From an uncultured Pseudomonadota bacterium (GTDB lineage Bacteria; Pseudomonadota; Alphaproteobacteria; JACZXZ01): a stretch of 64,000 nucleotides of DNA. The notes under the pieces are model-generated. The model did not search any database, was not told where the DNA came from, and saw nothing but the letters and a program-made list of their open reading frames with translations. Positions 1 through 64,000 of this stretch are shown here, piece after piece (position 1 is the stretch's first letter; each line of letters begins with the position of its first letter). The stretch lies in contig CAVVLJ010000004.1 of NCBI GenBank assembly GCA_963749075.1, positions 160,001 to 224,000 of the forward strand. The letters run 5' to 3'. Both the position numbers and the translations under genes were made by a program.

Positions 1-133
1 CCGCGGCTCCATTCCTTGCCCTCTCGGCGCCTTCGAACCTAAGCTCCGCTGCGCACGAGACCGGTTGCAAGGCGTGGACGGGGAGCGCCTTGGCCGAGCG
101 GCCGGACGATGTGGGGATGAGCGGGGGACTGGC

Positions 134-1423
134 ATGGCAGCGGGGAAGACGAACGGCGAAGCGGCTCGCACCGGCGCGATAGCGCCGCGCAACGTCGCGG
201 TGATCGGTGCCGGCATCCTCGGCATGAGCACGGCGCTTCATCTTCAGCGCGATGGCCATCGGGTCACCGTGATCGACGGCCGCGCGCCGGGGACGGCGAC
301 CTCGTTCGGCAACGGCGGCGGCATCGTGACGGGAGCCGTCACGCCGACGAGCACGCCCAAGCTGTGGAAGCAGATTCCCTCGATGCTGCTCAATCCGACG
401 CACGGCGCCCGCGTGCGTTGGCGCTATCTGCCCCGGCTCGCTCCCTGGCTCGCACGCTTCCTCCTGGCCGGCCGGCCGGCCCGCGTGGAGGAGATCGCGC
501 GGGCGCTGAAGCCCCTGGTTACGCGCGCCTATATCGCCCATCGCGAGCTCCTGGCTCTCGCGGGCGTCCACGACGTGGTGCGCCCGGTCGGGTGGCTCAA
601 GGTTTACGAAAAGGAAGCGGGCTTCGCCGACAGCGCGCTCGAGCGCCGGCTGATGGCCGAGCACGGCATCAAGTTCGACGTGCTCGGTCCCGACGAGCTG
701 CGCCAGCTCGAGCCGCATCTGGCTCCGCGTTACGTCAAGGGCGTGTTCCAGCCCGACAGCGCATTCGTAAGCCAGCCGATCCGTCTCGTCGAAGGCTATG
801 CGCGCCACTTCCTGGCAAGCGGCGGGCGTATCCTGCAAGAAGAGGTGCGCAAGCTCGAGCCGCTCGAGGGCAAGGGCGTCCGCGTGCGCTCGGAGCTCGG
901 CATCCGGCAATTCGATCTCGTCGTCGTGGCGGCGGGAGCCTGGTCGCGGCGGTTTGCGGCGCAGATCGGCGATCGCGTTTCCCTCGATACCGAGCGCGGC
1001 TATCATCTCAACATCGAGCCCGGCGATGCCGGCGAGCTCAGGCGGCCGGTTGTGTTCCCGGAGCGCTGGTTTGCGCTGGTGCCCATGCAGGACGGCTTTC
1101 GCCTCACCAGCGGGGTCGAGCTCGCCGGGCTCGAGGCACCGCCCGATTTCACCTCGATCTACAAGCTGCTGCCCGCCGCCCGCGAGGCGATGCCCGGTCT
1201 CAGCGGCCGCGTGACCCGCGAGTGGATGGGATACCGTCCGTCCACGCCGGATTCCCTGCCGGTGATCGGCCGCTCGCCGCACTGCGCGTCGGTCATCTAC
1301 GCCTTCGGTCACGGGCATCTCGGATTGACGCTGGGGCCGATCACCGGGAAACTGGCGGCGGCGCTGGTCTCCGGCCGGCAGCCGGAGATCGACTTGGCAC
1401 CCTACCGCCCGGATCGCTTCTGA
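134..1423 (+). CDS. FAD-dependent oxidoreductase, D-amino acid dehydrogenase (DadA/DAO) family
   Basis: Rossmann motif VAVIGAGILG, TSFGNGG, C-terminal WMGYRPSTPDSLPVIG and AFGHGHLGLTLG; ATG at 134 preferred over TTG at 65. Confidence 0.88.
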   Translation: MAAGKTNGEAARTGAIAPRNVAVIGAGILGMSTALHLQRDGHRVTVIDGRAPGTATSFGNGGGIVTGAVTPTSTPKLWKQIPSMLLNPTHGARVRWRYLPRLAPWLARFLLAGRPARVEEIARALKPLVTRAYIAHRELLALAGVHDVVRPVGWLKVYEKEAGFADSALERRLMAEHGIKFDVLGPDELRQLEPHLAPRYVKGVFQPDSAFVSQPIRLVEGYARHFLASGGRILQEEVRKLEPLEGKGVRVRSELGIRQFDLVVVAAGAWSRRFAAQIGDRVSLDTERGYHLNIEPGDAGELRRPVVFPERWFALVPMQDGFRLTSGVELAGLEAPPDFTSIYKLLPAAREAMPGLSGRVTREWMGYRPSTPDSLPVIGRSPHCASVIYAFGHGHLGLTLGPITGKLAAALVSGRQPEIDLAPYRPDRF

Positions 1424-1457
1424 CCGCCGACTGCTATTGTCCACCGTCACGGGTGTC

Positions 1458-2204
1458 ATGGCCTACGATGTTCCGCAGAACGTGGTTGCTGAGCTGGCGC
1501 CGAGCGGCACGCTGCGCGCGGCGATCAATTTCGGCAATTCCGTGCTCGCGCAAAAGGACCCCGCGAGCGGCGAGCCGCGCGGCGTCTCGCCGGCGCTGGC
1601 GCGCGAGCTCGCCCGGCGGCTGGGCGTTGCCGTCGAATTCGTGGCCTTCGATGCAGCCGGCAAGGTGTTCGAGGCACTCCAGGCCGGTGCGTGGGACGTG
1701 GCGTTCCTCGCCATCGATCCGGTCCGCGCCGCCGCGATCGATTTCACGGCACCCTATGTCGTGATCGAGGGGACCTACGTCGTCCCGCAAAGCTCCCCCT
1801 TGCGCGCGATTCCGGACGCCGACCGCGATCGCGTGCGCATCGCCGTCGGGCGGGGGAGCGCCTACGACCTCTACCTCACGCGCAGCTTGAAGCATGCCAC
1901 GCTGATCCGCGAGCCGAGCGCCCACGAAGCCTTCGGCCGCTTCCTCGAAGACCGGCTTGAAGCCTTGGGCGGCGTGAGGCAGCCGCTCGCCGCCTTCGCC
2001 GCGAGCCGTCCCGACATTCGCGTGATCTCCGGCCGCTTCATGGTCATCGAGCAGGCCATGGGCACGCCCAAGGGCCGCGCGTCGGGTGCCCGGTACTTAT
2101 GCGAATTCGTCGAGGCGATGAAGGCCTCGGGCTTCGTCGCCAAGGCGCTCGCCGAAAGCGGCCAGGCCGACGCCGCCGTAGCACCGCCAGCGCCGCTCAA
2201 GTGA
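1458..2204 (+). CDS. ABC transporter substrate-binding protein, polar amino acid (family 3) type
   Basis: ELAPSGTLRAAINFGN, WDVAFLAIDPVRA, IDFTAPYVVIEGTY are typical of this subfamily; no obvious signal peptide. Confidence 0.8.
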   Translation: MAYDVPQNVVAELAPSGTLRAAINFGNSVLAQKDPASGEPRGVSPALARELARRLGVAVEFVAFDAAGKVFEALQAGAWDVAFLAIDPVRAAAIDFTAPYVVIEGTYVVPQSSPLRAIPDADRDRVRIAVGRGSAYDLYLTRSLKHATLIREPSAHEAFGRFLEDRLEALGGVRQPLAAFAASRPDIRVISGRFMVIEQAMGTPKGRASGARYLCEFVEAMKASGFVAKALAESGQADAAVAPPAPLK

Positions 2205-2360
2205 CGGCGCACATGGCGGCCCAGGCCGGCGCGCGCGAATTGCGCCCGGCCTTCACGGCCCTCGCCCGCCGGACTATGATGAGCGCCGCGCAATCGCCGG
2301 GGATGCAGGAGGCCATCATGCCGAGGTTCCATTTCATGCTACCGTGCGTGGAGCGGCCTC

Positions 2361-3248
2361 GTGCAGCGGCCCGCTCCGCATCCGGCATTCGCCCTGCTCC
2401 GTTGTCCGGTCTGCCGGCTTGACTTAGCACCGCTAGGGCGCTCGCTCGCCTGCCGCAACGGCCACGGCTTCGATCTCGCGAAGTCGGGCTACGTCAACCT
2501 CATGGGGGGCGGTCACCGCCTTCCCGCTGCCGGCGGGGAAGGGCGGGGGCAGCTCGCACGGCGCGAGGCCTTCCTCGCGAGGGGCCATTTCGATGCCGTC
2601 GCGAAGGCGATCGCGCGCGAAAGCGCGGCGTCATGCGGCATCGCACGCGGCAGGCGGCTCGGCATCTTGGACGCCGGCTGCGGCAGCGGACATCACCTCG
2701 CCCGCGTCGCCGAGCGCCTTAGCGGCGGTGCAGGGATGCCCTGCCATGGCCTCGGGATCGACATCTCCAAGGAGGCGGCGCGCTCAGCCGCACGTCGCCG
2801 CAAGGGGCTGGCCTTTGCGGTCGCGGACATCTGGAGGGAGTGGCCAGTGCGCAGCGGCGCCGTCGATCTGCTGATCAGCGTCTTTGCGCCGAAGAACTTC
2901 GCGGAAATGGCGCGCGTGCTGGCGCCCGGCGGACTTCTCGCCATCGCCTATCCGGGGCCCGGGCACTTGGCCGAGCTCCGCCGTCCATTCCGCTTGATGG
3001 GCATGCGGGAGGACAAGGCCGCGCGCTATCTCGCCGAGGCAAGGCGGCATTTCCGCGAAACGCGATGCGAGGCGATCCAGCGCCGGATGGCGCTCGGCCG
3101 GGAGGAGGTGCTGGATGCGATCCTGATGGGACCCAACGCCGCGCACCTCCCGGCTGAGAGCATCCCCGAGTGGTCCGGGACGAGGCCCGTGACTTTCGCG
3201 GTCGAGCTGCTCTTCGCGCGGCAGCGCAGCGGTGCTAACGCAGCTTGA
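2361..3248 (+). CDS. rlmA: RlmA-like 23S rRNA m1G methyltransferase
   Basis: N-terminal Zn finger CPVC..C.NGH.FD.AK.GYVNL, SAM motif LDAGCGSG, G.DISK, PGPGHL.EL, MGPNA. Confidence 0.8.
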   Translation: MQRPAPHPAFALLRCPVCRLDLAPLGRSLACRNGHGFDLAKSGYVNLMGGGHRLPAAGGEGRGQLARREAFLARGHFDAVAKAIARESAASCGIARGRRLGILDAGCGSGHHLARVAERLSGGAGMPCHGLGIDISKEAARSAARRRKGLAFAVADIWREWPVRSGAVDLLISVFAPKNFAEMARVLAPGGLLAIAYPGPGHLAELRRPFRLMGMREDKAARYLAEARRHFRETRCEAIQRRMALGREEVLDAILMGPNAAHLPAESIPEWSGTRPVTFAVELLFARQRSGANAA

Positions 3249-3439
3249 GCCGCCGCCCCTCGGGCCTCCGGCGCACCAATGGCTCGCTTATGGTCCGCCT
3301 TCGGGCGGGTCGGCTTCAGTTCGGTCCTCATCATGGGACGGATTGTCTATCGAGCTCCGCACTGCAGGCCGCGATTGCGTCTTGGTTCGAATTTCTGCGT
3401 TGGGCGGCCTTGCGGACATAGGGCCGCTCCCCAGCATGG

Positions 3440-3555
3440 GCCGTTCATGGCACGGAAGCGAAGTTCAGCCGCGTCCGCTTGTCGGCCGCCGTTAAGGGGT
3501 GAGCGGATTGGGCACGGACATACTGCAATTGGTGCCGTTGACCCGTATCGGACAC
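3440..3555 (+). repeat. Tripartite boundary element, copy 1
   Basis: TGGCAC at 3448, GCCGCCGTT at 3485 (+37), TGACCC-gtat-CGGACA at 3539 (+91). Confidence 0.65.
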
Positions 3556-3855
3556 GCGGACTGCCAATAGCTGATCGTGAATCTCGTCCTCTGTCGCAGC
3601 CGCTGGCGGGTGCGGGGCGCAAGAGCTATTCCGAATGTCTCGGCCTGGAAGGCGGCGCAAGGGTGAGTCCTGCCGCGAGTACGCCGGCATGGTCTCCCGC
3701 CGGGAGAACCGGGCCGAGGAAAACTCGTAACAATTTCATTACGGATGCCGATGTAGTCTCCACAGCGTGCGCGATTTCCTGCTTTGGCCGAGATACCGAT
3801 TCTTCCCGGGCGAGAAAGTTGGCCAGGGCCGGGCCTGCGCGGTAAGGAGGCTACG

Positions 3856-4164
3856 ATGATATTTCGGATCGCACGCATCGCGACGCCGTCGATGGCGAAA
3901 TACGCCGCCGTCGCCGTTGCCGCTGTCATCGCGCTCTGGGGCTATGACGGTGCGACGTCCGCCCAGCAGCAGCTGGCACCGGCCGGGCGCACCGCCCGGC
4001 AGGCCTGCGTCGCCGACTACCGCGCGCTATGTCCGGGCGTGCATCCCGGCGGCGGCCGCATCATCGCCTGCTTCCGGCAGCATGCCGGCCAGCTGTCAAC
4101 GGGCTGCAAGGAGGCTCTGGCCGCCGCCAAGGCAGCACGGCCGAAGCCCCCGTCCGGCTCCTGA
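3856..4164 (+). CDS. Small secreted cysteine-rich repeat protein
   Basis: SD AAGGAGG 3844-3850; signal-like N-terminus; AC.ADY..LC.GV.PGGGRII.C......LS..C pattern. Confidence 0.75.
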   Translation: MIFRIARIATPSMAKYAAVAVAAVIALWGYDGATSAQQQLAPAGRTARQACVADYRALCPGVHPGGGRIIACFRQHAGQLSTGCKEALAAAKAARPKPPSGS

Positions 4165-4278
4165 GCAACCGCTCACGAGGAGAACCGCATCGTCGGGAGC
4201 GCCCACCTATTCCCGGTGGCCAGCGGCGGGATCGCCTTGCTCGCTTGAGATCACCAGGATGACGACGGCACGAACGCG

Positions 4279-4758
4279 TTACTTGCGGTCGTAGACGTTG
4301 ACGTAGGTGACCGAGTGGCCCTTGCCATCGCTCTCTGTACCGTGGCAACTCATCTTCTTGCGATCTACGGAGAGCGAGCAGCTCGAGCGGTCGCTGCTGC
4401 CGTCCGCGCTCGCAGAGACACTATCGAGTTTGGTCGCCGTGACGGTGAAGGCCGTCGTCGAGCCATCGGTCGAGCCGGGAATCGGGACAGGCTTACCGTC
4501 GCCGGCGCCGTTAAAAGACTGAACATGGCGCTCGCCCTGGGCGTCGATCACGGTCAAGGTCCACACCACACGCGCAGGATCGGCGCTCGTGACGTTGAGC
4601 ACCATCTCGCGCGGCACCGGTTCGCCCGCCGCGCTTGTCGACTCCGCTTTGTTCCAATGCCACTCGCCCACGAACGGGCCGGACTCGGCGGCAGGGGCGG
4701 CCGCCGACGCACACGTCGTCAAAGTCAGTATTCCGGCAACGATCAAGCGGTTTCGCAT
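4279..4758 (-). CDS. Hypothetical secreted protein (probable beta-rich fold)
   Basis: GAAAGAGGGA upstream; signal peptide MRNRLIVAG..AAAPAA; PFVGEWHWNKAES and terminal VYDRK resemble lipocalin-like small barrels. Confidence 0.65.
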   Translation of the reverse strand: MRNRLIVAGILTLTTCASAAAPAAESGPFVGEWHWNKAESTSAAGEPVPREMVLNVTSADPARVVWTLTVIDAQGERHVQSFNGAGDGKPVPIPGSTDGSTTAFTVTATKLDSVSASADGSSDRSSCSLSVDRKKMSCHGTESDGKGHSVTYVNVYDRK

Positions 4759-5014
4759 CGGACGTCCCTCTTTCTGCATCCTCGACACAGGCAGCCGATT
4801 GTGCCCGGCACCGGGTATTCGCGCCAGTAGGCACATGCAACGCGGGAGGCGCGGCGCATTTCGGCCCGACCGGGATACGGGCGAGGCCCGGTGTCCCCGC
4901 GGCGGGAAGGCGATCTCCGGCAACTCGGGAAAAAACAGAGTTTTGTAGCGAGTTGGCTCTAACCCCCGGATGAAGGATGTCGACCCCCGCTCGCTCATCG
5001 GCTCAAAGACCCCT

Positions 5015-5093
5015 CCACAACTTCCGGAGTTCGTCGCCGAGGCGACAGGGAGCAAATGGCACCGTTCTTCCCGCCATGACCCGAACCGGACAT
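5015..5093 (+). repeat. Tripartite boundary element, copy 2 (units 2 and 3)
   Basis: TCCGGAGTT at 5023 and TGACCC-gaac-CGGACA at 5077 (54 bp apart, the same spacing as copy 3). Confidence 0.6.
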
Positions 5094-5107
5094 GGAGCGG
5101 CACCCGT

Positions 5108-6100
5108 TCATTCGATCACCTCGTCGGCCTGTGCCAGCAGGATCGTCGGCATGGTGAGGCCGAGCGCCTTGGCGGCCTTGAGATTGATAACCAGCTCGAA
5201 CTTGGTCGGCTGCTGCACGGGAAGCTCGGCCGGCTTCGCTCCCTTGAGAATACGATCGACGTATCCTGCCGACCGGCGGAATATATCGAGGACATCCGGG
5301 CTGTATGACATCAGTCCACCCTCGACGACGAATTGCCGGTATACCGAGATGCCCGGCAGCCGGTTTTCCGCAGCGAGCTCAGCGACCATGTGCATATGGT
5401 CGAGCATGAACGGCTCGGGCCCGATGATCAGGCTCGTGCCTGGGGTGCGGGCCAGCGCCTCGATCGTCGTTTGCAGATCGTCGACCCTGTTAACGGTCGC
5501 CGGAACGAGTTCCATCGCAACCGATTGAGGCGTGGCTGCAAGTTCCCGCAGGAAATTGGTGTATTGCGGGATGAGCTTGGGATTGTACAGCAGGGCCGCG
5601 CGCTTGACCCCCGGTGCGGCATCCTTGATCAGCGCCGTCCATTTTCCGATCAGTTCCGGATCGATGAAGGTGAATCCGGTGATATTGCCGCCCGGGTGCC
5701 GTAGGCTGTCGACGAACCCCAAACCAACGGGATCTATGACCAGAGCACAGACGATCGGGATGGAGCGGGTCAGCGATTTGAGCTCCGCCACGACCGGCGT
5801 GCCATTGGCGAGGATGACGTCGGGCGCGAGTGCAATCAGTTCCTGCGCGTACCGGCGAACGAGATCAGCCTGGCCGGCGGCCCAGCGGTACGCGATACGG
5901 ATGTTCCGGCCGTCTTGCCAGCCAAGCGCCCGCAGGCCTTGCTGGAATGCGGCGATGCGCGGCTTGGAGGCAGGGTCGTTTTCGGCGACCGACATCAGCA
6001 CGCCCAGCTTGCGCAAGGCCTGAGGCTGCTGCGAGCGCGCCGCGAACGGCCAAGCAACCACAGCGCCGCCGAGCAAAGCGATGAGGTCGCGCCGCCTCAT
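5108..6100 (-). CDS. ABC transporter substrate-binding protein (ABC_sub_bind, 'MRRR...ADEVIE' family)
   Basis: MRRRDLIALLGGAVVAWP start, SL.HPGGNITG, GGLMSY, ILKGAKPAELPVQQPTKFELVINLK, ADEVIE end. Confidence 0.9.
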   Translation of the reverse strand: MRRRDLIALLGGAVVAWPFAARSQQPQALRKLGVLMSVAENDPASKPRIAAFQQGLRALGWQDGRNIRIAYRWAAGQADLVRRYAQELIALAPDVILANGTPVVAELKSLTRSIPIVCALVIDPVGLGFVDSLRHPGGNITGFTFIDPELIGKWTALIKDAAPGVKRAALLYNPKLIPQYTNFLRELAATPQSVAMELVPATVNRVDDLQTTIEALARTPGTSLIIGPEPFMLDHMHMVAELAAENRLPGISVYRQFVVEGGLMSYSPDVLDIFRRSAGYVDRILKGAKPAELPVQQPTKFELVINLKAAKALGLTMPTILLAQADEVIE

Positions 6101-7077
6101 TCGATCGCCTCGTCGGCAGTGCCGAGCAGAACCGGCGGGATGGTCACGCCGAGCGCCTTGGCGGTCTTGAGATTGATCACCAGCTCGAACTTGGTCGGCT
6201 GCTGGACCGGAAGATCGGCGGGCTTCTCGCCCTTGAGAATCCGGCCGGTATACACGCCAGCCAAACGGAACGAGTCAGCCAGGCTGGTTCCGTAGGTCAT
6301 CAAGCCACCCGCCATTGCGAACTCGCGCCAACCGAAGATCGCCGGGACGGCGTGGCGAAGCGCCAGCCCGGTGAGTTGCTCGGCCCTACTGGTGAAAAAC
6401 GGGTCCCCGCCGATGACGAGTCCGCCCATCCCTTGGCGGACGACGCTGGCGAATGCCGCTTCAATCTCCTTATCGGTGCTCGCATTTAGGATATCGAGCT
6501 GCACCCCAACGGCAAGGGCCGCTGTGCGCAGGTCGCTCACGATGGATTCGGCACGTGTGGGGCTGGTCGGGTTAACGAGCACGGCAATCGTTGTCGCCGC
6601 AGGGACCGCCTCGTGCAGCAGCTCCAGCCGCTTCGGCCCTAGCTCCACATCGAATACGCTCACGCCGGTAATGTTGCCGCCCGGTCGGTTAAGGCTTGCG
6701 ACAAGTCCTGTTTCGACCGGATCGAACCCGCCCACGAAGACAATTGGTATTGTGGCGGTTGCTGCCTTTGCCGCCCGTGCACCAGCGCCATTTGTCGCAA
6801 TCACGGCGACCCGATGACGAACAAGATCCGCCGCGAGCGCGGGCAGTCGATCATATTGATTCTCCGCGAAGCGGTATTCGATCGCCACGCTCCGGCCGTC
6901 GATATAGCCGGCTTCTTGCAGGCCCCGGCGGAACGCGGCCAAGAGGTGTGGGGCCTCGCCAGGCCCTCTGGTGCCGAGAAACCCGACCACCGGCATCGCC
7001 GTCTGCTGCGCGCGCGCCGCGAGTGGCCACCCGACTGCTACGCCACCGAGCAGCGCGATGAAATTCCGGCGCCTCAT
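6097..7077 (-). CDS. ABC transporter substrate-binding protein, tandem paralogue
   Basis: Same motifs (SLNRPGGNITG, PADLPVQQPTKFELVINLKTAKALG, ADEAIE); ATGA overlap with the downstream paralogue. Confidence 0.9.
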   Translation of the reverse strand: MRRRNFIALLGGVAVGWPLAARAQQTAMPVVGFLGTRGPGEAPHLLAAFRRGLQEAGYIDGRSVAIEYRFAENQYDRLPALAADLVRHRVAVIATNGAGARAAKAATATIPIVFVGGFDPVETGLVASLNRPGGNITGVSVFDVELGPKRLELLHEAVPAATTIAVLVNPTSPTRAESIVSDLRTAALAVGVQLDILNASTDKEIEAAFASVVRQGMGGLVIGGDPFFTSRAEQLTGLALRHAVPAIFGWREFAMAGGLMTYGTSLADSFRLAGVYTGRILKGEKPADLPVQQPTKFELVINLKTAKALGVTIPPVLLGTADEAIE

Positions 7078-7120
7078 TCGATCACCTAGTCCGTTCGGGC
7101 GAGCAGCTCGGGCGCGACAC
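7074..7120 (-). pseudogene. 3'-terminal remnant of a third substrate-binding paralogue
   Basis: Reads VAPELLARTD*VIE* (GAG>TAG), matching the family end LLA.ADEVIE*; overlaps the next ATG. Confidence 0.7.
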
Positions 7121-7229
7121 GGGGCGCCTTATCGAACCGCTCACAGAGAGGGCTTGAACCATAGCAGGAGGTGCCCGTCATGAATAGACGCGGCATATAA
7201 TTCGCTCCCCGTGACCGTGCGCGGCTTAC

Positions 7230-7346
7230 GTCTGTTCGTGGCACCTTGCGGCGACCCCAGCAGCATGCGGGCGCGTCCGGAGTTGAAGGAATAGCTGGCG
7301 CGCCGCTGACGTGGTCGCATGGCCCAGGATGACCCCTTTCGGACAT
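7230..7346 (+). repeat. Tripartite boundary element, copy 3
   Basis: TGGCAC 7239, TCCGGAGTT 7276 (+37), TGACCC-cttt-CGGACA 7330 (+91). Confidence 0.65.
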
Positions 7347-7658
7347 TTGCTGATTCAAATAGGGGCCCGTCGCATGGCGACCTATCTGGCCAAGGCGTAG
7401 CCGGACGAGTCTTGTTCTCTACCAAAGGCGGTCGACTGACCCGACATCTTTTATATGTTTGATACTCGGCCGGCATTGGTCGCTGTTGGCCGAGTCAGTT
7501 GACCTGGTTCGTCTCGCGCCAGATAACTCATGACGGGCGGCTTCCCTGACACAAGCCGTGTAAGACAAACCCGCTATGTCGGACCGCGCGTCCAGGGCGA
7601 TGGGCAATTGGGCGACCAAGACGTTCTGCATCGAACGGCTTCGGCAAAAGCCGCAGCG

Positions 7659-7808
7659 GCCGTAAGCCATACTAGGCCCGAGCCCCGCTATCCCCGCCAA
7701 TCTCTTGGCCGTGAAGAACGGTTCGAACGTGCCATCGATCACCTCACGTATCATCCCGACGCCACTATTCGCAACGAACATGGTGTCGTAGTCCCCGGCG
7801 CCGACTCC
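7659..7808 (-). pseudogene. Degenerate fragment of a histidine kinase HATPase domain
   Basis: ANSGVGMIREVIDGTFEPFFTAK..IAGLGPSMAYG aligns by eye with TDSGAGMAPEIQERVFEPFFTTK..SGLGLSMVYG of the intact kinase at 32991. Confidence 0.6.
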
Positions 7809-8100
7809 ATGAATCAAAGTGGGCACAGTGGACAATAGTTTCCTCATCCGATTAAGGATCATCGCGTGCACAAGGGGCAAATTGCCAAGTCGCCGCCGCG
7901 CGTGCTATATTTAACAATTCGTGTTGACCGGCAGGGTGGGGACGGACATGCGGTCAGTATCACCGCGGACAAGGCGGTGGCGCTCGGGTCTCCGATCATT
8001 CAGACATGGATTCCGATGTGACGGCACGGCGCTCATCGAACGGGGGCGTCAACAAGAATATTAAGTGCAAGGAATTTGAATACTCGCTAGGGGGGATACC

Positions 8101-11100
8101 GTGATCGGGTGGATATCCAGCCACTGGAGACGGGCAGCGTTCCGAATTCCGGCTGTCACCGTCCTGTTTTCAATTTTCACCGGGCTGACCGCTGGAGGAG
8201 TCGCCTACTACATTGCAAGAACGAGCTTAATCGATCTGGCCAAGTCGCGGGTCGCCCTGGTGCGCACCGAGCGCGCCCGGGAAATCACCCAGTTCATCGA
8301 GTCAATCCGCAATCACTTGGCGTCGGTCGCGGCTGCCCCTCGGGTAAAGCAGGACTTGCAAAATCTTGCACGCTTTATGGCCGGCATGAATCAAGTTGAC
8401 CGTAAGGCCTGATCGACAGTTACACAAAGGATAGTTCGTTTTCCAAAGCGTCCCGCTCGGCGCTTTATGATTCTGGCGATGGATCCAAATATACGGCGCT
8501 GCATAGGGAAATTCATGAGAAGTATCTGAATTACGTGCATCTTTTGAAGCTCCACGATCTCATGTTGGTCGATTCCGAGGGCAATGTCGTCTATTCCGTC
8601 GCGAAGAGCGCGGATTTCGGATCGAATTTGCTTTCCGGGGCAAATCGCGAAAGCCTCGCCTCCAAGACATTTCAAAAAGCTCTCGCTGCCACGTCGCAGG
8701 ACCAGACCGTCGTTTCCGATATGGAACTCTCCGATAAGCGTCCGACAATGTTCATGGGCCAGGCCGTTCAAGATGCGTCGGGAAAGAGACTGGGCGCGGT
8801 CCTGTACGAAATAAACCCTTCCACGTTTACTGAGATTTTATCTGACACGATGAACCTTGGCGAAAGCGGTGAAGTCTACCTGGTTGGCCCCGACCTGACG
8901 CGGCGAAGCGGATCGCGATTTTTCAAAGCGCAGATGCTTGTCGATCGAGTCGACACGGAACCCGCTCGCAGGGCCGCCGCCGGAGTATCCGGGACCATCA
9001 TTACGACCGACTACAGGGGCATCCCGGTTATTTCATCGTTCGCTCCTTTCGACCTAATGGGGATCAGGTGGAGCATCATTTCCGAAGTCGATCTTGCGGA
9101 GGCTTTGGCGCCGCTGGCTAAGATGGCGGCGGCAACGGCCGTTTCGGTGTTGATCGTCATTCTCCTTATCTCGGCGGGAGGCTATTTCAGTGCCCGCCGC
9201 ATTAGCCGAGTACTTAGCGGATTCATGGAGAACATGCGTGACCTGGCGCAAGGAAACACCGAGGTCGAGATAGCTCACGATGCGAAGACGGAGGAAGGAA
9301 GACAGATTTCCGCCACGCTGCACCAGTACCGCGAGAGTCTGTTGGCGAGGCAGAGCCTTATCGCGGATTTAAATGATAGACACGCTCAATTCGCTGAAAC
9401 GCTCGAGCGAGCGCCCATCGGCGTCCTTGTCCTCACCGTGAAAAACAAAGTGTTGTTCATCAATGGACCGGGCGCGCGGATCCTCGAACGAGACGCGAGT
9501 CGGATGGTCGGTGAAAATTTTTTCATTGAGCAACTGGCGGTCGATGCGCAGGAGGCGCAAGACCTCATCGTTCAAGTGCGTCGTCTCGGGTTCGTGAGAG
9601 ACCGGCAAATCACTGTACGCGTCAACGGGCTGAAAGAATTATCGGTGTCTTGCTTCCTGGCCTCGTTCCAGGACACGCCGGCCTATATTGTTTGGTTTGA
9701 CGACATTACCAACTCGCTGGCGACAAAAAGCGAACTCGAGCGTCTGAGCACACAGTTCGTCGCGCTCATGGAAGCGAGCCCTGCCATGATAACGATCCGG
9801 GGGCGCGACCTTCGACTCCTCGCCGCCAGTCAGAGTGTAGCAAATGACTGTAACGTCCCGTCGTGGCGTGATCTGGTGGGCAAAAGCGTCGAGGAGCTTT
9901 GGCCGGACCTGGAAGTGTCCGAAGCGGAGCGCGCTTCATGGGCGGACATCGTCGCCGGCCGTGCCGCGGAACATACTGGCGAAATGGAGTTGAGGCCGGG
10001 AACCTGGTATTCGGCAAGACGGATCCCAATCAAGAATAAAAGGGGAGAAATTGAAGGTGTATTGAGCATCGGAACCGACATAACGCTGTACAAGCAGCAG
10101 CAGCGGGCGACTGATTTGGCGCTCGCAGAAGCGACCGAGGCCAAAGCACGATTGGCGAAGGAACATGGCCTCGTCTCTTCGATCCTTGACGCGGTTCCGA
10201 TCCCCATTTTCTACAAAGACGCCGAGACACGGTATCTCGGCGCCAATCGCGCTTTCGAAGAAATGCGGGGCGTGCGACGTGCCGACATGATCGGGAAGCG
10301 CCTATCAGAAATCGGAATCACACCCGAGTTCCGTCTGGAGTCCTTACAGCGTCAGGCCGAGGATGCAACGCGTGGTGTTGTGATTCGCGACGAGCGGCAA
10401 ATGCGTCTTGCAGACGGGCAGGATCACATCGTGCTCTTTCACTTGCAGGCATTCAAGGGAGCGGACGGCCAGCCGGCAGGCACGGTCGGGGCATTTGTGG
10501 AGGTGACGGAACTCAAGAATACTCAGCACGAGCTCGAAAAGGCGACCCGTGCGAAGAGCGAATTCCTGGCGTCGATGAGTTACGAAATCCGTACCCCGAT
10601 GAATGCGATCATAGGAATGGCGCATCTGGCGCTGCGAACCGAGCTCACCCCGCGCCAGAAGGATTACCTAACGAAGATACGCGCGTCGGGCGAGCACCTC
10701 CTCGGCATAATCAACGACATCCTTGATTTCTCGAAAATCGAAGCGGGCAAGCTGACCATCGAGACCGTCGATTTCGACTTCGAGGGTGTGCTGGATACCG
10801 TGAGCACCCTCATTTCGGAAAAGGCCGCGGCCAAGGGACTGGAGTTCATTTTTGACATTGCGCCGTCGATTGCGCCGTCGCTGAAAGGCGACTCCTTGCG
10901 GCTCGGGCAGGTGCTTATCAACCTTTGCAACAACGCCGTCAAATTCACCGATAGCGGGGAGATCATATTGCGGGCGCGGGTCGCCGAAAACGCACCTGAT
11001 ATGCAAAAGCTGCGTTTTGAGGTCACCGACACCGGCATCGGCCTCACGCAGGAGCAGGCCGGCCGCCTTTTCCAGGCTTTCGAGCAGGCAGACGGCTCGA

Positions 11101-12755
11101 CGACACGGCAATATGGCGGAACCGGCCTCGGCCTCGCCATCTCCAAGCGCCTTGTCGAGCTGATGGGCGGTGAGATCGGAGTTACAAGCGAGCCGGGCAA
11201 GGGCAGCACCTTTTGGTTTACCGCTGTCTTCGGGAAGGCCGAGGGTGAGCCGAAGCGCCTGCCCTTGCCGGATATGCGCGGGCGGCGCACGCTCGTGATC
11301 GACGACAACGAGCTTTCGCGTGAGGTGCTCGCCGATTTGCTCGTCTCGCTGACCTTCGATGTAGACCAAGCCAGCGGGGGTATCCAGGGCATCGAAATGG
11401 CGCAGGCGGCCATTCGTGCCGCCAATCCCTATGAGATCGCGCTGGTGGATTGGAAGATGCCGGGAATGGACGGCATCGAGACCGGTAGGCGCCTTCGCGC
11501 ACTCGCGCCCGCCAGCGGCCTGCCGCGTTTGGTGATGGTGACGGCCTACGGCCGCGAGGAGGCGTTCAAGCAGGCGAAAGAGGATTTCGCGGCGGTCCTG
11601 GTGAAGCCGATCAGCCCTTCGACCTTGTTTGCGACCGCCCTCCAGTTGGTCGGGCTCGGTGAGTCCGATCGTGGGTCCGCAAAGCTGCTCGCGCCCTCGC
11701 CAACGCCCGCCGATCTCGGTCTGGGTGGCCTACGCATTCTGCTCGCCGAAGATAACGAGCTGAACCGGGAGGTTGCGGTCGGTTTACTCGACGGCACTGG
11801 CGTTTCCATAGACATCGCAGAGAACGGCGCCGTAACAGTCGAAAAAGTGGAGCAGCAGCCGTATGACATCATCTTGATGGACATGCAGATGCCGGTAATG
11901 GACGGGCTCGAAGCGACTCGATCCATCAAGGCGGACGAGCGGTTCCGCGAGTTGCCGATCATTGCAATGACTGCAAACGCAATGGCTGCCGACCGCGAAC
12001 GCTGCCTCGCCGCAGGCATGAGCGACCACATTGCGAAACCGATCGATCCCGACGAGCTATTCCGGGTTATCGCGCGCTGGGCCAAGCGCGACGGCACGGG
12101 CAGCGTCATTGCGAAACCAGCGCCCGTCGCAACCGGACGGCAAAGCGGTGGTTCCCCTGACCTGCCGGTCATCGAGGGTATAGATACGCATACCGGTCTG
12201 GCGCAAACCGGCGGCAAGCCGGAACAATACGCCAACGTCCTCCTGCGCTTTGCCGAGCGGCACGCGGACAACGCGGCGGAGATCACGGCTGCGCTCAACG
12301 CCGGCGACAACTCGTTGGCACAGCGGCTGGCGCATACACTGAAGGGCCTAGCCGCCACAATTGGCGCTAGCCAGGTATCGGAAGCTGCGCGGCGAGTCGA
12401 GCTGGGCTTAAAAAACGGCGAACGGGTCGCTGGCGCGATCGACAATCTGGCGAGTTGTCTCCCGCAGGTCATCGCTGGGATCCATGCAGCCTTTGCCGCA
12501 ACGGTTACCCCTTCCGCCGGCTCCATCGCAAGCGCGAGCGATTGCGCGGAGCAATTGCGGGTCCTCAGGAAACTGCTCGAGCATGATGACGGAGATGCGG
12601 CCAACTTCATGGCCCGGATCGCTCCCGGCCTTAGCGGCATACTGACCGGGGACGAAATAGCCTCCCTGTCGCGCACCGTCGGCGAATTCGATTTTTCAGC
12701 GGCGCTCATCACGCTCGATCGCGTGTGCCGTCGCCTGTCACTGGAGTCCGCATGA
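8101..12755 (+). CDS. Multi-sensor hybrid histidine kinase (TM-Cache-TM-HAMP-PAS x3-HisKA-HATPase-REC-REC-HPt); frameshift near 8409; H-box His replaced by Tyr
   Basis: 8101-8412 and 8535-12755 join with one added base at GCC^TGATC; LGESGEVYLVG (Cache), KSEFLASMSYEIRTPMN, NAVKFT, DTGIG, GGTGLGL, DWKMP, DMQMP, AHTLKG. Confidence 0.85.
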
Positions 12756-12756
12756 T

Positions 12757-13851
12757 ATGAGCGCAATCGATCGCAAATGCGTGCTTATCGTCGATGATTC
12801 GCCGGAAAACATTTCGATTGCGACGACCGTCCTTCGCGACGCGTATCGCATCAAGGTCGCAACAAACGGGCCTCGCGCGCTCGAGTTGGCAGAGGGCGAG
12901 GATAAGCCGGACCTGATCCTGCTTGATATAGTCATGCCCGACATGGATGGTTATGAGGTGTGCCGCCGCCTAAAGGCAAATCCGGCCGTGGGGAGCATCC
13001 CCGTCATTTTCCTGAGCGCTCAAAGCTCGGTCGAGGAGGAAACGCGCGGCTTCGAAGTGGGTGCCGTCGATTATATCCATAAACCGTTCAGCCCGCCCAT
13101 TATGCGCGCCCGCGTGCGAGCCCACCTGTTGGTGAAGGAAGCGCGGGATTTTCTGCACGAGCAGAACGAAATACTCGAACGAAAGGTGCAACAGCGCACC
13201 CTTGAACTCTCGACCATACAGGACGCGACGATCGCCGCGATGGCCTCGCTGGCCGAGACGCGCGACAACGAAACCGGAAACCACATCCGCCGCACGCAGC
13301 ATTACGTCAAGGCATTGGCGCTCAGGCTCAAAGATCACCCGCGTTTTCGCGACGCGCTCACGCCGGAGACAATCGAGCTGCTGTTCAAGTCCGCTCCGCT
13401 TCACGATATCGGCAAAGTGGGCGTTCCCGATTCTATCCTGCTGAAACCGGGGCGACTGACCGCTGACGAATTCGAAGTGATGAAGCAACACACGACCATC
13501 GGCCGGGACGCTATAGAGGCGGCCGAGGCTGGACTGAATATTGAGGTTTCGTTCCTGCGTTTCGCGAAGGAGATCGCCTATTCGCATCAGGAAAAGTGGA
13601 ATGGCTCGGGTTATCCGCAAGGAATCGGCGGTGACGATATTCCGATTTCGGCCCGGCTGATGGCAGTAGCCGACGTCTACGACGCGCTGATCAGCCGCCG
13701 CGTGTATAAGGAGCCCATGACTCACGAGGCCGCCGTCGAGTTCATTACTACGGGCTCCGGCAGCCATTTTGACCCCGACATGGTCGAGGCCTTTCTCAAT
13801 ATGGCCGACGAGTTTTACGCGATATCGCAACGCTACGCCGACCAACACTGA
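12757..13851 (+). CDS. Response regulator with HD-GYP phosphodiesterase domain (RpfG-like)
   Basis: REC (VDD, DIVMPDMDG, KP), ETGNHIRR, LHDIGK, HQEKWNGSGYP, ADVYDAL.SRR.YK. Confidence 0.92.
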   Translation: MSAIDRKCVLIVDDSPENISIATTVLRDAYRIKVATNGPRALELAEGEDKPDLILLDIVMPDMDGYEVCRRLKANPAVGSIPVIFLSAQSSVEEETRGFEVGAVDYIHKPFSPPIMRARVRAHLLVKEARDFLHEQNEILERKVQQRTLELSTIQDATIAAMASLAETRDNETGNHIRRTQHYVKALALRLKDHPRFRDALTPETIELLFKSAPLHDIGKVGVPDSILLKPGRLTADEFEVMKQHTTIGRDAIEAAEAGLNIEVSFLRFAKEIAYSHQEKWNGSGYPQGIGGDDIPISARLMAVADVYDALISRRVYKEPMTHEAAVEFITTGSGSHFDPDMVEAFLNMADEFYAISQRYADQH

Positions 13852-13983
13852 CAGCCGGATCGCGCCCTGCTCCTGGTCTTCTGTGTCGTTCCACCGGGTA
13901 CCGAGCACACCACTCCGCCAGAGCATGCGACGGCCCTTACCCGCACCGTCATGGCCTTTGCCACCCTATTTTGATCCGCATAG

Positions 13984-14532
13984 TTGGCCGACTATACGGC
14001 GGCGTGTCTGTCTCGCTCGTCGATCGCGGACGGCTTCAACGGCTTCGTGGTTCACCTGGCCAACCATGACGTGATGCTCTGGGCGGTCTCTCGGTCGCCG
14101 CTCGCGAAGCTGCCGGCGTACAAGCGGCGAATGGGCTGGAGCTTTCCCTCGGCGTCCTCGCTCGCCAGCGACTTCAATTGCGACTTCAATATCTCCTTCA
14201 TCGAAGAGCACCAGCGCGGGGGAGTCATTGAATACAACCGTGAGTTCGGCGGCGACGCGATGGACGCGATGTCGGTCCCGGAGCCTGTCGCCCAGTTCGC
14301 GGCCATGTGTGCAACTGACGCGCACACATACTCGCGCGATAGGCCGGGCATAAGCGCGTTCGTGCTCGAGGACGGCGTCGTCCATCACACCTATCCCGCC
14401 TATGCGCGCGGAGTGGATGGCCTCTGGGGCATGTACCAGTGGCTCGACCGCGCCCCTAAGGGGCGCAACGAGAAAGGCGTCCGGTGGCGCCGCCGTGACG
14501 AGTACGCCAACCAAGGCACGGACGCGCGCTGA
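13984..14532 (+). pseudogene. DUF899 thioredoxin-like protein, 5'-truncated and decayed
   Basis: ADGFNG..HLANHDV..AVSR.PL.KL..YKRRMGW, HTY..YARG, LDRAPKGRNE; N-terminus absent and CxxC eroded to CLSR. Confidence 0.7.
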
Positions 14533-14667
14533 GGCGCGGCTGCAGGGCGATGAGTGTCCGATCCTCAGCGCGGTTGAGGTGGAGTGGTCGAGCAGCGCGG
14601 GAAAGCAACAAGGACTCGAACGAAACGAACTATGAGTTGGTGAGCGGAGTGGCGCAAATCAACCGAA

Positions 14668-14769
14668 TGACCGCTGCTGGCACATTTCCGACGATCCGAT
14701 CGCCGCGTTGGAAGTCTGCAGCTGGGTCGCAAGCGGAAATTCAAACTGCGACACTCGACCCGTGCCATG
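14668..14769 (+). repeat. Tripartite boundary element, copy 4 (third unit truncated)
   Basis: TGGCAC 14678, TCTGCAGCT 14715 (+37); after ...GTGCCATG at about +90 the sequence switches to GC-rich backbone. Confidence 0.5.
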
Positions 14770-14829
14770 CCGCTCGCTCTCGCGGGCTCGGGCGACTCTC
14801 GCGGCCGCGCTCATGTCCGCGCAGCATCG

Positions 14830-17800
14830 CTACAGCAGCTTGAGCTGCCTCTCCTCCGGTTTCCGCCGCGCCGGCTCGGCGCGCTGGTGCTTGACGAGCT
14901 CGCTCTCGATGTCGGCGAGGAAGGGCGAGGGAGCGAGGCTCTTCACGTGGCCGCGCCACAGCCGCTTTGCCGCACGGCTGAGGATGAGGCGGTCCTTGGC
15001 GCGCGTCATGCCGACGTAGAGGAGGCGGCGCTCCTCCGCCGCGGCGTCGTCGTCGAGCCCGTTCCAATGGAGCGGCAGGAGCCCGTCCTCGAGCCCGGCG
15101 ATGAAGACGACGGCGAATTCCAAGCCCTTTGCCGCGTGGAGTGTTAGGAGCGAGACGCGGTCGGCGCGCGGGTCCCAGAAGTCGCTCTCGGCGGCAAGCG
15201 CCACCGCGTCGGCGAAGCGCCGGCCGTCGCCGCCTGCGGCCTCGGCGAGGAGCGAGAGGCGTCTCAGCGCCGTCTCCAGAGCCGCGGCATGGGGCGCCTC
15301 CTTGCGGCGGCGGAGACGCTCGGCCGCCGCCGCGAGCCGCGTGGGGAGGAGGGCCGGGTCGCCGCCCCCGCCCTCGCCTTCTCCCTTGGCGGCGAGCTCG
15401 GCCAAGAGGCTCGCGACCCCGGGCTGGGCCGCGAGCGGATCGTGCGAGCTCCGCTTGAACGGCATGCCTGAGCGGGCGAAGGCCTCGACGAAGGCGGCCA
15501 ACTGGGCGTCGGTGCGGTAGAGCACGGCGAAATCCGCGAAGGAGAGGTTGGCGCTTCCGGCGCCGGCGGCGCGGCCGCTGTCGATCGAGAAGAAGCTGTG
15601 CCCGCCGATGAGCCGCTCGATCGTCGCCACGGCGAACTCGGCCTCGGCGGCCTCCGTGGCTGCCGTGTGGATGGCGATGCGCTCGTGCATCTCGCGCACC
15701 AAGGCTCCGAGCGGCCGGCTCTCCGGCGATGCCGCGAGGAGCTGGGCCGAGGCCGCGACGATGGTGCCGCTCGAGCGGTAGTTGCGCGCGAGCGCCACGG
15801 TGGCGGCGTGCGGATAGTCCGCCTTGAAGTGCTGGAAACACGTGGCATCGGCGCCGCGGAAGCCGTAGATCGCCTGGTCGGGATCGCCGATCGCGCATAG
15901 ATCGCCGTCGCCCGGTGCCAAGAGCGTCAGCAGGCGGTATTGCTCTCTATCCACGTCCTGGAACTCGTCGACCGAGACGGCGCGCCAGCGCGCGCGGTAG
16001 GCGCGGGCGAGCTCGGCATCGCTCTCGAGCGCCTTCACCGCGAGGCCCACGAGATCGTCGAAGTCGACCCAGTCGCGCAGCGCCAGGGCCTCCCGGTAGG
16101 CCGCAAGTGCGGCCGCGACATCGGCGCTCGGCGCTGCCGCACCGCGCTTCGCTTTCGAGATGGCGCCGATGAGGCGCCCGGCCTTATGGCCCGAGCAGGC
16201 GAGCGCCTCGGCGAGGGCGCCGCGGCACTCCGCCTCGCTCGCCAGGCGGAAGCCGCGGTGGAGGCCGGCAGCACTGCCGTGCTCGCGCAAGATCGCGAGG
16301 CCGAGCGAATGGAAGGTGTGGATGGCGATCTCGGGCGCGGCGTCGGGGACGAGCCGGGCCAGCCGCTCGCCGAGCTCGGCGGCGGCGCGGCGCGTGAACG
16401 TGATGGCGAGGCAGGCCGCCGCCGGCACGCCCCGCTCGGCGATGAGATGGGCGATGCGGTGGGTGAGCGTGCGCGTCTTGCCCGAGCCGGGGCCGGCGAC
16501 GATGAGGAGCGCTCCCCCGAGCGCTCCGGCCGCGGCGCGCTGGTCGGCGTCGAGGCCCGCAAGAATGTCCGCTCGCGGAGCGCTCTCCTCGAGAGAGCCG
16601 CGCTGCTCGGCGGCCGGCGCCTCAGCGCGCGGCTGGCTGCGCGGGTCCGCTTGCTTGGCCGCCTCCTTGCGCTTGGCACCGGGCGCCTCGAAGAGGAGGC
16701 CGCCCGCGGTGCGCCGCTTGAGCTCGGCCTTCCCGAAGAGGCGGATGACGCCGTACTCGCCGTCGTAGCCCGCCTCGCGGATCACGGCGCCCTTACGCAG
16801 GCGCTGGATCGCCTCGGCAAGGAGCGAGGAGTCGGCGCGCGCGATGTCCTCGAGCGGCACCGATTGCAGGATGGCGAGCTCCGGGCCGAGGGCGCCGATC
16901 AGCCGCTCGTAATGGCGCTCGACGGTGCGGCTCGCCGGTCCGACGGACGCGAGCTCCGAGAGCACCTCGGGGAGCGGCACCAGGTTGGCGACCTCGCCCG
17001 CCTTGGGCGGCGGCAGCGCCTCCGCCTCGCTGCGGTCGGCCAGCGCCTCTACCCGGTGGAGCACGCCGACCGTGACGGGCGCGCCGCACACCGGGCAGCG
17101 CCCGCCGGCCGCCAGCGTCTCGCCGGGCGAGAGGCGGGCGTTGCACTTGCGGTGGCCGTCGAGGTGGTACTTGCCCTCCTCGGGGAAGAACTCGACGGTG
17201 CCGACGTAGCCCGGCCCGCCCTCGAGTGCGGCGCGCATGGCGAAGTAGTCGAGCGGGCAGTCGAAGAGCGTCGTCTCGCGCCCGAGCTTGGCCGGCGAAT
17301 GGGCGTCGGAATTGGAGACCAGGCGGTAGCGGTCGAGGAAGGAGAGCCGCCAGTTCATCGGCGGGTCGGAGGAGAGGCCGGTCTCCACGGCGAAGATGTG
17401 GTCGGCGAGGTCGCCGTAGCACTCGACGATCGAATCGAAGCCCGATTGCGAGCCGAGCACGGCGAACCACGGCGTCCAGATATGCGCCGGCACGAGGTAG
17501 GCGCCGGGGCCGGCCTCGAGGACGATCTCGAGGAGATGGCGCGAATCGAGCCCCAGGATGGGACGGCCGTCCGACGCGATATTGCCGATGCGCGCGAGCC
17601 GTGCCGCGATGCGCTCGGCCACCTCGAAGTCGGGCGCATAGAGCAGATGGTGGATTTTGCGCGTGAGCGGGCCCTTCTTGTAGATGGTCGAGATCTCGAC
17701 CGAGAGCATGAAACGCACGGGCGTGCGGCAGGCGGGCGGCAGCAACTCGGCGAGGCCCCGCTCGCTCTCGTCCGCGAGGCGGAAGAGCCCGGGCTCGGCC

Positions 17801-17973
17801 GGCACGAGCTTCTCCCTGAGCTCGGCGCGCCAGACGGGGTGGGTGAAATCGCCGGTGGCGACGACCGCGATGCCCTTGCGCCGCGCCCAATAGGCGAGGT
17901 GCTCGAGATCGCAATCCCGGCTCGTGGCGCGCGAGTATTTGGAATGGACGTGGAGATCGGCGTGGAAGCGCAT
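14830..17973 (-). CDS. Endonuclease Q (PHP + Zn ribbon) fused to a UvrD/PcrA-like SF1 helicase
   Basis: HADLHVHSKYSRATS, PAHIWTPW, SNSDAHS, GKYHLDGHRKC..CPVCG, GYDGEYG; helicase motifs AGPGSGKT, VDEFQD, GDPDQAIYGFRG, NYRS, TLHAAKGLEF, EERRLLYVGMTRA. Confidence 0.9.
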   Translation of the reverse strand: MRFHADLHVHSKYSRATSRDCDLEHLAYWARRKGIAVVATGDFTHPVWRAELREKLVPAEPGLFRLADESERGLAELLPPACRTPVRFMLSVEISTIYKKGPLTRKIHHLLYAPDFEVAERIAARLARIGNIASDGRPILGLDSRHLLEIVLEAGPGAYLVPAHIWTPWFAVLGSQSGFDSIVECYGDLADHIFAVETGLSSDPPMNWRLSFLDRYRLVSNSDAHSPAKLGRETTLFDCPLDYFAMRAALEGGPGYVGTVEFFPEEGKYHLDGHRKCNARLSPGETLAAGGRCPVCGAPVTVGVLHRVEALADRSEAEALPPPKAGEVANLVPLPEVLSELASVGPASRTVERHYERLIGALGPELAILQSVPLEDIARADSSLLAEAIQRLRKGAVIREAGYDGEYGVIRLFGKAELKRRTAGGLLFEAPGAKRKEAAKQADPRSQPRAEAPAAEQRGSLEESAPRADILAGLDADQRAAAGALGGALLIVAGPGSGKTRTLTHRIAHLIAERGVPAAACLAITFTRRAAAELGERLARLVPDAAPEIAIHTFHSLGLAILREHGSAAGLHRGFRLASEAECRGALAEALACSGHKAGRLIGAISKAKRGAAAPSADVAAALAAYREALALRDWVDFDDLVGLAVKALESDAELARAYRARWRAVSVDEFQDVDREQYRLLTLLAPGDGDLCAIGDPDQAIYGFRGADATCFQHFKADYPHAATVALARNYRSSGTIVAASAQLLAASPESRPLGALVREMHERIAIHTAATEAAEAEFAVATIERLIGGHSFFSIDSGRAAGAGSANLSFADFAVLYRTDAQLAAFVEAFARSGMPFKRSSHDPLAAQPGVASLLAELAAKGEGEGGGGDPALLPTRLAAAAERLRRRKEAPHAAALETALRRLSLLAEAAGGDGRRFADAVALAAESDFWDPRADRVSLLTLHAAKGLEFAVVFIAGLEDGLLPLHWNGLDDDAAAEERRLLYVGMTRAKDRLILSRAAKRLWRGHVKSLAPSPFLADIESELVKHQRAEPARRKPEERQLKLL

Positions 17974-18489
17974 GGGATGCTCTGCCTGGGCCGCAGGCGC
18001 TGGAACGCCGGAGAGATGCCGCGGCCATTCTACGCCCGACGCCGCGGCAAATGAAGGCGGCGTTGCGGCGGATGGCGATTAGGCTTCGCTCAATTTTTCA
18101 CGATGCCGCCCTCTCGGGTCGCTCGCCGGCGGCTCGGCGAAGCCCCAAGGCGAACCGATCCGCCGCCGCCGCTGATCGCGGCGAAGATCGGGCAAGCTAC
18201 GGCGGCAGGAAGCGGATTCCCGCCGAAGCTTCGCTCGCCGTGGTCGGATGATCCTTTGACCTCATGCGTCTAAGAACCGTCGAAGACAGACATTCCGGAC
18301 GGAATGGTAGTCACGGTGGATGGGCGCCCGTTGCCCTATGATTAGAGATGGGACCGCCATCTATAGCATTCGGGATGTTATAGTTTCTGGCAATCATCTC
18401 ACGATAACAATTTGATAATATTAAGGCGATAGGATCATCGCCATGCAATTCACGCTTGACGGCCAGTGGTATACGCGGGAGGATAATGC

Positions 18490-18912
18490 ATGATTCTCTC
18501 GGGGGAGGCGAGTCTTCAGGTGCCTGAAGCTGCCGAGAATCGGCCCGTAGATTGGACGAGGGTTCTGCTTCGTCTGATCGACAAAACAGCGTCGGTTCTT
18601 ATAGCGGCTGCTTACGCTGGCGGTCTTGTCGGCGTGACTTACTACCTCTCGCTAGCCGTAGGGCACCTCGCCGGCCACAATACCGCCCTACTTGTATCCT
18701 ATCTTACCGACACTGGCTCTGGACTAACAGTCACGGTGAGCTTAACAACCGGTGTATTCGGTGGGATATATGGCCTGCGGCAGCGATGGCTCTACCGCCG
18801 GGCGGTAGCCTACTTTGCACCAAGGCTGGCAAGATACGAGCAGCAGATGGACCCGAATCGCTCGTCCAGCGGCTTAACGCCGCAGGGCAAAACGAATCCG
18901 GATGACATATAG
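18490..18912 (+). CDS. Hypothetical membrane protein (about 2 TM)
   Basis: Two hydrophobic segments and a polar tail DPNRSSSGLTPQGKTNPDD; GGAGG upstream; lower-GC codon usage; start uncertain. Confidence 0.6.
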   Translation: MILSGEASLQVPEAAENRPVDWTRVLLRLIDKTASVLIAAAYAGGLVGVTYYLSLAVGHLAGHNTALLVSYLTDTGSGLTVTVSLTTGVFGGIYGLRQRWLYRRAVAYFAPRLARYEQQMDPNRSSSGLTPQGKTNPDDI

Positions 18913-19518
18913 GTGGCGGCCGTGAGCAATGAAGCTAATGCCATCTTTCTTTTGGTGGCACTGTTCCTGTTCATGCTGTGGTTTTACGGACCTTGGCAGA
19001 CCCAATGTGTTGATTGGGCGCGGCGCAAGATGTTCGAGTCGCGGAATGCAATTTTTGATATGGCTGCCGATGGGAAGGTTTCCTTCGATTCGCGAGAATA
19101 TCGGCAGATTCGGTTGGCAATCGAGACACTGATTAGATTCACCCATCACGTCTCCTGGCCGCGGCTGGTGTTCTTCGCGATTTCGCGGCGGTTCATCGTT
19201 GATGATAGATCGTCCGTGCAGGACGTTCTCGATACTCGTCTCGGGGAGATCAAAAATGACTCGGTGAGGAATGAGATGGTGCCGCATATCACTGTGGTTA
19301 AGGATGCGCTCGTCTATTCTTTCCTCTCTCGCTCAGTCGTTCTGATGGTGGTATCCGCCCTTTTTATGGCCGCGTTATATCTAGGCGTCCCGATCTATGT
19401 CATTTGTAAGAGATTGTCTGACGCGATCTTTGACGCGATTCAGCGAGACGCGCAGGCCTTGGACCGCCCTGGCGGCTTGGGCGGCTCGCGCGTGAGAAAT
19501 ATGGGACGTATTTTCTAG
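18913..19518 (+). CDS. Hypothetical membrane-anchored protein
   Basis: Abuts the previous stop; N-terminal TM, helical middle, C-terminal TM pair; lower GC. Confidence 0.6.
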   Translation: MAAVSNEANAIFLLVALFLFMLWFYGPWQTQCVDWARRKMFESRNAIFDMAADGKVSFDSREYRQIRLAIETLIRFTHHVSWPRLVFFAISRRFIVDDRSSVQDVLDTRLGEIKNDSVRNEMVPHITVVKDALVYSFLSRSVVLMVVSALFMAALYLGVPIYVICKRLSDAIFDAIQRDAQALDRPGGLGGSRVRNMGRIF

Positions 19519-19834
19519 CCGTGTGACATCACCCGCTGGTCTGGCTCCTTCAACGGCAAGATCGCTCAAAGTAGCCCACTACCCCGCCGCTTGACCCTCG
19601 GCACTTCGCATGCCATTTTTCTTGGGCGCGCTCCGGTTCCGTCCGTCGAGCCGTGGCCCGTCTCGAAGTGCTCTCTTGGCCGCCGGGGAACAGGGCACCC
19701 CGCGGGAACCATAGAGAATCCCGGGATACTCGCATGGTGGGCAGTCGGCCGATGCCGGAGGCGTGCTGCCATGGCGGTGCGGCGGTGGCGGGGGCTTGCG
19801 TATCCGTGCATTTCACGACAGCGAGAGGGTGCCC

Positions 19835-22204
19835 ATGGACGTTCCCTATAAGGTCGAAGACTTGAGCCTGACGAAGTTCGGCATCGGCCAGCCGGTGCCG
19901 CGCAGCGAGGATCCCTATCTCCTGCGCGGCGAGGGCCGCTACACCGACGACGTGAAGCTCGCCGGTCAGGCCTATGCCGTCATGGTGCGGAGCCGCTATG
20001 CCCACGGCATCCTCCGCGGCATCGATGCGGGCGCAGCACTCGCCTTGCCGGGCGTGCTCGCCGTGCTCACCTCGGCCGACCTCGAGGCGGGCGGCTACGG
20101 CACGCTTAAATGCATGATCCCGGCAACCAACCGCGACGGCACGCCGATGCGCCAGCCCACTTGGCCCGCGCTCGCCACCGACCGCGTGCGCTATCTCGGC
20201 GACGCGGTCGCCTGCGTCGTGGCCGAGAGCCTGGCCGAGGCCAAGGACGCGGCCGAGGCGGTCGAGCTCGATATCGAGGCGCTCCCCGCCGTCACCCGCG
20301 CGAGCGAGGCGGTCAAGCCCGGCGCACCCCAGCTCTACGACGAGGTGCCGCAGAACATAGCAGCCGACTTCCATTTCGGCGACGCCGGGAAAGTGGCCGA
20401 GGCCTTCAAGAGTGCTGCGCACGTGACGCGCCTCGAGCTCGACAACAACCGCGTCGTCGTCTGCGCCATGGAGCCGCGCTCGGCCCTCGCCCAATACGAC
20501 GCCGAGGCGGACAAGTGGACGCTGCATGCCGGCAGCCAGGGCGTCTTCGGCCTGCGCGGCCAGATCGCCAGGGACATCCTCAAGGTGCCGCCGGAGAAGG
20601 TGCGCGTGCTCACCGGCAACGTGGGCGGCTCTTTCGGCATGAAGGCGCCGGTGTTCCCGGAATACGTCTGTCTCTTCCACGCAGCACGCCTGCTCGGCCG
20701 CCCGGTCAAGTGGACGGACGAGCGCTCGGAGAGCTTCCTCTCCGACACCCACGGCCGCGACCACGAGTATTTGGCCGAGCTGGCGCTCGACGAGGAGGGC
20801 CGCTTCTTAGCACTGCGCATCACCGGCTTCGGCAATCTCGGCGGCCGTCTGGCGCACGTGTCGCCCCTCATGCCGACGATGAACGTGACCAAGAACGCCA
20901 TCGGCGTCTACCGCACGCCGCTCGTCGAGACCTCGACCAGGCTCGTCTTCACCAACACCGTGCCGATCAACGCCTATCGCGGCGCCGGCCGGCCCGAGGG
21001 CAACTACGTGATGGAGCGCCTCGTCGAGACGGCGGCGCGCGAGATGGGCATCGATCCGGTGGAGCTGCGCCGGCGCAACCACGTGCGGCCCGAGGAGATG
21101 CCCTACAAGACGCCGGCCGCCACCACCTACGACAGCGGCGACTTCACGCGCCTCATGGAGGAGGCGCTCGCCAAGGCGGATTGGGCGGGCTTCGCCATGC
21201 GCAAGAAAGCGAGCGCTGCCAAGGGCCTCCTGCGCGGCCGCGGCATGGGCAACTACCTCGAGGTGACCGCACCTCCCATGAAGGAGATGGGCGGCATCCG
21301 CTTCGAGGCCAACGGCACGGTCACCATCATCACCGGCACGCTCGATTACGGCCAGGGCCATGCCTCGCCCTTCGCGCAGATCCTGCACGAGAAGCTCGGC
21401 GTGCCCTTCGAGCGCATCCGCCTCCTCCAGGGCGACAGCGACGAGCTCATCGCCGGCGGCGGCACGGGCGGCTCCAAATCGGTCATGGCGAGCGGCTCGG
21501 CGATCGTCGAGGCGAGCCAGAAGGTGATCGAGCAGGGCCGCCAGATCGCCTCGGCGGTGCTCGAGGCGGCTGCCGCGGATATCGAGTTCTCCCAAGGCCG
21601 CTTCTCGATCGTCGGCACCGATCGCGGCATCGGCATCATGGAGCTTAGCGAGAAGCTGCGCCAGGGCGTCAAGCTGCCGCCCGAGACGCCGGCGACGCTC
21701 GACGTGAAGCACGTCTTCGAGCTCGCCCCCTCCGCCTATCCCAACGGCTGCCACATCGCCGAGGTCGAGATCGACCCCTTGACCGGCGTGGCCGCGGTCG
21801 TGAAGTACGTGATGGTCAACGACTTCGGCGTGCTCGTGAACCCGCTCCTCGTCGAGGGCCAGCTCCACGGCGGCGTGGTGCAGGGCATCGGCCAGGCGCT
21901 CATGGAGCGCACGGTCTACGACGCGGACGGCCAGCTCCTCTCCGGCTCCTACATGGACTACGCGCTGCCGCGCGCACCCGACCTGCCGAGCTTCGCCTTC
22001 TTCAGCCATCCGGTGCCGGCCAAGACCAATCTCCTCGGCGCCAAAGGCTGCGGCGAGGCCGGCTGCGCCGGCTCGCTGCCGGCGGTGATGAACGCGGTGG
22101 TCGACGCGCTCTCCGAGCTCGGCATCGCGCACATCGACATGCCGGCGACGCCGCTCGCCATCTGGGAGGCCATCGACAAGGCGCGGAAGAGGAGTGCTGC
22201 CTAG
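19835..22204 (+). CDS. Xanthine dehydrogenase family molybdopterin-binding subunit (form II CoxL-like)
   Basis: G..VPRSED..L.GEG.Y.DD, VGGSFGMK, AYRGAGR, GQ.HGG..QGIG, KGCGEAG. Confidence 0.9.
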   Translation: MDVPYKVEDLSLTKFGIGQPVPRSEDPYLLRGEGRYTDDVKLAGQAYAVMVRSRYAHGILRGIDAGAALALPGVLAVLTSADLEAGGYGTLKCMIPATNRDGTPMRQPTWPALATDRVRYLGDAVACVVAESLAEAKDAAEAVELDIEALPAVTRASEAVKPGAPQLYDEVPQNIAADFHFGDAGKVAEAFKSAAHVTRLELDNNRVVVCAMEPRSALAQYDAEADKWTLHAGSQGVFGLRGQIARDILKVPPEKVRVLTGNVGGSFGMKAPVFPEYVCLFHAARLLGRPVKWTDERSESFLSDTHGRDHEYLAELALDEEGRFLALRITGFGNLGGRLAHVSPLMPTMNVTKNAIGVYRTPLVETSTRLVFTNTVPINAYRGAGRPEGNYVMERLVETAAREMGIDPVELRRRNHVRPEEMPYKTPAATTYDSGDFTRLMEEALAKADWAGFAMRKKASAAKGLLRGRGMGNYLEVTAPPMKEMGGIRFEANGTVTIITGTLDYGQGHASPFAQILHEKLGVPFERIRLLQGDSDELIAGGGTGGSKSVMASGSAIVEASQKVIEQGRQIASAVLEAAAADIEFSQGRFSIVGTDRGIGIMELSEKLRQGVKLPPETPATLDVKHVFELAPSAYPNGCHIAEVEIDPLTGVAAVVKYVMVNDFGVLVNPLLVEGQLHGGVVQGIGQALMERTVYDADGQLLSGSYMDYALPRAPDLPSFAFFSHPVPAKTNLLGAKGCGEAGCAGSLPAVMNAVVDALSELGIAHIDMPATPLAIWEAIDKARKRSAA

Positions 22205-22335
22205 CGCCGGCCGCCGAGGCATGATTGGCTCTCGCAGGCGGGCGGGCTATAAGATGCCCCGTCGCCGGCGCCGAGGACGCGAGGCACGGCTTGGGGATCG
22301 GCTGCGCCGCGAAAGGCCGACGGAATGCCGGTGCC

Positions 22336-23007
22336 ATGAGCGAGGGGCAAGCGAAATACCGCGTGGTGCGCGTCTGGGACGCGCCCACGCGGCTGTTCCA
22401 CTGGTGTGCCGCAGCACTGGTGGTGGCGCTCTACCTCACGTGGCGCCTCGATGCGATGCGCTGGCACGAGCTGGCAGGTTATGCGCTCCTCGCGCTGCTG
22501 CTCTTCCGTCTGCTCTGGGGCATCCTTGGCAGCGATAGCGCGCGCTTCGCCCGCTTCCTTGCCTCGCCGCGTGCGGCACTCCGGCATCTCCGGCACTTCT
22601 TCCGGCGCGAGCCGGACGCCGAGGTAGGCCACAACGCGGCCGGCGGCTGGATGGTGCTGGCAATGCTCGCGCTCTTGCTCGGAGAGACGCTCACGGGCCT
22701 CTTCGTCGACAACGACGTGGCGAACGAGGGGCCGCTCACGGAAGTCGTCTCCGCCGGCTTCTCCAACCTGATGACCGACCTGCACGAGATTCTGTGGGAC
22801 GCGCTGCTGGCGGCCATTGCGCTGCACCTGCTCGCCGTCCTCGCCTATGGCGTGGTCAAGCGCCACCATTTGGCGCGCGCGATGATCACGGGGCGCAAGC
22901 GGCTCCCCGCCGAGGTGCCGGCGCCGCGCCTTGCCTCCCCGTTGCTGGCCGCACTGCTCTTCGCCTGCGCCGCCGCTGCCGCGGCGCTCATCTCAGCCTG
23001 GCTTTGA
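22336..23007 (+). CDS. Cytochrome b/b6 domain membrane protein
   Basis: VWDAPTRLFHW, WHELAGY, GHNAAGG, LHE..., LHLLAV His ligands, AMITGRK. Confidence 0.85.
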   Translation: MSEGQAKYRVVRVWDAPTRLFHWCAAALVVALYLTWRLDAMRWHELAGYALLALLLFRLLWGILGSDSARFARFLASPRAALRHLRHFFRREPDAEVGHNAAGGWMVLAMLALLLGETLTGLFVDNDVANEGPLTEVVSAGFSNLMTDLHEILWDALLAAIALHLLAVLAYGVVKRHHLARAMITGRKRLPAEVPAPRLASPLLAALLFACAAAAAALISAWL

Positions 23008-23031
23008 GCCTCGTCGGCGGGTTGCGCCGCC

Positions 23032-23493
23032 TCAGCTCTTGGGCGGCATCACCTGGCCGCGAATCTCGCCGGGCGGATGGTCTTTGGTATGCACGTTGAT
23101 ATACCAGTCGCCGGCCATGAACTGCTGGGCCTGCTCCGGCGTGAGCGTGGCCTCTCCCGTGATCGGGCTTGTCACGTCGCTGCCCTTCTTGCTGATCCAG
23201 ATGATCACCGGACCGTTCTTGCCGGCAGCTGCCGGGCCATGGAAATGCGCCATGGTGACGGGCCCCGAGAGCCCGGAATAGGTGACGGACCAAGTCAGCA
23301 TGTGGGTCGCGGGGTCGTAGCTGAGGTTGGCGGTCCCCGTGCCCGGGGTCGTCACCGGCGGGACCTGCGCGGCACCGGACAGCGCAACCGTGAACTTCAT
23401 GCTGTCGGCCATGCCGCTCGAGATGGTGGCGAAGGTCAGTGCCGCCGCGGCGGCCACCGTCCATAATGCTCTGCGCGTGAGTGCGGACATCAT
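23032..23493 (-). CDS. Secreted CHRD domain protein
   Basis: LSGA.QVPPV, AHFHGPA, WYINVHT..HP.GEIRGQ; signal peptide; GGAGG SD. Confidence 0.9.
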   Translation of the reverse strand: MMSALTRRALWTVAAAAALTFATISSGMADSMKFTVALSGAAQVPPVTTPGTGTANLSYDPATHMLTWSVTYSGLSGPVTMAHFHGPAAAGKNGPVIIWISKKGSDVTSPITGEATLTPEQAQQFMAGDWYINVHTKDHPPGEIRGQVMPPKS

Positions 23494-23915
23494 GTCCTCC
23501 CTTGTTGGCTCGGTCGTCGGCTGCCGTCGGCCACGCCGCCGTTCCGCCAGGCAATCCTACGGCATCGCAACGGATGGCGCATTATTCGCGCGCGCACGAT
23601 ACGGGTCCAGGACGGCACCGGTCCATCCCCATCACATTCCCGTGATTTTCGCCGCTTGCCGGCGCGAAAAGCGCCCGGGTTCCTCGCCATCCGCCACATC
23701 CGATGCCGGCAGCTACCCGGAGCGCATCCGGCGCGCGATCAGGGAGGCCAGGGCTGCGGACAGTGAGTGCCTAGTGGCGTGCTCCGGTTGACCCTCCGTG
23801 CCGAATGGATGGATGACCCGAGCATCAGAGACCGAAGTCGAAACCTCCTTATCAGCAATTCGACCACCGTATTCGGCACTTCGTAATTATGGGGGCGGAG
23901 CATAAGCAATCTATG

Positions 23916-26900
23916 CTAAACCTCGTCTTCATCGTCTTCCTCACCCCATTTCGCTTTATCTTCCCAGAGGTGGCCTTGTTCCTTCGGTGGAGGCCCAGAT
24001 GCAGCCGGTTTTTCCTCCGTTTGGTCTGGCTGTGGCAACTCGTGGGCCTTAAAGCATGGCCCTGACACGACTGTTTCAAGAGCGGCAGCAAGGCCTGGTT
24101 CCATGGCGAGCGTCGCCTCAAGAACCCAAAGAAGTTCGAGCAAATCGTCCGTCATGGCTGGCGTCCACGCCTTCGGCCGCACATCGTCAAGCGGCGACGA
24201 TTTCTTGCCAGCCCGATTCCGCATCCTATAGCTGAGCCAGGAGGGTACAACCTGAAGACCGGAGACTTCGTATGCATAAACGTCGGCTGTGACCGGGCCA
24301 AAGCGACCCGCTCCCACGCGCAGCTCCTTCGATATCGGGCGGTATTCAAAGTTCTCGGGATAACCATCCTCGGTATGCGGAACAGCTGCGAGGCACTTCG
24401 CGGAGCCCGCGGGTGTAGCTTTGGGACGTTTCGCAGGACTCATTCGCTCGCCGTAGGTATGTATCCATAGAAGCTTCCGGCCCAGCGCGGCTGTCGTAAA
24501 AAATAATTTTTCCCGTTTCGTTATCGGAACACGTGGGGCGGGAGTCGCCAGTTCCTCCCAAAACCGTTTTGTGTATGAAAGGCCGCCGAGGAGAGCATAG
24601 ACATAAGCCAGCAGGTCTTCGGCCAGCACTATTTTCTTATATGCGTTCGCTAAAAACCTAAGTAACCCGCCAGTGACGTTCGGGTCTTTGGCGCCCCGGT
24701 CGCGCCAAAGCGGGATCACATCCTTCCCCCCAAACGAGCCGCGGAAGTGGTGGAGATCCGGGATGGAGGCCGCGGCAGTAAGCGCCGGCCCCCTTCCAAG
24801 GGGAAATGCTAAAAGTGACGTGAGATATATCTGCTTATTCCCCGAGCAGCGAAATAGCTCTGGGCGAAGGCGATCGCCTAAGCGAAAGTCGTATACACAG
24901 TACTGGCGGTCGAACGATCGAAATGCATAGCGCGATGGGCGGGGGCACTTGCTGTGCGCCTTCTCTAAATGGATCGGCGGATGGCCGCTTCCAGGCAGAT
25001 TTCCACCGACTACGTACGAAATTCCACGGTCTGGTGTCTCCCTAAATAGCTGCTTCCGGCGTTCCAGGGGCGCGGACACAAGTTGTGTCCATCGGCGTTC
25101 CAAAACGTCGGGGGTTTCGGCGATGGGCCAGCTTCGCTTGAATTGAGCCCCCGAGTGTTGCCAAGGAAACAACGTCGTAATCTCGGGCCATGAAAAAAAG
25201 TCGCCTTTGCCTTCGGGGAGAAACGGCTTTTGCCAGCCTGCGGGGCAAGGATGCCATTGCAGATCGGCGAACCGAGAAACTGACGCAAGTCGGGCGAGTT
25301 TCTCCCGCCGTGTTCCGTCGATCTTGGTGTATCGTACCGTTGCCGGCGTTTCCGGCGACGAACTTGGGCCGCGCATGCCAATCGCAATGGCCACCGGGGT
25401 CTGAATGTTAAAGACGTTTTCGCTCTTACGCGTTCCGAGATTGTCGCCGCCCAAATCAATAATCCATAGCTCGTCGAGGATTCGGCGCATCACTTCGCGC
25501 ATGCCGACAAAGCCCGGGCCGGAGAGATAGCTTGATGCGGTAATAAACGTGACGATGCCCCCGCCCTGCTGATGCTCGAACATTCGCCATAAGGCCCAAC
25601 GCCAGAAGTAGACGTAATCGTTGTAAACGTTCTTCAAGTGCACGCCTGCGCCCGAATTCCGGGCCGGCTCTAAGAAATCCTCGAAGATTGGGCGCTCCTT
25701 GGTGGGCTCGCCCACCTTGCCCTGCCCGTGGTCGGCATACCGGACCCACCCGCCTTTTCTATGCGTCAGGAGGTCGCCCTCCTCGATCTGCTGCCGGTCA
25801 TACGGGGGATTGCCCAGGCAAACGAGAATTTTTCCCAATTCCTTGAGCCGTCGCGCCGCCTCGCGTTCATCCGTAAGCTTGCGATGCGTGAGGTCAAGGC
25901 CGCCCGGAGGGGTGGTGAAGGGGCTCGCCAGCGTATCGGCCAAATAAATCCGCACTCGGCCGTGAGGCAGAGTGCCCCCTTCGCCTTCAATCGTCTTCGC
26001 GAGCCGAAGATGCGCCACTGCATACGGACCAACGAGAATCTCGAAGCCGTACATGTTTTGCGCGAGTTGGCTCGCACGCCCAGGAACGGCACCTTTCCCG
26101 GATCGCTTTTTCACGCGATCCAGGGCGTGAAGCGCGGCCACAAGCAGGTAGGTCCCTGTACCGACCGCCGGATCGAGGAACACGACGCCGTCATCCGCGA
26201 ACGAGAACCTCTTAGCAAAGCGCATCTCGAGCAATTGCGAAGCGAGTTCCACCTGCGCCGTCACGACCTCGCGTGGCGTGTAATAGACCCCGTAATCCCT
26301 TCTTAGTTTCGGGTCATAGGCAGCAAGGAAATCTTCGTAAAAGTAAAGCCATAAATCAGGCTTATTCTTCTGAAAATCATGAGGATCCAGCTCTGTAAGC
26401 GAGCGCTGAAGCAACTCGAAACCGACGCGTAACTCCTCGCGTGCCTCATCCTGTCCCAGAAGCTTCAAAGTCTGTGCGAGGAGCCCATTACCGGCGTCGA
26501 GCGTCTTTGCCGCCCTTTCGGGGCTCAGATCTGTCGCGCCATCGAGCCGTGCCAGGAGAAGGGCATAGGTGACCGTTTGCGTATAAGCGTCGGCAAACTG
26601 ATTGTCGTCTGCTTCTGGGAAGAAGAAGTTCCTCCATTCTGTGGCCAGCCGATCAACCGCCGACCCTTCCTTTTTCAAAGCAAGTAATATTTCCTCGCGG
26701 AGATAACGGGCAAGCGGCGCGAGATATTTGGCGAGTTCGTCTGGTTTGTGCGGAACTATCGGCTGCCAAAACAAAAAGTCGCGGATGAGACTCTCGAAGT
26801 CGCGACTGTCCCGTGCGTCGACCGCATCCTCGCCCTCGTCGGTTGGGTCGCCGCGAAAATGGACTGGCGTGCCGAGTCGCTCTCCAGTCCGGTAGAGCGA

Positions 26901-27275
26901 CCATTCGCGTCCATCCGAATAAATCAGATTGGGGAGGCTCTTGAGCTTGGACCACTGTGCCTTGTCGTGATCGCTCCTGAACTTCGTGGGATCAGCTCCA
27001 GCGCCGGGCTGCTTCAATTCGATATAGCCGCATATAAGGCCGCCAACGTAGACGGCGATGTCGGGACGCAAGCCGAGCTTAGAAAGTTGAGCCTCTGTCT
27101 GCGCATCTACCCGCTTTTTGAGCGTCGTCCCGACTGCCTTGAGAAGATGTTCGATCGGAGTTTTGAGCTGGTCCTCAGGGCTTGCCAGTCCGCTCAAGCC
27201 GAATTTCTCCTTTAACTCGGCGGCGAATTTCCGCAGGAGTCCGTGGGTTGTGCTCGATAAAATCTTTGCTTGCAA
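23916..27275 (-). CDS. Single-chain restriction-modification enzyme (PD-(D/E)xK nuclease + N6-adenine MTase + Type ISP-like C-terminal specificity region; no helicase)
   Basis: RPD..YIELK, YEDFLAAYDPKLR..GVYYTP, DPAVGTGTYL (motif I), GNPPY (motif IV), RY.FRSFDRQ, LELLWVLE; lower-GC DNA. Confidence 0.85.
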   Translation of the reverse strand: MQAKILSSTTHGLLRKFAAELKEKFGLSGLASPEDQLKTPIEHLLKAVGTTLKKRVDAQTEAQLSKLGLRPDIAVYVGGLICGYIELKQPGAGADPTKFRSDHDKAQWSKLKSLPNLIYSDGREWSLYRTGERLGTPVHFRGDPTDEGEDAVDARDSRDFESLIRDFLFWQPIVPHKPDELAKYLAPLARYLREEILLALKKEGSAVDRLATEWRNFFFPEADDNQFADAYTQTVTYALLLARLDGATDLSPERAAKTLDAGNGLLAQTLKLLGQDEAREELRVGFELLQRSLTELDPHDFQKNKPDLWLYFYEDFLAAYDPKLRRDYGVYYTPREVVTAQVELASQLLEMRFAKRFSFADDGVVFLDPAVGTGTYLLVAALHALDRVKKRSGKGAVPGRASQLAQNMYGFEILVGPYAVAHLRLAKTIEGEGGTLPHGRVRIYLADTLASPFTTPPGGLDLTHRKLTDEREAARRLKELGKILVCLGNPPYDRQQIEEGDLLTHRKGGWVRYADHGQGKVGEPTKERPIFEDFLEPARNSGAGVHLKNVYNDYVYFWRWALWRMFEHQQGGGIVTFITASSYLSGPGFVGMREVMRRILDELWIIDLGGDNLGTRKSENVFNIQTPVAIAIGMRGPSSSPETPATVRYTKIDGTRREKLARLASVSRFADLQWHPCPAGWQKPFLPEGKGDFFSWPEITTLFPWQHSGAQFKRSWPIAETPDVLERRWTQLVSAPLERRKQLFRETPDRGISYVVGGNLPGSGHPPIHLEKAHSKCPRPSRYAFRSFDRQYCVYDFRLGDRLRPELFRCSGNKQIYLTSLLAFPLGRGPALTAAASIPDLHHFRGSFGGKDVIPLWRDRGAKDPNVTGGLLRFLANAYKKIVLAEDLLAYVYALLGGLSYTKRFWEELATPAPRVPITKREKLFFTTAALGRKLLWIHTYGERMSPAKRPKATPAGSAKCLAAVPHTEDGYPENFEYRPISKELRVGAGRFGPVTADVYAYEVSGLQVVPSWLSYRMRNRAGKKSSPLDDVRPKAWTPAMTDDLLELLWVLEATLAMEPGLAAALETVVSGPCFKAHELPQPDQTEEKPAASGPPPKEQGHLWEDKAKWGEEDDEDEV

Positions 27276-27838
27276 CGGATCAGCCCATCAAGTTTGGCGT
27301 AAAGAGTGCCCGTGATGAGGACACGGTGCGAGCGTTGTCTCGCGTCGTCATCGCTCCCGTCGATGTGCAAACTGCAGCATTGGGCGCGGATAATGGATGC
27401 CAACCGAGTTGCACAATGACCCGACGACAGAGCGTTTTCCAGCCTAACGGCGGTGCCTTAAATAGTCGCTCAGAGATTTTGCTCCAGCGCAATCGAGCAG
27501 GGTCTCTAACTTCGTGTCGCCACGTACGTCTGAGGCAAAATCCGCGCCGTAGGTTTGCCGAAGTGTATGTACGCGGGTGCTTCCGTTCTTGCGGCGGATC
27601 TCACCGTTCCTGTCGCGGCAACGATCATCGAGGCCTGCATGACAAGACCTGTTGCTCATAGTTGTTCCCTTTATATCCTTGCGATGTTCACGGTATTTTG
27701 CTCGCGCGGATAAGCCCCGTCAACCCAGTATTTTGCGATATTGCGCGGCCCTACCGGCAATTTATATACAAGAAATTGATTTTCGAAGCTTGGCGGCACT
27801 CGCGACCTCCGTTCCTCGGATATTTTTGGAGAGATCGG

Positions 27839-27966
27839 TTGAGCCGCGACGCGGTTTAACCGCACGAGCGGTCAAGAGGGCGCGCGAGGCGCGCACGGCG
27901 AAGGCCGTCCTCGGCGTCACCAACGTGGTGGTCTACGCGCGCTCGCCGCTCGGCATCCGCAACTGA
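27839..27966 (+). other. Putative leader peptide (uORF) upstream of dapA
   Basis: GGAGAG SD 27828-27833 and TTG 27839; host-like codons for AVKRAREARTAKAVLGVTNVVVYARSPLGIRN*; needs one extra base near 27856 to be continuous. Confidence 0.45.
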
Positions 27967-28000
27967 GATCGGCTTTGTGCCTCGGTACCTTCGTGCTTTA

Positions 28001-28040
28001 CTCTTTCGCGATCGCTCCGCATGCGCGGCGGCGAAAGGGG
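28001..28040 (+). promoter_or_regulatory. Hairpin sequestering the dapA Shine-Dalgarno
   Basis: CTCTTTCGC (28001-28009) pairs with GCGAAAGGG (28031-28039) just before ATG 28048. Confidence 0.5.
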
Positions 28041-28047
28041 TTGCGCC

Positions 28048-28938
28048 ATGTCCGAGATCTCCGGCGTCTGGCTGCCGGTCATCACGCCCTTCCTCGACGG
28101 CAAGGTCGATCTCGCGAGCTATGAGCGCCTCATCGAGCACTACCTCGCCAAGGGGGTGACCGGCATCTTCCCGCTCGGCACCACGGGCGAGAGCCCGACG
28201 CTCGACGACGACGAGATGGAGGCGATCGTCGAGCGCACGGTGAGTGTGGTAGGAGACCGCGTGCCGGTCTTCGTCGGCGTCGGCGGCAATGCCACCGCCA
28301 AGGTCCTGAAGTCGCTCAAGCGCCTCGAGCGCTATCCCTTTGCCGGCATCGTCTCGGTCTGCCCTTATTACAACCGGCCGGGCCAGGACGGCCTCTATGC
28401 GCATTTCGCGCGCATCGCCGAGGCCACGGCGCGCGAGATCGTCATCTACAACATCCCCTACCGCACCGCCGTCAACCTGGCGAACGAGACGCTCTTGCGC
28501 CTGGCCGAGCTCCCCAACATCGTGGGCGTCAAGGATTCGGCGGGCAGCCTCGCGCAATCGCTCGAGCTCCTGCGCCTCTGCCCGCAAGGCTTCTCGGTGA
28601 TGACGGGCGAGGACGCCTATTTCTACACCATGCTCGCCCATGGCGGCCAAGGCGGCATCCTCGCCTCGGCGCACTTGCGGACAGAGCTCTTCTTGGCCGT
28701 CCATGAGCGCATGGCGGCCAACGACCATCGCGGCGCGCGCGCTCTTTGGCAGCAGGTCGAGACGCTGGTGCCCCTCCTCTTCAAGGAGGCGAACCCGATG
28801 CCGATCAAGCATTGCCTGTGGCGCCGCGGCCTCATCCGCTCGCCCGAGTGCCGCCTGCCGCTCACGCGCATATCCCAGGCGCTCAGCGTGGAGCTCGACC
28901 GGCTCGAGGCGGGTGCCGCCGGGAAGGCCGCAGAATAG
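28048..28938 (+). CDS. dapA: 4-hydroxy-tetrahydrodipicolinate synthase (DapA family)
   Basis: GTTGES, PYYNRP, YNIPYRT, Schiff-base GVKDS, NPMPIK, RLPL. Confidence 0.85.
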   Translation: MSEISGVWLPVITPFLDGKVDLASYERLIEHYLAKGVTGIFPLGTTGESPTLDDDEMEAIVERTVSVVGDRVPVFVGVGGNATAKVLKSLKRLERYPFAGIVSVCPYYNRPGQDGLYAHFARIAEATAREIVIYNIPYRTAVNLANETLLRLAELPNIVGVKDSAGSLAQSLELLRLCPQGFSVMTGEDAYFYTMLAHGGQGGILASAHLRTELFLAVHERMAANDHRGARALWQQVETLVPLLFKEANPMPIKHCLWRRGLIRSPECRLPLTRISQALSVELDRLEAGAAGKAAE

Positions 28939-28971
28939 CCGGCGCGCTCACGTCGCCGGAAGGGAGGAGCC

Positions 28972-29991
28972 ATGCCGAAATTCCGTTGCTCGCTGGCCGC
29001 CGCCGGCGCGCTCATGGCCGTGCTCGCGGCAGCACCGCGCGCAGCACTCGCCGAGGCCGACGAGATCCGCCTCGCCAGGCAATTCTCCATGGGCTACGTG
29101 CAGCTCAACATCCTGCAGCACCGCCAGCTCATCGAGAAGCATGCCAAGGCCCTCGGGCTCGGCGAGGTGAAGACCGTGTGGTCGACCTTCAACGGTCCGG
29201 ATGCCATGAACACGGCGCTCATCTCGGGGAACGTCGACGTGGTCTCGGGCGGCGTGCCGGGGTTGGTGACGCTCTGGGCCAAGACCAAGGGCACGGCGCA
29301 GGAAGTGCGCGGCATCTCGGCGCTGAGCTCGCAGCCCTTCCTCCTCAACACGCGCAATGCCAAGATCAAGACCATCCGCGACTTCAGCGACGCCGACCGC
29401 ATCGCCGTTCCGGCCGTCAAGGTCTCGGTGCAGGCGGTGACGCTCGAGATGGCGGCGGCCCAGGCCTTCGGCAAGGCGAACTACGCCAAGCTCGATTCGC
29501 TCACCGTATCGCTCTCGCCGCCCGATGCGACGATCGGCCTCATCTCCGGCGGCAGCGCCTTCGACAGCGTCTTCAGCGTGCCGCCCTTCCAGTACCAGCA
29601 GCTGCAAACCCCCGGCATCCACACGGTGCTCAACTCCTTCGACGTGCTCGGCGGCTCGCACAGCTTCACCGTGGCCTGGACCTCGCGCAAGTTCCACGAC
29701 GACAATCCCAAGCTCTACAAGGCACTGCTCGACGCCCTCGCCGAGGCGACCGAGATCCTCAATGCCGACAAGCGCGCGGCGGCGGCGCTCTGGATCGAGG
29801 ACTCGAAGTCGAAGCTCCCCCTCGACATGGTGGCGGGCATTCTCTCGGGCGCCCAGGTCAAATGGACGCTCACGCCCGAGCACACCATGAAGTTCGCGGA
29901 CTTCATGCACGAGGTCGGCACCATCAAGGAGGCGCCGCAGTCCTGGAAGGACCTCTTCTTCCCCGAGATCGCCGATCTGCCGGGGAGCTGA
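28972..29991 (+). CDS. NitT/TauT-family ABC transporter substrate-binding protein
   Basis: Signal peptide; DRIAVPAVKVSVQA, PPFQYQ, P.SWKDLFFPE. Confidence 0.85.
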   Translation: MPKFRCSLAAAGALMAVLAAAPRAALAEADEIRLARQFSMGYVQLNILQHRQLIEKHAKALGLGEVKTVWSTFNGPDAMNTALISGNVDVVSGGVPGLVTLWAKTKGTAQEVRGISALSSQPFLLNTRNAKIKTIRDFSDADRIAVPAVKVSVQAVTLEMAAAQAFGKANYAKLDSLTVSLSPPDATIGLISGGSAFDSVFSVPPFQYQQLQTPGIHTVLNSFDVLGGSHSFTVAWTSRKFHDDNPKLYKALLDALAEATEILNADKRAAAALWIEDSKSKLPLDMVAGILSGAQVKWTLTPEHTMKFADFMHEVGTIKEAPQSWKDLFFPEIADLPGS

Positions 29992-30015
29992 GGCACGGAG
30001 AGGACAAGGAAGCTT

Positions 30016-30104
30016 CAGCGCGGAGGACGCGGAGGATTCGTAGAGGGCGCAGGTCGAATATCATCCTCCGCGACCCCTGCGAAGCCTCCGCGTCCTCCGC
30101 GCTG
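30016..30104. repeat. Long intergenic inverted repeat (perfect 20-bp arms)
   Basis: CAGCGCGGAGGACGCGGAGG 30016-30035 and CCTCCGCGTCCTCCGCGCTG 30085-30104 lie between convergent genes; arms extend imperfectly inward. Confidence 0.8.
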
Positions 30105-30132
30105 TCCCTGCCTTCGGCTTTTTGGCCTCCGC

Positions 30133-31038
30133 TCAGGCCTCCGCGCGCGCCGACATCGGATTCGCGGCACGATAGCGCGCCTCATCTCCGAGCACCTGGG
30201 TGCGCAGCATGAGGCGGTGCTCGTCGCCGCCATAGCCGCCCGTCGCCATGTGGATGGTCGCGATGTTGTCCCACATGAGCACGTCGCCCACGCGCCATCC
30301 GTGGCGGTAGTGGAACTCCGGCCGCGTCTGGAACTCGAAGAGGAAGGCGAGGAGCGCCTCGCTCTCGCCGGGCGGAAGGCCCTCGACGGCGACGGTATAG
30401 CCCGGGTCGGCATAGAGGCATTTGCGCCCGGTGAAGGGATGGCGGAGCACCATGGGATGGCGGACCGGCGGCTTGGTCGCCTTCTGCGCAGGACTGAGCG
30501 GCGGGCGCGGCGAGCCCTTCTTCTCGATCATGTAGTCGTAGAACCTGGAGAAGTGGTGCACTGCCACGAGGCCCTCCAGGCGCTCCTTGAGCGCGGGATC
30601 GAGCGCCTCATAGGCGGCGGCCATGCCGGCGAAAAGCGTGTCGCCCAAGGGCTCGCCGCCGCGCATCGGCACCTCGATGGCGTAGAGGATCGAGGCGCGC
30701 GCCGGGGTCGCGTTGTAGGACATGTCCGTGTGCCAGCCCTGACCCGCGTCGGGCGAGCCGAGTGGCGTGCCGTCCGGCCGCCGCTTGTTCGAGAGGATGT
30801 TGACGTGCGGGAACTCCGGGTGGTGGAACGAGCTCGCGACATTGAGCTCAAGCGCGCCCAGGCGGCGGCTGAAGGCGATCAGCGCCGGCTCGTCGAGCCG
30901 CTGGCCCGAGACGGCGATCACGCCATGGCGGTGAAAGGCCTCCTCGATGGCGGCAAAGCCCGCCGCGTCGAGCGGGCGCGCGAGATCGACGCCCTCGACC
31001 CGCGCGCCGATGTGCATGCCGAGCGGTGTGACTTGCAT
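30133..31038 (-). CDS. TauD/TfdA family 2-oxoglutarate-dependent dioxygenase
   Basis: WHTDMSY, GDTLFA, HP...HP.TGRK.LY, W..GD..MWDN....H, final R. Confidence 0.9.
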   Translation of the reverse strand: MQVTPLGMHIGARVEGVDLARPLDAAGFAAIEEAFHRHGVIAVSGQRLDEPALIAFSRRLGALELNVASSFHHPEFPHVNILSNKRRPDGTPLGSPDAGQGWHTDMSYNATPARASILYAIEVPMRGGEPLGDTLFAGMAAAYEALDPALKERLEGLVAVHHFSRFYDYMIEKKGSPRPPLSPAQKATKPPVRHPMVLRHPFTGRKCLYADPGYTVAVEGLPPGESEALLAFLFEFQTRPEFHYRHGWRVGDVLMWDNIATIHMATGGYGGDEHRLMLRTQVLGDEARYRAANPMSARAEA

Positions 31039-31153
31039 GGCCTTCCTCCGCCACAACGCCGCACTTTCCGGGTTTTCCCGGAGGCCATTATAGGCGCTCC
31101 GCGGCGCCGAGGGGAGGCGCGGCGCGGGGATGCGGCGAGCGCGCTCCTTCGCC

Positions 31154-32023
31154 CTACTGCTGCATCCCCCAGCGCCGCACCGTGACCGCCTCGAGCTTGC
31201 GGAAGATGCCGTTCTCGACCGCGAGCCCGATGAGGATGACGCTTACCAGGCCGGCGAAGACGGCGGGGATGTCGAGGTCGTTCTTGCGCTCGAAGATGAA
31301 CCAGCCGAGGCCGCCCGAGCCGGAGGTGACGCCGAAGATGAGCTCGGCCGCGATGAGGGTGCGCCAGGCAAAGGCCCAGCCGATCTTGAGGCCGGAGAGG
31401 ATGCTCGGGAAGGCGGCGGGCACGAGGATCTGAGCGACGTAGCGCAACCCCCCGAGGCCGTAGTTGCGACCCACCATGCGCAAGCTGGGCGAGACGGCCC
31501 TGAAGCCCGCATGCGTGTTGAGTGCCACCGGCCACAGCACGGAATGGATGAGGACGAAGATCGTGCTGCCGTTGCCGAGCCCGAACCACAGGAGGGCGAT
31601 GGGCAGAAGCGCGATCGAGGGCAGCGGATTGAGCATCGCGGTCAAGGTCTCCAAGAGGTCGCTGCCGATGCGCGAGCTCACGGCAAAGGCACTCAGGAGG
31701 AGCGCCAGCGCCAGGCCCGCCGCATAGCCCATGAGCAGCACCTTGAGCGAGAGGAGGGCGCGCGCGATGAGGCCGCCCGAGAGGATCGCCTGGAAAAGCG
31801 CCTCCGCCGTCGCGGCGAAGCTCGGCAGGAGGAGCGGGTTGTCGAGCCGCATGGCATAGAGCTGCCAGAGGAGGGCTAAGGCCGCGAGGATGGCGAGCTT
31901 GCGCAGGCGCGCGTCGCCATAGAGGCGCTCAGAGAGCTCGAGCGGCTTCTCGACGGCGACCGCGGTCGGCACCGCGATGCTCTCCTTGACGAACTCCGGG
32001 CGCGCTTCCTTGGGCTCAGCCAT
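31154..32023 (-). CDS. NitT/TauT ABC transporter permease
   Basis: LNPLPSIALLP, PAAFPSILSGLKIGWAFAWRTLIAAEL. Confidence 0.9.
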   Translation of the reverse strand: MAEPKEARPEFVKESIAVPTAVAVEKPLELSERLYGDARLRKLAILAALALLWQLYAMRLDNPLLLPSFAATAEALFQAILSGGLIARALLSLKVLLMGYAAGLALALLLSAFAVSSRIGSDLLETLTAMLNPLPSIALLPIALLWFGLGNGSTIFVLIHSVLWPVALNTHAGFRAVSPSLRMVGRNYGLGGLRYVAQILVPAAFPSILSGLKIGWAFAWRTLIAAELIFGVTSGSGGLGWFIFERKNDLDIPAVFAGLVSVILIGLAVENGIFRKLEAVTVRRWGMQQ

Positions 32024-32822
32024 GGGCGGCCTCCCTCTCTTCGGCGGCGGTGGAGAAGAGGATGCGCTCGATGCGCTCGGAGAGCTTGAGGCCGCTCGCG
32101 CGCCCGGCCGCGTCCTTGCCGTCGCTCGCGAGCTCAGCGCGCACGCGGCCGGGATGCGGGGAGAGGAGGAGGATGCGGTTCCCCACCCTGACCGCCTCGG
32201 GGATCGAGTGCGTCACGAAGAGCACGGTGAAGCGGGTCTCCTCCCAGAGCTGCAGGAGCTCCTCCTGCATGCGCTGGCGCGTGAGCGCGTCGAGTGCCGC
32301 GAAGGGCTCGTCCATGAGGAGGATGTCGGGCTCCATCGCCATGCCGCGCGCCAGCGCCGCACGCTGCTTCATGCCGCCCGAGAGCATGTGCGGATAGCTC
32401 TCCGCGAACGCCACGAGACTGACCTTCTCCAGCCAGTGCATCGCCGTCTCATGCGCGCGGGCGCGCGGGAGCTTGCGCGCGGCGATGAGCGGAAAGGCGA
32501 CGTTCTCCTTGACGGTCTTCCACGGCAGGAGCTGGTCGAACTCCTGGAACACCATGATGCGGTCGGGACCGGGGCGCCGGATCTCGACGCCGTTCAGCCG
32601 GATGCTGCCCTCCGCCGGCGCCATGTAGCCGCCGACCGCCTTGAGCAAGGTCGACTTGCCGCAGCCGGAGGGGCCCAAGAGGACGAAGCGGTCGCTCTTC
32701 ACGACCTCGAAGCCGACGCGGTAGGTGGCGGTCACCAGGTGGCGCTCGGTCTTGTATTGCAGCGTGACGCCCTCGACCTCGAGGATCGCTCCGGCACCTG
32801 TCTCTGTCATTTTCTGGGCCAT
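32016..32822 (-). CDS. NitT/TauT ABC transporter ATP-binding protein
   Basis: GPSGCGKST, LSGGMKQR, LLMDEPF, VTH; start uncertain (32810-32840). Confidence 0.92.
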   Translation of the reverse strand: MAQKMTETGAGAILEVEGVTLQYKTERHLVTATYRVGFEVVKSDRFVLLGPSGCGKSTLLKAVGGYMAPAEGSIRLNGVEIRRPGPDRIMVFQEFDQLLPWKTVKENVAFPLIAARKLPRARAHETAMHWLEKVSLVAFAESYPHMLSGGMKQRAALARGMAMEPDILLMDEPFAALDALTRQRMQEELLQLWEETRFTVLFVTHSIPEAVRVGNRILLLSPHPGRVRAELASDGKDAAGRASGLKLSERIERILFSTAAEEREAAHG

Positions 32823-32990
32823 CGCACGCGCTCCCGGCATGGCGGTCCCGCATTTATAGCGGAGCGACTATAGGGCGGGGCTCGCGCGCAAAGCCACTGC
32901 GGACGCCGCGCATGTTTTTTCCTTGGGGCCTTGCCTTGACCTTTCCCGAGCGCCTGTGCCACGGTCGCCGGCGGAAAAACGAGGCCGTCG

Positions 32991-35021
32991 ATGAAGCGCC
33001 CGGACGCCAAAGCGAAGCGCAACAAGGGAAGCGCTGCCCCGCCGCCGCGCAAGCCCGGCGCCCGCCGGGCCGGCACGGCAGCACCGCGTGCGCGGCGCTC
33101 GGCCGCCACGCTCCTCGCCGAGCTCAGCCGCAGCGAGGAGAGCTTCCGCTCGCTCGCCGCCGCCGCCGCGGCACCCGTTCTCCTCCTCTCGCGGCGCCTT
33201 GCCGTGCTCGATCTCAACGACGAGGCCGAGCGGCTCTACGGCGTGCGCCGCGAGAAGGTGGTCGGCAAGGGCTATTTCCGCACGCTCGATCCCGAGATGC
33301 GGGGCGGGCTCAGCCGCGAGGTCTTCAAGGAAGTGCTGGCGGAGCGGCCGGTGCGCGGCATCGAGGGCCGGGTGCGCCGGCCCGACGGCGGCGAGCGCGT
33401 GCTCCTGTGGAACGTGACGCGCGTCAACGCTCATGACGGCAGCGTGCTCGGCGTGATCGCGGTTTCCCAGGACATCACCGAGCGGCAGAGTGCGGAGGAG
33501 GCGCTGCGCGAGCGCGAGGCGCGCCTGAGCTCGATCATCGCCACGGCACCCGACGCCATCATCACGATCGACGAGCGCGGCACCGTGCAGTCCTTCAGCA
33601 GCGCCGCGGAGAAGCTCTTCGGCTATTCGGCGGGCGAGGTGATCGGGCGCAACGTCGGCATGCTCATGCCGTCCCCCCACCGCCAGAGCCACGACGGCTA
33701 CCTGGCGCGCTACCGGCGCACCGGGGAGAAGCGCATCATCGGCATCGGCCGCCAGGTCGAGGCGCAGCGCAAGGACGGCACGGTCTTTCCCATGGAGCTT
33801 GCCGTGGGCGAGGTGCTGCTTGCCTCCCAGCGCATCTTCACCGGCTTCATCCGCGATATCAGCGCGCGCGCCAAGCTGGAGCTGGCGCTGCGTCAGGCCC
33901 AGAAGATGGAGGCGATCGGCCAGCTCACCGGCGGCCTCGCCCACGACTTCAACAACCTCCTCACCGTGATCGGCGGCAACCTCGAGATGCTCGAGCGGCG
34001 GCTCGAGCGGCCCGAGGAGCGCGAGCTCTTGGGCGAGGCGCGCGAGGCGACCGAGCTCGGCGGCAAGCTGGCGAGCCGCCTTCTCGCCTTCGGCAGGCGC
34101 CAGCCGCTCAACCCCAAACCGCTCGACCTCACGGCACTCGTCGGCGGCATGACCGATCTCTTGCGGCGCTCGCTCGGCGAGGCCATCCGCATCGAGAGCC
34201 GCCTCGCGCACGGTCTGCCGCTCACCCTCGCCGATCCGGGGCAGGTGGAGAACGCGCTTCTGAACCTCGCGATCAACGCGCGCGACGCCATGCCGGAGGG
34301 CGGCATCCTCATCATCGAGACGGGGCACCTCGACATCGACGAGGAGGACGCCGCGGCCCAGGCCGACGTGACGCCGGGCTCCTACGTCATGCTGGGCGTG
34401 ACCGACAGCGGCGCCGGCATGGCGCCCGAGATCCAGGAGCGCGTCTTCGAGCCGTTCTTCACCACCAAGGACGCGGGCGCCGGCAGCGGGCTCGGCCTCA
34501 GCATGGTCTACGGCTTCGTCAAGCAGTCGAACGGCCACGTGCGGCTCTATAGCGAGATCGGCAGGGGGACGACCGTGCGCATCTATCTCCCCGCCGGCGC
34601 GCGAGCGGCGGGCGAGAGCGCGCAGCGCCCCGCAGGGGGCCCTCCGCGTCCGCCCGGCGCCGAGATCGTCCTCGTGGTCGAGGACGACGCGCGGGTGCGG
34701 CGCACCTCGGTGCGCCGGCTCAAGGAGCAGGGCTACCAGGTGATCGACGTGGAGAGCGGACGGGCAGCGCTCGAGGTGCTCGACCGCGGCGAGCGCGTTG
34801 ACCTCCTCTTCACCGACGTCGTGATGCCGGGCGGGATGAGCGGCATCGAGCTGGCGCGCGAGGTGCTGCGCCGCCGGCCGCTCATCAAGGTGCTCTTCAC
34901 CTCCGGCTATGCCGAGCCCGCGGTCGTCGAAGGCGGCATGCCCGCAGGTACCGGCTGGCTCAGCAAGCCCTACAGCAATGCCAACCTCGCGGCCAAGCTG
35001 CGCGAGCTCTTCGAAAGCTGA
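32991..35021 (+). CDS. PAS-PAS hybrid histidine kinase with a FixL-like (probable heme) PAS domain
   Basis: LMPSPHRQSHDGYLARY..TGEKRIIGIGR; QKMEAIGQLTGGLAHDFNN; NARDAM; DVVMPGG REC. Confidence 0.88.
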   Translation: MKRPDAKAKRNKGSAAPPPRKPGARRAGTAAPRARRSAATLLAELSRSEESFRSLAAAAAAPVLLLSRRLAVLDLNDEAERLYGVRREKVVGKGYFRTLDPEMRGGLSREVFKEVLAERPVRGIEGRVRRPDGGERVLLWNVTRVNAHDGSVLGVIAVSQDITERQSAEEALREREARLSSIIATAPDAIITIDERGTVQSFSSAAEKLFGYSAGEVIGRNVGMLMPSPHRQSHDGYLARYRRTGEKRIIGIGRQVEAQRKDGTVFPMELAVGEVLLASQRIFTGFIRDISARAKLELALRQAQKMEAIGQLTGGLAHDFNNLLTVIGGNLEMLERRLERPEERELLGEAREATELGGKLASRLLAFGRRQPLNPKPLDLTALVGGMTDLLRRSLGEAIRIESRLAHGLPLTLADPGQVENALLNLAINARDAMPEGGILIIETGHLDIDEEDAAAQADVTPGSYVMLGVTDSGAGMAPEIQERVFEPFFTTKDAGAGSGLGLSMVYGFVKQSNGHVRLYSEIGRGTTVRIYLPAGARAAGESAQRPAGGPPRPPGAEIVLVVEDDARVRRTSVRRLKEQGYQVIDVESGRAALEVLDRGERVDLLFTDVVMPGGMSGIELAREVLRRRPLIKVLFTSGYAEPAVVEGGMPAGTGWLSKPYSNANLAAKLRELFES

Positions 35022-35082
35022 GCGGCGGGCGAGCCGGGAACCGCTGCGACCCCAAGACCGCCGGACAAGGAGAATTGCCAGG

Positions 35083-36093
35083 ATGAGCCGGAGCCGCATC
35101 GCGAGCGAGGTCGATTTCGAGCGTGAGGGCAAGCAGCACGGCTTCCTCCGCCTGCCCTTCTCGACCCATGCCTCGGCCTACGGCTGGATCGCCATCCCGA
35201 TCAGCTGCATCAAGCGCGGCGAGGGGCCCACCGTGCTCCTCGTCTCGGGCAACCACGGCGACGAGTACGAGGGGCAGGTGGCGCTGATGAAGCTCGCGCG
35301 CCGCCTCGAGCCCGCGGACGTGCGCGGCCGCATCATCATCCTCTCCGCCGCCAACTTCCCGGCAGCACTTGCCGGGCGCCGCGTCTCGCCGATCGACGGC
35401 GGCAATCTCAATCGCAGCTTCCCCGGCAATGCCGACGGCTCGGTCACCCAGATGATCGCCCATTACATCGAGACCGTGCTGTTGCCCAAGGCCGAGCTCG
35501 TCGTGGACCTGCATTCCGGCGGCAGCTCGCTCATGTACATCCCGAGCGGCGTCGTGCGGTTCGTCGAGGACAAGGCGAAATTCGCCAGGCTCAAGGAGCT
35601 CCTCTCGCTCCTCGGTGCTCCGATCAGCTTCGCCTTCGCCATGCCCCAGGGCGAGGACCGCACCCTCTCGGCCGCGGCCGACCGCGCGGGCGTGCTGCAT
35701 CTCGGCAGCGAGCTCGGCGGCAGCGGCACCGTGACGCCGCAAGCGCTGCGCATCGCCGAGACCGGGCTCGCGCGCGTGCTCATGGGCGCGGGCGTGCTGA
35801 GCCGGCCGCTCACCGCGGAACCGGCGGGCAAGACGCGCTTCATGACGGTGCGCGGCGCCGATTATTTCGTCTATGCGCCGGACGGCGGCCTCTTCGAGCC
35901 CTACGTCGATCTCGGCGCCGAGGTCGCGGCCGGCGATGCGGCCGGCGCCATCCATTTCCCCGACACGCCGTGGCGCGAGCCCACGCTCGCCCGCTTCGCG
36001 CACGCCGGTCTCGTCATCTGCAAGCGCCTGCCGGGCAGGAGCGAGCGCGGAGATTGCCTCTTTCACCTCGCGACCGATCTCGAGGATGGCTGA
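35083..36093 (+). CDS. Succinylglutamate desuccinylase/aspartoacylase family deacylase (DoeB-like)
   Basis: GNHGDEYEG, NLNRSFPG, DLHSGG, ELGG. Confidence 0.85.
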   Translation: MSRSRIASEVDFEREGKQHGFLRLPFSTHASAYGWIAIPISCIKRGEGPTVLLVSGNHGDEYEGQVALMKLARRLEPADVRGRIIILSAANFPAALAGRRVSPIDGGNLNRSFPGNADGSVTQMIAHYIETVLLPKAELVVDLHSGGSSLMYIPSGVVRFVEDKAKFARLKELLSLLGAPISFAFAMPQGEDRTLSAAADRAGVLHLGSELGGSGTVTPQALRIAETGLARVLMGAGVLSRPLTAEPAGKTRFMTVRGADYFVYAPDGGLFEPYVDLGAEVAAGDAAGAIHFPDTPWREPTLARFAHAGLVICKRLPGRSERGDCLFHLATDLEDG

Positions 36094-36144
36094 GGGTTAC
36101 GATGACGCTCCAGGGCGAATGCGGATGCGCCGCCCGAGACCCAT

Positions 36145-36669
36145 TTATCTCATGCCGATAGATCGGCGACGCGCAGCCGAGGATGCGGACCGCTCGGTAC
36201 GGATACGTGGTGCCGGCTCCAAGGCCCAGTCATGAACGAGCCGCTTGCCGAAGGCCTCGATGGCTCGCTCGATCTCGCTCGACCTCGACCTATGCGTAAG
36301 GTCGAGAAGCCGCCGCGCCGCGGTCTCGGGTTTCCCGATGCGGCGCGCGAAATCCGCGATGGACGTGCAGTTCGCCTTATAAAGCTTGAAAAGCTCCAAC
36401 TTCATCGACTCCCCGACAGAGAGGCGCACGAAGCCGTCCGCCGAGCGGCGCGCCGGATCGTCCGCCGCGGGGACATCGCCGCGCGTCAGGATAATCCCCT
36501 GCAAGGCCGTGACGACGGCATCATGGGCGTGGCTCTCGATCTCGTCATCGCTCATGCCCTTGAGCGCGGTTCGGGCGATTGCCGAGATGATCTCCGGGAA
36601 ACGGCCGAAACGGATCAAGACCTCGTCACCGTCCCTCTCGTAGTGAAACGCGTAGGCATAGCGGGACAT
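36145..36669 (-). CDS. hicB: HicB-like antitoxin with C-terminal HTH
   Basis: Y.....DG..LIRF..FPE, A.DA...AL..., DVP; HTH ADFARRIGKPETAARRLLDL.H.S....IE.A..A.GKRL as in E. coli-type HicB. Confidence 0.7.
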   Translation of the reverse strand: MSRYAYAFHYERDGDEVLIRFGRFPEIISAIARTALKGMSDDEIESHAHDAVVTALQGIILTRGDVPAADDPARRSADGFVRLSVGESMKLELFKLYKANCTSIADFARRIGKPETAARRLLDLTHRSRSSEIERAIEAFGKRLVHDWALEPAPRIRTERSASSAARRRSIGMR

Positions 36670-36720
36670 GTCAACCTCGCTTCGGTGAGAGTTGAGCCCG
36701 GTTCACTCGAACCGATACTA

Positions 36721-36776
36721 ACACAAATTTGTGTGGCAACACACATAGCTTCAGAGGTTTATAGCTACAGAGGTTT
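36721..36776. promoter_or_regulatory. Operator-like palindromes plus a 16-bp tandem direct repeat in the divergent hicB/hicA intergenic region
   Basis: ACACAAATTTGTGT perfect palindrome 36721-36734; TGTGTG-gcaa-CACACA 36730-36745; ATAGCT(T/A)CAGAGGTTT x2 at 36745-36776. Confidence 0.65.
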
Positions 36777-36820
36777 ATTGACCGCTCGGTGCATCGGGTA
36801 TCGGACCCGGGAGGCGTGCC

Positions 36821-37099
36821 ATGCGCGGCCGAGATACGCGGAAGACCCTCAAGGAGATTGGCCGTTCGTGCATTGCCAATGGCATCGAGCTCTCGGTGAT
36901 CCGCGCAAAAGGCAGCCATCGGGGTTTGATCTTCGAGGATCGCAAGCGTGGCAGGACAATCCGTATCGTCATCGCAGGTCATGGCGAGATCAGCCCCGGT
37001 GTTCAGCGCAATTCGTTGAAGTATCTCGGCGGCTTGGCGACCCGAGACGCTTTCGCCGAGCTTGTCAGGAAGATTCTCGAAGCCGTCTTCAGGGACTAG
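36821..37099 (+). CDS. hicA: HicA-like dsRBD-fold toxin
   Basis: 92 aa, basic; KGSH motif, then IVI.GH.EI.PG..R..LK; GGAGG SD. Confidence 0.6.
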   Translation: MRGRDTRKTLKEIGRSCIANGIELSVIRAKGSHRGLIFEDRKRGRTIRIVIAGHGEISPGVQRNSLKYLGGLATRDAFAELVRKILEAVFRD

Positions 37100-37214
37100 G
37101 TGCGGCGTGTCGAGAGCTTGTGCGTTCGAGGCGAAGCGGCGAAGCTCAAGTCGCCGTAGCTTTGCCGAACCCTCTGGGAAGCAAGTAGACGTTCATCGAT
37201 TGCGGAGATCATCC

Positions 37215-38381
37215 ATGCGACAGCGACCCGCGCGCCTCGCCCACATCGCCGGCATCGGCGTCGACCGCATGGGCTCGCTCGCCGACGCCTCGGGCGGCGA
37301 CTACCTCCGCCTGGAAAACCTCGACTGCGACATACCCCCGGATGCGGCGGCGGTCGAGCGCACCCGCGAGGCCGCGGGTCGCGACAGCGACAACAGCTAC
37401 CTCCCCTTCGTGGGCCAGCAGCACCTCCGCGACGCGGCCGCCCGTCACGTCTCGCGCATGTCGGGCGTCGCGTACACGGGCGCCCGCAACTGCATCATCT
37501 CGGCAGGCGGGCTCTCCGGCATCCTCAACGTGCTGCTCGCCACCGTCGAGGTCGGCGACGAGGTGATCTTGAGCGATCCGACCTACGCCGGCCTGATCAA
37601 CCGGGTGCGGCTCGCGGGCGGCGTGCCGCGCTTCGTGCCCTTCCGCTTCACGCCTGGCGGGCGCTGGTCGCTCGACCGCGATGCCTTGCGCGCGGCACTC
37701 GGCCCCAAGGTGCGGGCGATGCTGCTGATGTCGCCCTCCATGCCCTCGGGCGGCATGCTCGACGAGGAGGATTGGGCGCTCGTGGCCGAGCTCTCGACGC
37801 GGCACGATCTCCTCCTCATTCTCGACAGCGCCATGGAGCGCCTCGTCTTCGACGGCGCGCGGGTCATCCATCCCGCCGGAATGCCAGGCATGGCCGAGCG
37901 CACCGTCACCGTCGGATCCTCGGCCAAGGAGCTCCGCATGATCGGCTGGCGCGTCGGCTGGATCGTGACGCCCGAGGCCTTGATGCCCGATCTCGTCGCG
38001 GTCTCGCTCGCCAACGTCGTGGTGCCGGTCGGCATCGCCGAGGATGCGGTGGCGCTCGCGCTCGAGCGCTCGGGGGAGAGCTTGCCGCCCTACGTCGCCG
38101 AATTGCAGCGCCGGCGCGATGCGGTGCTCGGCGAGTTCGAAGGCCTGCCGGCGGGCGTGCCCGGCGGCGGTTGGTCGCTTCTCCTCGACCTCTCACCCTT
38201 CGGCCTCGACGGTGCCGAAATGTCGAAGCGCCTCTTCGAACGGGGCGTCTGCGCGACCGCGATGGCGGGCTGGGGCGAGCGCCACGGCGGGCAGTACATC
38301 CGCTTCGTCTTCGCCAACGAGCCCGTCGAGCGGCTCGAGACGCTCGGCGCCCGCGTCCGCGCCGCCCTCCGCCGGGCCTGA
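37215..38381 (+). CDS. PLP-dependent aminotransferase class I/II
   Basis: GDEVILSDPTY, PSMPSG, GSSAKELRMIGWRVGW (PLP Lys), YIRFVF. Confidence 0.88.
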   Translation: MRQRPARLAHIAGIGVDRMGSLADASGGDYLRLENLDCDIPPDAAAVERTREAAGRDSDNSYLPFVGQQHLRDAAARHVSRMSGVAYTGARNCIISAGGLSGILNVLLATVEVGDEVILSDPTYAGLINRVRLAGGVPRFVPFRFTPGGRWSLDRDALRAALGPKVRAMLLMSPSMPSGGMLDEEDWALVAELSTRHDLLLILDSAMERLVFDGARVIHPAGMPGMAERTVTVGSSAKELRMIGWRVGWIVTPEALMPDLVAVSLANVVVPVGIAEDAVALALERSGESLPPYVAELQRRRDAVLGEFEGLPAGVPGGGWSLLLDLSPFGLDGAEMSKRLFERGVCATAMAGWGERHGGQYIRFVFANEPVERLETLGARVRAALRRA

Positions 38382-38389
38382 GGGGAGCG

Positions 38390-39454
38390 TTACGCCGGCA
38401 CGCGCGGGCTCTCGAGCGCGAGACCGAGGCTTTGCGCCGCCGCCACGATCTCGCGCCAGGTCTCGGCGTCGACCGGCACGCCACAGCGCATGCGCTCCCG
38501 GCGCATGAGGCGCTCGGGATCGCCGGGCACGAGCACCGGCTCGTCCGACCGCAGCGGAGGCGAGGCGGTAACGTAGCGGGTGATCGCCGCGATCTCCTCC
38601 GCCATGGCACCGCACCCGGAGATGCGCGCGGGATCGATGACGAAGCTCAGCATGCTATTGGTGATGGTGCCCTGATGCTGGTGCTCGGGCTTGAGGGTGC
38701 CGCCGCCGCCCACGGCGCCCGCGAGGAGCTCGCAGATGAAGGCAAGCGCGTAGCCCTTGTGCTCGGCAAAGGGCAGCAAGGCGCCGCGCGGCTCGCGGAA
38801 CATGACGCCGGGATCGCTCGACGGCCGCCCCTCGGCGTCGATCACGCGGCCGGGCGGGAGCGCCTCGCCCTTGTTGCGGGCGACGCGCACCTTGCCCATG
38901 GCGGCGCGGCTCGTCGCCATGTCGAGGATGATGGGGCGCCCGGGCTCGGCGGCCGGCACGGCTATGCACACCGGATTGGTCGAGAGCCGCGCGTCGCTTC
39001 CCCGGTGCGGGGCGACGAGCGCCGTGTGGCCGTGCACGTTGACGAAGCTCACCGACACCAGTCCGGCCTCCGCGGCAAGCTCGCCGTAAGCGCCGACGCG
39101 GCCGATGTGATGGGCGTTGCGCAGCGCCAGCACGGCGACGCCGCTCGCCCGCGCGCGGGCGATGGCGAGCCGCGTCGCCTCCCGGGCGACCACCTGGCCG
39201 TAGCCGCGCTCGCCGTCGTAGACGAGGAAGGCACCCTCGCTCGCGAGCGCGCGGCCCTTGCGGTTGGGCACCACCGTGCCGGCCTTGAGATTGGCTATGT
39301 AGCGCGGGATCATGCCGATACCGTGGCTGTCGTGGCCGCTCAGATTCGCACCGACGAGATGGTCGGCGATGGTCTCCGCCTCCTCCCGCGCGCTCAGCCC
39401 CGCCTCGAAGATGCGCGCGGCCACAGCCCGCAGCTCTTGATGATCGATCAGCAT
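38390..39454 (-). CDS. Ldh_2 family (malate/L-lactate/ureidoglycolate) dehydrogenase
   Basis: ANLSGHDSHG, HHIGRVG, STNP, LDMATS, HKGYAL, VPGDPE. Confidence 0.9.
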   Translation of the reverse strand: MLIDHQELRAVAARIFEAGLSAREEAETIADHLVGANLSGHDSHGIGMIPRYIANLKAGTVVPNRKGRALASEGAFLVYDGERGYGQVVAREATRLAIARARASGVAVLALRNAHHIGRVGAYGELAAEAGLVSVSFVNVHGHTALVAPHRGSDARLSTNPVCIAVPAAEPGRPIILDMATSRAAMGKVRVARNKGEALPPGRVIDAEGRPSSDPGVMFREPRGALLPFAEHKGYALAFICELLAGAVGGGGTLKPEHQHQGTITNSMLSFVIDPARISGCGAMAEEIAAITRYVTASPPLRSDEPVLVPGDPERLMRRERMRCGVPVDAETWREIVAAAQSLGLALESPRVPA

Positions 39455-39539
39455 TGCCTTCCTTTCTTCTTAAGCCGGCCGGAAGCGGTGTCTCGACATT
39501 TAGCATGGCGTGCTCTCGGCCGGGGAGTCCCGGCGCCGC

Positions 39540-40716
39540 TCAGCGCGGCACGGGGAGGGGCGCCTCCGGCTCGTGCCAATAGCGGAGAATGACGTAGAGC
39601 GCCAAGCACAGCACGAGGATGATGAGCCCGACCACGCCGGGCCAGCCGAAGAGGTGCCAGGCGGGCGCCGGGGCCACGCCGCCGACGCTGCCGCCCACGT
39701 AGTAGAAGCTGACATAGAGCCCGACCGCGGTGGCGCGCGCCCGCCGCGCGGCGCCGGCGAGGTAGCTCGTGGCGCAGGTCTGAGCCACGAAGCCGCCGCC
39801 CGCGAGGAGCGCCAGCCCGGCGATCACCACCGGCAGCAGCGGGACGAGGGTCACGGCGAGTCCGAGGCCCCACAGCGCGTAGGCGCCGCTCACCACGGCG
39901 CGGCGGCCGTAGCGGCGGATGGCATGGCCGGTGACGGTGGTGAGGGCGATGCCCAGGAGATAGACGATGAAGATCGCGCCGAGCCCCGCCGGCGTGAGAT
40001 TGAAGGGCGGTGCCGCCAGGTAGAAGTTGACGTAGGTGAAGCCCGCCACGAAGGAGAAGAGCACGGTGAAGCCGACCACGTAGGTCGCGACGAGCCGCGG
40101 GTCGCGCAGGTTGCCGATCATGGCGGCGAGCGAGCTCGAGAAGTCCCGGGGAGCGCACGAAGTGCCGTTCGCGCGGCAGCGCCAGGCCGACTACGACGGC
40201 CGAGGCAAGCGTCACCGCCGCGAGCACGAGAAAGGCGCCGCGCCAGCTCCAGTACTCGCTCACCAGTCCGCTGATGAAGCGGCCGAGGAAGCCGCCGAGC
40301 CCGCTCCCCGCGATATAGACGCCGGTGACCGCGGGGATCTCGGCGAGCGGCCATTCGTCGCCGATATAGACCACGGTGATCGCGAAGATGGGCGGCAGCA
40401 GGAGCCCCTGCACGAAGCGCAGCAGGATGATCTGGTGGAGGCTGGTGGCCGCGGCAAGCAGCACGGTCGGCACCGCGAGAAGTGCAATGGCGCCCACGAT
40501 GATGCGCTTGCGCCCGAGGAAATCCGAGATGATGCCGACGAAGGGGGCGACCAGCGCCACCGAGAAGGTGATGGCGCTGACCGTCAGGCTCACCTCGGCC
40601 GGGCTGGCGGCGAACTCGTGGGCGAAGAGCGGCAGGAGCGACTGGGTGGCATAGAGATTGATGAAGGCGGAGAGGGCGGCGAGCGCTACGGCCAGTCGTC
40701 GCGGATCGGAGAGCAT
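39540..40716 (-). CDS. MFS transporter (YnfM-like), frameshift near 40138
   Basis: NLYATQ, ISDFLGRKR, RFVQG in one frame; FTYVNFYLAAPPF, GLYVSFYYVGG in the next; together about 12 TM. Confidence 0.82.
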
Positions 40717-40941
40717 GGTGCGGCCCGGCCTCGCCTCTCTTCGGCTGGGCTCTGCTATATCAGCCTGGCGCCGCGCGGGAAGCGGAATCTTGGCAGCGCG
40801 CGGCGCGGCGCTCGCTTTAGCTGCTTAAGCCGTTGATTAATGTAAAAGATGTTCCTTTTCCGCGGAGCCGGGCCGGGCTTCCGTTGCGCCGCAGCACAAA
40901 AAGGTCTAAACACTCGCCCTCCTAACGACCAGATAGGGCGC

Positions 40942-42834
40942 ATGGCGCAAATCACCGCGGACGAGGGCGCGGGACTTCGATCCAAGGCGCAGCAGGGACT
41001 GATCCTGGGCGCGCTGGGCGTCGTCTATGGGGATATCGGCACCTCGCCGCTCTACACGATCAAGCAGTGTTTCGACAGCGGCACGCCCTTGAGCCACGAG
41101 GCGGTGCTCGGCGTGCTCTCGCTCATCGCCTGGGCGCTCATCGTCGTGGTCGCCCTCAAGTACGTCGTCGTCATCATGCGCGCGGACAACCGCGGCGAAG
41201 GCGGCATCCTCGCCTTGACGGCGTTGGCGCTGCGCACGGCGAGCCGGCGCGGCAGGCGCCACCGCCTGATCCTCGCCGCCGGGCTGGTGGGGGCGGCGCT
41301 CTTCTACGGCGACGGGGTCATCACCCCCGCCATCTCCGTGCTCTCCGCGGTCGAGGGGCTCAAGATCGCGACCCCGATGCTCGATCCCTACGTGCTGCCC
41401 ATCACGGTGGTGCTGCTGGTTCTCCTCTTCCTCTTCCAGCGCCGCGGCACGGCGCGGGTCGGCAGCCTCTTCGGTCCCGTGATGGCCGTGTGGTTCGCCA
41501 CGATCGCCGTGCTCGGCGCCATCGAGCTTGCCATGCAGCCGAGCATCCTCCTCGCGCTCGATCCCAGCCACGGCATCCGCCTCCTCGCCGATCATCCGTG
41601 GCGCGGCTTCGTGCTCATGGGGGCGGTGGTGCTGGCGGTCACCGGCACCGAGGCGCTCTATGCCGACATGGGCCACTTCGGCCGCGGACCGATCCGCGCC
41701 ACCTGGTTCTGGATCGTCTTCCCGAGCCTGCTGCTCAACTATTTCGGCCAGGGTGCCTTGCTGCTGCGCACGCCCGAGGCGCTCGACAATCCCTTCTACC
41801 GCCTGGCGCCGGGCTGGGCCCTCTATCCGCTCGTGGTGCTCTCCTCCGCGGCGACCGTGATCGCCTCCCAGGCGGTCATCTCGGGCGCCTTCTCCATGAC
41901 GCGCCAGGCGGTGCAGCTCGGCTACCTGCCGCGCCTCAACATCCGCCACACGTCTGCGTCCGAGGCCGGGCAGATCTACGTGCCCAAGGTCAATTTCCTC
42001 CTCCTCGTGGCGGTGATCGCGCTCGTGCTCGGCTTCAAGTCCTCGGACAATCTGGGTGCCGCCTACGGCATCGCGGTGACCGGGACCATGTCGCTCACCA
42101 CCGTGCTGGCCTGCACCTACATGGTGGGCGTGGTCGGCTGGAAGCCGGTCATCGCCTTGCCGCTCTTCGGCTTCTTCCTCTTGGTCGACCTCTTCTTCTT
42201 CGCCGCCAACATGCTCAAGGTCGACCAGGGCGGCTGGTTCCCGCTGCTGGTTGCGGCCTTCCTCTACATCCTGATGTCGAGCTGGATGCGGGGCCGCGCC
42301 GTGCTGTTCTCCCAGCGCGGCAAGGACGCGCTGCCGCTCGACACCTTCCTCAAATCGATCCGGCCGGGCCACCCCGAGCGCGTCCCCGGCACCGCGATCT
42401 TCATGACCGGCAACATCGACCAGGTGCCGGCGGCCATGCTGCACAACCTCAAGCACAACAAGGTGCTGCACGAGCGGGTGGTGCTCATGACCGTGCACAC
42501 CGAGGACATCCCGCGCGTGACCGAGGAGCAGCGCGTCGCGATCCGCCACTTCGACCACAACTTCCACACCGTGTCGCTCCACTACGGCTTCATGGAGGAG
42601 CCCAACATCCCGCGCGCGCTGGCGCAATGCCGCGTGCTGCAGTTCCGCTTCAACCTCATGGAGACCTCCTTCTTCGTCGGCCGCGAGAAGATCGTGAAGG
42701 CCAAGCGCTCGCCCATCTCGCGCTGGCGCCAGGAGATCTTCATCCTGCTCTCCGGCACGATGGTGAGCGTCACCGACTTCTTCCGCATCCCGTCCAATCG
42801 CGTGATCGAGCTCGGCGGTCAGATCGAGGTCTGA
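40942..42834 (+). CDS. kup: KUP/HAK/KT potassium transporter
   Basis: GVVYGDIGTSPLY, ADNRGEGG, EALYADMGHFG, AYGIAVT, HNKVLHE, YGFME, IELGGQIEV. Confidence 0.96.
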   Translation: MAQITADEGAGLRSKAQQGLILGALGVVYGDIGTSPLYTIKQCFDSGTPLSHEAVLGVLSLIAWALIVVVALKYVVVIMRADNRGEGGILALTALALRTASRRGRRHRLILAAGLVGAALFYGDGVITPAISVLSAVEGLKIATPMLDPYVLPITVVLLVLLFLFQRRGTARVGSLFGPVMAVWFATIAVLGAIELAMQPSILLALDPSHGIRLLADHPWRGFVLMGAVVLAVTGTEALYADMGHFGRGPIRATWFWIVFPSLLLNYFGQGALLLRTPEALDNPFYRLAPGWALYPLVVLSSAATVIASQAVISGAFSMTRQAVQLGYLPRLNIRHTSASEAGQIYVPKVNFLLLVAVIALVLGFKSSDNLGAAYGIAVTGTMSLTTVLACTYMVGVVGWKPVIALPLFGFFLLVDLFFFAANMLKVDQGGWFPLLVAAFLYILMSSWMRGRAVLFSQRGKDALPLDTFLKSIRPGHPERVPGTAIFMTGNIDQVPAAMLHNLKHNKVLHERVVLMTVHTEDIPRVTEEQRVAIRHFDHNFHTVSLHYGFMEEPNIPRALAQCRVLQFRFNLMETSFFVGREKIVKAKRSPISRWRQEIFILLSGTMVSVTDFFRIPSNRVIELGGQIEV

Positions 42835-42926
42835 GCGCGCGGCCGGAAACCCCTTTCAAATCAGCACTCCCGCGCATTATATAAAGCGACGGGGGGATGG
42901 CGGTGCTAGCTGCGGGGCGATGACCC

Positions 42927-43580
42927 ATGCGCCGGACTTGGCTCAAGCTCTTCGTTTCGACTGTCGTCCTCCTGCTCGCGCCGCAGGCGTTGCCGCGCGC
43001 GGCGCCAGGCGGTGCGGCTCCCGCGGCGGCAAACTCCCTCGCCGGCCAGCTGCTGATCGCCTCGCCCGAGATGGGCGACCCGCGCTTCCGGCATACGGTC
43101 ATCCTCATGGTGCGCCACAATAGCGAGGGCGCCTTCGGCATCGTCATCAATCGGCCGATCGAGGAGCGCTCGCTCGCGAGCCTGCTCGAGGCGATCGGTC
43201 AAAGCAGCACCGGAGTCGAGGGAAGCGTGCGCATCTTCGCGGGCGGCCCGGTGCAGCGCACGGTCGGCTTCATCCTGCACAGCAGCGACTATCACCGCTC
43301 CGGCACCGTCGATATCGACAGCCGCCTGGCGATGACCACCAGTCCGGACATCCTCCACGACATGGGCGTGCGCAAGGGGCCGAAGCAGAGCCTCGTCGCC
43401 TTCGGCTATGCCGGCTGGGGCCCCGGCCAGCTCGAGGGCGAGCTGCAGCGCCACGACTGGTTCACGGCGCCCGAGGATCCGAAGCTCGTCTTCGACGACG
43501 ATCGCGACCAAGTGTGGGACGACGCCATGGCGCGGCGCACGCTGGATTCTGAGGTGCGGGCACTGAGGTGCGGGCACTGA
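42927..43580 (+). CDS. yqgE: YqgE/AlgH family protein with signal-like N-terminus
   Basis: LLIA.P.M.DPRF..TVI, GIVINRP, GGPV, GYAGWGPGQLE.E; true stop may be near 43552. Confidence 0.85.
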   Translation: MRRTWLKLFVSTVVLLLAPQALPRAAPGGAAPAAANSLAGQLLIASPEMGDPRFRHTVILMVRHNSEGAFGIVINRPIEERSLASLLEAIGQSSTGVEGSVRIFAGGPVQRTVGFILHSSDYHRSGTVDIDSRLAMTTSPDILHDMGVRKGPKQSLVAFGYAGWGPGQLEGELQRHDWFTAPEDPKLVFDDDRDQVWDDAMARRTLDSEVRALRCGH

Positions 43581-43603
43581 GGTGCGGGCTCTGAGGCGCG
43601 GGC
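43549..43603 (+). repeat. 14-bp tandem repeat, 4 copies
   Basis: CTGAGGTGCGGGCA x2, CTGAGGTGCGGGCT, CTGAGGCGCGGGC. Confidence 0.9.
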
Positions 43604-43746
43604 CCGCGTGATCCGCCTTCACGCGACGGGGGACGAATTTGCGTTTGTCCCGAACGTTCCCGCGCCCCAATTGAGACTCTGTGCCGCCCCGCGGGGCCGG
43701 GCGCCTTCGGTGCTCGCCCGCACGACGGGGATCGAGGGGGGAAGCC

Positions 43747-44010
43747 ATGATCTCCATGTTGGGGAGCCTCATGTCCGCTCTTGCCGGGTTGCGCTCGGAG
43801 CATATCGCAGGCTGCGGCGGGCATGCCGGCGTTGCGCGGCTCGACCTTGAGGCAGCGCGGCGCGCGCGGGCGGAGAAGCGGGACCTGGAGCCCTATCTCG
43901 AGGCGGCGAGTCCCGGCGGCGGCAAGGCGCCCGGCCGGGGTGCACGCGGGCGCGCTCGGCCGCCTGCCGGCGGCGGCTGCACGGTGATCCGCTTTCGCAA
44001 GCGGGCCTAG
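43747..44010 (+). CDS. Small hypothetical protein
   Basis: GAGGGGG SD; ends VIRFRKRA; no family recognised. Confidence 0.45.
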   Translation: MISMLGSLMSALAGLRSEHIAGCGGHAGVARLDLEAARRARAEKRDLEPYLEAASPGGGKAPGRGARGRARPPAGGGCTVIRFRKRA

Positions 44011-44133
44011 GCTCCGGCGCCGCAGGGGCGGGGTGCGCTCCGCCTTGCCTGCGCCGGCAAAAAAGCCCATCTTTCCGGCGCGACGGAGGTCATCCGGCGG
44101 ACGTCGGCCAAGTCACCCAGCAAGGAGGGGATC

Positions 44134-44391
44134 ATGATCGCGAAAGACCGCATGAAACTGGTTGGTGCCATGACGTTGGTCGCGCTGGTGTCTTTCGGCG
44201 CAGGCACGTTCGCGCAAGTGCGCTACCCCGAGATCGTCCGCGCCGAGAACCAGCTCAACGGCGCCCTCAACGACCTCAATCATGCCCGCGATGTGTTTGG
44301 CGGGCACAAGCAGAACGCCGCGGGGTTCATCAACCAGGCGATCGGCGAGCTCGAGGCCGGCAAGCAGTTTGCCGCCCAGCACGGCTACTGA
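44134..44391 (+). CDS. Small secreted helical protein
   Basis: AAGGAGGGG SD; signal peptide; A..L..A...L..A...FGGH...A...I.QA..EL pattern. Confidence 0.7.
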   Translation: MIAKDRMKLVGAMTLVALVSFGAGTFAQVRYPEIVRAENQLNGALNDLNHARDVFGGHKQNAAGFINQAIGELEAGKQFAAQHGY

Positions 44392-44521
44392 GCAGCGGCG
44401 CGGAAAACATTGCGGCCGAGCGGGCGGCCGTCGTCGCACCGGCGGGGCGCCTCGACGCGGTTCCCGGCGGGCTTCTCGCGAGGCAAGCCGGCGTTCGTCG
44501 GCCGAGGACCCGCATCCATGC

Positions 44522-47035
44522 CTATGGCGGCGGTCCCCCCGCGCCGCCTCCGCCGGCCGCAGGCTCGTGCGGCTCTACCGGCGTGCGCGCCTGGGCAAGC
44601 GCCCGCGCAACCGCCTCCGCGTTGCGCAGATTGACGTCGCGCTGCGGGAAGGGGATTTCGACGCCCGCCTCGCGCAACGCCTTGTCGATGGCGAAATAAA
44701 GATCGCTCGAGACGAAGGCGCGCTGCTCCACGTCGCCGATGAAGGCGCGCAGCTCGAACTGCAGCGCGCTGTCGCCGAACTCGGTGAACAGCACGTGCGG
44801 CTCCGGCCAGCTCAGCACCTGGCGGTGCTCGCGCGCGCAGGCGAGCAGCAGCTCGCGCACCCTCTCGGTCTCCGAGCCGTAGGCGATGCCGACCTTGATG
44901 TCCAGCCGCCCGTATTTGTCGCGGTGCGTCCAGTTGGTCACCGCACCCGAGAGGAGCTCCGAGTTGGGGATGATCACCGAGGCGCGGCGGAAGGTCTCGA
45001 TCTCGGTCGCGCGCACGCTGATGCGCGTGACGAAGCCCTCGTGCTGGCCGACCACGATCCAGTCGCCCACCTTGACCGGCCGCTCGATGAGGAGGATGAG
45101 GCCCGAGACGAAGTTGTTGACGATGTTCTGCAGCCCGAAGCCGATGCCGACCGAGAGCGCGCCCGCGATGATCGCCAGGTTGGACACGCTGAGGCCGAGG
45201 GTCGCGATGGCGAAGCCGGCGGCGGCGATGAAGCCGATATAGCCGACGAAGGCCGAGAGCGAATGGCGCACGCCGGGATCGAGCCGCGTCTGCGGCAGGA
45301 GCTTCTCGTTGAGCAGGCGCTGGAAGAGCCGCGTCGCGGTCCAGAAGGCGGCGAAGACCAGGATGGCGAGCAGGATGTCGCCGAGCGAGAGGCGGATGTT
45401 GCCCACCTCGACGCCGCGGAGAGCGCCTCCCGCCCACAGGCCGAGCGTGCTCGAGGGCACGCCCCACAGCCTGAGCGTGAGTGCGATGCCCGAGAGGATG
45501 AGGAGGAAGTCGAGCGCCGTCTCCGCCCAGAAGGCGAAGAGACGGCCGCCTTGCTCGCTCAAGGCGAGCGCGCTCCGCATGCGCGAGGCGGCCGGGCCGT
45601 CGGACGCCAGGAGCAGCGCCACGACCTCGCGCAGCATCGTGCGCAGCAGGAGGAAGGCCCCCACCACCAGGCCGGTGATCACGACGCGCGAGACGATATG
45701 CGCGGCGAGGTTGGCGTATCCGGAGAGCGCCAGGATGGGGACGGCCACGAGGGTGGCGGCGATGAGGAGGCGGAGCGCCGGCCAGAGCCAGCGCTTTCTC
45801 TCCGCTCGCTGCGCCGCCTCCGCCTCCGGCTCCGCGTCCGCCTTCGCCTCCGCCTCGGCGCTGCTGTCGATGCGCCACAGCCGGCGCTGCAGGAGCGCTA
45901 GGGTGAGGCCGGCGATGAGCGTGTCGAAGATGAGGCCGAGCAGGTTGAAGAGCTCGCGCGCATCGGCGCGCAGCGGATGGGTCGCGACGCCGATGACGAG
46001 GGTCACCGCCACGGCGGCGGCCAGTGCGGTAAGCCGGCGCGCCAGCGTGCGCGAGGCTTGCGCCTCGAACGGCACGATGCGCCAGCCCGGCGCATCGGGG
46101 GCGAGCGCCGCGCGCGCGAGGGCCGAGGTGAGCGAGAAGAAGGTGATGCCGACGAGGACGCCCTCGACCATGTCGGCGAAAAGTCCCGTCACGAGCTCCT
46201 CGCCGAGCAGCACCGCGATGAGCGCGACGAACCCGATCGCCGGCAGGAGGCCGCGCGCCAGCCCCTCGGCTCCCGCCGCGAGCACGCGCCGCGCATAGCT
46301 CGGCTCGGCGATGTCGAGGCGATGGCCGTAGCGCCTGAGGAACCAGTTGCGCAGAGGCCAGCCGACGCCGAGCGCCAAGAGGGCGAGGAGGGCGATCCAG
46401 CTGAGGTTGATCAACTCGAGCTGCGCGAACGGGCTCGAGCTCCACCACGCGACGGGCGCGCCGCCAAGCAGGCCGAGCACGTCGGCCAACTGACGCGCGG
46501 CCGCCTCGAGGACCGGGCGGGAGAACGGCGGCGCCTCGCGCGCGAGCAAGAGGCGGGCGAGCTGCTCGTTGCCGATGCGCGTGTTGTCGAGGTCGAGTGC
46601 CGCCGCGCGGGCGATGGTCAGATCGGCCTGCTTGACGCGCGAATCGTAGCGCGCGATCTCGTCGTTGAGCTGCTGGCGCTGACGCGCCACGTCGGGGAGC
46701 TCCGGCGGCTGGCCCTTGGCGGGCGGCGGGCCGAGCGCCGTGAGCTGGTCCGCCAAGGGCTTGCGCTGAGCGAGCGCGCCGGCGCGCGCGGCCGCGGCCG
46801 CCGTGCGCACGGCCGCCACCTTGGCGCGCAGCTCGTCGAGCGCTTCGCGTTGCGCCTCGGGGCCGCCGAGTGCTGTCTGTACGGCGTCGAGCGCCCGCCG
46901 CCATTCGTCGGCGACCAGGCTGAAGGCGTGCTGCTGCGCCTCCGCCGCCGCCGCCGCGGGCTGGGCGTGCGCCACCGGTGCCGCAAGTGCGAGCAGCAGA
47001 AGGGCGCATGCGATTGGGCGCAGGATAGGTGTCAC
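44522..47035 (-). CDS. MscS-family mechanosensitive channel with a long periplasmic/TM N-terminus (DUF3772 type)
   Basis: GALSVGIGFGLQNIVNNFVSGLILLIERP.KVGD, IIPNS, VTNWT, IPFPQR; coiled coil with LGPPP. Confidence 0.9.
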   Translation of the reverse strand: MTPILRPIACALLLLALAAPVAHAQPAAAAAEAQQHAFSLVADEWRRALDAVQTALGGPEAQREALDELRAKVAAVRTAAAAARAGALAQRKPLADQLTALGPPPAKGQPPELPDVARQRQQLNDEIARYDSRVKQADLTIARAAALDLDNTRIGNEQLARLLLAREAPPFSRPVLEAAARQLADVLGLLGGAPVAWWSSSPFAQLELINLSWIALLALLALGVGWPLRNWFLRRYGHRLDIAEPSYARRVLAAGAEGLARGLLPAIGFVALIAVLLGEELVTGLFADMVEGVLVGITFFSLTSALARAALAPDAPGWRIVPFEAQASRTLARRLTALAAAVAVTLVIGVATHPLRADARELFNLLGLIFDTLIAGLTLALLQRRLWRIDSSAEAEAKADAEPEAEAAQRAERKRWLWPALRLLIAATLVAVPILALSGYANLAAHIVSRVVITGLVVGAFLLLRTMLREVVALLLASDGPAASRMRSALALSEQGGRLFAFWAETALDFLLILSGIALTLRLWGVPSSTLGLWAGGALRGVEVGNIRLSLGDILLAILVFAAFWTATRLFQRLLNEKLLPQTRLDPGVRHSLSAFVGYIGFIAAAGFAIATLGLSVSNLAIIAGALSVGIGFGLQNIVNNFVSGLILLIERPVKVGDWIVVGQHEGFVTRISVRATEIETFRRASVIIPNSELLSGAVTNWTHRDKYGRLDIKVGIAYGSETERVRELLLACAREHRQVLSWPEPHVLFTEFGDSALQFELRAFIGDVEQRAFVSSDLYFAIDKALREAGVEIPFPQRDVNLRNAEAVARALAQARTPVEPHEPAAGGGGAGGPPP

Positions 47036-47099
47036 CGCACGCTCGACGCTCGACGGGAAGGCGCCCTTCCTACACCCGCCCAAGGCGGCGAGTCACGCG

Positions 47100-47900
47100 T
47101 CAATCTGACGCGTCCCGCTGCTCGAAGGCGAAGGCGGCCATCGAAAGTGCGCCGTAGCTGAAGCTGTCGTGGAGCCGGCGGCCGCGCGCGCCGGCGCCGC
47201 CCGCGCCGAACGCGACGAAGAAGGGGAGGAAATGCTCCTCGCGCGGATGGACGCGGCGCGCCTCGGGTGCCAAGCGCCGGTAATCGGCGAGGCTCTTCTC
47301 GTCGCCCGCTTCGGCCGCGGCCGCCAGCCAGCGGTCGAAGGCAAGCACGTGGGGGAGCGGCGGCGCGTCCGCGGAGGAGCCGCGAAACTCGGCAAGATTA
47401 TGGGTGGCCCCGCCGCTTCCGAGCACGAGCACGCCCTCCCGGCGGAGCGCTGCCAGCGCGCGGCCGAGTGCCAGGTGGTGCGCGGGCCCCTGCGGCATCT
47501 GCACCGAGAGCTGGGCGACCGGGACGTCGGCCGCGGGATACATGAGAAGGAGCGGCACCCAGGCGCCGTGATCGAGGCCCTGCGCCGCATCCTCGGCGCA
47601 AGCGAAGCCCGCCGCCGCGAGGAGGCCGGCCGCGCGCGCAGCCAGCCGCGGGGCACCCGGTGCCGGATAGCCGAGCTCGTAAAGCGGGGCGGGAAAGCCG
47701 TAGAAATCGTGGATGGTCTCCGGCCGGGCGGCGCTGCTCACCATGGGCTCGCGCGTCTCCCAATGGGCCGAGATGCAGAGAATGGCCTCGGGCCGGCCGA
47801 GTGCGGCGCCGAGGCCTGAGAGAAAGGCGCGCGCAGGGCTCGCCGTCAGCGGCAAGGTCGGCGAGCCGTGCGAGACGAAGATGCTGGGGAGCGTGGTCAT
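47100..47900 (-). CDS. Class III extradiol ring-cleavage dioxygenase (YgiD/DOPA dioxygenase-like)
   Basis: SHGSP, SAHW, IHDFYGFP, LDHGAWVPL, GSG..THNL, HP..EHF.P. Confidence 0.92.
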   Translation of the reverse strand: MTTLPSIFVSHGSPTLPLTASPARAFLSGLGAALGRPEAILCISAHWETREPMVSSAARPETIHDFYGFPAPLYELGYPAPGAPRLAARAAGLLAAAGFACAEDAAQGLDHGAWVPLLLMYPAADVPVAQLSVQMPQGPAHHLALGRALAALRREGVLVLGSGGATHNLAEFRGSSADAPPLPHVLAFDRWLAAAAEAGDEKSLADYRRLAPEARRVHPREEHFLPFFVAFGAGGAGARGRRLHDSFSYGALSMAAFAFEQRDASD

Positions 47901-48000
47901 TGCCTTGGCCTTGCCGGTCCTTGGAGCGCGATCCTAGCAAGTCGAAACCCGATCGTCGCCCCTGCGAAAGCAGGGACCCGGAGGAAGTGCTCGCTGCCGG

Positions 48001-48858
48001 TCATCGGCTCCCTCTTCCCGCCTCGGGCTCGGGTGCTTGCGGCGGGCCGGCGGCGAAGACCGGCTCGCCGGCGAGCCAGCGGCGCGCGGCGTCCGGCTCG
48101 GAGAGCGCCCTCAGGAGGGCCGAGGCCAGGTCGAGCGGCTCGAGCGCGCGGCCCGCGTCGGCGCTGCCGGCGAGGAAGGCCGCCCAGGACGCGATTGAAG
48201 ATCGCCCAGCGCATGGCATAGACGGGCGGCCGGACCTTCTCGCCCTGGGCGGCGCGGCGGCACGCCTCCGCATCCATGGATTCGAGCCCGCGGCAGCTGA
48301 GCGGCCGCGCCTCGTAGACGGTGCAGCGCTCATCCGCGAGCAGCGGACAGGGAAGCGAGACGGCGAGGCGCTCGTCCTTGCTCATGGCGGCGGCCTCGGC
48401 GCAGGCGCTGCCATGAGCCCGGCGCGCTCGGCGGCCGAGAAGCGGTCGCGCACGTGCTGGGCCAGGCGCAGCACTTCCGCGGGTGCCGCCAGCACGCTCA
48501 GATGACAGCAATGGCTGCAGCCGGCGCGGCAGGCGATCGGCCGCTCCGGCGGCGCCATGCGGCACCCCTCGGCGGCGAGGCTCTCGGCGAGCGCAGCGGC
48601 TTCCGCGGCGAGCGTCATGAGGTCGGCCGGCCGCGGCCCGCCGGCCATCGCCTCGCCCACGACCTCGCGGGCGGCGAGGCCGCAGCGCTCCGGGAACGCG
48701 AGCTCGGGCCGCTCGATGCCGAGGCTGTCGACGCGCTTGCCCGCGCGCGCCGCAGCGCCCTTGGCGAGGCTGCCGCGGAGGTGCTGCTCGCGGCTCGCGG
48801 CACTGCCCGCGCGCAAGGCGGCAAGCCGAGCCGCATCGGCGCTTCGATCCGCGCTCAT
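48001..48858 (-). CDS. YkgJ-type cysteine-cluster (CxxCxxCC) protein, two frameshifts
   Basis: ACRAGCSHCCH (frame 1), CPLL..RC.VY..RPLSCR (frame 2), AA.RWLAGE..F (frame 3); shifts near 48400 and 48190. Confidence 0.7.
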
Positions 48859-48937
48859 GCTCGTTCCTCTCGTCCTGCCGCCGGGCGCAGGAATTATAGC
48901 AACGGTGGCGGCCCCGGTCGCGCCTCGCGGCGCTCGG

Positions 48938-49756
48938 TCAGCTCCCTGTCTGCCGCTTGAGGAAGGCCACGATGTCGTTCGACGGGATGGCAAGTCCGAC
49001 GGGCGGCTCCGGCTTGGCCTTGCTGCCGCCTTCGCCCAGGAGGAAGCTCGCGATCATGCCGATGACGCGGCCCTCGCGGTCGAGCACGGGCCCGCCCGAA
49101 TGCCCGGTCTCGATCGGCATGGCGAGTGCGATCGCATTGTCGTAGCCGTAGTCGTTGTATTGGATGCGCCGGGCGAGGCGCGGCTCGAGGATGCGGCCGA
49201 CGCTCACGATGCCGCCGTGATGCTTGGGCGTGCCGATGGCGAGCGCCGGCTCGCCCGCCGCGAGCTTGCTGCTGTCGGCGAAGCGTGCCGCCGCCATGCC
49301 GGGAAAGGGGGCGATCTTGATGAGCGCCAGCTCGCGCGCGCGCTCGACCGCGACGATGCGGCCCTCGTAGCGCCGGCCGTCGAGCGTCACCACCTCGGCG
49401 CGGAACCTGGTCGCGTTCGCGATGTGCGCCGCGGTCACCACATAGCCGCGCGCGTCCGCGATGAAGCCGCTCGCGAAATTGAGCACGTTGGAGGGCTCGC
49501 TTGCCGCCTCGCTCCTCGCACCCGCCGCCTCCTCGGCGATGACGCGCACGCGCACGTAGATGCCGGCGTTCTGCTCGGCGACCGCGCGGTAATCGGGAAA
49601 ATCGACGCCGGGTGCGGGGGCATAGGGAAAGCTGAGGGCCGCCGGCCGCTCGACGCGCGCGCCGTCCGGCGTCGCCTGAGGCGAGGCGCAGCCGCCGAGC
49701 AGGCCGAGCGCAAGCGCGAGCGCCGCGGCTCTCGCGCGCCTATACGAGCTGGTCAT
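48938..49756 (-). CDS. Trypsin-like (S1C) serine protease, probable lipoprotein, no PDZ
   Basis: Lipobox LLGGC; ASGFI, TAAH, ELALIK, GHSGGP. Confidence 0.8.
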   Translation of the reverse strand: MTSSYRRARAAALALALGLLGGCASPQATPDGARVERPAALSFPYAPAPGVDFPDYRAVAEQNAGIYVRVRVIAEEAAGARSEAASEPSNVLNFASGFIADARGYVVTAAHIANATRFRAEVVTLDGRRYEGRIVAVERARELALIKIAPFPGMAAARFADSSKLAAGEPALAIGTPKHHGGIVSVGRILEPRLARRIQYNDYGYDNAIALAMPIETGHSGGPVLDREGRVIGMIASFLLGEGGSKAKPEPPVGLAIPSNDIVAFLKRQTGS

Positions 49757-50027
49757 AGAGATCGTGCCAGTCCGGGTTTTGCGAGAGGATGAGGCGAACC
49801 TTCCAGGCACGCGGCCAGTGCTTCATGGTCTTTTCGCGTTGGATCGCGGCGCGGATGTCCTCATGACGCTCGGCAAAGACGAGACGCTTCAATCCATAGC
49901 GCTTTGTGAAACCATCCACCGCACCTTCGCGATGCTCCCATGCGCGTTTGAGAAGGTCGCTTGTAACACCGATGTACAGCGTGCCATTAGGCCGATTCGT
50001 CATGATGTAGACCCATCCGCCCCGCAT
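49740..50027 (-). CDS. Small stand-alone GIY-YIG nuclease
   Basis: WVYIMTNRPNGTLYIGVTSDL..R..EH, AI.REK..K.W.R.WK..LI...NP.W.DL. Confidence 0.9.
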   Translation of the reverse strand: MRGGWVYIMTNRPNGTLYIGVTSDLLKRAWEHREGAVDGFTKRYGLKRLVFAERHEDIRAAIQREKTMKHWPRAWKVRLILSQNPDWHDLYDQLV

Positions 50028-50132
50028 GGGGCAAGTGTTGGCATGAAGCGTCGGCGCGGGCAACTGCCCTATGGTAAGCCGGGTCCCGTCGGTGTGGCCA
50101 ATGCGCGCATGGGCGTCTTAACGAGCTGGAAT

Positions 50133-50216
50133 CGTCATGGCCGGCGAAGGCCGGCCATCCACGCCTTACACCTGTCAGATTAGACGTGGATGGCCGCGAC
50201 AAGCGCGGCCATGACG
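50133..50216. repeat. CGTC-tagged REP-like palindrome doublet, copy A
   Basis: CGTCATGGCCGGCGAAGGCCGGCCATCCACG..spacer..CGTGGATGGCCGCGACAAGCGCGGCCATGACG. Confidence 0.85.
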
Positions 50217-50243
50217 GTTTAGCGAAAACTGCCGGAGCTATGA

Positions 50244-52454
50244 CTAGACCGCCCCATCGTCGTCCGCGGGCGTGCGGCCGAGGGCGGCGAAGAGCGGGCC
50301 CAGATGCTTGCGATAGTGCTTCCAGCGCCCGACCGAGCTCGCGTAGATCGGCTGGCGCACCTGCCAATAGCTCGCCGTGCGCACCGTGCGCTCGGTCGCG
50401 AAGAAGCGCAGCACGCGCTCGTCCCACGCGAGCCCGCAATAGTCGAGGAGGCGCCGGCTCCAGGGCTCGGGATCGCCGACGAGCGCCTCGTAGGGCACCT
50501 CGAGCATGGGCCGCGGCAGCACGCTCCGCCAGTGGGCCATCAGGCGCTCGTATTGGCGGTAGTATTTGCCGAGGCGGTCGAGCTCGTAGACGAAGGGCTG
50601 CGCATCCCGGAAATCCTGGAAGTAGCACGAGAGACAGGTGTCGAAGGGATCGCGCACCGCGTGGATGATGCGCGCGCGCGGCAAGAGGAGTGCCAGGAGG
50701 CCGATGCGCAGGAAATTGGACGGCAGCTTGTCGGTGACGCGCAACACCTCGCCCGCACCGTGGCCGGCGGCCTCGAGATAGCGCCCGGCGAGGAGCGCTG
50801 CCGAGCTGCGCTCGAGGAGGTGCACCGCCTCGGGATAGCCCTTGCCGGCCTGCCGTGCTGCGGGAAGCGAGGCTAGCCCGTCGACGAGGACGCGGCTCGC
50901 CGCGAGCTCGCCCGAGCCGTGCACCATGGCATGGCTCGCCAGTATCTGCTCGATGAGCGTGGTGCCCGAGCGCGGCATGCCGAGCACGAAGATGGGCCGC
51001 TCCGAGGGCGACCCGAAGGCCTCGTCGCGCGCGAAGAGATCGCGGTCGAAGACCCGCATGAGCGCCTCCACGTGGCGCACCATGGCCGCGTGGTCGTAGC
51101 CGTGCTCGGCCGCGCGCACGGCGTTCCCCTCGCGATAGTCGGCAAAGGCGGCGTCGTAGTCGCCGGCCTCGTCCGCGAGGCGGCCGAGCGCAAAGTGGAG
51201 ACTGGCGCGCTCGTGCGGCGTGAGCCGGCGCGCGGCGAGCGCCTCGCTGAGGCGCGAGCGCTCCGCCTCGGTCGGCTCGACGCCGCGCAGGTTGGCGAGG
51301 TGGACGAGTGCCGAGGGGAACTGCGGATCGCGCTCGAGCGCGCGGCGGAAGGCGGCCGCCGCCTCCTCGAACCGCCCGAGCTCCTGCAGGCAGATGCCGA
51401 GCGCGCCGTAGCCGTCGGGCAGGCTCGCGTCGAGGGCGATCGCCCGCTCCGCCTCGGCCATCGCCTCCTCCCCCGCACCGCGCGCGCGCAGCACCAGGCT
51501 GAGGCCGCTATGGGCGAGCACGGCGCGCGGCTCGGCCGCGATCGCCGAGCGGTAGTGCGCCTCGGCCTCGCCGTAGCGCCCGAGGCTCTCGCACACGCTA
51601 CCTGCGTTGATCATGGCCTGGATCAGGCCCGCGTCGGCGGCGAGCGCCTCGCGATAGGACATCAGCGCCGCCTCGAGGCGGGCGAGCTCGCGGAAGGCAT
51701 TGCCGAGATTGTAATGGAGGAGTGCGGCCTTGGGGGCCACTTCCAGGCCCTTGCGGTAGGCGGCGATCGCCCGCTCGGCCTCGCCCAGCTTGACGAGCAG
51801 GTTGCCGAGCGCCGCATGCGCCTCGACGAGGCCCGGCTCGAGCGCCACGGCACGCTCGAGATGGGGCAGTGCTGCGGCGAAGTAGGCGCCGGCGGCAAGG
51901 CAGATGCCGAGATTGAGATGCGCCCCGGCGAAATTGGGGACCAGCGCCAGCGCCTCGCGATAGCGCGCGGCCGCGGCGTCGCGCTCGCCTTGCTCCTGGA
52001 GGATGGCCGCCAGATTGAACAAAGCCTGAACGAATCTTGGATCGAGGCGGATGGCCGCCTCGAAGGCGGCGCGCGCCTCGCCGGACCGGCCTAACGTGCG
52101 CAGGGCAAGCCCGGCGAGGAAATGGGCGGCCGGGAAATCCGGCTGGGCCGCGGCGGCGGCGCGGAAAGAGGCCAGCGCCGCCTCGGGCTGGCCGAGCTGG
52201 AGGCGGGCCTGGCCCAGGGTGGCGTGGAAGATGGCGTTCCTGCCGTCGAGCGCTATGGCGCGCTCGATGGCCGCTGCCGCCGCCTGCGGCCGCCCGAGCT
52301 GGAGAGCGACCCCGCCCAGCATGTGGAGTGCTGCCGCATGGTCGGGCTCGGCCGCGAGAATGGCACGGTAGAGGGACTCGGCCTCGGCGAGCCGTCCCGC
52401 CCGCTGGTGCTCGACGGCGGCCGCGAAGCCCGCAGGAATCTCGCTTGTCTCCAT
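50244..52454 (-). CDS. TPR repeat + sulfotransferase domain protein
   Basis: About 10 TPRs; PAPS-binding GMPRSGTTL, DKLPSNF, RDP.D.CLS, YE.LV, TAS..QVRQPIY. Confidence 0.9.
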   Translation of the reverse strand: METSEIPAGFAAAVEHQRAGRLAEAESLYRAILAAEPDHAAALHMLGGVALQLGRPQAAAAAIERAIALDGRNAIFHATLGQARLQLGQPEAALASFRAAAAAQPDFPAAHFLAGLALRTLGRSGEARAAFEAAIRLDPRFVQALFNLAAILQEQGERDAAAARYREALALVPNFAGAHLNLGICLAAGAYFAAALPHLERAVALEPGLVEAHAALGNLLVKLGEAERAIAAYRKGLEVAPKAALLHYNLGNAFRELARLEAALMSYREALAADAGLIQAMINAGSVCESLGRYGEAEAHYRSAIAAEPRAVLAHSGLSLVLRARGAGEEAMAEAERAIALDASLPDGYGALGICLQELGRFEEAAAAFRRALERDPQFPSALVHLANLRGVEPTEAERSRLSEALAARRLTPHERASLHFALGRLADEAGDYDAAFADYREGNAVRAAEHGYDHAAMVRHVEALMRVFDRDLFARDEAFGSPSERPIFVLGMPRSGTTLIEQILASHAMVHGSGELAASRVLVDGLASLPAARQAGKGYPEAVHLLERSSAALLAGRYLEAAGHGAGEVLRVTDKLPSNFLRIGLLALLLPRARIIHAVRDPFDTCLSCYFQDFRDAQPFVYELDRLGKYYRQYERLMAHWRSVLPRPMLEVPYEALVGDPEPWSRRLLDYCGLAWDERVLRFFATERTVRTASYWQVRQPIYASSVGRWKHYRKHLGPLFAALGRTPADDDGAV

Positions 52455-52859
52455 TCGTGCCCGCCGCCCGAGCGGCCTCCCGTGCGTCCGATCGCAATAT
52501 TGCCCTATGTCCGAGGCCATGCCCTTGCCGGGCACGGCGCCCGGCCGCTCAGGTGCGGCCGGAGAGAGTGGCATATCACGCCTTCCCGTCCCGGGTTAAG
52601 GCCCTCGCGGCGGGCGCCGGGCCTCGACCTCGGCCGTTCGGCGGCACCTCGGGCCGCCCTCCGCGATGGCATTAACTGCCTGTGCTGGCCGCAAGATTGG
52701 CACCGTGGCAAAAAAGTCACGGGTGGGGGGTTTGTGGCCCGATTGCGGCTGAATTGCGTTGACTGGAAACGCCTGAGCCGTCAGAAACATCATGTCTCGG
52801 CTCGCCATGCGCCGAGCCATGCCTAGGCACCCGAGCCTAAAAAATCGAGAGGAGGTTCC

Positions 52860-54405
52860 ATGTTCAATAAGTCTCTGCGAACGGCCCTGCTGGGTTCCGG
52901 CGCTGCCTTCGCGATGATGGCGGGTCCGGCGCTCGCGGGTCAGGCGGACGACTTGCAGGCGCAGATCGACTCGCTTCAGTCTCGGCTCGACCAGCTCGAG
53001 AAGCAGAAGGCGTCGGTCCCGACCACGCAGGCCGCCGCCCCCGCCGACGCGGTGATCGGCGGCGACTTCCCCGGCTCCTTCAAGCTGCCGGGCTCCGACA
53101 CCTCGGTGGCGATCCACGGTTATGTGAAGGCCGACTTCATTTACGACTTCGACGAGAACCTGGGCGACACGTTCACGAATACCGGCATCACCGGGAGCCA
53201 TACGCCGCAGCAGCACCAGGGCGGCAATTTCCACTTCGGCTCCCGCCAGTCGCGCTTCAACATCGAGACGCGCACGCCGACCGATTGGGGTCAGCTGAAG
53301 ACCTTCATCGAGATGGACTTCTACGGCGGCACCGTGAACAACAACAACACGGTCGGCGGCGGCGGCAACACCTCGAACCCGCCCCGCATGCGTCACGCCT
53401 ATGGCCAGTTGGGCCCGGTTCTCGCCGGCCAGACCTGGTCGAACTTCAATGACCTGGACGACACGCCCGAGACGCTCGACTTCAACGGCGGTCAGCAGCA
53501 GTCGGGCGGCACGCGCCAGACTCAGGTGCGCTACACCTTGCCGGTGGGCAACTGGACGCTGTCGTTCGCGGCGGAGAATCCCAACCCGCGCATCTCCAGC
53601 GGCAATACCATCTCGACGTTCGAGCGGGTTTGCCACGTTCGTCGCGAACCCGGTCACCGCCGGGACGTCGCCCACGTTGGGCAACAACGCCAACGACATG
53701 CCGGACCTCACGGGCCACATCGAATACAAGGACGTGTGGGGCGACGTGAACTTGGCCGGCGTGGTGCGCCACTTCAACCTCAATACCGGTGGCAATGCCG
53801 GCAACACGACGGGCGCTGGCGTCAACTGTCAGGGCTCTTCGGCCGCCGCCGGCGCAGCCGGGGTGGGTTGCTTGATCAACACGACGGCCAGCACCTTCGC
53901 CGGCGGCCTCATCTTGGGCGGCCAGTGGAAGATCGGACAAGTGCTGGGCGGTCCCTTCGCCATGGACACGCTCGCGGCGACGGGAAGCTGGGGCCCCGGC
54001 ATCAACCGGTACTTCGACACCGGTGCTACGCCGGCCTTCGACGGCAAGGACGTCTATACGCTCAACGCTGCCGGCACGGCCATCAGCGCCTCGATCAAGA
54101 CGATCACGCAGACGGGCGGCACCATCAACTTCCAGCACTGGTGGACGCCCAACGTCCGCACGAACTTGATGTACGGCATCAGCACCTGGGACTTCGGCGG
54201 CATCCCCTACGCCGCCTCGGAGATCAGGCACGTGCAGACGGCCTACATCAACTTGATCTGGAGCCCGGTCAAGGCGGTCAACATCGGCCTCGAGTTCATG
54301 TATGGCCAGCTCAACTTCCGTCATGAGGGCGGCACTCCGGCCCTCGCGGGCGGCAACTCGGGCGACGCCAAGCGTCTCATGGCCAGCATGCAATACGTGT
54401 TCTAA
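52860..54405 (+). CDS. DcaP-family outer-membrane porin, frameshift near 53620
   Basis: GGAGG SD, signal peptide, coiled coil, GSFKLPGSDT, RQSRF, E.DF, RMRHAY, GQTWSNF; second frame PDLT..., NLIWSPV, terminal YVF. Confidence 0.85.
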
Positions 54406-54438
54406 ATCGGGACTCAACACCGATCCGAGTTCGCGACT

Positions 54439-54472
54439 GGGGCGGCGCTGCGCAAGCAGCGCCGCCTTTCTC
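54439..54472 (+). terminator. Rho-independent terminator after the porin
   Basis: GGCGGCGCTGC-GCAA-GCAGCGCCGCC followed by TTTCT. Confidence 0.7.
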
Positions 54473-54543
54473 ATGTGCGGGCGGCGCGCTATGCTGCTAG
54501 TATCTCGATCCGAGAGGTGCCTAGGCATCATTGATGCGCAGTA

Positions 54544-54646
54544 CACCCCCCTCCCTAACCCTCCCCCTCAAGGGGGGAGGGGAGATGCATGGCAAGACCA
54601 CAAAATACCCCCTCCCCCTCGAGGGGGGAGGGTGGGGAGGGGGTGA
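54544..54646. repeat. C/G-tract palindromic REP-like doublet
   Basis: CACCCCCCTCCCTAACCCTCCCCCTCAAGGGGGGAGGG ... CCCTCCCCCTCGAGGGGGGAGGGTGGGGAGGGGGTG in inverted arrangement. Confidence 0.8.
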
Positions 54647-54733
54647 CACACGCTTCAACGATGATGAGCATTAGCGATCTTGTGCCGTGTCGGCGCGCAC
54701 CGCCGGACGGCGGCCGAAAGGGAGACGTTCGCG

Positions 54734-55435
54734 ATGGAGGTCATATTCCGCTGCCCGCCCGCGCTCGAGCCGGTGCTGCCGCGGCCCTATGCCGCCGTCG
54801 AGGCGCTGCCCGAGTGGTTCAAGAGCATGCCGCTCAAGGCCCACAGCGCGCTCCTCGGGACGGACGAGTGGACCGTCAAGCGCTGTCCGCCCTTCATCGA
54901 CGCCATGACCTACGGCTTCATGATGCCGCTCGCCGCGGACATCTCCTATAAGGACGGCGCCTTCAGCTGGGACTGGGAGATCGCCGGCACGCCCTTGAGC
55001 GCGCACACGCGAAGCCCCATCGATTTCCACGACAGCGCCCAAGCGGTCGGCAGCCCGTTCTTCGAGGAGGATTCCTTCCTCGTCAAGTTCAACGGCTTCT
55101 GGACGATCGAGCTGCCGCCGGGCCACTCGCTGCTCGTGACCCATCCCATCAATCGCGCCGATCTGCCGTTCCTGACCCTGACCGGTCTCGTCGACGTCGA
55201 CCGCTACAAGGACAACTTCGTCAACTTCCCGGCGGCCTGGATCAAGAAGGACTTCGAGGGCGTGGTGGCGAAGGGAACGCCGGTGGCGCAATGCATCCCG
55301 GTCCAGCGCGAGAACTGGAGCTTGCGCTGCGAGACGCTCTCCGAGGCGGCGCTGCAGCGCCAAGCCGAGCTCCATCTGTCCATCCTCGGCGAGCCCGGCG
55401 TCTATCGCAAGCACTTCCGCTCGGCAAAGCGTTAG
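54734..55435 (+). CDS. Conserved hypothetical protein (DUF6065-like)
   Basis: TVKRCPPFIDAM..G, W.I..PPG.S.L.THP.NR, TG.VD.D, NFP, KGTP.AQ.IP; family name from memory. Confidence 0.6.
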   Translation: MEVIFRCPPALEPVLPRPYAAVEALPEWFKSMPLKAHSALLGTDEWTVKRCPPFIDAMTYGFMMPLAADISYKDGAFSWDWEIAGTPLSAHTRSPIDFHDSAQAVGSPFFEEDSFLVKFNGFWTIELPPGHSLLVTHPINRADLPFLTLTGLVDVDRYKDNFVNFPAAWIKKDFEGVVAKGTPVAQCIPVQRENWSLRCETLSEAALQRQAELHLSILGEPGVYRKHFRSAKR

Positions 55436-56274
55436 CGCGGCGGAGGGAGCTTTTTGACGGCGGCGCTCGGCCGCAGCCAGAAGGTCCCCCGTGCGGCACC
55501 GATGAGGCTGTGGAGCGACTGCTTGTAGGCGCGGGGGTCGGCCGCCGCCGCGCGCCTGTAGGATTCAAGCGCCTCCTCGAGCCGCCCGGTCTCCTGCAGG
55601 CAGAAGGCGAGATCGAGGAGTGCCGCGGCATCCTCGGGCTCGCTCGCGATGAGGCGGCGGAGGATGCCGATCGGGGCCTCGTAGTTGCCCTCGTCCATCA
55701 AGGTGCGGACGATGCCCACGCGGGCCTGGCTCCACCCCGGCCGCAGGGCGAGCGCGCGCGTATAGGCGTCCCGCGCCGGGCGCGTCTCCCCCAAGTCGGT
55801 CAGCGTATCGGCGAGATTGAACCATGCCTCGCTGTCGTCCGGGGCGAGCTCGACAGCCCGTGCAAGTGCCGTCCTGGCCGCGACGATGCTGCCGCGGATG
55901 TGGAGCAGACGCCCGATTCGCGTGAAGGCGGGTGCGAAGGGCGGCTCGCGCGAGGTGGCGCGCTCGAGCCATTCGAGCGCCTCCTTCTCCTTGCCGGATT
56001 GCGCGAGCGCCGTCGCGAGGTTGGTCTCGACCGCGGGATCGGGGTTGCCCTCGGCGGCCCCTTGCAGCGGCTCGACCGCGTCGGCGGAGCGCCCGAGTGC
56101 CAAGAGAGCCAGGCCCAGAAGGTAGAGCGTGCCGCGGTCGTCCGCTGCCGCGCCGAGCGACTGGCGCGCCAGCGCCTCGGCGGCGGCCGCGTCGCCGGCC
56201 TTGAGCGCCCGCACGGCACGCCGCCGCAGCTCGGCGGCTTGCCCGGTGCCCACGCTCGGCCGCTCCGTCATCAT
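55432..56274 (-). CDS. TPR repeat protein
   Basis: About 6-7 TPR units; no catalytic domain seen. Confidence 0.8.
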   Translation of the reverse strand: MMTERPSVGTGQAAELRRRAVRALKAGDAAAAEALARQSLGAAADDRGTLYLLGLALLALGRSADAVEPLQGAAEGNPDPAVETNLATALAQSGKEKEALEWLERATSREPPFAPAFTRIGRLLHIRGSIVAARTALARAVELAPDDSEAWFNLADTLTDLGETRPARDAYTRALALRPGWSQARVGIVRTLMDEGNYEAPIGILRRLIASEPEDAAALLDLAFCLQETGRLEEALESYRRAAAADPRAYKQSLHSLIGAARGTFWLRPSAAVKKLPPPR

Positions 56275-56367
56275 GCCGGCTGTCGTCTCCCGTGCGCGCG
56301 CGCGAACCTAGTCGCCGCGCCGCGGCGCTGTCAACGGAAAGCGGCCATCGGGCAGGGGAATAGCCTA

Positions 56368-56508
56368 TGGCCGCCTCGCCCTTCGAGACGCGCGCTTTGC
56401 GCGCTCCTCAGGGTGAGGCGGCCCCGACGTTTTGTGGATTTCCTCATCCTGAGGAGGGCGGCAGGCCCGTCTCGAAGGATGAGGAAATCCAAGCGCCGCC
56501 ATATGCGA
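56368..56508. repeat. About 140-bp dispersed palindromic repeat, copy 1
   Basis: CCTTCGAGACG..CTCCTCAGGGTGAGG / CCTCATCCTGAGGAG..CGTCTCGAAGGATGAGG; near-identical copy at 60496. Confidence 0.88.
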
Positions 56509-56606
56509 CCGCCCTGGGCCGGCGGGCATGACGAAAGAGGGGGCAGGCGTTTTGGGGTATAATGCCTGGCGGAAAGACCCGTGGCCCGAACCTTCGAGCG
56601 AGCCAG

Positions 56607-58091
56607 ATGGCCGAGCCCAAAGACAGCATGCTGCCCGTGAGCGCCGAGGAGGCGGAGCGCCCGCCGCAGGCGCGCCGGCTCACCTTGCAACAGGGCTTGG
56701 AGCTCGCCTTGCGGCACCATGGCTCCGGCGACCTGCCGCGCGCCGACCGCCTCTACCGCAAGATCCTCGAGGCCGATCCCGAGCATCCCACGGCCCTGCA
56801 GATGCTCGGCGTGATCGCGCACCAGACCGGCAAGCACGCGCTGGCGGCCGAGCTCATCGCGCACTCGCTCGTGCGCAAGCCCGACGACGCCGGCGCCCAT
56901 TGCAACCTCGGGTTGGCGCTCCAGGCGCTCGGGCGGCACGAGGAGGCGGCGGCACACTACCGCGAGGCGGTCGAGCTCGAGCCTGCGCACGCGGACGCGC
57001 TCTTCAACCTGGGCAATGCGCTCGCGGAGCTCGCGCACTTCCACGAGGCCGCCGAGAGCTTTCGCCGCGTCGTCGCCCTGAGGCCGAATTCCGCCTCGGC
57101 GCACGGCAATCTCGCGACCATGCTCGCCGAGCTGGGACGGCTCGAGGATGCGGCGGCGAGCTACCGCAAGGCGTTGGCGCTGAGGCCCGATGACGCCGAG
57201 GCGCACAGCAATCTCGGCACCACGCTTGCGGGGCTGGGATCGCTCGAGGCTGCGGCGGCGAGCTACCGCAAGGCGCTCGCCCTCAAGCCGGGCTTCGCCG
57301 ATGCCTGGTTCAACCTGCACACCACCCTCTATGCGGCGGGCGACGTGGAGCCCGCGGCACACTGCCTCGAGGAGGCGCTGAGAGCCGCACCCGGCCACCT
57401 GATGAGCCGCTTCTTTCTCGGCGTGCTGCGCGACCATCAGGGTCACGCCGAGCTCGCGGCCCGCCATTTCGCGGCACTCCCTGAGGATGGCGATCTCGTC
57501 GCCTACGCGCTCGATTCGTGGCGCTACGTCAAATCCGCGGCAGGACCGCAGCCGCGTCTTCACGGCGAGACCTCGGAGGGACTGGCCCTCGGCCTCGAGG
57601 CCGCCCGCCTCGACGGCTTAGTACTGGAATTCGGCGTCCGCTTCGGCACCACGCTCAGGCAGATCGCCGCCGGCGCCGGCCAGGAGGTGCACGGCTTCGA
57701 CACCTTCCAAGGCCTGCCCGAGGCCTGGCATGACGTGCCCGCGGGCGCCTATTCCACGGAAGGGGAGCTGCCGGAAGTGCCGCCCAACGTCCGCCTTCAC
57801 GTCGGCCCCTTCGCGGAGACGCTCCCCGGCTTTCTCGAGAGCCATCGCGGGGCCGTCCGCTTCATGCACGTGGACTGCCGTCTTTACAGCTCCGCGATGG
57901 CGGTCCTCGAGCTGCTCGCGCCGCGCATCGTCCCCGGCACCGTCATCGTCTTCGCCGAGTATCTCTTCAACCGGCGCTGGCGCGAGGACGAATTCAAGGC
58001 GCTCGAAGAGGCTGCCGGCAAGTTCGGCTGGCGCTACGACTACCTCGCCGTCAGCCTCGCCGCGAAGCAGGCGGTCGTCATCATGCGGTGA
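56607..58091 (+). CDS. TPR repeat + TylF/MycF-like class I methyltransferase domain protein
   Basis: TPRs, then LEFGVRFG, GFDTFQGLPE.W, G.F.ETLP, HVDCRLYSS, IVFAEY. Confidence 0.8.
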   Translation: MAEPKDSMLPVSAEEAERPPQARRLTLQQGLELALRHHGSGDLPRADRLYRKILEADPEHPTALQMLGVIAHQTGKHALAAELIAHSLVRKPDDAGAHCNLGLALQALGRHEEAAAHYREAVELEPAHADALFNLGNALAELAHFHEAAESFRRVVALRPNSASAHGNLATMLAELGRLEDAAASYRKALALRPDDAEAHSNLGTTLAGLGSLEAAAASYRKALALKPGFADAWFNLHTTLYAAGDVEPAAHCLEEALRAAPGHLMSRFFLGVLRDHQGHAELAARHFAALPEDGDLVAYALDSWRYVKSAAGPQPRLHGETSEGLALGLEAARLDGLVLEFGVRFGTTLRQIAAGAGQEVHGFDTFQGLPEAWHDVPAGAYSTEGELPEVPPNVRLHVGPFAETLPGFLESHRGAVRFMHVDCRLYSSAMAVLELLAPRIVPGTVIVFAEYLFNRRWREDEFKALEEAAGKFGWRYDYLAVSLAAKQAVVIMR

Positions 58092-58153
58092 GCACGCGTG
58101 CCATGCAATCATTGATATGTAGATGACCTTCCATGCGGCATCCTTCTGCGTAG

Positions 58154-58239
58154 CGTCATGGCCGCGCTTGTCGCGGCCATCCACGTCTAATATTCGACGA
58201 CCGGGAGGCGTGGATGGCCGGCCTTCGCCGGCCATGACG
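58154..58239. repeat. CGTC-tagged REP-like palindrome doublet, copy B (inverted relative to A)
   Basis: Arms identical to the reverse complement of 50133-50216; only the central spacer differs. Confidence 0.85.
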
Positions 58240-58262
58240 CTTTCGCGGCACCATGCCGCTTC

Positions 58263-60395
58263 TCACGCCGGCGGACGCTCCATCCCGAGCGCTTCCATGA
58301 GCGGCCCGAGGTGCTTGGCGTAGCTGCGCCAGCGTCCGACCGAGGAGGCGTAGATCGGCTGGCGCACCTGCCAGAGGCTCGCCGTGCGCACCAGTCGCTC
58401 GCTCTCGTAGAAGGCGAGGCAGCGCTCGTCCCAGGGGAGGCCTGCTGCGGCGACGAGCCTGCGGCTCCAGGCCTCCTGCTCGGCGACGAGGGCCTCGTAA
58501 GGCACCTCGAGCATGGCGGACGGCAGCACCGCATTCCAGTGCGCCATCAGCCGCTCGTAGTCGCGGTAATAGCGGCCGAGGTGCCCGAGGTCGGAGGTGA
58601 ACGGCTGGCCGTGGGCGAACTCCTGGCAATAGCAGGAAAGACAAGTGTCGAGCGCATCGCGCACGCAATGGACGATGCGCGCTTGCGGAAAGAGGAGGGC
58701 GATCAGCCCGAGGCGCGCGAAATTGTTGGGCAGCTTGTCGGTGATGCGCGCCGCCTCGGGCGCACGCGAGGCGAGGCGGACTATCGCCTCCTCGGCGAGC
58801 GTGCGGATCGCCGCCGCATCGAGCCCGCGCACGCATTCCGGATAGACCGCCTTGCCGCCGAGCAGATTGGGCAGGCCGTGCACGATCTGGCGCATGTCGT
58901 CGAGCTCGCCCGCGCCGAAGACCTGCGGGTGGCTCGCCAGGATCTGCTCGACGAGCGTGGTGCCGGAGCGCGGCATGCCGACGATGAAGATCGGAAGCTC
59001 GGAGGCGCTGCCGAAGCCGGCCCTCTCCGCGAAGAATGCGGCGTCGAAGACCGCGATGAGGCGGTCGACGTAGGCAGTGAACTCCTCCGGCCGATAGGCC
59101 TGCTTCGACTTCTTGAGGTCGTTCGCGGTCTTGTAGGCGAGAAAGGCCGCGTCATAGTCGGCGAGGTTCTCGAGGACCTTGGCGCGCGCGAATTCGAGCG
59201 AGCTCCGCTGCTCTTGCGAGAGCGCCGGAAGCGCCAGCACGCGCTCGATCGCGCGCAAGCGCTCCACGCCGGATCCCGCCTTGCGGTCCGTCACCAGGTG
59301 ATAATGCGCGCTCGCATGGCCGGGCTCGAGTGCTAACGCCTTCTCGTGCCAGCCGACGGCCTCCTCGAAGCGTCCTTGCAGCTGATAGGAGAGCCCCATG
59401 TTGAAGTGCGCATCGGCAGAGCCGGGTGCCAAAGCGAGTGCTGCCTCGAAGCGCTGCCGCGCCGCCGCGAAATCGCCCGCTTCGAGATGGGCCAATCCGA
59501 CACCGATGAGCGCCTCGGGCCGCGCGGGCGCGAGCGTCAGCACCCGCTCGTAGGCCGCGATCGCCTCAGCTTTGCGGTGAAGCAGGCGCAGCGCCCGGCC
59601 GAGTTCGAGATGCGCGTTCGCCATCTCAGGTGCTAACCGCACCGCCTCGGCGAGCGCCAGTGCCGCGTCGTCGTAGCGCTCGAGCCCCGCCAGCACGCAG
59701 CCGATCTGGTAGTGCGCCTCGGCGATGCGGGGTGCGAGCGCTATGGCGCGGCCGAGCGCCCGATAGGCCTCGCGCAGCTCGCCCGCGAAGCGCAATGCAA
59801 TGCCGAGGTTGAGATGGAGCTCGGCGCTATCGGGCTTGAGGCGGAGGGCGGCCTCGTAGTGCCCGATCGCCTCCTTGCCGCGGCCGAGCTCGAAGAGTGC
59901 GATGCCGAGATTGAGGCGCGCATCGGCATCGTTCGCGTCGAGCCGCACGGCGGTGCCGAGCTCCTCCGCCGCCTCGGCATAGCGTCTCATGTCGAGGAGT
60001 GCCGTGCCCAGGCCGAAGCGCGCGTTCGCCATGTCGGGACGCATGGCGAGCGCCTCCCGGTGGCAGCGCACGGCGTCCTCGAGCCGCCCGAGCGCGCGGT
60101 AGGCCTCGCCGAGATTGCTGCGGTAGCTCGCCGTCCCGCCGTCGAGCGCCACCGCCTTCTCGAGGAGCGGGATCGCCGCCTCGTTGTCGCCCATCTGGTG
60201 GGAGACGAGGCCGAGGAGATGGGTGGCGTCCGCATCGCCGGGCTCGAGGACGAGCGCCTGGCGGTAGAGCGCCGACGCCTCGGAAAGCCGCCCCATCCGA
60301 TGAAGCCGCGTGGCCTGGGCGACGAGGGCGCGCGCATCGGGCGCAGCACCGCGCGCCGTCTCCCTCGCCGTGCGTCCACGCTCCTTGCGGCCCAC
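58263..60395 (-). CDS. TPR repeat + sulfotransferase domain protein (paralogue)
   Basis: TPRs; GMPRSGTTL, DKLPNNF, RD.LDTCLS, TAS.WQVRQPIY; GTG start chosen because the longer ORF runs through a repeat. Confidence 0.88.
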   Translation of the reverse strand: MGRKERGRTARETARGAAPDARALVAQATRLHRMGRLSEASALYRQALVLEPGDADATHLLGLVSHQMGDNEAAIPLLEKAVALDGGTASYRSNLGEAYRALGRLEDAVRCHREALAMRPDMANARFGLGTALLDMRRYAEAAEELGTAVRLDANDADARLNLGIALFELGRGKEAIGHYEAALRLKPDSAELHLNLGIALRFAGELREAYRALGRAIALAPRIAEAHYQIGCVLAGLERYDDAALALAEAVRLAPEMANAHLELGRALRLLHRKAEAIAAYERVLTLAPARPEALIGVGLAHLEAGDFAAARQRFEAALALAPGSADAHFNMGLSYQLQGRFEEAVGWHEKALALEPGHASAHYHLVTDRKAGSGVERLRAIERVLALPALSQEQRSSLEFARAKVLENLADYDAAFLAYKTANDLKKSKQAYRPEEFTAYVDRLIAVFDAAFFAERAGFGSASELPIFIVGMPRSGTTLVEQILASHPQVFGAGELDDMRQIVHGLPNLLGGKAVYPECVRGLDAAAIRTLAEEAIVRLASRAPEAARITDKLPNNFARLGLIALLFPQARIVHCVRDALDTCLSCYCQEFAHGQPFTSDLGHLGRYYRDYERLMAHWNAVLPSAMLEVPYEALVAEQEAWSRRLVAAAGLPWDERCLAFYESERLVRTASLWQVRQPIYASSVGRWRSYAKHLGPLMEALGMERPPA

Positions 60396-60495
60396 GCTCC
60401 GCGCTCCCTTGGCAGCCACTGCCGTCGGCCGGGAGCATAGGGCCAAAGGCCGCGACTGCCAACACGAGCGCCGATTACCCCAGCGCAATCGCCTC

Positions 60496-60635
60496 TGGCC
60501 GCCTCGCCCTTCGAGACGCGCGCTTTGCGCGCTCCTCAGGGTGAGGCGGCCCCAGCCTTGGAGGATTTCCTCATCCTGAGGAGGGCCGAAGGCCCGTCTC
60601 GAAGGATGAGGAAATCTGCTCGGCGCCAAATGCGA
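60496..60635. repeat. About 140-bp dispersed palindromic repeat, copy 2
   Basis: Same orientation and nearly the same sequence as 56368-56508. Confidence 0.88.
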
Positions 60636-60643
60636 TCGCTTTA

Positions 60644-62728
60644 TTATTTCCCCTCGCGGCGCCAGGCGAAGGCGAGGGTGCCGAGCGCTGCCAGCAGCAC
60701 GAGGAGGGCGGGCAAGAGCGGCGCCTGGCGCACGCCGCTCACCACGTAATCGCCGTTCTCCTTGAAGGCGATCCAGGCTCCGGCGGCGCCGCCGCCGGCA
60801 TATTCGCGGCTCGGCCGGAGCTGGCGCAGCTCGGGCACGCCGCCTTGCGAGAGCCAGCGGATGCTGCCGCCGGTCGCCTCTGCCGCGGGTTTGAGCTTCT
60901 CGTCCGTCGAGCGCACGTCCTGGAACTCGACGGGGTTGAGCGGCCCGACCGCGGCGAGTGCGGTATGGCTGCCGTCGCCGATGCGGTAGAGCCCGAGCTC
61001 GCTCGCCGCGAGCGTGCCTTCGGAGCGCCCGCCCTCGCCGGGTATCAGCGCCAGCTTGAGCGTCTTGCCCTCGGGCGTCGTTACCACGGCGGTGACGGGC
61101 TTGGGGTCGAGGCTCTGGCGCACGACCTTGATCTTGTTGCCCTCGACCTGCGCGCGCAGCGCCTCCTCCTCAAGCTCGGGCTCCTGCATGAGCCAGTGGG
61201 CGAGGCGGCGCAAGAGCTCGGATTCCGGCCCGCCGCCCTCGTAGCCGCGCGACCACAGCCACATCTGGTCGCTGGAGAGCAGCGCCACGCGGCCCTTGCC
61301 GACGCGCGAGAGCTCGAGGAGCGGGCGGCCGTCGACCCCGGTCATGAGCGTCATGCCCTCCTTGGCGCGCACGCCGATCTGGCGGAACCAGCGGCCCCAG
61401 GGATGCTTGGGATCGTCTTCGCCGGGGAGGTCGGCGGTGACCGGATGGCGCTTGCCGAGCTCGGTCACCTCGGGGCGGAAGCCGCGCTCGATGACCTGGC
61501 CCGTGGGCTCGGCCGGCATGATGGCGCCGAGCGGCGTATAGAAGATGCTGATCGGCGAGGCGAAGTCGGGACCGACGGCGGCGAGCAGCGCGCCGCCGCG
61601 GTTCACGAAATCGGCGATGTTCTGCAGGTAGTTGTTCGGCAGCTCGCCGCGCCGGCGATAGCGGTCGAAGATGATGAGGTCGAACTCGTTGAGCTTGACC
61701 TCGAAGAGCTCGTGCACCGGGAAGGTGATGAGCGAGAGCTCGCGCACCGGCGTGGCGTCGAGCTTCTCGGGCGGGCGCAGGATGGTGAAATGCACGAGGT
61801 CGACGGAGGGATCGGACTTGAGGAGATTGCGCCAGGCCCGCTCGCCGGGGTGCGGCTCGCCCGAGATGAGGAGGACGCGCAGGCGGTCGCGCACGCCGTT
61901 CATCACCACGACGGCGCGCTTGTTCTGCAAGGTGAGCGGATGCGGGCCGGGCTCGACCGAGAGCTCGAGGACGCTCTGGCCCGCGTGGTCGAGGGTGACC
62001 GGGATCTTGACGTCCTGGCCGAGCGGGATCGCGACCGTGGTCTCGTTGGCGCCGTCGCGCCGGAGCGTGAGCCGCGTCTCGCCGGCCGACGGTCCGGGCA
62101 GATCGTCGACCCGCACGGTCATGCTGAGCGGCTTGTTGACGAGGCCGTAGCTCGGCGCATCGACGACGGTCAAGCGGCGGTCCCGCTCGTTGGGCGCGCC
62201 GGTCAGCAGCACGTGGAGCGGGGCGCCGAGCCGCGCCGCCACTACGCCGCCCGGCGCGTCGTGCACCTCGCCGTCGGTGATCATGACGGCGCCCGCGAAG
62301 CGCTGGCGCGGGATCTCGCCGAGGGCGGTCTCGAGCGCCTTCCAGAGCTCGGTGCCGCTGTCGGAGAGCCCCGGGTCCTGGCCGGTCGAGCGCACCACGC
62401 GCAGCTCGAAGTGCTTGAGCGACTTGGCCGCCTCCTCGATGCGGGCGAGCGCTGCCGCGCTCTCGGCGCGCCGGTTGCCGATGCCCTGGCTCGGCGAATC
62501 GTCCACCACCACGAGGCCGATGTCGTTGAGCGGTGCGCGGTCCTCGAGCACGGCAGAGGGATTGGCGAGCGTCAGGATGAGCACGGCGAGCGCCAGGAGG
62601 CGCCAGGCGCGTCCGCGCGCGCGGCGAAAGTAAGCGAGCGCCAGCAGCACCGCCGCGGCGCCCGCGAGCGCTGCGATCGCCGGCCAGGGCAGGAGCGGCG
62701 CAAAGGCGATGGAGAGATTGCCGAGCAT
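60644..62728 (-). CDS. Conserved membrane protein (vWA-like + glutamine amidotransferase-like regions) of MoxR/DUF58/DUF4159 operons
   Basis: N- and C-terminal TMs, DDSPSQ, ITDGEVHD, LRVLLISGEPHPGER.WRNLLKSDP.VDLVHFTILRPP. Confidence 0.75.
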   Translation of the reverse strand: MLGNLSIAFAPLLPWPAIAALAGAAAVLLALAYFRRARGRAWRLLALAVLILTLANPSAVLEDRAPLNDIGLVVVDDSPSQGIGNRRAESAAALARIEEAAKSLKHFELRVVRSTGQDPGLSDSGTELWKALETALGEIPRQRFAGAVMITDGEVHDAPGGVVAARLGAPLHVLLTGAPNERDRRLTVVDAPSYGLVNKPLSMTVRVDDLPGPSAGETRLTLRRDGANETTVAIPLGQDVKIPVTLDHAGQSVLELSVEPGPHPLTLQNKRAVVVMNGVRDRLRVLLISGEPHPGERAWRNLLKSDPSVDLVHFTILRPPEKLDATPVRELSLITFPVHELFEVKLNEFDLIIFDRYRRRGELPNNYLQNIADFVNRGGALLAAVGPDFASPISIFYTPLGAIMPAEPTGQVIERGFRPEVTELGKRHPVTADLPGEDDPKHPWGRWFRQIGVRAKEGMTLMTGVDGRPLLELSRVGKGRVALLSSDQMWLWSRGYEGGGPESELLRRLAHWLMQEPELEEEALRAQVEGNKIKVVRQSLDPKPVTAVVTTPEGKTLKLALIPGEGGRSEGTLAASELGLYRIGDGSHTALAAVGPLNPVEFQDVRSTDEKLKPAAEATGGSIRWLSQGGVPELRQLRPSREYAGGGAAGAWIAFKENGDYVVSGVRQAPLLPALLVLLAALGTLAFAWRREGK

Positions 62729-62732
62729 CGCC

Positions 62733-64000
62733 TTAGAGCCCCAGGCGCTCGAGGATCGCCGGCAGATGCACCTGGTCGCCCTTGTAGTTGCCGGTGAGCG
62801 AATACATCACGAGGTTGATGCCGAAGCGGATCGCCATTTCGCGCTGGTGCTCGCCGCCCGGCACCACGGGCATCAGCGGATGGCCGCCGTCGTCGACGGC
62901 CCAGGCGCCGATCCAGTCGTTGCCGCCGATGACCACCGCCGAGACGCCGTCGTTCACCTTCTCGTCGGAGCGCTCGACCCATACGGGCGAGCCGTCGAGC
63001 CGGCCGGGGAAATCGTGCAGCAGATAGAAGGAGCGCGTCAGCACATGGTCTTCCGGCGCCTCGATGAGCGCCGGCAGATCGAGATTGCCGAGCAGTCCCT
63101 GCAGCACCCGCCAGCTCGCTGCGGAGCGGTTCGGCTCGCGCGTGTCGAACAGTATCTGGCCGCCGTTGCGCAGGTATTCGACCACTTTCTCGAGCGCCTT
63201 GGCCGTGACGGGCTGCATGTGATCCGAGATCGGCCAATAGATGAGCGGGAAGAAGGCGAGCTCGTCCCGATTGGGATCGAGCGCCACCGGTGCCGCCGCC
63301 TCGACCGCCGTGCGCGCGTTGAGCGCCAGCGAGAGGCCGATGAGCCCGGCCTTGCTGAGATCGTCGAGCGACCGGTCGCCTGTCACCATGTAGGCGAGGC
63401 GCGTCGAGGTGGTGGCGGCGATCGCGAAGGAGTCGTCGTCGGCGGCAGCGGCCTCCGCGGCATGGGCGGCCGGCACCGCCGCCGCGAGGCAGGCTAAGAG
63501 GAGTGCTGCCGTGCCGCCCGCCATGCCGCGCGCGCGGCGGCCGAGCCAGCTGCCGCGCCCGCCGAAGAGGCCGCGCAAGGCCAGGCTGATGACGAGATCG
63601 GCGAGTGCGAGGATGGTGGCGGCGCCGATCAGCCAGGGCTTGAGGTCGCGCTCGTGCTGCGCGCTGTAGACGGCGCGCGCGACGCCGGAGGGCAGCTCCG
63701 GCAGCGGGGCGATGCTACTCACCTCGCTCGTCAGGTTGAGCGCGCGCCGGCTCGCCTCCGAGCCGTAATAGCCGGGCGGATGGCGCGGCCCGATCTGCGG
63801 ATGCTCGAGATCCCCGGCGGCGATGGCGCTCGCCGCCGCCGGCGGCGTCGAGAGCTCGCCGAAGCCGTCGAGCGTCTTGAAGGGCGGCAGGCTCGCCTTC
63901 TCGCCGCCGGCCGCCACCCCGTGGCTCAGCGTCACGACGCGCTGGAGCATCTCGACGAAGAGGCCGGAGAAGGGCAGCGTCGACCAGTCCGGGTTGGCCG
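62733..64000 (-). CDS. DUF4159 domain protein, 5' part outside the window
   Basis: L.FFP.IYWP, Y...GG.I.FDTR, HVLTRSFYLL..FPGR, NDW..AWA, Y.LTGNYK.DQ. Confidence 0.8.
   Translation of the reverse strand, partial: ANPDWSTLPFSGLFVEMLQRVVTLSHGVAAGGEKASLPPFKTLDGFGELSTPPAAASAIAAGDLEHPQIGPRHPPGYYGSEASRRALNLTSEVSSIAPLPELPSGVARAVYSAQHERDLKPWLIGAATILALADLVISLALRGLFGGRGSWLGRRARGMAGGTAALLLACLAAAVPAAHAAEAAAADDDSFAIAATTSTRLAYMVTGDRSLDDLSKAGLIGLSLALNARTAVEAAAPVALDPNRDELAFFPLIYWPISDHMQPVTAKALEKVVEYLRNGGQILFDTREPNRSAASWRVLQGLLGNLDLPALIEAPEDHVLTRSFYLLHDFPGRLDGSPVWVERSDEKVNDGVSAVVIGGNDWIGAWAVDDGGHPLMPVVPGGEHQREMAIRFGINLVMYSLTGNYKGDQVHLPAILERLGL

Follow-up and report, generated by a model that had tools for sequence, protein, structure and literature searches.

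Short non-coding repeats with end boxes at fixed spacing, found at gene-block borders in uncultured soil Alphaproteobacteria

Spaced motifs that recur within a 64,000-nt stretch of alphaproteobacterial DNA (the window) belong to an undescribed family of non-coding repeats of about 118 nt. The repeats have sharp limits, with (AT)GTCYG-N4-TGGCAC as left box and TGACCC-N4-CRGAC(AT) as right box, and the outer pentamers of the two are inverted repeats of each other; an internal box, TCCGGAGTT, lies 54 nt before the right box. The genome to which the window belongs has five full copies and one partial copy, and the family is found at 26 places across five of the six genomes of the genus. An alignment of 43 copies draws on relatives and soil metagenomes, and every copy belongs to a single genus of uncultured soil Alphaproteobacteria. 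Copies of this family (family 1) mix with two other repeat families (families 2 and 3), one of which has the same left-end box. Our tentative preference is to regard the repeats as DNA modules acted upon in trans, with the boxes as sites of breakage and joining.

A sequence-only reading of the window had described four copies of a tripartite element, possibly a gene-cassette or recombination site. All of its coordinates proved correct: TGGCAC (unit 1) at 3448, 7239 and 14678; unit 2 at 3485, 5023, 7276 and 14715; and TGACCC-N4-CGGACA (unit 3) at 3539, 5077 and 7330. The proposed set of four was borne out for three copies (e1, e2 and e3) and not for the one at 14678. The elements and genes concerned are as follows.

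2361 to 3248, plus strand: RlmA-type methyltransferase gene, left neighbour of the island
3224 to 3277, no strand assigned: left direct repeat, 54 nt, imperfect (76% identity)
3436 to 3554, plus strand: e1, diverged element; the family's 91-nt box spacing is kept
3853 to 4164, plus strand: Cys-rich secreted protein gene (translation)
4279 to 4758, minus strand: beta-rich secreted protein gene with signal peptide; no Pfam family above threshold
4978 to 5093, plus strand: e2, diverged element; boxes and spacing are kept
5108 to 7077, minus strand: tandem of PF04392 substrate-binding protein (SBP) genes, SBP1 at 5108-6100 and SBP2 at 6097-7077 (E = 1e-48 and 6e-43)
7230 to 7346, plus strand: e3, intact family member (about 118 nt)
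8535 to 12755, plus strand: hybrid histidine kinase
12757 to 13851, plus strand: REC/HD-GYP regulator
13984 to 14532, plus strand: DUF899 fragment
14669 to 14692, plus strand: e4, head-like stretch GACCG-CTGC-TGGCAC-ATTT-CCGAC only; not significant
14819 to 14872, no strand assigned: right direct repeat, where the PHP/UvrD-type helicase gene has its true 3' end
14830 to 17973, minus strand: PHP/UvrD-type helicase gene

The three window copies had been taken as like elements with unrelated spacers. Boxes and spacing are indeed kept, but the copies are not equivalent, one being intact and two diverged. In e3 the left box GTCTG-TTCG-TGGCAC (7230-7244), unit 2 (TCCGGAGTT, 7276-7284) and the right box TGACCC-CTTT-CGGACAT (7330-7346) are all present. 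This element, 153 nt upstream of the SBP2 start (7077), is 81-90% identical to many loci over about 106 nt by BLAST and matches the family profile in nhmmer at E = 1.3e-30. Element e2 has an exact unit 2 (5023-5031), an exact right box (TGACCC-GAAC-CGGACAT, 5077-5093, ending 15 nt before the SBP1 stop codon at 5108) and a possible left end, ATGTCG, at 4978; TGGCAC is missing from the expected offset, where 3 of 6 letters match. Element e1 has a left end ATGGGCCG-TTCA-TGGCAC (3436-3453), six of the nine letters of unit 2 (3485-3493) and a right box TGACCC-GTAT-CGGACA (3539-3554). Relative to the family, the interior of e1 is 32% identical and that of e2 32-36%, the random level; nhmmer with the family profile matches neither (for e2, no match at E<=10). 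The putative fourth copy lacks unit 3, matches unit 2 at just 6 of 9 letters, and gives no BLAST match to other elements or to families 2 and 3 and no nhmmer match with the family profile. With 2677 occurrences of TGGCAC over both strands of the genome, this stretch is within chance; its sole further feature is a 14/16 match at 14669-14692 to the 24-nt head GTCBG-N4-TGRCMC-N4-CRGAC. All three window copies are found within 3.9 kb, beside the duplicated SBP pair.

Unit 3 far exceeds chance in the window: it has three exact matches, against a shuffle mean of 0.25 even when one mismatch is allowed, and none of 100 shuffles reached three. Exact TGACCC-N4-CGGACA occurs only four times in the 5.49-Mb genome, and a reversed control pattern does not occur; half-sites and the 7-mer show no genome-wide enrichment. 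The spacing is likewise fixed. TGGCAC and TGACCC are 91 nt apart in e1, in e3 and in 31 of the 34 family copies with both ends, and unit 2 precedes unit 3 by 54 nt in e1, e2 and e3. At e1, e2 and the loci G000:C16:689688 and G000:C2:73269 the boxes lie at the family offsets (within 3 nt), beside interiors that match those of e3 and of C21b, an intact copy in the window's own genome, at 25-36% identity (14-49% when every pair compared is counted). As part of the explanation that we tentatively prefer, e1 and e2 would be old diverged copies and e3 an intact copy within one superfamily of short non-coding DNA modules confined to this lineage. That the motifs have no function, being decayed leftovers of local duplications whose shared boxes reflect descent and chance, would fit the failure of the profile search to find e1 and e2 and the closeness of the three window copies to each other and to the SBP pair. 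We judge this very improbable: units of 12/12 and 9/9 letters beside interiors of random identity are incompatible with neutral decay, and about 45 well-kept family copies exist in several genomes and metagenomes.

As the sequence-only reading had it, the repeats are non-coding. Sums of minor alleles by codon phase (76, 79 and 74) show no 3-periodicity, and in most of 18 copies stops interrupt all three plus frames and one minus frame, the other two minus frames being open in 15 and 16 of the 18. A small protein gene was considered for the minus frame that starts from the outer-box ATG, open in 15 of 18 copies, yet discarded on the same codon-phase sums. No RNA fold beyond shuffles was seen (z-scores -1.5 to +0.2), nor any single-stranded DNA fold on either strand of e1, e2, e3 and one intact copy (z -1.37 to +1.26). 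The consensus fold of the 43 sequences reaches only -4.8 kcal/mol; the covariation term was -0.08 there, and +0.24 and +0.26 with 18 sequences. Rfam gave no match at E<=1 for window positions 2500-15500 or for six loci with intact copies of families 1-3. A structured non-coding RNA was accordingly rejected, there being no covariance-model match and no conserved structure with covariation. A sigma-54 promoter was rejected as well: such promoters have the spacing TGGCAC-N5-TTGC, whereas in the family a single C stands between TGGCAC and TTGC, one base instead of five, and e1 and e4 lack TTGC.

The inverted ends are short, 5-7 bp plus GG, with consensus GTCYG...CRGAC. In the end helix they would form, 67.9% of cells pair in register, versus 30-49% when slid and 65.1% in shuffles; 63 of 500 shuffles did at least as well, so the covariation is not significant. 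Target-site duplications were absent among 34 copies (offsets -3 to +6, k 2-9), the best result at k=4 being 2/34 and k>=6 giving none. The brevity of the inverted repeat and the lack of duplications (at most 2/34 for k>=4) both count against joining at the boxes, as does the finding that partial copies break at many internal positions, in the manner of plain decay.

Ten contigs bear more than one copy; with the first copy on each as reference, 15 of the 16 others have the same orientation, consistent with the common orientation noted in the window. Sites in arrays follow one another at 0.6-2.7 kb, each interval comprising one or two unrelated genes; these genes face both ways, and elements also occur singly. 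The elements sit, as had been noted, between unrelated gene blocks: copies adjoin both 5' and 3' gene ends and genes of unrelated function. Six of 18 copies in metagenome-assembled genomes (MAGs) adjoin a PF04392 gene, the outer box then following the stop by 14-16 nt or the element preceding the start by 108-153 nt; the distance from outer box to SBP stop codon is fixed in either orientation, and truncated SBP gene fragments adjoin elements. The PF04392 neighbours and these set distances would fit a cis-acting expression element, a module transcribed with its neighbours or bound by a regulator or nucleoid protein, which would affect mRNA stability, insulation or transcription, notably of orphan PF04392 genes, with the boxes as operator or processing sites. 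The right box, read from the sequence as an 18-bp imperfect palindrome (ATGNCC-N6-GGNCAT), and the e1 box, which heads a conserved block upstream of the Cys-rich gene, fit as well. Nevertheless, we find this explanation improbable: no promoter-like or terminator-like site occurs at any element examined, fold and covariation are lacking, both 5' and 3' ends of functionally unrelated genes are involved, and element orientation stays constant whatever the orientation of the genes.

That the repeats lie in one orientation where swapped gene blocks meet suggests, short of proof, a DNA-joining site. Homology blocks in relatives start or end at unit 3 and unit 1, as expected for such a site. At the right box, homology between the e1 region and G005:C280 starts at GACCC, position 3540; breakpoints at the same box are found for e2 against G003:C28 and for the C21b copy against G003:C149 and G004:C345, and also against G002:C55 by BLAST coordinates only. 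The C21b copy further shares left flank and interior with a metagenome locus (L068) in which the right block differs. At the left box, one orthologous flank upstream of SBP genes leads into different repeats: family 1 (the window), family 3 (G003:C28) or family 2 (G002:C263); two further loci, L091 (family 1) and L110 (family 2), have a common left flank and left end. A DUF4189 block moves together with its own N4 and outer box, different left partners being joined at the hexamer. Among 34 copies, 7 pairs share the left flank only, 12 the right only and 2 both, against 0 of 1122 in the control. Most of the right-only pairs are paralogous SBP 3' ends, a point against the joining-site reading, and they partly reflect an ancestral SBP-plus-element unit and not exchange. 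Two further points against that reading are the fragmentation of the genomes, which are MAGs, and the relatedness and lack of independence of the loci.

If the boxes are joining sites, they would serve as double-stranded DNA sites for a protein supplied in trans (a transposase or site-specific recombinase), which we infer would break and rejoin DNA at or beside the hexamers. Recurrent joining there would place modules between unrelated genes, keep local arrays co-oriented, let left and right flanks assort independently, and put the interiors of families 1, 2 and 3 behind the same left end at one genomic site. The pattern could also come from mobile miniature elements or mosaic repeats, the genes not being cassettes. 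Selfish or relic intergenic repeats might have no dedicated enzyme; their dispersed copies, and the short ends common to families 1 and 2, would then serve only as substrates in exchange by RecA or microhomology and in deletion, so that flanks are shuffled and fragments left. One-flank pairs (7 left, 12 right) are the expected product of crossover inside a repeat, and the many partial copies with varied internal breakpoints, the truncated SBP fragments, the lack of any enzyme found and the absence of motif enrichment agree with this. We still consider it unlikely. Passive exchange leaves unexplained the exact boxes and spacing around random-identity interiors (e1, e2, C16:689688, C2:73269) and the interior switches exactly after TGGCAC or before TGACCC; moreover, RecA-dependent exchange normally needs a longer shared sequence than the roughly 15 nt of the common end.

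Searches for an enzyme agree with the observation that no recombinase lies in the vicinity, there being no PF00589 match on contig C4. The genome has nine such matches, the nearest to the C21 array about 32 kb away and none within 30 kb of its arrays. None was found on ten array-bearing contigs of four relatives (G001, G002, G003 and G005), which is weak evidence because these contigs are short. The Y1 transposase family (PF01797) has no match in the 96%-complete genome. That no transposase or recombinase is tied to the elements, and that half-sites and the 7-mer are not enriched, also weighs against joining at the boxes.

The cassette proposal of the sequence-only reading gains from the homology borders at the boxes and loses from the searches: no recombinase beside the arrays, no circular form (short contigs only) and no unambiguous empty site was seen. 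In a true gene-cassette system the genes between consecutive sites would be mobile, excised and inserted at the boxes by a trans-encoded site-specific recombinase, making an integron analogue with another type of site. The co-oriented arrays with one or two unrelated genes per interval, the DUF4189 block with its changing left partners, the Cys-rich block that starts at a box in two genomes, and the coexistence of homogeneous and heterogeneous site versions, as in the attC sites of chromosomal integrons, would all fit. Against it stand the lack of an integrase beside any array examined, of attC boxes, of a hairpin and of circular or empty forms, the genes facing both ways, and the single elements. 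A 24-nt stretch in G003:C149, GTCGG-AGCT-TGGCCC-GAAC-CAGAC, is the single candidate empty or minimal site, which tells against cassettes and joining sites alike; it came from a search with five matches, four of them family-2 heads, and may be a coincidence. We hold it quite improbable that recombination unrelated to attC and independent of an integron integrase assembles and shuffles cassettes here, with crossover at the TGRCMC hexamer and this stretch as a recombined minimal site.

Among described systems, integron attC sites and CALINs (clusters of attC sites without integrase) share with the modules a length of 60-140 nt, inverted-repeat end boxes, outer and inner boxes set apart by a spacer, a middle that varies, co-oriented arrays between unrelated small genes, near-identical together with heterogeneous versions, and block borders at the sites. 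As had been claimed, however, the modules are not attC: in the 43-sequence alignment and the window the ends are (AT)GTCYG and CRGAC(AT), without RYYYAAC or GTTRRRY. They also lack a single-strand hairpin beyond shuffles and a nearby IntI or other tyrosine recombinase, the genes run both ways, and the host is an alphaproteobacterium. For this class an integron survey reports 243 genomes without integron, In0 or CALIN and calls the lack puzzling (PMC4889954).

Like the modules, miniature inverted-repeat elements (MITEs; Correia elements of Neisseria, Tn3-derived TIMEs) are short, non-coding, multi-copy, intergenic and lineage-restricted, with subfamilies that have common ends and different interiors. 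MITEs have terminal inverted repeats; in the modules the ends pair in register, but only 5-7 bp plus GG are inverted. The modules also differ in the lack of target-site duplication and in the strict common orientation of copies in an array, which would not be expected from random transposition. REP/BIME elements of enterobacteria and rhizobial intergenic mosaic elements (RIMEs) likewise combine several short families in a mosaic of intergenic DNA, often near transporter binding-protein genes, as at malE-malF and hisJ-hisQ for REP/BIME. The modules, in contrast, have no stable palindromic stem-loop of about 35 nt, no RAYT/Y1 transposase in the genome, and a length of about 118 nt with fixed internal spacing, a separation drawn from descriptions of these elements. 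For TIMEs, the idea has been put forward that copy pairs could mobilise the DNA between them (PMC4133298).

On a modest reading, at least three repeat families, undescribed and occurring together, mark plastic regions of an uncultured soil lineage and break strain homology at fixed points, beside expanded orphan binding-protein genes. Should the boxes be joining sites, they would represent a new way of gathering and reshuffling accessory genes in Alphaproteobacteria; were the cassette reading true, they would form a functional integron analogue in the one large proteobacterial class reported to lack integrons. For pull-downs, recombination assays and statistics on pangenome breakpoints, the boxes are a concrete starting point.

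The limits of the surrounding island are not set by the elements: it has its own 54-bp direct repeats, and the modules are not at its borders. The left repeat contains a dead duplicate of the final 13 helicase codons with their stop, on the minus strand (RRRPEGRRLKLR in the left copy versus RRKPEERQLKLL in the right), and the pair brackets an 11.6-kb island of lower GC. The whole island bears the signature of tandem accretion at direct-repeat att sites, in the form of a repeat that duplicates the helicase 3' end. Such att sites resemble the modules as co-oriented repeats between unrelated cargo blocks; unlike them, the 118-nt modules are not target-gene ends and occur at many unrelated loci. 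Homology over the helicase gene starts at window 14820-14830 in four of five relatives, the contig of the fifth starting inside the gene, and the RlmA-type methyltransferase gene has no DNA match in the five. Within the island, a conserved 310-nt block upstream of the Cys-rich gene starts at the e1 right box; the block with this gene has a 96% copy at G000:C17 and an 87% counterpart in G005:C280, and the beta-rich gene lies in a block found at 88% identity in G001:C191.

The coordinates assigned to the three-unit motif by the sequence-only reading were all correct. Unit 3, TGACCC-N4-CGGACA (16 nt), occurs exactly at 3539, 5077 and 7330, compared with a mean of 0.25 in shuffled sequence (one mismatch allowed), and none of 100 shuffles reached three. 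The entire 5.49-Mb genome contains only four exact occurrences and none of a reversed control pattern. The elements concerned are:

3436-3554, element e1
4978-5093, element e2
7230-7346, element e3
14669-14692, proposed fourth element, e4

The fixed spacing claimed for the units stood in part. Unit 2 (TCCGGAGTT) lies 54 nt upstream of unit 3 in e1, e2 and e3, with an exact match in the last two and 6 of 9 letters in e1, and TGGCAC precedes unit 3 by 91 nt in e1 and e3; e2 lacks it there. The fourth copy, at 14678, had to be given up: it is without unit 3, was missed by the profile search and resembles, by BLAST, neither the other elements nor two further repeat families of these regions (families 2 and 3). 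With 2677 occurrences in the genome TGGCAC is common, and this copy is treated as chance, apart from a 14/16 match of segment 14669-14692 to a 24-nt head motif.

Element e3 belongs to a repeat family, here family 1. When window positions 2300-8600 were used as BLAST query against 41 related genomes, the e3 segment (7230-7348) gave many matches of 81-90% over about 106 nt, all within its own genus (G000, the genome under study, and relatives G001, G002, G003 and G005); none was obtained in the fifth relative, G004 (79% complete), or in 35 genomes of other genera. A dedicated search found 26 places in five of the six genomes of the genus. Scanning the own genome with a profile, as had been proposed, yielded one partial copy on contig C22 and five full copies:

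C4:167231, full copy (= e3)
C21:514245, full copy
C21:516194, full copy
C21:517450, full copy
C16:332049, full copy; flanks not kept in relatives

When 185,579 species genomes were scanned for exact matches to a 22-nt core pattern, seven loci came up, distributed over three Alphaproteobacteria records; a metagenome scan gave 30 loci, and plasmid, phage and viral collections had no family-1 match. No description of such an element was found in the open literature, to which the search was confined. Copies from the own genome, the relatives and the metagenome were combined in a 43-copy alignment. Of 34 two-ended copies, 31 have TGGCAC and TGACCC at a distance of 91 nt; the spacing seen in the window is kept elsewhere.

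Family 1 measures about 118 nt and has sharp limits. Its left end reads (AT)GTCYG-N4-TGGCAC and its right end TGACCC-N4-CRGAC(AT), the outer pentamers of the two being mutual inverted repeats. Conservation peaks around unit 2 in the 43-copy alignment, where the metagenome copies had been retrieved with that very stretch. The family is not coding, not a folded RNA and not a single-stranded DNA hairpin. A small peptide (MSxxGH...) was rejected since variation by codon phase (76/79/74) shows no periodicity; one minus-strand frame is open in 15 of 18 copies. A riboswitch, sRNA or SRP-like RNA was ruled out by Rfam, by folding against shuffles and by covariation. The Rfam check, suggested earlier, gave no match at E≤1 in the window region and six loci with intact families 1-3. 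For four copies, both strands, z-scores were -1.5 to +0.2 for RNA folding; those for DNA folding ranged from -1.37 to +1.26. The consensus fold of the 43 sequences reached -4.8 kcal/mol; its covariation term was -0.08. Pairing in the end helix extends to 67.9% of cells, where shuffles give 65.1%, and the observed value is attained by 63 of 500 shuffles. A membership test rejected attC identity; neither sigma-54 promoter, sigma-70 promoter nor terminator was found at the elements, and no target-site duplication at family-1 copies.

Elements e1 and e2 are undetected by the family profile, even at E≤10, and their interiors show 32-36% identity to the family, which is the random level. Nevertheless, the left end, the spacing of 91 nt and unit 3 (exact) persist in e1, as do units 2 and 3, both exact, in e2. 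The own genome was scanned for diverged elements by demanding at least 9 of 11 letters of unit 3 and the other two units at family offsets. The scan recovered e1, e3, two intact C21 copies and two further diverged elements:

C16:689688, minus strand, diverged element
C2:73269, plus strand, diverged element; right box 15 nt ahead of the stop codon of a PF04392 (substrate-binding protein, SBP) gene

TGGCAC stood at the true offset in 7 cases, as against 3 of 1345 anchors at control offsets. Boxes and spacing have thus been retained, the intervening sequence has not. Neutral decay cannot give this pattern, and that the elements have no function at all we regard as highly improbable.

The claim that the motif coincides with gene-block boundaries was borne out to the extent that the boxes are repeatedly the points where homology between loci starts or stops. 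Exactly from GACCC of e1 on, the Cys-rich block of the window aligns with that of G005:C280, their left sides being unrelated; likewise the SBP block after e2 aligns with that of G003:C28 from GACCC. Starting at the hexamer, with N4 and outer box included, the DUF4189 block of the own C21 array is common to G003:C149 and G004:C345, and the DNA to its left differs from that of C21; G002:C55 shares the block as well, by BLAST coordinates only. One intact C21 copy and metagenome locus L068 have left flank and element in common and differ in their right blocks. The flank upstream of SBP2 (6097-7077, minus strand) is orthologous in G003:C28 and G002:C263 through GTCTG-TTCG-TGGCAC, after which the window continues into family 1, G003 into family 3 and G002 into family 2. 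Loci L091 (family 1) and L110 (family 2) have a common left flank and left end. Among 34 copies, 7 pairs share the left flank only, 12 the right only (mostly SBP 3' ends) and 2 both, with 0 of 1122 in the control. A minimal-site pattern, combining the left box with the outer right box, had five matches in the five relatives and none in the control; four are family-2 heads and the fifth is the G003:C149 junction, with a hybrid-looking hexamer, TGGCCC, a single case that is suggestive only.

We lean, tentatively, towards DNA modules whose boxes would be sites of breakage and joining recognised by a protein acting in trans. Two observations count against a special role of the boxes: partial copies have breaks at many internal positions too, and there is no genome-wide enrichment of half-sites (16 and 19 matches versus 13 and 23 for controls) or of CGGACAT and related words (observed/expected 0.95-1.08). 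Passive mosaic repeats, shuffled by general recombination, are in our view an unlikely explanation. The contigs obtained from three soil DNA runs were too short to show bridging or circular forms, and the joints in them were paralogous.

Family 2 (about 105-125 nt, eight further matches) opens with the same left end as family 1, and family 3 spans about 90-105 nt (nine further matches):

L111:1144-1283 (G003:C137), family 2; also in L108, L110, L018, L080 and L087
G000:C21:518322-518369, family 2, partial
L058:12563-12767 and 9204-9290 (G003:C28), family 3; also in L095, L059 and L097

At the start of family 2 the left box is followed by N4-CGGAC, and further GTCYG/CRGAC pentamers lie inside; on several contigs it occurs within about 1 kb of family-1 copies. 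At the e3 orthologue, family 3 comes immediately after the left box; it is also present upstream of a solitary right box.

Family-1 copies lie between unrelated genes, at 5' as well as 3' gene ends, and an element acting in cis on expression seems distinctly unlikely. Neighbours include:

G003:C28, TRAP transporter binding-protein gene, malic enzyme, amidohydrolase, methyltransferase, cytochromes
own C21, IS5-type fragment, dehydroquinase II, DUF4189, DUF3455
G003:C2, GGDEF and EAL genes, SBP fragments

A PF04392 gene adjoins 6 of 18 MAG copies. In three cases the outer box is 14-16 nt past the stop codon, two of these genes being 3' fragments only; in the other three the gene start is 108-153 nt from the left end of the element. 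The distance from outer box to SBP stop is equal for both element orientations. PF04392 3' fragments of 28-76 codons directly beside family-1 copies (L060:4525-4695 and 7433-7660, in G003:C2; L024:1561-1644) have been cut short at the end distal to the element. The common orientation noted in the window recurs: on 10 contigs with at least two copies, 15 of 16 further copies match the first, a count in which some contigs may be orthologous and independence is thus overstated. Around 13 copies, GC skew is weak and its sign varies with respect to the direction of the element, giving no indication of replication-strand bias. An IS4/IS5-type transposase fragment (DUF4096; L061:5640-6068, G000:C21:513639-514067) is found 180 nt away from the C21 array's first element; copies related to it are dispersed in G003. 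A motif of about 31 nt situated immediately before a conserved gene (L033:2081-2112; G000:C16, about 332637-332668) recurs with 90-97% identity at dozens of sites across all five relatives and is either a distinct short repeat in high copy number or else a shared regulatory site.

Tyrosine recombinases gave nine matches in the own genome, none on contig C4 or within 30 kb of an array, and none on 10 array-bearing contigs of four relatives; no Y1 transposase was found in the own genome. A true cassette system, the idea first put forward, is very unlikely. It would matter if true because integrons, In0 and CALIN were absent from all 243 alphaproteobacterial genomes covered by one survey (PMC4889954).

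The 118-nt modules do not border the island. The 11.6-kb lower-GC stretch is bracketed by a 54-nt imperfect direct repeat with 76% identity:

3224-3277, defunct duplicate of the 13 terminal codons plus stop codon of the helicase gene (14830-17973, minus strand), overlapping the end of rlmA (2361-3248, plus strand)
14819-14872, second repeat copy

Such a duplicated 3' end is the usual mark of insertion at the 3' end of a gene. The five relatives have no DNA match to rlmA, and none has it beside the helicase gene in the flanks covered (about 1.5 kb past the gene end in four of five loci), so the attempt to map an empty site between the two genes failed. Within the island, GC is 0.54-0.58 at 8000-11000, across the start of a hybrid histidine kinase gene, versus about 0.70 in the backbone on either side. 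The gene for the Cys-rich secreted protein (segment 3809-4271) has a 96% identical second copy at G000:C17:251647-252110, indicating a recent duplication or transfer within the genome. Segment 7003-7117, across the start of SBP2, is 74% identical to the junction of SBP2 and SBP1 (5108-6100, minus strand) at 6026-6140; a stub of the 3' end of a third binding-protein gene is thus left upstream of SBP2.
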